In this document: positions 1 to 22,008 of the stretch, piece after piece
Numbering within the stretch: the first letter of the stretch is position 1
Layout of the letters: the number at the start of each line of letters is the position of its first letter
IMG/VR virus record: IMGVR_UViG_3300017560_000307
DNA: 22,008 nucleotides
Direction: 5' to 3' (one strand)
Origin: a virus
Taxonomy: Duplodnaviria; Heunggongvirae; Uroviricota; Caudoviricetes
Translations under genes and position numbers: made by a program
Notes under the pieces: generated by a model
Databases searched by the model: none
The model's input: only the letters and a program-made list of their open reading frames with translations
What the model was told of the DNA's origin: nothing

Positions 1-2
1 AG

Positions 3-596
3 CAGCACCGTGTCCGAATCCAGGACTTCACAGATGTTCCCCTTGAGGAGTGTATCAAGCGCGATCTGAAGCGTGAGAAGTCAGTGGGCGAGAAGGTCAT
101 ACGGGACATGCATAGCCAGTTTCTGGCACCGAAGGCGGAGGTGGTTGAATACAATCTCGACCTTCCAGAGGCAATCGTTTGCGATTTAGATGGGACTTTG
201 GCGCTACTGAACGGCCGTAACCCCTACGACGCGTCGACTTGCGACCAAGACTTGTTCAACAGACCCGTTTGGGACATCGTCTCTGGAGCAGCCCGAACTA
301 ATACTCAAGGGGACTTCGGCCGAGCTCTCTTCCTGGTGTCCGGAAGACCCGAAACACATCGTGAGCCTACAGAGAGATTCCTGCAGAATCACAGTGTCTT
401 TTACAGCCGCCTCTATATGCGTGGATCAGATGACCGTCGGCAGGACGTCGACGTCAAGAGAGACATCTACAACGAGCATATCAAAGGGAAATACAACGTG
501 ATGGCCGTCTTCGACGATCGCCTACAAGTCTGCCGACTATGGCACTCCCTTGGACTACCGTTGTTCCGGGTGGGGAATCCTGATGATGACTTCTAA
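3..596 (+). CDS. pseT: T4 PseT-like polynucleotide 5'-kinase/3'-phosphatase, 5' truncated by window edge
   Basis: Frame is open from base 3 (QHRVRIQDFTDVPLEECIKRDLKREKSVGEKVIRDM, typical end of the PNK kinase domain). It continues into a HAD phosphatase: CDLDGT motif I, VSGR motif II, VFDDR motif IV. Confidence 0.9.
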   Translation, partial: QHRVRIQDFTDVPLEECIKRDLKREKSVGEKVIRDMHSQFLAPKAEVVEYNLDLPEAIVCDLDGTLALLNGRNPYDASTCDQDLFNRPVWDIVSGAARTNTQGDFGRALFLVSGRPETHREPTERFLQNHSVFYSRLYMRGSDDRRQDVDVKRDIYNEHIKGKYNVMAVFDDRLQVCRLWHSLGLPLFRVGNPDDDF

Positions 597-861
597 GATC
601 CCTCCACACATAACTAGAGAAGACAGGTGGGATATCCTGGATAAGCTTACTGCTCTGATTCTGCTGGACTTCGGCGCAAAGTCGGCGGGAGAGCAATTCA
701 ATCCACTCGATCCAGGAGATATGGCACGTCATGGATTGGCGGAGATCGCTGCAGCCTATATCCAGTTCATGGACGTAGATGAAGCGGCTGATCAGATACT
801 GAGTGATTACCAGGGTGGGGACCCAGATATTGAGAATATTGTCCCTCTGGTAGATTCATAA
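583..861 (+). CDS. hypothetical protein
   Basis: ATG at 583 overlaps the end of pseT; acidic helical 92-aa product; start shortened from the ORF track. Confidence 0.65.
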   Translation: MMTSKIPPHITREDRWDILDKLTALILLDFGAKSAGEQFNPLDPGDMARHGLAEIAAAYIQFMDVDEAADQILSDYQGGDPDIENIVPLVDS

Positions 862-1255
862 GTGATACTCCGCCTACAGGCACTAATCTTGCATTAGTTT
901 AGGTGTGGAGTACCGGAGCCAATCGTTGCGTACCCCAGCAAATGTGCCTGGTGCTCCATTTCTCTGTGATTGGGCAAGATAAAGGCGACACTGGTAGGAT
1001 TCCTGCGCTGGGGGATCATCATCCCCATATACTGGGGAGTTCTCATGTCTGTGCACGGCGCGCGTCACCGGAATAGGCATGAGGCAGCGATGGGATCCGG
1101 GGCACGCCGATCAAGCCCCTCGGTGTGGTCTGGATCTCATTGGCTGATCGACAAAGTCCTCACCTTGGGTAAGTCTGATACCATAGGAGTGCCTCTCCTT
1201 CAGTACGGATAGGACGGCCCCGCATCCCCAGACCTAGTCTGGGGATGTCTTTGTC
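862..1255 (+). ncRNA. candidate large structured non-coding RNA (unassigned)
   Basis: No credible CDS. Helices read directly: 906-916/948-958, 919-925/967-973, 933-939/1007-1013, 1022-1027/1033-1038, 1041-1052/1073-1084, 1085-1110/1120-1146, 1156-1160/1211-1215. Many G-U pairs; ends in a terminator. Confidence 0.5.
1223..1255 (+). terminator. intrinsic terminator
   Basis: CATCCCCAGAC-CTA-GTCTGGGGATG perfect 11-bp stem followed by TCTTTGTC. Confidence 0.75.
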
Positions 1256-1412
1256 TGCGTCGCTGATATTTCCCCTTGTTGTAGTACCCAATGAATTCCA
1301 GGCTATGAACTTTGAGGCACGCTCGATACTGTTTGAAACGCAGGTAATAGATTCCCGTTAGAGTGATAGACTATTCAGATATATTCGAGAAGAATCCAGG
1401 GAGATACAGACA

Positions 1413-1676
1413 ATGGCTATAAAGTTCATCGATCCAAGTGAAGCACCAGCGCCTCCAGCGAATACCATTGCGACTAACCCGTACTACACCGAGGTCATTC
1501 AAACACTTCCGGATGATAAGGTTGCGGTTGTGGATATTCCTGAGGGGAAAACGGTACGTGGGGCTAAGGTTTCCTTGGGCCGGATCGCCTCATCATTTGG
1601 TATCCGGGTAATGGTGTGGACTGCTGAAGATGATGAGTCCAAGGTATATGTCCAGAAGATAGGTGAGAAGAGCTAG
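1413..1676 (+). CDS. small hypothetical protein (possibly DNA-binding)
   Basis: SD-like AGGGAG upstream, 87 aa, own terminator downstream. Confidence 0.75.
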   Translation: MAIKFIDPSEAPAPPANTIATNPYYTEVIQTLPDDKVAVVDIPEGKTVRGAKVSLGRIASSFGIRVMVWTAEDDESKVYVQKIGEKS

Positions 1677-1704
1677 AAGTCGAAAAATCGAAGAGATAGG
1701 ATTG

Positions 1705-1734
1705 GAGGTTGGATGTATATCCAGCCTCTTTTCT
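1705..1734 (+). terminator. intrinsic terminator
   Basis: GAGGTTGGAT-GTAT-ATCCAGCCTC stem followed by TTTTCT. Confidence 0.75.
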
Positions 1735-1739
1735 GTGTG

Positions 1740-1768
1740 TTGACATATGTATTTCAAGAGCGTATAAG
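1740..1768 (+). promoter_or_regulatory. sigma70-like promoter
   Basis: TTGACA-17 nt-TATAAG directly after a terminator. Confidence 0.75.
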
Positions 1769-1791
1769 GGAGCTATTAGCGAAAGGGATAT

Positions 1792-1866
1792 ATGTTTTGG
1801 TTGATACTCGCGATATTGGTTATTGCAGCTTTTGTAATTTCCGATCACATGGATAGTGATGAATAG
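1792..1866 (+). CDS. 24-aa single-TM microprotein (MFWLILAILVIAAFVISDHMDSDE)
   Basis: SD GAAAGGGA, first ORF after the promoter, hydrophobic helix plus acidic tail; below the ORF-track cutoff. Confidence 0.55.
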   Translation: MFWLILAILVIAAFVISDHMDSDE

Positions 1867-1873
1867 GAGATAG

Positions 1874-2110
1874 ATGAATCAAGATGATAACCAAACGACC
1901 CAGTTAGGCTGTCTACTACTCTGTGTGACACTTAGCATTACCCTATCCGTCCCACTCTTGCTCTATAGCTGGATCTTCGGTAGCGAATTCGCCGGCAAGC
2001 TAGGCGCTTTCCTCTGGCTTTGGCCTATTGGCACCTTAGTCCTATTGAAACTGTCAGGTTTGCTTGTGAGCTTGGCGGTGTGGCTGCTTGATGGTGATCG
2101 GGATGGCTAA
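1874..2110 (+). CDS. small membrane protein
   Basis: SD AGGAGA; two long hydrophobic segments. Confidence 0.7.
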   Translation: MNQDDNQTTQLGCLLLCVTLSITLSVPLLLYSWIFGSEFAGKLGAFLWLWPIGTLVLLKLSGLLVSLAVWLLDGDRDG

Positions 2111-2681
2111 GACGAGACGCTACAGCCCCGATAGATGGGATGATGGCTTCCAAAGTAGGACACATCACCTGCCAGTAAAGAAAAGGCCGTTTAACACGCC
2201 TGTGTCCATTCGGTTGATCGACTACCGCGTCTATTGCAACTCGCCCCACTGGATCGGTCTTCGTACTCGTTTGTTTGCCGAACGTGGCGGGTGTGAAGCT
2301 TGTGGATATGCCAGGAAACTGACCCTTCATCACCTGCGTTATACCCGTCGTGGTGAATCTATTCTATGGAAGGAGTGCGACGAGGATCTGATGGTGTTGT
2401 GCTGGGAATGTCACCAGGCATGGGAGACTTACTGCAAGGGGCACCAGCTCAATGAGACGGTGAAGCAGCGACTGCAGGACTTGTTTGCTCTCGGTTTGGA
2501 ACGAGATATTATCTATCCGGCGGTAATCGCCGCGAACTTCTCTCAGCTATATGCTGGCTATGTTCAGGAACGAAATAGGCGAGAAGCAGAGCGCAAACAG
2601 TCGAGGCTGAAATGGCAGCAACCTTTGATCGAGCGCATGTGTGCTGTTTTGCTATCAGAAGTAGGCATTAGCCAGTCCTAA
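2103..2681 (+). CDS. HNH endonuclease
   Basis: CEACG...LTLHHLRY...DLMVLCWECH zinc-binding HNH pattern; ATG 2103 overlaps the upstream gene end. Confidence 0.8.
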   Translation: MAKTRRYSPDRWDDGFQSRTHHLPVKKRPFNTPVSIRLIDYRVYCNSPHWIGLRTRLFAERGGCEACGYARKLTLHHLRYTRRGESILWKECDEDLMVLCWECHQAWETYCKGHQLNETVKQRLQDLFALGLERDIIYPAVIAANFSQLYAGYVQERNRREAERKQSRLKWQQPLIERMCAVLLSEVGISQS

Positions 2682-2686
2682 TAGCC

Positions 2687-3421
2687 ATGCTTGAACCTAT
2701 ATATATTCCCCGATTCCATAACCAGTTTCCAACAAAGAACCACTACCTGGCGTGGCGGGGATTCGATAGTCTAGGTCATGAAATCCACTTTTTCGAGGAC
2801 AGTCAATTGAGATTTGACTTGCCTCCTGATGCAATTGTTATCGGCGGTGTGGTTGAGGTAGAGAGAGCTTTCAAGAAATTATCCATACAATACTCCGGCC
2901 TAGAGGCGATTCCCGCGGAGTTACTTCCTTTTGCTGGCCGAAGGCTATGGAAGTCAACGATAGATGATGTCATAGATTTGACCTCTGCTGAGTCCTTCCA
3001 GCCAATCTTCGTCAAGCCTCTTCCAGATCAGCACAAACTCTTCCCTGGGAAAGTGATAAGCAATAGATTTGACACCCTTGTTTTTCTCCACGCAGATAGT
3101 GCCACTCCGGTCTTGTGTAGTGAAGTCGTGCAGTTTGGATCTGAGTGGCGAGTGTTCATTCACCACCACCAGATCGTCAATATCAGCCATTACCTCGGAA
3201 CCCCAACTATCTTTCCCGATGTTTTGAAGATCGAGCAAATGATCGACACCTACACAGATCAACCGGTGGCCTTCTCTCTGGACGTCGGTGTGATTGCGAG
3301 TGGCGAGACCCTTCCTGTGGAAGTAAATGACTGTATTGCTTTGGGTGCCTATGGCCTAAGGTCTGTGAGATATGCCCAGATGATTAGGGATAGGTGGAGA
3401 GAGATGAGGAATAACCAATAG
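2687..3421 (+). CDS. ATP-grasp protein, DUF4343/R2K-like
   Basis: IFVKP, SEVVQFGSEWRVF, FSLDVG and LPVEVND motifs typical of stand-alone phage/bacterial DUF4343 ATP-grasp proteins. Confidence 0.8.
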   Translation: MLEPIYIPRFHNQFPTKNHYLAWRGFDSLGHEIHFFEDSQLRFDLPPDAIVIGGVVEVERAFKKLSIQYSGLEAIPAELLPFAGRRLWKSTIDDVIDLTSAESFQPIFVKPLPDQHKLFPGKVISNRFDTLVFLHADSATPVLCSEVVQFGSEWRVFIHHHQIVNISHYLGTPTIFPDVLKIEQMIDTYTDQPVAFSLDVGVIASGETLPVEVNDCIALGAYGLRSVRYAQMIRDRWREMRNNQ

Positions 3422-3428
3422 TCGGTTA

Positions 3429-3457
3429 TTGACAGATATATAGTAAGTGTGTATAAG
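3429..3457 (+). promoter_or_regulatory. sigma70-like promoter
   Basis: TTGACA-17 nt-TATAAG; SD AGAGGA before ATG 3488. Confidence 0.75.
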
Positions 3458-3487
3458 ATAGATATTACCTAGAGGACATATTTATCT

Positions 3488-4354
3488 ATGAAACTCTCAT
3501 TGCCCAGTCGGTCTAAAGGCCGACCTAGAAGGAATGCACCTGAGATACGGCGTACTATCATATCTGGCGACTGGCACATCCCAGAAGTAGATATTCCCAC
3601 ATACCGTGCCTTCCTCAATTTCATGCGTCATAAGCGCCCCGACTACCATATAATCAATGGTGATTTTATTGATGCTTATGAGCTCTCGAAGTTCGACAAG
3701 GATCCCGCCCGGCTTGGCCAGACTGCTGAGGAGTTGGGGATGGCGAAGCGAATCTTGGATGAGTTGGCGGAAGCTTCTCCCAACACAATTACCAAATTTC
3801 TCTATGGAAATCACTCTGATCGAATCAGACAGCGAATCCTCGAACATCCAGAGCTGCTTCCGTTTATGACTAAGTCAAAGGACCCCAACTCTGTGTTGGC
3901 TGAGGCCCTCAGCCTAAAAGAGCGGGGTATCGAGTGGTTTTCTTACCCAGATGTGTACAGTCATTTTGGATTTGATATCCAGCACGGTGGCAAAGGGTTA
4001 GGTGGTGGAGGCCAAAACCCTTCCAAGAGTGCTGCGGAGAAGGCTGGGGGGCCGGGTGTGCAGGGGCACTGGCATCGCGAGCGAGTCTGGCAAGTTGTCA
4101 ACCGCAGGACAGACTACAAGTTCTACACGCTTGGTGTTATGTGCCGTCTTAACCCAACCTATCTTCCCTTTAACGACTGGAGCCACTCATTTGGTTACCT
4201 TGAGCAACAGGTGGGGGCCGATCGACATGTATTTCACTCTATCCAAGTCGAAAAGGGGGAGTTCATGTTTGATGGGTACTTCTATAACCAGGATGGCGTA
4301 TTCGAATCTAAGCAGAAAGACTATAAAACCAGGACGAATCAAGGAGATATATGA
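3488..4354 (+). CDS. calcineurin-like metallophosphoesterase
   Basis: All five motifs present: GDWH, NGDFID, GNHS, QHG, GHWHR. Confidence 0.88.
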   Translation: MKLSLPSRSKGRPRRNAPEIRRTIISGDWHIPEVDIPTYRAFLNFMRHKRPDYHIINGDFIDAYELSKFDKDPARLGQTAEELGMAKRILDELAEASPNTITKFLYGNHSDRIRQRILEHPELLPFMTKSKDPNSVLAEALSLKERGIEWFSYPDVYSHFGFDIQHGGKGLGGGGQNPSKSAAEKAGGPGVQGHWHRERVWQVVNRRTDYKFYTLGVMCRLNPTYLPFNDWSHSFGYLEQQVGADRHVFHSIQVEKGEFMFDGYFYNQDGVFESKQKDYKTRTNQGDI

Positions 4355-4758
4355 CCAGAGAAGAGGCAAATAAACACCAACGAGAGTACCGCATACGAAC
4401 GGGAAATCTGAGTACTAAGAAGTATGAAAAGACCAGATCAGGCTTCCTGATGCGTGCCTATCGCAATATGGAGTCAAGAGTCACTGGGGTCCAGAAAGCC
4501 AAGTACCACCTCTATAAGGGTAAGGAACTGCTGGCGCGAGAAGCATTTTACGCATGGGCCATCGACCAGTGGCCGTTCTATGAGTTGTGGCTTGCCTATG
4601 AGCGATCCGGTTATGACCGAAAGCTCTGTCCATCTGTTAACCGTATCAATTCGGACCGCGGTTATACAGTGGATAACATGGAGTGGATCACACACTCCGA
4701 GAACTCACGCTTGGGATCTATTAATGCTAATCATTCCCGTCGTGGCATATCCCTATGA
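4351..4758 (+). CDS. HNH-like endonuclease
   Basis: PSVNRINSDRGYTVDNMEWITHSENSR is a degenerate HNH motif common in phage homing nucleases. Confidence 0.7.
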   Translation: MTREEANKHQREYRIRTGNLSTKKYEKTRSGFLMRAYRNMESRVTGVQKAKYHLYKGKELLAREAFYAWAIDQWPFYELWLAYERSGYDRKLCPSVNRINSDRGYTVDNMEWITHSENSRLGSINANHSRRGISL

Positions 4759-4979
4759 CCAAAGAAGAGAGAGCAGACCTTTGCCGGCGTATCGGCTGCC
4801 TGGGCGGCAAAGTCACGGCCGAGAGGCATGGCTATGAACACTTCTCCAGGATCGGGACCAAGGGTGGCACCGCCTGGTTGGAGAAGTACGGCAGACAGGG
4901 ATTCCGAGATCTAGGCAAGATGAGCGCAGCATCCAAGGCTGCGAGAAAAGAGGCGAATGACCAGACCAATAAAATATAG
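4755..4979 (+). CDS. KGG-repeat (GsiB/YciG-like) stress protein
   Basis: Repeats RIGCLGG..TAERHG.EHFSRIGTKGG..WLEKYG..GFRDLGKM match the KGG repeat pattern. Confidence 0.7.
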   Translation: MTKEERADLCRRIGCLGGKVTAERHGYEHFSRIGTKGGTAWLEKYGRQGFRDLGKMSAASKAARKEANDQTNKI

Positions 4980-5343
4980 AGTCAGAGAACTTGCCAGTCA
5001 TGAAGTTATTGGCTATGAGGCGTTGATCGACGGCCAATGGAGATACCGAATCGAGGGCTCTCACTGGATGATCGGGGTTTTTACACTTCCCGGGCTCATT
5101 CGTGAGCAGTACACAGGGCTTGTGGATTCGACCAAGAGAATGATCTACGAGTCGGATGTCGTCGAGCACACTCTCTACTCACCGTCAGAGGTCTTCTTTA
5201 GAGATGGCTCATTCTGCACAGACCTAGATCGTCGTATCTATCTGGAGCTGAGTCAAAATAGCTTTGGAATGGAGAGCTATACCGTCATCGGCGATATACA
5301 CCAGAACCCCGAACTCCTAAACCCCACCCATGGAACTCTCTAA
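4957..5343 (+). CDS. YopX family protein
   Basis: IKYR N-terminus, EQYTGLVDSTKRMIYESDVV, and C-terminal VIGDIHQNPELL. Confidence 0.85.
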   Translation: MTRPIKYRVRELASHEVIGYEALIDGQWRYRIEGSHWMIGVFTLPGLIREQYTGLVDSTKRMIYESDVVEHTLYSPSEVFFRDGSFCTDLDRRIYLELSQNSFGMESYTVIGDIHQNPELLNPTHGTL

Positions 5344-5569
5344 GAAACTTCAAAACATCACCCCCACCAAACTCTCATCCGCCTACTGGGTTTGCCGGGA
5401 ATGTGGCGAACACTTCGGCCAGCAGTCAGTCCATACCAAAAACATTCGCTGGATAGGGATGGGATCCGATGAAAGCCCAGACTTGAGAACCCGCTGTTCC
5501 GTCTGTGGCCACCTCGCTCAAGTCACTGAGAAGCGCAACTTCAACATGCTTCAAAAGGGAAAACGCTAG
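5330..5569 (+). CDS. small Zn-finger hypothetical protein
   Basis: CRECG and CSVCG pairs; overlaps the upstream gene. Confidence 0.7.
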   Translation: MELSKKLQNITPTKLSSAYWVCRECGEHFGQQSVHTKNIRWIGMGSDESPDLRTRCSVCGHLAQVTEKRNFNMLQKGKR

Positions 5570-5697
5570 CGGGTCACGCCATAGCCTGAAGCCTCTGCTC
5601 AGCCCTCTCATATCTCTCTATCCTGCGTCATGCGATAGAATCGGCCTCACAACAGTGATAACTCTCAGCCACCCACTGCGGGAATGTAACGGCATTG

Positions 5698-5726
5698 TTG
5701 ACATAACTATACAAGACAGTTATACT
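5698..5726 (+). promoter_or_regulatory. sigma70-like promoter, probably giving a leaderless mRNA
   Basis: TTGACA-17 nt-TATACT; ATG 5734 lies 7 nt after the -10 box with no SD. Confidence 0.7.
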
Positions 5727-5733
5727 ATGATAT

Positions 5734-6240
5734 ATGTCTCAACTTATAGCACTAACTGGAAAATACGGACGAGGACGATACACGATAGTCGATGATATTG
5801 ATTATACATATCTGAGACTATTTCGATGGCACCTTACCGAAGATGGATACGCTGAAAGATCTCCTGTGGGTGCGAGAAAGATGCATAGGTTCATACTCAA
5901 TGCGGATGATGGACAAATAGTAGATCATATAAACGGTGATAAGATAGATAATAGAAGGTGTAATTTAAGAATAGCAAGTGCAAGTGGCAATGTTGTAAAT
6001 AGAGGTATCAATAAGAACAATACATCGGGAGAGCGTGGTGTGTCTTTTGATAAAAGGAGAGCCAAGTGGCGTGCTGAAATTAGGTCTAATAGTAAGAAAA
6101 AATTTCTTGGAGAATTTGAGACAGTAGAACTTGCAGCTGAGTCCTATCGCTCAGCATCTATACACCTCCACGGTGAATTCTCTCCTATTCTGTCTAGAAA
6201 TCAGGACAGGGTTATAATGAAGACAATTATAATAGATTAG
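5734..6240 (+). CDS. HNH-AP2 homing endonuclease
   Basis: MHRFIL..VDHINGDKIDNRRCNLR HNH motif, then NTSGERGVSFDKRRAKWRAEI..FLGEFET..AA.SY AP2 domain; AT-rich. Confidence 0.92.
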   Translation: MSQLIALTGKYGRGRYTIVDDIDYTYLRLFRWHLTEDGYAERSPVGARKMHRFILNADDGQIVDHINGDKIDNRRCNLRIASASGNVVNRGINKNNTSGERGVSFDKRRAKWRAEIRSNSKKKFLGEFETVELAAESYRSASIHLHGEFSPILSRNQDRVIMKTIIID

Positions 6241-6263
6241 ACCAACCTGACTTAGCCATGACC

Positions 6264-6293
6264 AGCCCCAGAGTAATGCCCCCGGGGCTTTTG
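6264..6293. terminator. terminator between convergent genes
   Basis: AGCCCC/GGGGCT stem with TTTT on the + strand; extends to 10 bp with G-U pairs on the - strand. Confidence 0.5.
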
Positions 6294-6297
6294 ATGC

Positions 6298-7132
6298 CTA
6301 CATCCGCTGCATGGCTTCCTCTGTCGCCTTGTTCCGTGCCGTGATCTGGATAATCGTGAATTGGGTTCCTATCACCTGGCTGACAGTCTCATACAGCTGC
6401 AGGGGTCCTGCCGTCGGGTGGATAAAATCCTTCTCTTGAATCCTCTTCATTTCCGGGAGTGCCGTCGGCCACATCTTGGCGAACTCCGGGAACTTCTTCT
6501 GTAAGTCCTCAACGAGGTCCTGAATTACCCGCCGGTGGGATGGTGTATTGCTAATCATCATGCGCACTCCTCCCAGGAGATTCCGGGCATTCCTTTCCCA
6601 ATCTACCCACATCGTTCGCATCTGTGGAATGGCGAACATAGAGACTGTGACGTTGCGTATCTCTAATGGAAGGAGTGAGAAGTCCCCCATCATCCTGGAC
6701 ATCGCGTCGTTCCAATAGATGACGTCGAATCGTGGCGTGATGATAACCGCGGGATTTGTTTCTGCTTGATCGACGATAGCGCGGATGAACGCTGGAACTT
6801 CAGGGTAAAGCTCAACAGGCGTCTCTGTAGGGGGGCTCCAGGAGGTTGATCACGTAGTTCTCAATGTCATCGGATAGCTCGAGTGCCTGGCATAGCCGGC
6901 GCAGGATGGGAGCATTGATATTCTGATACCGCCCCGCTTCGACCTGGCCAACCAGCATGACTGAGACTTCAGCCTTGTCCGCCAGCTCCTGCTGAGTGAG
7001 GTAGGGGCGATGCCTCTTACGGTTGGATTTGTAGAAATCAGGGGCCTTGGTATTCATGCGCTGTTGTCGTAAGAAGGCACCAATCTCACGATTCTCAAAA
7101 GTTGAAACGTCCTTCACACCCGCCCCTATCAT
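6298..7132 (-). pseudogene. Xre-HTH + MmyB-like PAS domain regulator split by a +1 frameshift
   Basis: HTH half: NREIGAFLRQQR..LTQQELADKAEVS. After removing one base from the G6 run at 6830-6835 it continues in frame into EVPAFIRAIVDQAETNPAVIITPRFDVIYWNDAM..FIHPTAGPLQL, the MmyB ligand-binding-like domain. Confidence 0.82.
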
Positions 7133-7437
7133 CTTTCCACCAAAGAGAAGTCTGTAGAAAACCTCTCTGTTATTTATGCTCATTGGTGAATATCGTAGGG
7201 ACATCACCAATTTCATTGGTGGACACGCTCCACGTGTCGACTCCACTCCCTCCCTCCCGATCGTCCCCCAGCTTGAAGGGGAGGAGGGGTGAAGTCTTCC
7301 CCTCAATATGCCACCTCGTGCAGAGTCCTGGAAGGGCATATTCCCCCTCTCCATCTGACGAGCCTTCAGACTACTCCCAAGCATGTGCTACAGGGGCGGT
7401 GGATAGCCTCTAGATCACATGGCCAGGGTTAAGTATA

Positions 7438-7466
7438 TTGACATATTATAAAACCAAGTGTATGAT
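7438..7466 (+). promoter_or_regulatory. sigma70-like promoter
   Basis: TTGACA-17 nt-TATGAT; an overlapping - strand TATAAT at 7445-7450 may be a divergent promoter. Confidence 0.75.
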
Positions 7467-7562
7467 ATCTCTATCATCAAAAGGTGCATATAAATGAACC
7501 AAGCGGGTGCAAATGTCTGCCCCAGCTAGTTTGACTACACGCCTACGGGCGGAAGGAGGAGC

Positions 7563-7721
7563 GTGACAAAACCAATAATCGACAACATCATCTTCCGTCG
7601 ATCCGAATATGGATGGCTTGTGACATGGACCCAGGATGGATCCCTGCGATATAAGGAAGTCCAGTACAAATGGGACCTAGACAATCTAACCTCTCATTTA
7701 TTTGAGGAGGCCGATGTTTAG
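7563..7721 (+). CDS. 52-aa hypothetical protein (MTKPIIDNIIFRRSEYGWLVTW...)
   Basis: Strong SD AAGGAGG before GTG; stop overlaps the next start; missed by the ORF track. Confidence 0.7.
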   Translation: MTKPIIDNIIFRRSEYGWLVTWTQDGSLRYKEVQYKWDLDNLTSHLFEEADV

Positions 7722-8004
7722 GGTCATCAAGGCTGGCGTCTATGGCAACACAGATGATGGCTTCCGCACAGGCTACGATTTCACGCTACTTGACGTCGAC
7801 AATGACTTCAACACACCTGAAGAGGCCTATAAATCCGCTTGGGAATACCTCGAGCATGACGACTTCCTGATTGGCGAGATCGTTGACGACAAGCTGGTCA
7901 ACGTACTCACTGGCCACGGTAAACCCCTATCTGGCTGGCAGGATTCTGATTACCAGTCAGTTGCGAACAGTCTAGAAATCGAGTGGGGGCCTATCAATGT
8001 CTAG
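7714..8004 (+). CDS. hypothetical protein
   Basis: SD GAGGAGG before ATG 7714 (start shortened from track); acidic product. Confidence 0.75.
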   Translation: MFRVIKAGVYGNTDDGFRTGYDFTLLDVDNDFNTPEEAYKSAWEYLEHDDFLIGEIVDDKLVNVLTGHGKPLSGWQDSDYQSVANSLEIEWGPINV

Positions 8005-8410
8005 CCCCATCCGCTTCCGTGCCTTCTACCACGGCCGCATGCTCGACGTCTTCGCCGTGAACCCGATGAACCAGACGGTGTATCTCAGCCATCAGCATCT
8101 ATACGACGAGCCAGGGAACGATGTATTGGTGCCGATCCGGTCGGAGATTGAACCGGACGGGGCTGTGCTAATGCAGTGGACGGGGTTGAGGGCAGTCGAG
8201 GGCACTGATATCTACGACGGCGACATCGTGCGAACCGGTAACAAGAAGTATGGCTATACGTTCGTTGTGTCCTGGGGAACCTTATTTGAGGGCGGTGAAG
8301 ATGGAGACTTCGAGGTGGGCACTGGATTCAACGTTTCCACTCACGATCCAAACACCTATGTCGTTCTCGGCAACGTCCATCAGCACCCAGAACTCATAGG
8401 AGGCAAATGA
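7997..8410 (+). CDS. YopX family protein
   Basis: IRFRAF, LMQWTGL..EGTDIYDGDIV, VLGNVHQHPELI. Confidence 0.88.
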   Translation: MSSPIRFRAFYHGRMLDVFAVNPMNQTVYLSHQHLYDEPGNDVLVPIRSEIEPDGAVLMQWTGLRAVEGTDIYDGDIVRTGNKKYGYTFVVSWGTLFEGGEDGDFEVGTGFNVSTHDPNTYVVLGNVHQHPELIGGK

Positions 8411-8769
8411 ACCAAGAGATTGAACGAATACTCGCCACGTTCGAGCGCATGCGCGATCAAACCGACACCAAGGCGCGGCAGCGAGCCTACGACTACGCTC
8501 ATGAGGCATTGAAGAAAATGATGACTGCGCGCGAAGAGGTGGCTGAGCTACGTGGGGCAGCGAAGATCCTCGACCGGCTTTGGACTGGCAGCTATTACGA
8601 ACTCGGAAAAGCGACATCCGACAGGATCAGAGTTGAATGGAAATCACTCTTTGGCGACCAGTGGCCAGAAACTGTGGATCCGTTTCTCAAAAATGGGACA
8701 TACATAGTCCCCTTGTCCGAACTCCAAGCTCAATCTGACACCCAGGAGGCGAATGACCGAACAAGTTGA
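8407..8769 (+). CDS. hypothetical protein
   Basis: ATGA overlap, SD AGGAGG. Confidence 0.75.
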   Translation: MNQEIERILATFERMRDQTDTKARQRAYDYAHEALKKMMTAREEVAELRGAAKILDRLWTGSYYELGKATSDRIRVEWKSLFGDQWPETVDPFLKNGTYIVPLSELQAQSDTQEANDRTS

Positions 8770-9046
8770 AGCAATCCTAAAAGGGCTAGGCATACTCGGA
8801 GCCTTCTCAATGACTGGCAGCCCAGAGATGGTGGTGAGTCAGGTAGGTCGCCTATCCATCCAAGCCTCGCAAGACCTCCTCGACCATCTCCTCTCCCTCC
8901 CCGAACTCCAAGAGACCCGAGAGCACAGCCACCCGACCAGGAACTACTGCGACCACTGCTGGGCTCAGGACATCAGGAACAAGGCTATCAGGGATGTAAG
9001 ATCGTCTCTCAAGCGGGAGCTAGGAATGGAGGCTGATGGCAAATAG
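8753..9046 (+). CDS. hypothetical protein
   Basis: SD AGGAGG; H..YCDHC metal-binding-like motif. Confidence 0.7.
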   Translation: MTEQVEAILKGLGILGAFSMTGSPEMVVSQVGRLSIQASQDLLDHLLSLPELQETREHSHPTRNYCDHCWAQDIRNKAIRDVRSSLKRELGMEADGK

Positions 9047-9542
9047 AGGTGTCGAGCCCATCTCTCAATGCTGCGGTGCTAAATTCGAGTTCATCGGGAG
9101 TGGCGCGCTGAATCCAGAACTAGATCCAGGCTATTGGCGCTGTTCTAAGTGTGGCTTCCAGTCTGAGGTCAAACAGCCTTTCGCTCGGGTCGGCCGGTTT
9201 ACTGGCGATGACTACTACCTCTACAAGGCTGAGACTACCCCTGACTCTGCTAACGAACCGGTTGTGATCGATCGCGATGGCACGCGAACCAAACCTCATC
9301 AGGCAGCAAGCTACGGCATCATCGACCAACTCCTAGACATCGCTGATGACACCAGCGGTGCCAGAGAACTCTCTATCCGGCACGCCCTATCTGAGTGGGG
9401 ACACGAAAAGATCGGACTATTGATGAAGTCGACTGGGAACAAGACCACGGCCGAGGAAGCGAACTACATCACTGGGTACAACACTGGCGTCAAACACGCT
9501 TACCAGGCTCTTATTACGGAATTGGAGGACAATGGAGATTAA
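9036..9542 (+). CDS. hypothetical protein with N-terminal Zn ribbon
   Basis: SQCCGA..WRCSKCG; SD GGAGG. Confidence 0.72.
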   Translation: MANRGVEPISQCCGAKFEFIGSGALNPELDPGYWRCSKCGFQSEVKQPFARVGRFTGDDYYLYKAETTPDSANEPVVIDRDGTRTKPHQAASYGIIDQLLDIADDTSGARELSIRHALSEWGHEKIGLLMKSTGNKTTAEEANYITGYNTGVKHAYQALITELEDNGD

Positions 9543-9897
9543 CCCTGCGCAGTTAAAGAATATGAATGACATCAAGGAATTTGCGCTCGAGTGGGCGGAA
9601 TTCCTGGACTATTTGGAAACAGATTCCGAATCGAGGAGAGAAGACTGGGAAAAAGAACGGTCCAGAGACTGGGCTGAAGCAAATCAGCGGGCTGATGAGT
9701 GGAACCAGCAAACACTTAGATCGTGGGAGGACTCTCCGTGGTGGGTCAAAGTCTTCTCTTCTGCTCCTTCAGCTCGATCAGTGAATAGCTTTAGGCAGCC
9801 GCGATTTGTGGGAGATGTCATCCCAAGGACATACAGTCAGCCCACCATGGAGGGCTTTATCTGGTGGCTCGGCAAGAAACAACGGGGAGAGCTATAA
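9532..9897 (+). CDS. coiled-coil paralog family member A
   Basis: MNDIKEFALEW...PWW...PTMEGFIWWLG; aligns by eye with 11228, 14578 and 15368. Confidence 0.8.
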   Translation: MEINPAQLKNMNDIKEFALEWAEFLDYLETDSESRREDWEKERSRDWAEANQRADEWNQQTLRSWEDSPWWVKVFSSAPSARSVNSFRQPRFVGDVIPRTYSQPTMEGFIWWLGKKQRGEL

Positions 9898-10115
9898 CAG
9901 TCACCTTCCGCCTCTCCATCCGCGAATACCTGTCTGAGTCATCGGAGACCACAGCTATTACCGGCTGCTGCTATCGGTCGACGGGCATGACACACTACTA
10001 CTAGGGTCGGACGATGAGAGCTTAGGCAGCTCCAGATCTACTGGCTTTGTGTCGGATAGAGTGACTGCTAGACTGTTCACGCGGCGCAATCATTTCTAGC
10101 GAACAGGAGTCTAGA

Positions 10116-10448
10116 GTGCCAATCATGATGATGACGACAGAGGATGGAGCTGGCCCGGTGGTCGTGTGTGACTACTGTGGTAAGAGAATCGTGGATTCCG
10201 ATGGTGTTAATTGCATCTGGAAGGATGAGAACTGCGAACCTGGATCCTTCTCTGACATGTACATCGTCCACAACCAATGCGACGAACTGATGCAACGACG
10301 TCACGGCGTGATGTCTAACTCAACGGAATTGGATATACTACTGCCTCAATTGGCAGACAACGTGAATATAGACTGGGAGAAGGCACGGCAACGGGCCAAG
10401 GAGGTGGCGAGCTTCATGACCTACGATGAAGATGAACTCCAGCCATAG
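10116..10448 (+). CDS. hypothetical Zn-binding protein
   Basis: GTG with SD AGGAG; CDYCG and HNQC motifs; followed by a terminator. Confidence 0.75.
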   Translation: MPIMMMTTEDGAGPVVVCDYCGKRIVDSDGVNCIWKDENCEPGSFSDMYIVHNQCDELMQRRHGVMSNSTELDILLPQLADNVNIDWEKARQRAKEVASFMTYDEDELQP

Positions 10449-10471
10449 AGTTGATCTTCATCACCCTCTTC

Positions 10472-10505
10472 AGCCCCCGGATCTCATGTCTGGGGGCTTT
10501 TGTCT
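10472..10505 (+). terminator. intrinsic terminator
   Basis: AGCCCCCGGA-TCTCATG-TCTGGGGGCT 10-bp stem followed by TTTGTCT. Confidence 0.78.
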
Positions 10506-10531
10506 ACCCCTCAAAAGTTCAATTTGGTCTA

Positions 10532-10560
10532 TTGACTTACCAATGGTAACAGCGTATAAG
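10532..10560 (+). promoter_or_regulatory. sigma70-like promoter
   Basis: TTGACT-17 nt-TATAAG; shares AGCGTATAAGGGAG with the promoter at 1740. Confidence 0.75.
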
Positions 10561-10582
10561 GGAGTTATTACCAAGGAGGCCG

Positions 10583-10927
10583 GTGAATAGAGAAACCCTT
10601 ATAGAGAAACTAAAAACAGAACCTGACATCCGCGTCTGGCAACAGATCCGCAACCTCAGCCCCTACGGCTTCATCTTCGGAAGCATGAAAGCCATTCCAT
10701 GGCCAGTTGAGGGTGGAACTGAGGAACAGTATGCCAAACGGTGTGTCGAGTTCGTGAGCCAGCTGAAGGACACATTTCACCTGCCTGACAACGATGAGCC
10801 CCTCGCTACCGGCGGTATCATCCGCGGCGTCCCTAATCTCGAGATAGATGAGATTGAGCCGGCCGTTGCTTACCCCGTCATCAAATCCCCTGAATACAAG
10901 GAAGAGCAAGGGGGGAACGGGCGATGA
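10583..10927 (+). CDS. hypothetical protein
   Basis: SD AAGGAGG, GTG start, first gene after the promoter. Confidence 0.78.
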   Translation: MNRETLIEKLKTEPDIRVWQQIRNLSPYGFIFGSMKAIPWPVEGGTEEQYAKRCVEFVSQLKDTFHLPDNDEPLATGGIIRGVPNLEIDEIEPAVAYPVIKSPEYKEEQGGNGR

Positions 10928-11238
10928 ATCCTGTCATCTTCTACTACATCCCAGGTCTTCTTTTGGGAGCTTTCTACTTCTCTCTCAACGGTAACTGGGT
11001 GTCCATTTGGGCTTTGGTCGGAACAATCCTGTTGATCGAGATGGTGTTTATCCTCCTTCGACGACACTTTGACCTCCAGCGCAGAATCCAATTCCCAGCC
11101 GGAACTCCAGTTGATATCGATATCTTCAGTAACATCGTGAGGATTGGCAGCAAATCCTTCCCCTTCTCCTCTGTCGAAAAGGTTCACGATACGGGGAAGA
11201 GTGTTGATGTGTGGATGAAGGAGGCAAATGGAGTTTGA
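10924..11238 (+). CDS. two-TM membrane protein with small cytoplasmic beta domain
   Basis: ATGA overlap; two hydrophobic helices, then a beta-rich tail. Confidence 0.72.
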   Translation: MNPVIFYYIPGLLLGAFYFSLNGNWVSIWALVGTILLIEMVFILLRRHFDLQRRIQFPAGTPVDIDIFSNIVRIGSKSFPFSSVEKVHDTGKSVDVWMKEANGV

Positions 11239-11599
11239 CCTATCCCACTTCCACAGCATGGACGAGATCAAAGAGTTCTCTGTCGAATGGTCGAAGTATT
11301 GCGCCGATGTTAAATCTGAAGAGAAGGCGCTCATCGCCAAATGGGAGAAGAATAAAAGGGAGGATAGGCTCGAGGCTGAGAAAAAGGCCGAGGAATATAA
11401 CGAATGGGCGAGGACCTTGCATGAAGAGCGTCTCCAGACACTCTTGGGCCGTCTTCTGCAGCCTGAGATAGAGCTTAGATCTGTAGAGTCATTCATGTCC
11501 TCCTGGGCACTCCGCTCATTCCCGCCCAGACTATATCCGTCGACAGAAGGGTTCATCGAATGGCTGGGTACGCAGAAGGAGGCCGATGCGACCAAGTAA
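11228..11599 (+). CDS. coiled-coil paralog family member B
   Basis: MDEIKEFSVEWSKYC...PSTEGFIEWLG; co-linear with member A. Confidence 0.8.
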   Translation: MEFDLSHFHSMDEIKEFSVEWSKYCADVKSEEKALIAKWEKNKREDRLEAEKKAEEYNEWARTLHEERLQTLLGRLLQPEIELRSVESFMSSWALRSFPPRLYPSTEGFIEWLGTQKEADATK

Positions 11600-11756
11600 C
11601 GAAGCCCTTGAGCGATACCTCAACCTCTTCCCCGAGGTTCGCTGGGATCGCTATATCGAGGACGACTGGTCAAAGTGGGAAGATCCTGAGTACTGCAAGC
11701 GTATAGACCGAGCCAACCGGTTGTTTGGTAAATATTGGATGCACCTGTGGGACTAG
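11586..11756 (+). CDS. 56-aa Trp-rich hypothetical protein (MRPSNEALERYLNLFPEVRWDRY...)
   Basis: SD AAGGAGG; overlaps the upstream stop; missed by the ORF track. Confidence 0.65.
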   Translation: MRPSNEALERYLNLFPEVRWDRYIEDDWSKWEDPEYCKRIDRANRLFGKYWMHLWD

Positions 11757-11953
11757 CGTGATAGCGACGTAATTGCGCACGTTGGGTTAGACGATAATGA
11801 GTTTATTCAGAGGCTGACCAATCTCGAATGGCACGATCAAAGATTGGGGAGACGAAGGCAGTGAAGATGAGGCTGGGCAAGTCACCCAACCTAACCGACT
11901 CTCTGAAGTTGGCCTATACGCCAAAAGGAAAGCTGGCCGAAGTCGGGTTTTGA
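11757..11953 (+). pseudogene. possible relic of a terminase large subunit C-terminus
   Basis: Two overlapping frames give LDDNEFIQRLTNLEW and SKIGETKAVKMRLGKSPNLTDSLKLAY, resembling the TerL-type C-terminal motif (K.RLGRSPD.ADALAL). No credible start for the first part. Confidence 0.45.
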
Positions 11954-11977
11954 GTGATTGATTAGAGTACTGGTGAT

Positions 11978-12163
11978 TTAGCGCTTCGCTTCGCACTTGC
12001 GGCATTTCTCGAAAGCACCGCCGTTGTCGGTGCCGCACTTGGAGCAGGTCCAGTCAAGCCACCGAATGTGCGCCTCAGGGGCTGTGGCATTGAAGTTTTT
12101 GCACTTGGAGCACTGGTATCTGTCGTCAGAGTTGGAGGTCCCGCAGCGATCACATGTCCACAT
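11978..12163 (-). CDS. tandem RanBP2-type (NZF) zinc-finger protein
   Basis: Two exact W-x-C-x2-C-x3-N-x6-C-x2-C motifs; SD AAGGAG; own promoter. Confidence 0.85.
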   Translation of the reverse strand: MWTCDRCGTSNSDDRYQCSKCKNFNATAPEAHIRWLDWTCSKCGTDNGGAFEKCRKCEAKR

Positions 12164-12209
12164 CTGTGAAGCTCCTTTTATATTCGCAATTCAGAAGTCG
12201 AACAGACGC

Positions 12210-12239
12210 ATTCTAGCAGGAGATGTAGAGTCGTGTCAA
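12210..12239 (-). promoter_or_regulatory. sigma70-like promoter for the zinc-finger gene
   Basis: Minus strand TTGACA-18 nt-TAGAAT with a TGn extended -10. Confidence 0.7.
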
Positions 12240-12596
12240 AACGCCTTGAGGTGGTATCAGATTCCTCGGACGTAGTCTATTATGTCATGCAACTACGGGG
12301 TTTATAATTTGGAAGAGATCCGATACGTCCATTAGGACAATTATTGGACAGGGGATAGTGGGGAATCAGTCACAAGGATGATCGCTATACTTAATCAGCT
12401 TTAATATGATTAGGGGCTTGTGTCTGCTGGGCGTGAACCTGGGTTGACGTTACCCTCGTATACCCCAGCAGTGGTTGGGATCTGGGTAATTGGCTAATAC
12501 CGCTATGACTGAACTTCCGACACAATGATGTCATTTTCGTAAGTCTCAGCGAAAGAGTTGGGCCTCATCAATAATTGGTTAGTGTGAGAGGAGTTC

Positions 12597-13346
12597 ATGG
12601 TGGGATTACTTGATTTCTTCAGAGGCAAGCAGAGTAACCAAGACAAGGCGGATGTCTCTATATCAGAGACTAATTTTGCGACGTGGAGGGATCCTGTTGT
12701 GGCGCCACCCACTGAAGAATGGGAACGTCGCCTCAACAACTATTCAGAAAAATGTGCTCGCCAACTCAAGGAGTCTGGTGTGCCTTTGTTTCAATCCCAG
12801 TGGCCCAAGGGAGGCAAAGGAAATTACCGTGATGCATTTTGGTTGATCGCGTGCAACGTCGAAGTGGCTGAAAGAGTTTGGGTAGCGCATCCTCTCTTTG
12901 GTACGAAAAACTCGGATGCAGGGTATCCACCGCCACTTCAAAAGGGTGAATTCTTCGGATGGTTTCATGGAGAATCACTCTTACTCACCAGTTCTGGAGT
13001 CTTGTGTGTAGCGGATGCTTCTGGTTGTTTGATAAGGAACGGCGGCGGTGTCGACAATCGCATGATGGACATTGGGTTTAACGATATCCGTAGACCATTG
13101 ATTTCATTCAAAAGTGAAGATTGGGGTTGGAGTAATCGAGGGATGTGGCGGAGGAATCCTAAGTCAGACTATAGTTCTCAAGGACTCAAATTCTATATAA
13201 ATGGCATACGCTTTGAAGAAAAGCGCCATCGTACTAAACCGTATGCTGAAGATGGACGTGATACCAGCGCGGCACTGACCAACTTCGTAAAGACGAACGG
13301 GCAGATACGATGGCCACGAGGGTTTGTAAGTTTTCACTACAACTAA
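12597..13346 (+). CDS. 249-aa orphan protein
   Basis: SD GAGGAG; long ORF isolated between non-coding stretches; no recognised motif. Confidence 0.75.
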   Translation: MVGLLDFFRGKQSNQDKADVSISETNFATWRDPVVAPPTEEWERRLNNYSEKCARQLKESGVPLFQSQWPKGGKGNYRDAFWLIACNVEVAERVWVAHPLFGTKNSDAGYPPPLQKGEFFGWFHGESLLLTSSGVLCVADASGCLIRNGGGVDNRMMDIGFNDIRRPLISFKSEDWGWSNRGMWRRNPKSDYSSQGLKFYINGIRFEEKRHRTKPYAEDGRDTSAALTNFVKTNGQIRWPRGFVSFHYN

Positions 13347-13557
13347 GTAAAGTTATTGTATAGTGCTGACGTTGATCCGACTAAGTCTACTTTTGTCGAC
13401 TTTCACCTACCCATCGGCTATCTCGACAGCTTCCAGCCGTCTACATGCATACCCTTGTGGGGTTTGTCCTCGTTTCTTGGGGAGCATATCCCAACCAATG
13501 TCCGATATAAAACTTTCTACTCCAGATGGAGATTGATTTTATACCGTGTGTTATCTA

Positions 13558-13586
13558 TTGATATATTGTATCAACTGGCGTATAAG
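13558..13586 (+). promoter_or_regulatory. sigma70-like promoter
   Basis: TTGATA-17 nt-TATAAG preceded by GCG as in the other copies. Confidence 0.65.
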
Positions 13587-13613
13587 TAAGATATAATCCC
13601 AATCTCTCTATAT

Positions 13614-13742
13614 ATGACTATACGGGCAGTAATACATTTTAACGGAGTCTTTGTCTCCAAAACTTCGGCACTGACGGCCAGTGGCAAAACTGTGGAATTT
13701 CTGATCGCGACACTCAAGGAGGCCAATGGGTCAACTCAGTAA
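13614..13742 (+). CDS. possible 42-aa hypothetical protein
   Basis: ATG shortly after the promoter; stop overlaps the next gene; no SD. Confidence 0.35.
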   Translation: MTIRAVIHFNGVFVSKTSALTASGKTVEFLIATLKEANGSTQ

Positions 13743-14256
13743 TACCGAACGCATCGCCCGTGAGCTGATGAAGCACTACTACCCCGAGCTCCACCAGTGG
13801 CACAGCTACCGCCCCGACTGGCTTCAGAACCCTGAGACTGGAAAACCGCTTGAAATCGATATTTTTATCCCAGACCTACAAGCAGGGCTGGAATTAAACG
13901 GAATCCAACACGGTCGGCCGATAGATCGCTTCCACAAGGATTTCGCTGCCTTCGAGAAACAGCAGCGCCATGACATGCTGAAGATCGAGCGGTGCAATGA
14001 ATTCGGTGTCAAACTCTACCGCCTGACCATCTTCGACCTCACCCAGAAGCCCTTTGAAGCCTTCTTGCGGCGATTTGAACAAGATAACAGGCTCATACAC
14101 CCACGCTACCTTGCTCCGCCCCTGGAACTGTATGCACAGGCCGAGAAACTGAGCCGCATGAAGTTCCGTCCCAGGAATATAGATGCTGAAATGTCTGAGC
14201 ATTTAAGCATCCAGATGTCTGTATGGCAGAGAATTTGGAAGTGGTTGAATGAATAG
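13726..14256 (+). CDS. PD-(D/E)xK nuclease, DUF559/Vsr-like
   Basis: RPDWLQNPETGKPLEIDIF...LELNGIQH...QQRHDMLK..C..GVKL; SD AAGGAGG. Confidence 0.8.
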   Translation: MGQLSNTERIARELMKHYYPELHQWHSYRPDWLQNPETGKPLEIDIFIPDLQAGLELNGIQHGRPIDRFHKDFAAFEKQQRHDMLKIERCNEFGVKLYRLTIFDLTQKPFEAFLRRFEQDNRLIHPRYLAPPLELYAQAEKLSRMKFRPRNIDAEMSEHLSIQMSVWQRIWKWLNE

Positions 14257-14581
14257 CCCACAAGGGCAGAAATGGAGGACGATGTATCTAATCAGCGAAG
14301 AACAGAGATTATCGGAAGAGAGGGACATCATGGTGGCCCTTGCTCTTGTCCGAGATGTGTATGACCAGCCTAACGGCGCTTATGGTGGCAGTTGTCACAT
14401 GGTGTTAGACGACGAGAATATTGAGGATCAGCATATTGACTGGGTTTTCGAGCATGTACGCATGACTGACTGTGAGCGTCAGTGTATGGATGCGTTGAGA
14501 AAGCTTTCAAAGCTGAATCGAGCAGTGGTGTTGAACCGATTTCATAGAGGGAGCCCAGCAGGGCAGAACGGAGGAGAGTGA
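14249..14581 (+). CDS. phage hypothetical protein
   Basis: GGSCHMVLDDENIED motif; overlapping start and stop. Confidence 0.72.
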   Translation: MNSPQGQKWRTMYLISEEQRLSEERDIMVALALVRDVYDQPNGAYGGSCHMVLDDENIEDQHIDWVFEHVRMTDCERQCMDALRKLSKLNRAVVLNRFHRGSPAGQNGGE

Positions 14582-15045
14582 ATCTAGATCTCACATTATC
14601 AAAGGAATTGCTTCCAGCCTGGTCGGAATATTGCGGCGAGGTTGATAAGCGAAATGAAGCGTTGACCCGCAAGTACGAACGGGAATTAAAGACCTTTCGA
14701 AAGAGGATGAAGCAAGCTGTTGAGGAATGGCGCAAGATTGAGGAGGATGAAAGGGAGCAGGAGAGAAAACTAGATGACAAATACCGAGAGCAGTATCGGG
14801 CCTACAAAGCTCTCCCATGGTGGAAGCTGAAGCCTATCTATAGTCCCAGGTCTCCGGAATCGAAGGAGTATAAGGACTACTGGGCTCAAAAATTGGCTGT
14901 AGCTAATAACATCAGCTCACTCTACTCTGAGTTGACCCGGCCAAACCCTCCAGCCAAACCACAATACGAGGAGAAGACCGTAGAAGCTTTTCTTACGTGG
15001 TTGGCAGATCAGAAGGCTGATACACAGCCGGAAGGAGGGGAATGA
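14578..15045 (+). CDS. coiled-coil paralog family member C
   Basis: AWSEYCGEV...PWW...KTVEAFLTWLA; GTGA overlap. Confidence 0.8.
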   Translation: MNLDLTLSKELLPAWSEYCGEVDKRNEALTRKYERELKTFRKRMKQAVEEWRKIEEDEREQERKLDDKYREQYRAYKALPWWKLKPIYSPRSPESKEYKDYWAQKLAVANNISSLYSELTRPNPPAKPQYEEKTVEAFLTWLADQKADTQPEGGE

Positions 15046-15371
15046 GCCGTTGGGAGTACTACGTCATCGAGTGGCGAATAGAAATTGAGAATTTTGACCC
15101 AGTATATAAGCTTTCACACTTCCTCATCGGTCGGGAACCTGAGGGGCTGGAATCTTTCGGACCAGTCTTCGACTTTGAAGCAAATGGCATCAATGTCCTG
15201 AGCAGACTGATTGCACGATTGGGAGTGGAAGGTTGGGAAATCATTTCTGACGTCGACACATCGATGAGCTGGGTGACTGTCAACCGTACCTATATGGGCC
15301 ACTACGACGAACACCACGTCGCCAGGTCGGGTCGGTACCTATTCAAGCGCCCGATTGAGGAGGTTGGATGA
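15042..15371 (+). CDS. DUF4177-like protein
   Basis: RWEY at N-terminus, LGVEGWEII, and C-terminal YLFKRP. Confidence 0.72.
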   Translation: MSRWEYYVIEWRIEIENFDPVYKLSHFLIGREPEGLESFGPVFDFEANGINVLSRLIARLGVEGWEIISDVDTSMSWVTVNRTYMGHYDEHHVARSGRYLFKRPIEEVG

Positions 15372-15847
15372 CCCTGGAGGTAGCGATTTCACCAGAGCTG
15401 ATCGGGGAGTGGAAGCGATATATAGATGAAATCGCCGCTCGGAATAGTGAGAAGCAGAAAAACTACAGTGAAGCTGCTACCAGTCTCTATGAGGATCACG
15501 CAAAAAGGGTACAGGAGCTGAAGGACGAGGAGGAGCGTTGCCGGATAGCATATGAGGAGGCAGAGCGCCTACTCTCCTCTCACATCAAGCGAGAAACGGA
15601 ATCCCAGCGCAGCTTTAGTTTCCCGTGGTGGAATCTGGATGAACCCATACCTACCATCCCAGAAGTGCTAATTGAAAATAGTCGTGCAGCTCGCCGAGAG
15701 TATCACGAATCAATCCAGAGACGTATGCGGGATGAGTGGAGATTTCCCGACACAGTAAGATACCTCGGCCGGCGTCCTGCCAATGAAGAGCCTACTATGG
15801 TTGGATTTCTCACCTGGATGGCCAATCAAGGGTTAGGACAGTCATGA
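15368..15847 (+). CDS. coiled-coil paralog family member D
   Basis: ELIGEWKRY...PWW...PTMVGFLTWMA. Confidence 0.8.
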   Translation: MTLEVAISPELIGEWKRYIDEIAARNSEKQKNYSEAATSLYEDHAKRVQELKDEEERCRIAYEEAERLLSSHIKRETESQRSFSFPWWNLDEPIPTIPEVLIENSRAARREYHESIQRRMRDEWRFPDTVRYLGRRPANEEPTMVGFLTWMANQGLGQS

Positions 15848-16611
15848 GGCGCCTCTTCGCGATCGGAGACATCCACGGCCACCACACCGAGCTGATGAAC
15901 CTCTACCAACAACTCGACGATGCCGGCATGCGACCAGAGCGCGACCAGCTCGTCTTCATTGGTGATTTTATTGATGGAGGTCCGGACAGCAAGAAGGTTC
16001 TCGATCAACTCATCGCCTGGCAGGAAGCCTATCCCCATTGGGTCTTCCTTCGCGGCAATCACGGACAGATGATGCTCGATGCTCTGAACGACCCAGGCAA
16101 TTGGCGCACATTCGATCTTTGGTATAACCAGGGCGGAGAATCTACAGCCAAGTCATACCTCCCAGAAGACCTGACTCCCTATGAGCGAGCCACGGCGACA
16201 CCCTGGAAGTTTATCGACTCAAAACATGTCGAGTGGATTCAGCAGCTTCCTTATATATACGAGCATCCCACCTTCTTCTTCGTCCATGCGGGACTGAATC
16301 CCAACTACCCTCTCAATGAGCAGACGATACAGGACTTGCTGTGGATCCGCGGAGAGTTCTACAACTCAAGGCACGACTTCGGTAAGCCAGTAGTCTTCGG
16401 TCATACAACATTCAACGAGCCGCTGGTGCAACGTGTCCTGGTGAGCCCGGAAGCAGTGAAGCCCATATCGTGTATAGGCATAGACACGATGTTCCTCAAC
16501 TCAGGGAAGCTGACCGCGGTTGAGCTGGATCCAACCAACCCTCATATCTATCCCCGGTTCTTCTTTAGTCATTCAGTGGCTAGCGAATCAAAGCAGTTGC
16601 AAAGACGATAA
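15844..16611 (+). CDS. PPP-family Ser/Thr phosphatase (lambda-PP/PrpA-like metallophosphoesterase)
   Basis: GDIHG, GDFIDGG, RGNHG, HAG, FGHT and IDT motifs. Confidence 0.9.
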   Translation: MRRLFAIGDIHGHHTELMNLYQQLDDAGMRPERDQLVFIGDFIDGGPDSKKVLDQLIAWQEAYPHWVFLRGNHGQMMLDALNDPGNWRTFDLWYNQGGESTAKSYLPEDLTPYERATATPWKFIDSKHVEWIQQLPYIYEHPTFFFVHAGLNPNYPLNEQTIQDLLWIRGEFYNSRHDFGKPVVFGHTTFNEPLVQRVLVSPEAVKPISCIGIDTMFLNSGKLTAVELDPTNPHIYPRFFFSHSVASESKQLQRR

Positions 16612-17125
16612 TCACCAGACTCGCAATCAGGATAGCCAGGAGCTCTTTTGGACTGGCCTTGGCCCAAGGAGTGTCTATGTCTTTGGACTGGGAGGAGCCA
16701 GTAACCTCTTTCCACCACCTGGTGCCGTCAGGACGATGTTTTGAGGAGACATCTAACTTGATCTCCACTACCAAGTCCGTCTGTGGTCCATTAGTGCTGA
16801 TGGCAATGGCAAGGGTGTACAGTCGGTTCCAGCCGTTGGTGACCTCTGGCTCACTGAACCCGTATCGGATGGGCAGCGTTCTGATTGCCGTCACCTCGGC
16901 AGGTGTGAAATACCCTGAATTCACCACAATAGCCATGACCACCATGTCATCGCCGGAATAGTTACCCTCGCTGTCAATCTTCCACTTGAACGGACGTGGT
17001 GGCGGTGGTGGTGGCACATATGGTGGATCTACCGGGTCCTCAATCGGCGGAAGCTTTTTACCCGTGTAGAACTCATGGTGCTGGCGAATCAGCTCAGCTT
17101 CATCTCTGTCGAAAGGGATATTCAT
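16580..17125 (-). CDS. hypothetical protein with Pro-rich linker and C-terminal TM anchor
   Basis: PPYVPPPPPPRP; terminal LLAILIASLVIIVFATALIR; divergent from 17198. Confidence 0.7.
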   Translation of the reverse strand: MNIPFDRDEAELIRQHHEFYTGKKLPPIEDPVDPPYVPPPPPPRPFKWKIDSEGNYSGDDMVVMAIVVNSGYFTPAEVTAIRTLPIRYGFSEPEVTNGWNRLYTLAIAISTNGPQTDLVVEIKLDVSSKHRPDGTRWWKEVTGSSQSKDIDTPWAKASPKELLAILIASLVIIVFATALIR

Positions 17126-17197
17126 AGTTGGGCCCCACGGTCTTCTGTTGACCGCAATCTGATGAAATGATACAAGGTACCTATTACACGTTTATTT

Positions 17198-17794
17198 ATG
17201 AATCTGTCCCAACACATCCGTATTCTGTCAGAGAATGCCTTTACACGGCAATCCAAGCTCCCTGGCCACCCTCCAACCCCTGATATGAGACCCTTCCTGG
17301 CTGTTCCAATTCGTGAACGGCTTGTGTTGCTTGCCATATATGACGGCCAACCCATGGAGGTCATCAAGGGAGCGTATCCCTGGGCGAAAGAGACAGACGT
17401 TCGCCGTACCTCACACCGGATCCAGGACGCGTTGGCCATCTTCAACGCTGCTCTCAAAGAGCCGACGGCTTGGATCAACCCTGGTCCGTATCCTGTCGCC
17501 GAGGTGGATGGCGATTTAGGGTATCCAGACACTCCCTTTCCTATTAATTCACGCACTATTCCCGCAGACACCGACAAACAGTTCCGCCAGGCATGGTTTC
17601 CATCGACGCCACTCATGCTCTTTGGTGCTCATGTTCCGCCGGCTATGTCCCAGTTGAGTCTGAAGCGGCGATCGATCGTGTACCTGGCTGTGGTGGAGGA
17701 GTGGAGCTACAGCCAGATCATGGAGACCCTAGAGTGCAGCAAGCGGCAAGTACATACCAGCCTGATAAAGGCAATAGAAGCATTAGGAGGATAG
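17198..17794 (+). CDS. sigma70 region-4-like HTH transcription regulator
   Basis: C-terminal LSLKRRSIVYLAVVEEWSYSQIMETLECSKRQVHTSLIKAIEAL fits a region 4 HTH; a weaker similar segment is near the N-terminus. Confidence 0.7.
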   Translation: MNLSQHIRILSENAFTRQSKLPGHPPTPDMRPFLAVPIRERLVLLAIYDGQPMEVIKGAYPWAKETDVRRTSHRIQDALAIFNAALKEPTAWINPGPYPVAEVDGDLGYPDTPFPINSRTIPADTDKQFRQAWFPSTPLMLFGAHVPPAMSQLSLKRRSIVYLAVVEEWSYSQIMETLECSKRQVHTSLIKAIEALGG

Positions 17795-17796
17795 AT

Positions 17797-18069
17797 ATGA
17801 AAGAGCAAAAAATCATGAAAGATGATTATGAAGAAAGATTAGGGGTGATAGAGCGAAGAGTTAGTGCCTTGGCTTTCAAACTAGGGTACCGGTTTGGAGA
17901 GTTTGACGAGTTGGAGGCAAATAGCATTTATCCGACCCTCCCTGAGAATTATTCAAGCCTGAGAGCAGATCTACGTCTTCTCATGGATCATCTCGGACTC
18001 AAAATTCGTGAGAAATACACCATGCCTAGAGGGATTGTGGTTAATGACAGGCCTAAAACTGATGCCTAA
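17797..18069 (+). CDS. hypothetical protein
   Basis: SD AGGAGG before ATG 17797 (start shortened from track). Confidence 0.72.
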   Translation: MKEQKIMKDDYEERLGVIERRVSALAFKLGYRFGEFDELEANSIYPTLPENYSSLRADLRLLMDHLGLKIREKYTMPRGIVVNDRPKTDA

Positions 18070-18391
18070 CGACCACTACATCGAGATCCCGGTGACCAAC
18101 CAGTTCAACCCCGATCATGTCATCGGCCAACTCCGCATCGACAAGACCCAGCTGCCTAACAAGCCGAATTACCTCTTTGCAATTGGTGGGATCGTGAAGG
18201 ACGGGCAGATGAAACCCAGTGAGCGTCTCGGCCGCGAGGTCTATACCATCACTGACTTCGAGCTCCAGGAGGTTGCTCTCATCCCGGCCGATCAGTACGA
18301 CTGGAAGAAGGCTCAAGACCTCTGGATGATGGAAACGGGTGGCGAATCAGAGCCAGCGAAGCCGGTGAAACCTAGAATAACGGCCAGATGA
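18062..18391 (+). CDS. hypothetical protein
   Basis: ATG 18062 overlaps the upstream stop (start shortened from track). Confidence 0.72.
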   Translation: MPNDHYIEIPVTNQFNPDHVIGQLRIDKTQLPNKPNYLFAIGGIVKDGQMKPSERLGREVYTITDFELQEVALIPADQYDWKKAQDLWMMETGGESEPAKPVKPRITAR

Positions 18392-18522
18392 CCTACACCA
18401 GGCACATCCATGGCAAACACTACATGGAGTACTCGGGCTCAAGACCTGCAATCTGGTGGCTTCGGCTGACCGGCTCGTCGCTGGGACTCAAGAAGAAGCT
18501 CATATACAAAGGAACCAAGTAA
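18388..18522 (+). CDS. 44-aa basic hypothetical protein
   Basis: ATGA overlap upstream and TAATG coupling downstream. Confidence 0.6.
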   Translation: MTYTRHIHGKHYMEYSGSRPAIWWLRLTGSSLGLKKKLIYKGTK

Positions 18523-18740
18523 TGAAACACACAACCCCAAAACCCAAGAAGCCTCTCTACTTTGGTATGACCGACACTGGCTACACCATGTGCGTCAAGA
18601 AGATGCGTCGGCACCGTGAGTTAGACGTGAGATGGTCGATCTTCCCACCAGCAGAGGAGGGCGGGAAGATCGATGTGAAGCCATATTGCAAACATTGCAA
18701 AGGGATGCCGTTTGAGGCGACAAAACCAGTCGTATCCTGA
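18522..18740 (+). CDS. small hypothetical protein with CxxC
   Basis: TAATG coupling; YCKHC motif (start shortened from track). Confidence 0.62.
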   Translation: MKHTTPKPKKPLYFGMTDTGYTMCVKKMRRHRELDVRWSIFPPAEEGGKIDVKPYCKHCKGMPFEATKPVVS

Positions 18741-18779
18741 TAGAATCAGAATTACTGGGGACATAAAGAATAGATGCTG

Positions 18780-18805
18780 GTCCGGGCTCACGCCCGGGCT
18801 TTGTC
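18780..18805 (+). terminator. intrinsic terminator-like hairpin
   Basis: GTCCGGGC-TCAC-GCCCGGGC followed by TTTGTC. Confidence 0.6.
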
Positions 18806-18821
18806 GTAGGTGAGGTAGGGC

Positions 18822-20513
18822 ATGCTCAAGGGGTTAATTCTGGAGAATTTCAAGGCGTTCGGCGAGCGCCAAGAGATTCCTCTTGCTCCGATCACTCTTA
18901 TCTACGGACAGAACAGTGCGGGGAAGAGTTCTATCATCCAGGCCCTATTGGCACTTAAGCAGACTCATGATTATAACCGCATAGATCCTGTAAAAAGCAC
19001 CCTTGGAATGCTCACAAGTCGAGGTAGTTCTGTAGATATCGGCATGTTCTCCGAATATGTTTACGGCAATGATAATGGTCGGATTATTAGTCTTGGTTTG
19101 GAATCAATCGAAATCAGCAATGAGGATTATGGGTTTGATTCATTTAGGAGTGAAATTGGTCATTTTGGAATATCATATTCATCGCTTCTGCATTGGTTAG
19201 AAGGTCTCCCAATACATATTGAATATGCTCTTGAAAAGGGAGATGAGGTGAAGGATTCTAATCTAGCTGCCTTATCATTGAGCGCTTATGGTTCTCTTTT
19301 CTGTACGTTTAGTAAAGAGACTATTATATACGCCGACATTGAGGGTGCTGGCACACATGAGGTATTCATCGATGTGATGCTTTCTCTGGATGAAGTCTAC
19401 CGGGGATCCGGACTCTCAGGTCATATGGCATCCGAAATGTTTAAAAATATAATAGATATGATTGCTAAACATGATGAAGTGCCTGGAAGATATAAGGTTC
19501 CAGATATCTATATAGAGATGTATCTTGAGCTGATGTCTAAGAGAATGATGTATCGGAGTGTCCTCAGGTTTTTGAGCTTAGATACCATAATGGAGTCTGA
19601 AGTGGTGGATTCCGCTGAAGGAAGACCTGAGCCTGCGCATGGAAACATTCGTGATTACTCTTTAGCAGCAGAGCAAGTTTATTCTGAAGCCTCCCTGCTG
19701 ATAAATGCTATTGTGGGGACTCAAAGGATTGATACTCAGAGTGAAGAGAGGCTCGATTTAGTCTGGGAGGTCGCGGAGGAGATATTCAAATTCCGGTCAT
19801 TCTGGACAAAATTTGCTGCTTCCATGTCAATACGAATGCTGAATAAGTTAAGCCTGAAGTTGTCTCATGTTGGACCAGTGAGGCGAGTCCCAGACCGGAT
19901 CATTTATGCTGCAGATGAGTCAATGCAGCATAATCATGACGACAGGTCTAATTGGCCAATAATCTTGAGGAACAGCCAAAGGGCTTTAGACAGTGTAAAC
20001 GAAGATCTTGAGATGCTCGATATCCCATATCAGGTCAAAGTCGCATCACATAAGATTAAGGGTGTGAGCGATATTTTTACAATCACTGTTCTTGATACTA
20101 AAACCAGAATAGAAAATGCGATTCGGGATGTAGGCTATGGGATTGGACAAGTACTGCCTGTCATCTTGCAGTCCGGGCTTTCTCAAAGGGGGATAATTGC
20201 CCTGGAACAACCAGAACTGCATCTTCATCCCAGGCATCAGGCGAACCTTGGTTCTCTCTTTGCGCGTAGTTGGCGAGAGAGGGGCAATCAGTTCATCATA
20301 GAGACCCACAGCGAGCAACTCATCCTCCGTCTGCAGAAGCTAATCCGAAAGGAAGAATTATCTCATAAGGATGTGTGCGTACTCTATGTTGATCGGGATG
20401 AGAATGGTTCTCACTGCCAGCGACTTCGCCTGGATGAGACTGGCAAAATCATCGATAACTGGCCTGGAGGGTTCTTTGAAGAATCTTTTTATGAGATGTT
20501 CGATATCACATAA
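18822..20513 (+). CDS. ABC-fold AAA_15/COG4938-type ATPase with C-terminal DUF3696
   Basis: Walker A GQNSAGKS, HVGPVR..P.R, signature VGYGIGQVLP, Walker B EQPELHLHP, IETHS, and DUF3696-like end LDETGKIIDNWPGGFFEE. Confidence 0.9.
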   Translation: MLKGLILENFKAFGERQEIPLAPITLIYGQNSAGKSSIIQALLALKQTHDYNRIDPVKSTLGMLTSRGSSVDIGMFSEYVYGNDNGRIISLGLESIEISNEDYGFDSFRSEIGHFGISYSSLLHWLEGLPIHIEYALEKGDEVKDSNLAALSLSAYGSLFCTFSKETIIYADIEGAGTHEVFIDVMLSLDEVYRGSGLSGHMASEMFKNIIDMIAKHDEVPGRYKVPDIYIEMYLELMSKRMMYRSVLRFLSLDTIMESEVVDSAEGRPEPAHGNIRDYSLAAEQVYSEASLLINAIVGTQRIDTQSEERLDLVWEVAEEIFKFRSFWTKFAASMSIRMLNKLSLKLSHVGPVRRVPDRIIYAADESMQHNHDDRSNWPIILRNSQRALDSVNEDLEMLDIPYQVKVASHKIKGVSDIFTITVLDTKTRIENAIRDVGYGIGQVLPVILQSGLSQRGIIALEQPELHLHPRHQANLGSLFARSWRERGNQFIIETHSEQLILRLQKLIRKEELSHKDVCVLYVDRDENGSHCQRLRLDETGKIIDNWPGGFFEESFYEMFDIT

Positions 20514-20527
20514 AGGGAGGAGGGGTA

Positions 20528-21763
20528 ATGCTGGTCCGTTCGATTCATATGCCAGAAGCTTATATGCCCCACGATAAGTTGGGAGATAAGGAGTACAAAA
20601 ATTGTCTTCGATTGCTATTGGATGTAGCTGCCCAGGGGCTAATGTTGAGTGATAAGGGGCGGCGAATAGTGAACTCAATTGCCAAGTCGATAGTTCGCTG
20701 GCCAGAGCCTTATCGTAAAGAAGCCACGACCGTACTCAAGCAGATGGAAAAATCAAACAGAGTTAAATACCTCGCTAATATAGAGCCCTCCGATGACTCC
20801 ATTTGCACTCTCGCCGCGGAGCTGGCCACGCAGTTTGATGTCGAGGTCGTGCTCGGAGATGTTAATTGCTCTGCCATTCAGTTGTCTCCGTACCCGAAAA
20901 CTCAAGTATTTAATCCTTGGGAATATAGAGAGGTTTGCGACGCTCGTTTGGCGGTACGTGGCGATGATGATTTGCCAGTGAGACTTGGTGAGGCAGCGGC
21001 CCGGGTTGCAAAACGAGTGCTCTACCCAGCCTTGGTTCACACTACGAGTCTTGAGATTCTTGATAGAAATATTGGCAGACTCGGGTATAAAACGATACGT
21101 GAAAAGTGGTTAAATAGAGGTAATCAGCCTGATCTCCAGCGTTACCTCGATAGATGTCGCCGAGATGGGCCTCAACGGCTCTATGATTTCTACCCGAAAA
21201 ATTATGATAAAACGTTGAACTGGCTGTTCTACTATCTATGTGGAATTCACCGCAATAACCCCTTAGAGGTAAAAATACTGACCGAGATCAGTGGTATTTA
21301 TACTGATATGGAAGGGAGGGTATTAGATAGTAAAGAAGGGTTGGAAGTAATGATATATGCACTAAAATGGTTCTGTCTGAATAAAGAAGAGTTTTGGAAT
21401 AGTAAAAACGGGATAGATGTGAAATTCATTCTGAAAGTTGGATTCGAAAATGGACCTCAATTAGACCACGATCGACATTGGAGGACAGACCACACGAAGT
21501 TTGTGTCTAGCCGCGGCATGGACATGTTTACTTCCAACTCAAAAAAAGGCGAAAATAAGACGAGGAGAAATACCTATACTCGGAAAAGAGAAGGGGAGTT
21601 TGAGCTTGTTGATGGTGTAGATGGTATAGGAATTAGAAGGACGAATGTTAGAAATGTAGTGGATGAGGCATTTAGCGAAGGATATAGTTTGATTGACGCA
21701 GAGGTAGAGAATGTTGATCTTATTATGGGGACGGTGGTCAGAGGATACCAGATGATCAATTGA
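20528..21763 (+). CDS. putative effector with C-terminal MITD1-like half-PLD domain
   Basis: SLEILDRNIG...KILTE...DHDRHWRTDHTKFVSSRGMDMF resembles the MIT_C/PLD-like pattern (I.D.YI...HDR....GRGLD.F); strong SD GGAGG; 14 nt from the ATPase stop. Confidence 0.65.
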   Translation: MLVRSIHMPEAYMPHDKLGDKEYKNCLRLLLDVAAQGLMLSDKGRRIVNSIAKSIVRWPEPYRKEATTVLKQMEKSNRVKYLANIEPSDDSICTLAAELATQFDVEVVLGDVNCSAIQLSPYPKTQVFNPWEYREVCDARLAVRGDDDLPVRLGEAAARVAKRVLYPALVHTTSLEILDRNIGRLGYKTIREKWLNRGNQPDLQRYLDRCRRDGPQRLYDFYPKNYDKTLNWLFYYLCGIHRNNPLEVKILTEISGIYTDMEGRVLDSKEGLEVMIYALKWFCLNKEEFWNSKNGIDVKFILKVGFENGPQLDHDRHWRTDHTKFVSSRGMDMFTSNSKKGENKTRRNTYTRKREGEFELVDGVDGIGIRRTNVRNVVDEAFSEGYSLIDAEVENVDLIMGTVVRGYQMIN

Positions 21764-21816
21764 AGGTGGTGCGCATTTATGCGCGGGCAAGGCGGTATAA
21801 TAGGGGTACGAACTCT

Positions 21817-22008
21817 ATGAAACCCAAAGACCCACTTGCTTTCCGTGCCGCTATTCCGCCCCTGGCTTCAGCCATCAAGGTCGGAGGGCAGGAATCAGAG
21901 CCTATCCGCCTTACTCTCGACATCTACCCTGATGAGCTCGATACTGTCCAGCGCCTCATGCATCTGCGTGGAGCGGAACTGTTCGTCACCCTGCAAGAAG
22001 CACCATAA
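21817..22008 (+). CDS. small phage hypothetical protein
   Basis: TATAAT at 21796-21801 and SD AGGGG before ATG 21817; composition returns to the phage-like background. Confidence 0.68.
   Translation: MKPKDPLAFRAAIPPLASAIKVGGQESEPIRLTLDIYPDELDTVQRLMHLRGAELFVTLQEAP

Follow-up and report, generated by a model that had tools for sequence, protein, structure and literature searches.

Bacterial small RNAs derived from 3′-untranslated regions, such as CpxQ, DapZ and SroC, use the intrinsic terminator of the mRNA, and in the early mRNA of phage T7, RNase III processing hairpins of about two turns of dsRNA, with a characteristic internal loop, are found between expressed genes. According to Chen et al. 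(2014, PMC4201824), polycistronic precursors give rise to Y RNAs, whose genes share the strand of the Ro60 gene and lie no more than ~4 kb away from it. Y RNAs of the YrlA type carry the motif GNCGAA(N0-1)G, or CGAA, near the Ro60-binding stem (PMC4201824, PMC12135203), and in Thermus phage phiLo, Ro60 is accompanied by two Y-like RNAs and associates with the host PNPase in complexes (PMC12135203). Phage Ro60/Y-RNA systems are only starting to be studied.

Here we describe an element in a 22,008-nt stretch of viral DNA (the window), taken from the minus strand of a 74.9-kb record that IMG/VR classifies as a provirus (IMGVR_UViG_3300017560_000307). Positions 862–1255 of the window had been predicted to encode a densely folded, probably non-coding RNA of ~390 nt. 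We conclude that 862–1255 is most likely a real, very rare, non-coding structured RNA, read from the + strand and belonging to no known family. The best explanation, which we hold with somewhat more belief than doubt, is that it represents a selected non-coding RNA cassette, giving rise to a stable RNA from the 3′ end of an operon, that was inserted in one phage lineage and exchanged by recombination.

Position of the element in a Ro60/RNA-repair neighbourhood

The features of the region are listed below in window coordinates. Two variants of the element are referred to, that of the window and that of contigs L009 and L010.

583–861, + strand: w92, a 92-aa gene, the final protein gene of the Ro60/RNA-repair operon, with homologs in relatives by tblastn
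884–982, + strand: 5′ domain, an irregular hairpin of 99 nt whose apical loop is rich in C (CCCCAGC, 933–939), recognised by its folding z-score and present in the window-type variant only
994–1040, + strand: linker with a small hairpin (994–1006) and three G4/C4 segments, from folding and motif reading
1041–1084, + strand: 12-bp hairpin (1041–1052/1073–1084) of the window MFE fold
1085–1146, + strand: rod, a 25-bp hairpin with many G-U pairs and a 9-nt C-rich loop (UCAAGCCCC), folding in both variants
1159–1216, + strand: conserved segment, ~90% identical between the variants in the alignment
1222–1255, + strand: intrinsic terminator (hairpin 1222–1248), a 12-bp stem and 3-nt loop followed by CUUUGUCUG, recognised as a GC-rich hairpin and U-tract on the transcribed strand
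1256–1412, + strand: spacer before w87, whose parts 1256–1354 and 1355–1412 differ in conservation
1413–1676, + strand: w87, an 87-aa gene, as an ORF

The genes of this neighbourhood were assigned from Pfam matches on contig L008, where a TROVE Ro60 gene, a 224-aa gene, an RNA ligase, a polynucleotide kinase-phosphatase (PNKP, PF25109) and w92 follow one another on one strand. The w92 ORF overlaps the PNKP stop, and the element begins at 862, one base past the w92 stop codon. Its predicted location two genes downstream of an RNA-repair enzyme is therefore accurate, PNKP being upstream with one small gene (w92) in between. In L008, the Ro60 gene extends to 113 and the RNA begins at 3277, a distance of ~3.2 kb on the same strand that falls inside the ~4 kb used as a criterion for Y RNAs. 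Upstream of Ro60 there are three YrlA-like/tRNA-like units, two of which match YrlA (RF02553) with E values of 6e-8 and 2e-7, the third being tRNA-like. Both YrlA-like units score below the gathering score (42 and 40 bits compared with 69), and the third is a weak tRNA match. The units are located at positions 3908–4342 of contig L049 (− strand), corresponding to window coordinates of about −3900 to −4340, and an 'ACCU' bulge is seen on the 3′ strand of the stem in all three.

As read in the sequence, a promoter of the form TTGACA-N17-TATAAG precedes the Y-RNA array, and no promoter of this family occurs inside the window before 1740. Given the operon layout, the lack of an internal promoter of this family and the presence of a terminator, we infer that the RNA forms the 3′-terminal part of the Ro60 transcription unit; 862–1255 would thus close an operon that begins with the Y RNAs and Ro60.

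The spacer that separates the element from w87 consists of two parts. Positions 1256–1354 are highly diverged between the variants, with indels, and still belong to the exchanged cassette described below, whereas 1355–1412 is conserved between the variants and carries a ribosome-binding site. A sequence within the conserved part, GTGATAGACT (1363–1372), may be an extended −10 promoter for w87, and the similar sequence GTGCTAGACT precedes the w87 homolog of the relative L012 (about 5275–5284). Both are situated ~40 nt ahead of the start of w87 or of its L012 homolog, and both are unlike the TTGACA-N17-TATAAG family found elsewhere in the phage. The second terminator of the window lies past w87, at 1704–1729. 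Approximately 0.9 kb downstream of the cassette, a 197-aa ORF (2088–2681) gives weak PHROG matches to HNH endonucleases (E ~1e-5); it may be a free-standing homing endonuclease.

Folding of the element and searches for known RNA families

Compared with dinucleotide shuffles, the + strand of 862–1255 folds with an MFE of −170.8 kcal/mol and a z-score of −4.94, a value equalled by none of 100 shuffled sequences; the − strand gives z −3.2. All helices put forward in the original prediction are complementary in the sequence, namely 906–916/948–958 (11 bp), 1041–1052/1073–1084 (12 bp), the rod (1085–1110/1120–1146), 1022–1027/1033–1038, 994–998/1002–1006 and 1156–1160/1211–1215, and most of them are present in the MFE fold of 862–1255. 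Strand asymmetry is more pronounced in the sub-folds: the rod with its closing helix (1077–1165) has a z-score of −3.75 on the + strand versus −0.40 on the − strand, and hairpin 884–982 has −4.32 versus −1.44. The stability confined to the + strand is due to the G-U pairs, and the asymmetry shows that the fold is that of an RNA with the same orientation as the genes, not that of a DNA palindrome, bearing out the earlier argument that the G-U pairs favour RNA. For 1164–1216 the z-score is about 0, and this part has no significant structure. When 299 windows of the 75-kb genome were compared after G+C correction, 200-nt pieces of 862–1255 were among the top 2–4% for folding. Two other 200-nt windows among the 299 beat 862–1255 after this correction (z −4.4 and −3.5); they lie at coordinates of about −8138 and −11638 (L049 about 7940–8139 and 11440–11639), one of them within or beside ORFs and the other in an inter-ORF gap.

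The 5′ hairpin (884–982) is present as a single copy in the phage genome, as judged with covariance model R2. Two 7-bp pairings that start in this part, 919–925/967–973 and 933–939/1007–1013, had been proposed to form pseudoknots, and a competing hairpin (866–871/907–912) had been considered switch-like. All three are complementary in the sequence, but pairings of their lengths are no more than chance gives in 394 nt, the estimated expectation for the 7-bp ones being ~80 with G-U pairs allowed and ~5 with Watson-Crick pairs only. Both 7-bp pairings and the competing hairpin sit in the 5′ part that is missing from the only diverged homolog.

In the linker, the G4/C4 segments are CUGGGGGAU (1008–1016), CAUCCCCA (1019–1026) and CUGGGGA (1032–1038), which are predicted to be able to pair with one another or with the terminator's 5′ arm. 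The 12-bp hairpin that follows has an invariant 3′ strand, UAGGCAUGAGG, and a 5′ strand with two mismatches in L009. As an alternative to this hairpin, UGAGG (1080–1084) can pair with CCUCA (1158–1162) in a 5-bp helix that closes the rod and is invariant in both variants. The conserved segment 1159–1216 includes CCUCACCUU, GUAAGUCUGAUACCAUA and UACGGAUAGG. Since it is conserved yet without significant structure, we regard it as a candidate recognition or seed region; a search of the phage genome for targets complementary to 1164–1216 returned none. A hairpin of the window MFE fold within this segment (1185–1199) was considered as a covarying helix and rejected, as it is broken in L009, and the alifold alternatives at this place are not significant either. 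The terminator had been described as perfect. Its hairpin (1222–1248) is indeed strong, with 7 G-C among 12 bp, but the U-tract CUUUGUCUG is imperfect: the sequence that follows the hairpin, CTTTGTCTGC, is an interrupted tract with 5/8 T.

Scanning the whole window with the 4227 models of Rfam 15 gave no match at the gathering score, and this applies to the ribozyme, riboswitch, 6S and GOLLD/ROOL families. The roles suggested for the RNA at the outset (decoy, sponge, ribozyme or scaffold) are putative, and for the ribozyme role no family gave a match. The element had been said to lack the hallmarks of tRNA, tmRNA, RNase P, SRP RNA and group I/II introns; consistent with this, none of them was matched in Rfam, and ARAGORN was negative for tRNA and tmRNA. 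At the relaxed threshold of E<=10, region 700–1500 returned two chance snoRNA matches only, on the − strand (the wrong strand) and with E ~3, and neither YrlA (RF02553) nor tRNA (RF00005) was among the matches. Direct reading of 862–1255 found no CGAA or GNCGAA motif.

A diverged variant and the distribution of the element

Identical copies of the element were found on four Logan/ENA contigs (L005–L008), and one diverged variant was found on two short contigs, L009 and L010. The contigs derive from sequencing runs SRR7976147/148/238 and SRR31940687/697. Compared with the window, L009/L010 show ~98% identity in w92 and 99% in the w87 protein. The region from about 840 to 1005 is unalignable and comprises ~105 nt in L009 versus ~220 in the window, and hairpin 884–982 is absent from L009/L010. 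Homology starts near 1005–1010, only the 3′ ~245 nt of the element (about 1010–1255) being shared; identity is roughly 65–70% at about 1005–1158 and about 90% at 1159–1255, and identity resumes at ~1355. No indel separates the variants at 1036–1255, in contrast to the many found immediately downstream. The last six residues of w92 are wholly different (IVPLVDS at window 840–861 versus ISFSTSP at L009 1071–1092). As the last ~7 codons of w92 (from about 840) differ, the left recombination boundary lies inside the 3′ end of this gene. Considering that the flanks are nearly identical and the spacer ~30% diverged, the spacer must have been exchanged as a cassette and cannot have diverged in place. 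To judge from these sequences, the partner in this exchange must have been a more distant, unsampled relative.

The divergence of the rod allowed its pairing to be compared between the variants. Twenty of its 62 positions differ between the window and L009/L010 (~32%); the stem is ~36% diverged, and the loop UCAAGCCCC is identical at 8/9 positions. Both versions fold equally well, with a z-score of −3.75 each on the + strand and of −0.4 and −0.6 on the − strand. L009/L010 keep 22/25 rod pairs, and random placement of the same changes keeps 18.5–19.4 (p about 0.04–0.06, which is marginal). Comparison of the homologs revealed compensatory changes: four pairs are changed on both sides between the two distinct sequences, all of them in the rod, whereas slid controls yield 0–2 such double changes. 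In the structure of the two-sequence alignment, which comprises 55 pairs with 97% of cells paired, these 4 compensatory pairs are accompanied by 8 one-sided compatible and 3 broken ones. The terminator stem is identical in both variants, with both substitutions falling in the loop, and the other eight substitutions in 1159–1216 affect unpaired positions or are compatible with two small alifold hairpins, themselves not significant. The whole L009 version does not beat its shuffles (z −1.9 and −0.9); only its rod does. Taken together, these comparisons suggest that pairing in the rod is under selection, a signal that is real but thin and comes from two sequences only.

A spacer of this kind is not present in eight more distant relatives, which were recognised by a PNKP of 60–80% identity or by a w87 homolog. 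In all eight, the w87 homolog starts ~45–95 nt past its upstream neighbour, compared with a 551-nt spacer in the window. By tblastn, this neighbour is a w92 homolog except in L012 and L020; on the short contig L052 the neighbour was not assigned. Since the flanking genes are adjacent in these eight relatives, the 551-nt spacer is an insertion peculiar to the lineage of the window. One relative, L021, has Ro60 and is without an RNA of this kind at the position.

Wider searches gave similar results. Phage GenBank records contained no blastn match to the element, and motif scans of IMG/VR with the conserved 17-mer and with the terminator found none. A two-block motif scan of JGI metagenomes gave one match, which was shown to be due to chance, and the 17-mer matched GTDB genomes 24 times in unrelated taxa, approximately the number expected by chance, none of these matches scoring with the covariance model. 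Protein-anchored searches of IMG/VR (w92, w87, PNKP and a w87 alignment) found no syntenic relatives, and the three PNKP loci recovered at 45% identity had no match to the RNA. With covariance models R1 (core) and R2 (5′ hairpin), a single copy was detected in the phage genome and nothing in the loci of 13 relatives. Judged by these searches, the RNA family is very small or unsampled.

A 390-nt intergenic region after the w87 homolog of L018 was considered as a homolog of the RNA and rejected, as it consists of a terminator-promoter junction followed by unannotated sequence. The position of this junction corresponds to the second terminator of the window (1704–1729). The L018 promoter (5549–5590) is of the TTGACA-N17-TATAAG form and lies right after the terminator past the w87 homolog, in a phage whose PNKP is only ~70% identical. 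Its type is the same as that of the window, so this promoter family is shared across the phage group. In relatives, RlaP (PF10127) and a PolyA_pol/CCA-adding-type nucleotidyltransferase with an HD domain are encoded a few genes downstream of PNKP (L018 7231–8894, L020 6443–8250 and L022 5734–7180), indicating that the RNA-repair neighbourhood is larger there than in the window.

Alternative explanations and comparison with known systems

A less likely reading, though one with some weight, is that the element acts in cis within the operon, mainly as a partial terminator or attenuator and a protector of the mRNA 3′ end, with the rod as a possible RNase III site and no trans-acting product. Such an element would make w87, downstream, independent of the Ro60/repair genes. 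Relatives carry w92 next to w87, and their first terminator-promoter junction is found past w87 (as in L018). In the window, an extra terminator separates the two genes, and its imperfect U-tract makes read-through plausible. Sequence repeats also fit this reading. The hexamers CCCCAG/CTGGGG are clustered, 5 of the 14 occurrences in the 22-kb window falling in 933–1244, and CAUCCCCA occurs as a direct repeat at 1019–1026 and 1223–1230, with CUGGGGA after each. The first copy, with its CUGGGGA, amounts to a shorter second version of the terminator motif at 1019–1038, which points either to duplication of the terminator motif or to alternative pairings by design. In a transcript ending at 1236, the MFE fold and the centroid fold alike pair 1032–1038 with the terminator 5′ arm (1225–1231), while the full transcript forms the terminator instead, a behaviour reminiscent of an attenuator. 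However, in L009 this antiterminator-like pairing is possible as 6 bp and absent from the MFE fold. The element also shows no conserved ligand-binding or leader-peptide feature (its SD-AUG opens 40 codons, compared with 17 in L009) and matches no aptamer family. In addition, a plain hairpin would be enough to terminate transcription, leaving the conserved rod loop and the conserved unstructured 55 nt unexplained, and w87 may own the extended −10 promoter GTGATAGACT, making control by read-through unneeded.

It is doubtful that the element is a second-class Y RNA, co-transcribed with Ro60 and reusing part of the stem (the 'handle') of the three YrlA-like RNAs. A start ~3.2 kb past the Ro60 stop, within the Ro60 unit and on the Ro60 strand, would suit a Y RNA, and the rod loop UCAAGCCCC is pyrimidine-rich (6/9) and conserved in L009. 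The closing helix UGAGG/CCUCA, with the CCUU after it, resembles GUGAG.../...CUCACCUU of Y RNA 1, and CCUCACCUU is an identical 9-mer in Y RNA 1. However, by our estimate a common 9-mer between two stretches of ~400–500 nt is expected ~0.75 times by chance, and the likeness to the three Y RNA stems of the phage is confined to short motifs, the three stems themselves not aligning cleanly. A long hairpin with a pyrimidine-rich loop is a descriptive resemblance and defines no family. Moreover, no lower stem is found at the ends of the RNA, the CGAA and GNCGAA motifs do not occur in 862–1255, RF02553 and tRNA models do not match, and L021 carries Ro60 without such an RNA at the position.

We think it very unlikely that the element is a non-functional relic, i.e. 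what is left of an earlier insertion, for example a decayed moron or mobile element or a duplicated terminator, with hairpins that were inherited and not selected. Its restriction to one narrow lineage, when eight relatives do without it, is what a relic would show, as are the dispensability of the 5′ domain in L009/L010, the marginal pair-retention statistic and the failure to find a homolog in any of the collections searched (phage GenBank, IMG/VR, JGI metagenomes and GTDB). Against this, the rod still folds with a z-score of −3.75 after 32% divergence, on the transcribed strand only and in both variants, and has four compensatory pairs and a conserved loop. Likewise, 1036–1255 is indel-free despite the frequent indels just downstream, and the 3′ 95 nt are 90% conserved within an otherwise fast-changing cassette.

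There is next to no chance that the region is a small protein gene, be it the 80-aa ORF that is open at 970–1212 in the window or the 40-codon ORF from the AUG at 1090, whose ribosome-binding signal (GAGG-N5-AUG, 1081–1092) is kept in both variants: a stop in the L009 frame leaves 17 codons from this AUG, the 37 substitutions between the window and L009 within 970–1212 split 14:9:14 by codon position and thus have no third-position bias, gene callers on the four public contigs called nothing in the gap, the 80-aa product matches no Pfam or PHROG family and its exact sequence is absent from a collection of 15 billion proteins. Conservation of the 970–1212 frame with synonymous variation, which would speak against a non-coding RNA, is therefore not what the variants show, and the 80-aa ORF as a gene is largely refuted on sequence grounds. 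The broken frame, the substitution pattern and the folding all agree with the original view of 862–1255 as probably non-coding.

We therefore return to the preferred reading of a selected RNA cassette, which can be outlined as follows. One long transcript would run from the family promoter through the three YrlA-like Y RNAs, Ro60, the 224-aa gene, RNA ligase, PNKP and w92 into the RNA, and would end, wholly or in part, at the terminator that the RNA itself carries (1222–1248). The RNA is predicted to fold into the variable 5′ hairpin (884–982), the 25-bp rod (1085–1146), the unstructured segment of ~55 nt (1159–1216) and the terminator hairpin. This structured 3′ end may be cut from the mRNA, or outlive it, and accumulate as a stable RNA of ~180–390 nt, in which the rod would provide stability and a surface for protein recognition, and the conserved loop and single-stranded segment would contact a partner, either protein or RNA. 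The most obvious candidate for this partner would be Ro60, whose gene lies 3.2 kb upstream in the shared transcript. A more specific proposal, which we regard as unlikely, is that the rod-and-tail RNA is a fourth, non-tRNA-like Y RNA that has the handle UGAGG/CCUCACCUU in common with the three YrlA-like RNAs and is loaded on the phage Ro60. If so, Y RNAs of both classes would be encoded in one operon with an RNA ligase and PNKP, and exchange of the cassette would retarget Ro60 to other effectors or substrates in different phage strains.

An additional RNA, exchangeable and fast-evolving, that accompanies Ro60, RNA ligase and PNKP on one transcript would offer that machinery a concrete candidate for a new partner or substrate. 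Even in the most modest case, the locus illustrates how a phage operon can acquire a non-coding RNA at its 3′ end through cassette insertion. If the RNA merely terminates or stabilises the transcript, its interest is local and concerns the annotation of this phage group. With two sequence variants, the element is a lead and not a discovery.

How the element relates to described RNAs can now be considered. Among Y RNAs, those of the YrlB/Yrn2 type (Chen et al. 2014, PMC4201824) are alike in lying on the Ro60 strand, within ~4 kb, and in a polycistronic unit that also contains a tRNA-like YrlA. They differ in that a Ro60-binding helix formed from the two ends cannot be drawn for the element, which has no CGAA motif; in size, being 80–130 nt compared with about 180–390 nt; and in position, being next to Ro60, whereas the element is at the far 3′ end of the operon. 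Ro60 binding by the element is putative, and L021 carries Ro60 without the element. With YrlA (RF02553), including the three copies upstream in this phage, the element has in common the transcription unit, the strand and possibly a stem motif (UGAG/CUCA followed by CCUU), but it is without a tRNA-like domain and has no RF02553 or tRNA match at E<=10, whereas the upstream copies match with E ~1e-7.

The large phage-associated RNAs GOLLD, ROOL, HEARO and raiA are likewise hundreds of nucleotides long, densely folded and phage-borne; the element matches no Rfam model and, with its two sequence variants, has a far narrower distribution. The RNase III sites of T7 resemble the rod in being irregular hairpins of ~60 nt and ~25 bp in a polycistronic phage transcript, with pairing kept and sequence not. 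They differ in that the loop sequence of the element is conserved, and cleavage there is putative. The small RNAs derived from 3′-untranslated regions are alike in following directly after a stop codon, having no promoter of their own and carrying a conserved unstructured stretch just upstream of a conserved terminator. The element is much larger than these, has long hairpins and no target complementarity in the phage, and its processing is putative. It is because its layout, a covarying hairpin followed by an unstructured segment and a terminator, resembles those of 3′-UTR-derived small RNAs and Y RNAs that we read the element as a probable stable, processed RNA.

Follow-up and report, generated by a model that had tools for sequence, protein, structure and literature searches.

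A known setting that resembles the one considered here is the nin region of lambdoid phages, a stretch of non-essential genes that includes the gene for the NinI Ser/Thr phosphatase. We analysed a window of 22,008 nucleotides (the whole stretch of DNA, from an uncultured tailed phage of soil) in which four genes, A to D, lie in a nin-like accessory region of their own. As in the lambdoid region, small accessory genes are tightly packed and translationally coupled, sit by a NinI-like phosphatase gene and upstream of the late genes, and are exchanged, mosaic fashion, at gene boundaries. The likeness is one of context only: we know of no nin protein homologous to the products of A–D and, to our knowledge, lambda has no comparable four-fold expansion of paralogs. 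An earlier reading of the letters, the original prediction, had singled out these four genes as divergent paralogs, and all four translate exactly as given there. They are listed below with the ORF that separates the last two.

9532–9897, + strand: paralog A (P0001), 121 aa, short subtype
11228–11599, + strand: paralog B (P0002), 123 aa, short subtype; Thr-Leu-Leu (TLL) at residues 71–73, and no Pro-Trp-Trp (PWW)
14578–15045, + strand: paralog C (P0003/P0005), 155 aa, long subtype; its GTG start codon overlaps the stop of the gene upstream (GTGA)
15042–15371, + strand: 109-aa ORF between C and D, unrelated to them; within a replaceable cassette (14582–15848)
15368–15847, + strand: paralog D (P0004), 159 aa, long subtype; translationally coupled to the downstream NinI-like phosphatase gene

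A–D are real genes. Each has a GGAGG-type Shine-Dalgarno sequence 5–8 nt upstream of its start (ggaggaca before the ATG of A, for example, and aggaggcaa in the case of B); each is coupled to the gene upstream by an overlap of 4 or 11 nt; and copies identical to these genes are present in several soil samples. Contigs from an RNA library lie over B (11098–11439) and C; as carry-over of DNA is possible, this is weak evidence for the genes. A 241-aa antisense ORF that spans B (10870–11595) we judge to be a by-product of the Glu/Lys-rich sense frame. Its translation is 18.7% serine, and it was set aside also because, in a relative of this phage, amino-acid changes are more numerous in it than in the sense frames.

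Proteins of this kind are scarce. In 1.84 billion representatives of ~15 billion proteins, searched exhaustively with HMMER, just seven reach E ≤ 1e-3: A–D themselves and three relatives from elsewhere (P0006, P0007 and P0008). Word-based protein searches with A, with D and with a seven-sequence profile returned only the query itself or members already known. The original prediction recognized no named family in A–D, and we found none either: Pfam, PHROGs, NCBIfam, PADLOC and the sequences of the PDB hold no family that matches, and in PADLOC-DB, which covers known and candidate defence proteins, the best E-value was 0.035, from one member only, which we do not count as a match. Nor did the DNA of the region (9000–16000) find a megablast match in collections of phage and complete Escherichia coli genomes. 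When the upstream neighbours were added to the search for the locus, all that appeared was one irrelevant match of 19 residues, in a record (L013) that has no family member. The family is new, unnamed and very rare, with neither a sequence relative nor a specific structural relative in the libraries searched. So far as public data go, it is restricted to phages of soil and leachate, in a lineage that has been sampled poorly.

That the four genes form one family is less obvious than that they form two pairs. A and B are 30% identical (E 8e-18) and C and D 27% (E 7e-10), these being the short and the long subtype that had been proposed. Between the pairs, direct BLASTP comparisons give E-values of just 7e-5 to 0.011, and HMMER bias scores are high on account of the charged helix. 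One might suppose from this that A/B and C/D are unrelated and that chance or composition has given them similar ends. The relatives from outside, however, make the weak link solid by bridging it: P0007 matches both A (E 1.7e-9) and C (E 2.3e-13) over nearly their full length, and P0006 matches C (E 6e-23) and D (E 2e-26). Leave-out profiles place the omitted members at the top of the 607 ORFs of the genome. One built from A, B, P0007 and P0008 recovers C with an E-value of 1e-12 and D with one of 8e-5, and one built from the outsiders P0007 and P0008 alone has C, A, B and D as its top four. The end motifs, too, are collinear and exclusive to these genes. An N-terminal E-[FL]-x3-W-x2-[YF] and a C-terminal [TS]-x-x-[GAE]-F-[LI]-x-W-[LM] co-occur in only four of the 607 ORFs, A–D; the patterns were drawn up after the sequences had been seen, and in shuffled proteomes the expected number of ORFs with both is close to zero. 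Two unrelated pairs are thus hardly credible. A–D are diverged paralogs of one genuine protein family, which is what the original prediction had supposed.

The motifs themselves are all where they were said to be: EFALEWAEF, EFSVEWSKYC, ELLPAWSEYC and ELIGEWKRY near the N-termini of A, B, C and D, and PTMEGFIWWLG, PSTEGFIEWLG, KTVEAFLTWLA and PTMVGFLTWMA near their C-termini. Likewise A, C and D carry PWW. At the corresponding place B reads TLL, and the copy of B in the relative phage TFW. Pairwise identity is 28% in the N-terminal motif, 17% in the middle helix, 33% at PWW, 20% in the segment that follows ('return segment') and 39% in the C-terminal motif. Members range from 119 to 164 aa, and the differences in length fall only in the middle helix and the return segment—conserved ends with a variable middle, then, as had been claimed, together with a further conserved island at the turn. 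The distance from the N-terminal Trp to the Trp-Trp pair (49–72 residues) and that from Trp-Trp to the C-terminal Phe (37–62) rise together in six of the seven members. The family alignment has no conserved stretch of 7–10 columns.

Modeled, the proteins come out as elongated antiparallel alpha-hairpins, in which a helix of about 50–70 residues leads to the Pro-Trp-Trp turn, and this to a return segment and a C-terminal helix. AlphaFold2 gives A a pLDDT of 83.9, with helices at 11–66, 70–75, 84–87 and 106–117, and C one of 81.4, with helices at 11–77, 96–120 and 135–149; the models rest on alignments of just four to seven sequences. ESM Atlas models of C and D have pTM values of 0.60 and 0.65, and their nearest structural neighbours include helical hairpins of PPE, SbcC/Rad50, HlyD and BAR proteins (TM 0.44–0.71), those of D being antiparallel coiled-coil hairpins. 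The hairpin that AlphaFold was expected to reveal is thus predicted for A and C alike, and its structural matches are generic. With model A, Foldseek found nothing in the PDB at E ≤ 0.001; with model C, the best E-value in BFVD was 0.36. Wide structure searches returned only long helices or antiparallel hairpins of a general sort: residues 37–126 of C superpose on many of these with Z 7–8.4, and 755 chains reach Z ≥ 5, a flat background. Of the constant base with a diversified hairpin that was originally proposed, the topology agrees with the models (AlphaFold2 for A and C, Atlas for D), and packing of the N- and C-terminal motifs against each other would complete it. 'Coiled coil' is probably better replaced by intramolecular antiparallel hairpin; in the best register, just 42–53% of heptad a/d positions are hydrophobic. 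The proteins are predicted to be soluble; they are highly charged (32–39% of residues) and tryptophan-rich.

The three transcription units over which the genes were said to be spread are consistent with the following putative signals.

7438–7466: promoter-like site, TTGACA-N17-TATAAG-type match, preceding the A unit
10472–10498, + strand: strong terminator-like hairpin, 11-bp stem and T run, between the A unit and the B unit
10532–10560: promoter-like site, TTGACA-N17-TATAAG-type match, preceding the B unit
13558–13586, + strand: promoter-like site, TTGATA-N17-TATAAG, ahead of the unit with C and D

Within the window the TTGACA-N17-TATAAG pattern occurs eight times, where 1.2 occurrences would be expected. 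A is the last family gene of the unit beginning at the promoter-like site at 7438. Among the neighbours are genes for YopX, HNH-AP2, a homing-endonuclease-like ORF and the NinI-like phosphatase, as well as many ORFans; these and A–D all lie upstream of the portal and head genes. Just downstream of the A–D region, 17198–17794 encodes a protein with a weak match to Sigma70_r4_2. The portal protein has no close relative in reference genomes, and the closest cultured portals are mostly those of phages of Bacillota and Actinomycetota. A 502-aa ORF that follows a defence pair has no match among phages. We considered, and rejected, a two-gene module in which each family member is paired with a conserved partner: the upstream genes (168, 104, 110, 109 and 116 aa) are mutually dissimilar. 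The 109-aa ORF at 15042–15371 has no hit to any family.

A relative of this phage (L010) shows how such genes change. As far as 14581, and again from 15849, its flanks are 94.7% identical to ours. In between, C, the 109-aa ORF and D are gone, replaced by a single family gene, followed by an unrelated ORF of 135 aa. That gene is a mosaic, D-like at its 5' end (75% over 61 nt) and C-like at its 3' end (86.7% over 105 nt). The relative's copy of B is identical at residues 1–33, and 11 of its 12 amino-acid changes, those from TLL to TFW included, are in residues 34–82. Twelve changed codons are non-synonymous and seven synonymous, a ratio that does not demonstrate positive selection and points instead to a relaxation of constraint or to import of the segment. 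(Between paralogs, at 27–30% identity within the A–B and C–D pairs, synonymous sites are saturated.) Since mosaicism in the relative extends over the entire region and not just the family genes—10626–10900 is skipped and 11578–13736 replaced—variability here is not specific evidence of an arms race centred on A–D. For the relative, runs X9 and X10 yielded no contig over A, a gap in cover that is no evidence that A is absent. The family evolves by duplication, by insertion and deletion in the hairpin shaft, and by recombination between copies, and the nin-like region by exchange of cassettes at gene boundaries.

What might such proteins do? The original prediction offered host-protein inhibitors, anti-defence decoys or membrane-tethered adaptors. 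The last of these we find unsupported: A–D have no hydrophobic segment, and their GRAVY values lie between −0.83 and −1.27. DNA mimics of the Ocr/ArdA type do not fit either, the net charge being +1 to −7, the pI 4.9 to 7.9, and no profile matching. Nothing indicates an enzymatic, DNA-mimic or membrane role, and we would guess that A–D are a set of soluble proteins that bind proteins of the host or of the phage. Joined together—diverged paralogs of one rare family, predicted to be alpha-hairpins, that most likely act as stoichiometric binders—these statements make an explanation to which we give an even chance. The long helix would begin at the E-[LF]-x3-W-x2-[YF] motif and end at the Pro-Trp-Trp turn; from there the chain would run back, in a return segment whose length matches, to an amphipathic C-terminal helix ([TS]-x-E-G-F-[LI]-x-W-[LM]), and this helix may clasp the start of the long one. 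The three conserved islands would hold the scaffold, and the sides and length of the shaft would differ from copy to copy. During infection, different copies might bind different host or phage proteins stoichiometrically, so as to take over the host or counter its defences, and the variable shaft would set the specificity. A bolder version, unlikely in our estimation, makes the hairpin a rigid 'ruler' in a new modular binder scaffold, its clasp and Pro-Trp-Trp tip invariant and its shaft re-cut and re-surfaced by recombination; the phage would then own a small repertoire of inhibitors, each one neutralizing its own target among the defence and housekeeping proteins of the host.

Small helical proteins often act as regulators, and A–D could instead direct phage development rather than oppose defences: by binding transcription proteins of the phage or the host, they would serve, for example, as anti-repressors, anti-sigma factors or timing factors. 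The position of the nin-like region between early functions and late genes would suit this, as would the weak Sigma70_r4_2 protein encoded nearby. Four diverged copies in three units, freely replaced between 95%-identical phages, nevertheless fit accessory functions better than core regulation, and the proteins have no DNA-binding motif or family match; regulation of development seems to us unlikely. Elongated, helical proteins with conserved ends are frequent, too, among the scaffolding-like, internal and ejection proteins of virions, and in structure searches A weakly resembles tail or ejection proteins of T7 (Z 5.2–5.3). Such scores are at background level, though, the genes are spread across three units that lie upstream of the portal/protease/head module and separate from it, and phages that are 95% identical seldom exchange structural genes. 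A role in the virion or its assembly is very unlikely.

The remaining alternative casts A–D as substrates or targeting partners of Type VII secretion (WXG100, PE/PPE or Lap-like), exported by a Gram-positive host or escorting a neighbouring effector in the manner of mycobacterial prophage-borne WXG100 systems. Several observations point this way: the hairpin with its aromatic turn; EsxA/EsxB and EsxEF among the structural matches of C (Z 7.7, rmsd 2.9–3.4) and LapD2 among those of A (Z 5.1); PPE and CdiA_C/T7SS_signal clusters among the Atlas neighbours; a Pfam T7SS_signal match, below threshold, in two of the seven members (at best E 0.0022 and 18.4 bits, where the gathering cutoff is 27); and the Bacillota and Actinomycetota hosts of the phages with the closest portals. 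A survey of Mycobacterium prophages mentions WXG100 proteins (PMC10654092). The structural scores lie within the flat hairpin background, however, and since 755 chains score Z ≥ 5, the match to EsxA/B is not specific. The turn lacks W-x-G (PWWV, TLLG, PWWK, PWWN, PLWK and SWWR, with PWWG in P0006 only), no Y-x3-[DE] is conserved near the C-terminus, WXG100 (PF06013) is absent from the Pfam matches of all seven members up to E 1, and no LXG, toxin or EssC-like gene lies nearby. We regard Type VII secretion as highly improbable, and keep to stoichiometric binding.

Should the shaft turn out to set binding specificity, protein binders could be evolved on the family as a compact natural scaffold, and new phage factors for counter-defence or takeover could be drawn from it; otherwise A–D are one of many ORFan expansions in the accessory regions of phages. 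The case is well defined, with four short soluble proteins, three sharply conserved islands and a confident predicted fold, and the 95%-identical relative has performed a natural 'swap experiment'. The claim of novelty is confined to the protein family and does not extend to a mechanism.

Long helices folding back upon themselves are familiar from the arms of SMC, Rad50 and SbcC, the adaptor hairpins of HlyD and EmrA, prefoldin, and the hairpin of ESCRT-III. Each of them belongs to a larger protein or assembly whose partner domains are known, whereas in the A–D family, which has no sequence relationship to them, the predicted hairpin is the whole protein and carries conserved end motifs of its own. 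WXG100 proteins such as EsxA–EsxB, along with PE/PPE and Lap proteins, resemble the predicted form of the family: they are small and soluble, and fold as antiparallel helix-turn-helix hairpins whose turn bears an aromatic motif. Residues 39–133 of C superpose on EsxA/B (Z 7.7, rmsd 2.9), a score equalled by hundreds of unrelated hairpins. The A–D family differs from WXG100 in having no sequence match to it, no Y-x3-[DE] export motif, and a turn of P-W-W rather than W-x-G; its members are also longer, at 119–164 aa, and possess an extra helix at the C-terminus.

Four coiled-coil paralogs, with conserved ends and a variable middle, were claimed in the original prediction. The ORFs exist as described there, and all the motif strings quoted for them are found in their translations:

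9532–9897 (+): copy A, 121 aa
11228–11599 (+): copy B, 123 aa
14578–15045 (+): copy C, 155 aa, GTG start
15368–15847 (+): copy D, 159 aa

The window corresponds to 22782–44789, minus strand, of a 74,944-bp IMG/VR record labelled as a provirus and estimated to be ~55% complete. Each copy has a GGAGG-type Shine-Dalgarno sequence 5–8 nt ahead of its start codon. In every case the gene upstream runs past that start, with an overlap of 11 nt for A and B and of 4 nt for C and D. The four proteins recur letter for letter on contigs of several soil samples. Contigs from a soil metatranscriptome library, 100% identical over B (11098–11439) and the 3' end of C (14843–15049), hint weakly at expression, DNA carry-over being possible. 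Such contigs (run X8) cover several parts of 10582–16333, and their depth peaks at 11678–12198, across the end of a 56-aa ORF, an intergenic stretch and an antisense zinc-finger gene.

By BLASTP, A and B are 30% identical (E 8e-18) and C and D 27% (E 7e-10), with matches between the pairs limited to short end segments (E 7e-5 to 0.011). The genome has 607 ORFs of ≥40 aa. When all of these are searched with a profile of A and B, C comes third (E 1.4e-4) and D fourth (E 0.23); with a profile of C and D, B comes third (E 0.033) and A eighth. Judged from these within-genome comparisons, the link between the pairs would be marginal. When 1.84 billion representative proteins were searched exhaustively with HMMER, three additional members came up and no more:

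P0006: 164 aa, HMMER E 1.8e-15
P0007: 134 aa, HMMER E 5.6e-7
P0008: 119 aa, HMMER E 7.1e-7

P0007 gives nearly full-length alignments to A (1.7e-9) as well as to C (2.3e-13), and P0008 has matches to B (3.5e-5) and to C (1.8e-6). A profile of P0007 and P0008 only places C, A, B and D, in that order, at the top of the 607 ORFs; with A and B added, such a profile recovers C (1e-12) and D (8e-5). This bridging, and the profile rankings, bear out the four-paralog claim: A, B, C and D are homologous, therefore, and almost certainly form one novel family. That A/B and C/D are, instead, two unrelated pairs is contradicted by the bridging and by the leave-out profiles, and is scarcely credible. In the 74,944-bp record there is no sign of a fifth copy. 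Scans of all seven members against Pfam, PHROGs, NCBIfam and PADLOC, and a profile search of PDB sequences, returned nothing above threshold; by this measure of sequence the family, which is real and rare, is new and has no known relatives.

Aligned, the seven sequences comprise three conserved islands and two variable stretches (identities are pairwise):

N-terminal E-[LF]-x3-W-x2-[YF]-x3-[VI]-x3-N: 28% identity, BLOSUM 1.5 per column
first part of the shaft (mid helix): 17% identity, with indels
P-W-W turn: 33% identity
return segment: 20% identity, with indels
C-terminal [TS]-x-E-G-F-[LI]-x-W-[LM]: 39% identity, BLOSUM 2.3 per column

From the invariant W to the WW the spacing among the seven is 49–72 residues, and from the WW to the invariant F it is 37–62; the two increase in step across members, P0007 excepted. 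The proteins are highly charged (32–39% of residues), weakly acidic to neutral (pI 4.9–7.9), and enriched in Trp (2.5–7.4% versus a background of 1.7%). They contain no hydrophobic segment, which leaves the suggestion that they are tethered to membranes unsupported.

AlphaFold2 models A (pLDDT 83.9, pTM 0.59) with a helix at 11–66, short helices at 70–75 and 84–87, and a C-terminal helix at 106–117. C (pLDDT 81.4, pTM 0.55) is modeled as a helix at 11–77, a turn, and helices at 96–120 and 135–149. Superposition of C residues 37–126 returns antiparallel helical hairpins in a very large set without a standout (best Z 8.4; 755 chains at Z≥5), among them prefoldin, EsxA/B, ESCRT-III, SMC arms and viral fusion cores; in the ESM Atlas, whose models of C and D are independent, the neighbors are PPE, SbcC/Rad50, HlyD and BAR hairpins. 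These matches are devoid of family information; with the AlphaFold2 models they make for a consistent prediction of elongated proteins, each chain folded back on itself as a long hairpin that has PWW at the tip or close to it. The C-terminal helix probably packs on the N-terminal W/Y motif, given their joint conservation, the topology and the linked arm lengths. In topology, the predicted models support the structure originally envisaged, a constant base carrying a diversified hairpin.

A leachate metagenome contig from a close relative of this phage, L010, has 94.7% DNA identity to the window as far as 14581, where the gene before C ends; identity returns at 15849, where the phosphatase gene begins. 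Between these points, and switching exactly at gene boundaries, a cassette has been replaced: C, a 109-aa ORF and D in the window (14582–15848); P0006 and then an unrelated 135-aa ORF in L010 (724–1625). By sequence P0006 is a D/C mosaic. Its first 61 nt are 75% like the 5' end of D, a 105-nt stretch close to its end is 86.7% like the 3' end of C, and its center has ~30% protein identity to either. The relative's copy of B, reconstructed by applying the 38 listed substitutions, is identical at residues 1–33 and has 11 of 12 amino-acid changes within 34–82; TLL becomes TFW where other members carry PWW. Changed codons number 12 non-synonymous and 7 synonymous, against 4 and 5 in the upstream gene. 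Several changes are runs of adjacent bases, which look more like an imported segment than the outcome of point mutation. At the level of strains these differences speak for ‘fixed ends, changeable middle’, short of proving positive selection; in these alignments, the family can be seen to diversify in the shaft and by recombination.

The relative also skips 273 nt within a 114-aa gene (window 10626–10900), and has 547 nt in place of the 2157 nt after B (11578–13736) that hold a 56-aa ORF, the antisense zinc-finger gene, a 249-aa ORF and a 77-aa ORF; the neighborhood as a whole is mosaic, therefore. The 56-aa ORF (11586–11756, +) is Trp-rich, with a match (2.5e-5) to the C-terminal end of PHROG 11543, which has no known function. 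Opposite B and the gene before it lies a 241-aa antisense ORF with a TTG start (10870–11595, −; 18.7% Ser), open in the relative too but with 24 amino-acid changes; it is probably a shadow of the E/K-rich sense frames rather than a gene.

Promoter-like TTGACA-N17-TATAAG sequences (≤2 mismatches) occur eight times in the window versus 1.2 expected, all on the plus strand, and several precede gene clusters:

1740, 3429, 10532, 13558 (+): promoter-like sites
4991, 5698, 7438, 17148 (+): weaker promoter-like sites
10472–10498: strong terminator-like hairpin

The sites at 7438, 10532 and 13558, and the hairpin, divide the copies among three putative units on the plus strand, the first holding A, the next B, and the last both C and D, which fits the predicted spread over three transcription units. 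YopX proteins, an HNH-AP2 endonuclease and many ORFans are neighbors, along with:

13726–14256 (+): homing-endonuclease-like ORF, 176 aa; residues 38–100 match PHROG 559 (1e-11) and PHROG 9084
15844–16611 (+): NinI-like Ser/Thr phosphatase (PHROG 246, 1.3e-49; Pfam Metallophos), translationally coupled to D
18822–21763: DUF3696 ATPase pair
G000:C1:18629–20770 (−), outside the window: portal, 713 aa, fused to a Mu F-like domain
next large ORF past the portal, outside the window: 533 aa, prohead protease S78 domain at the N-terminus, possibly a protease–capsid fusion

From these accessory neighbors, and the portal and protease beyond, the region is taken to be a nin-like accessory stretch before the late genes. 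The nearest cultured portals, mostly from phages of Gram-positive bacteria, are ≤27% identical. The match at 13726–14256 is to the endonuclease core (PHROG 559, HNH endonuclease; PHROG 9084, homing endonuclease), and this ORF, at the left edge of the C/D cassette, could promote exchange there. A second, weaker Metallophos protein lies at 3488–4354. A repeated two-gene module was considered and rejected: the genes that immediately precede the family members share no similarity with each other. By eye, those upstream of B (10924–11238, +) and of P0008 (64–414 of its contig, L012) have hydrophobic, transmembrane- or signal-like starts; those of A, C and D do not.

What might such proteins do? Our tentative preference, held at somewhat less than even confidence, is that they are soluble binders of host or phage proteins, in which the conserved islands would hold the scaffold and the variable shaft would confer binding specificity. 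That they regulate phage development seems unlikely, and that they are virion or assembly proteins very unlikely. Type VII-secretion-like substrates or escorts are a remote prospect, too: the sole recurring weak match is to Pfam T7SS_signal, in two of the seven members and below threshold (best 18.4 bits versus a cutoff of 27), whereas type VII substrates are defined by W-x-G and Y-x3-[DE] motifs, and this family lacks both, P0006 alone reading PWWG at the turn. As putative binders or otherwise, its members match nothing in the libraries searched, and yet small ORFan expansions of this kind are common in the accessory regions of phages.
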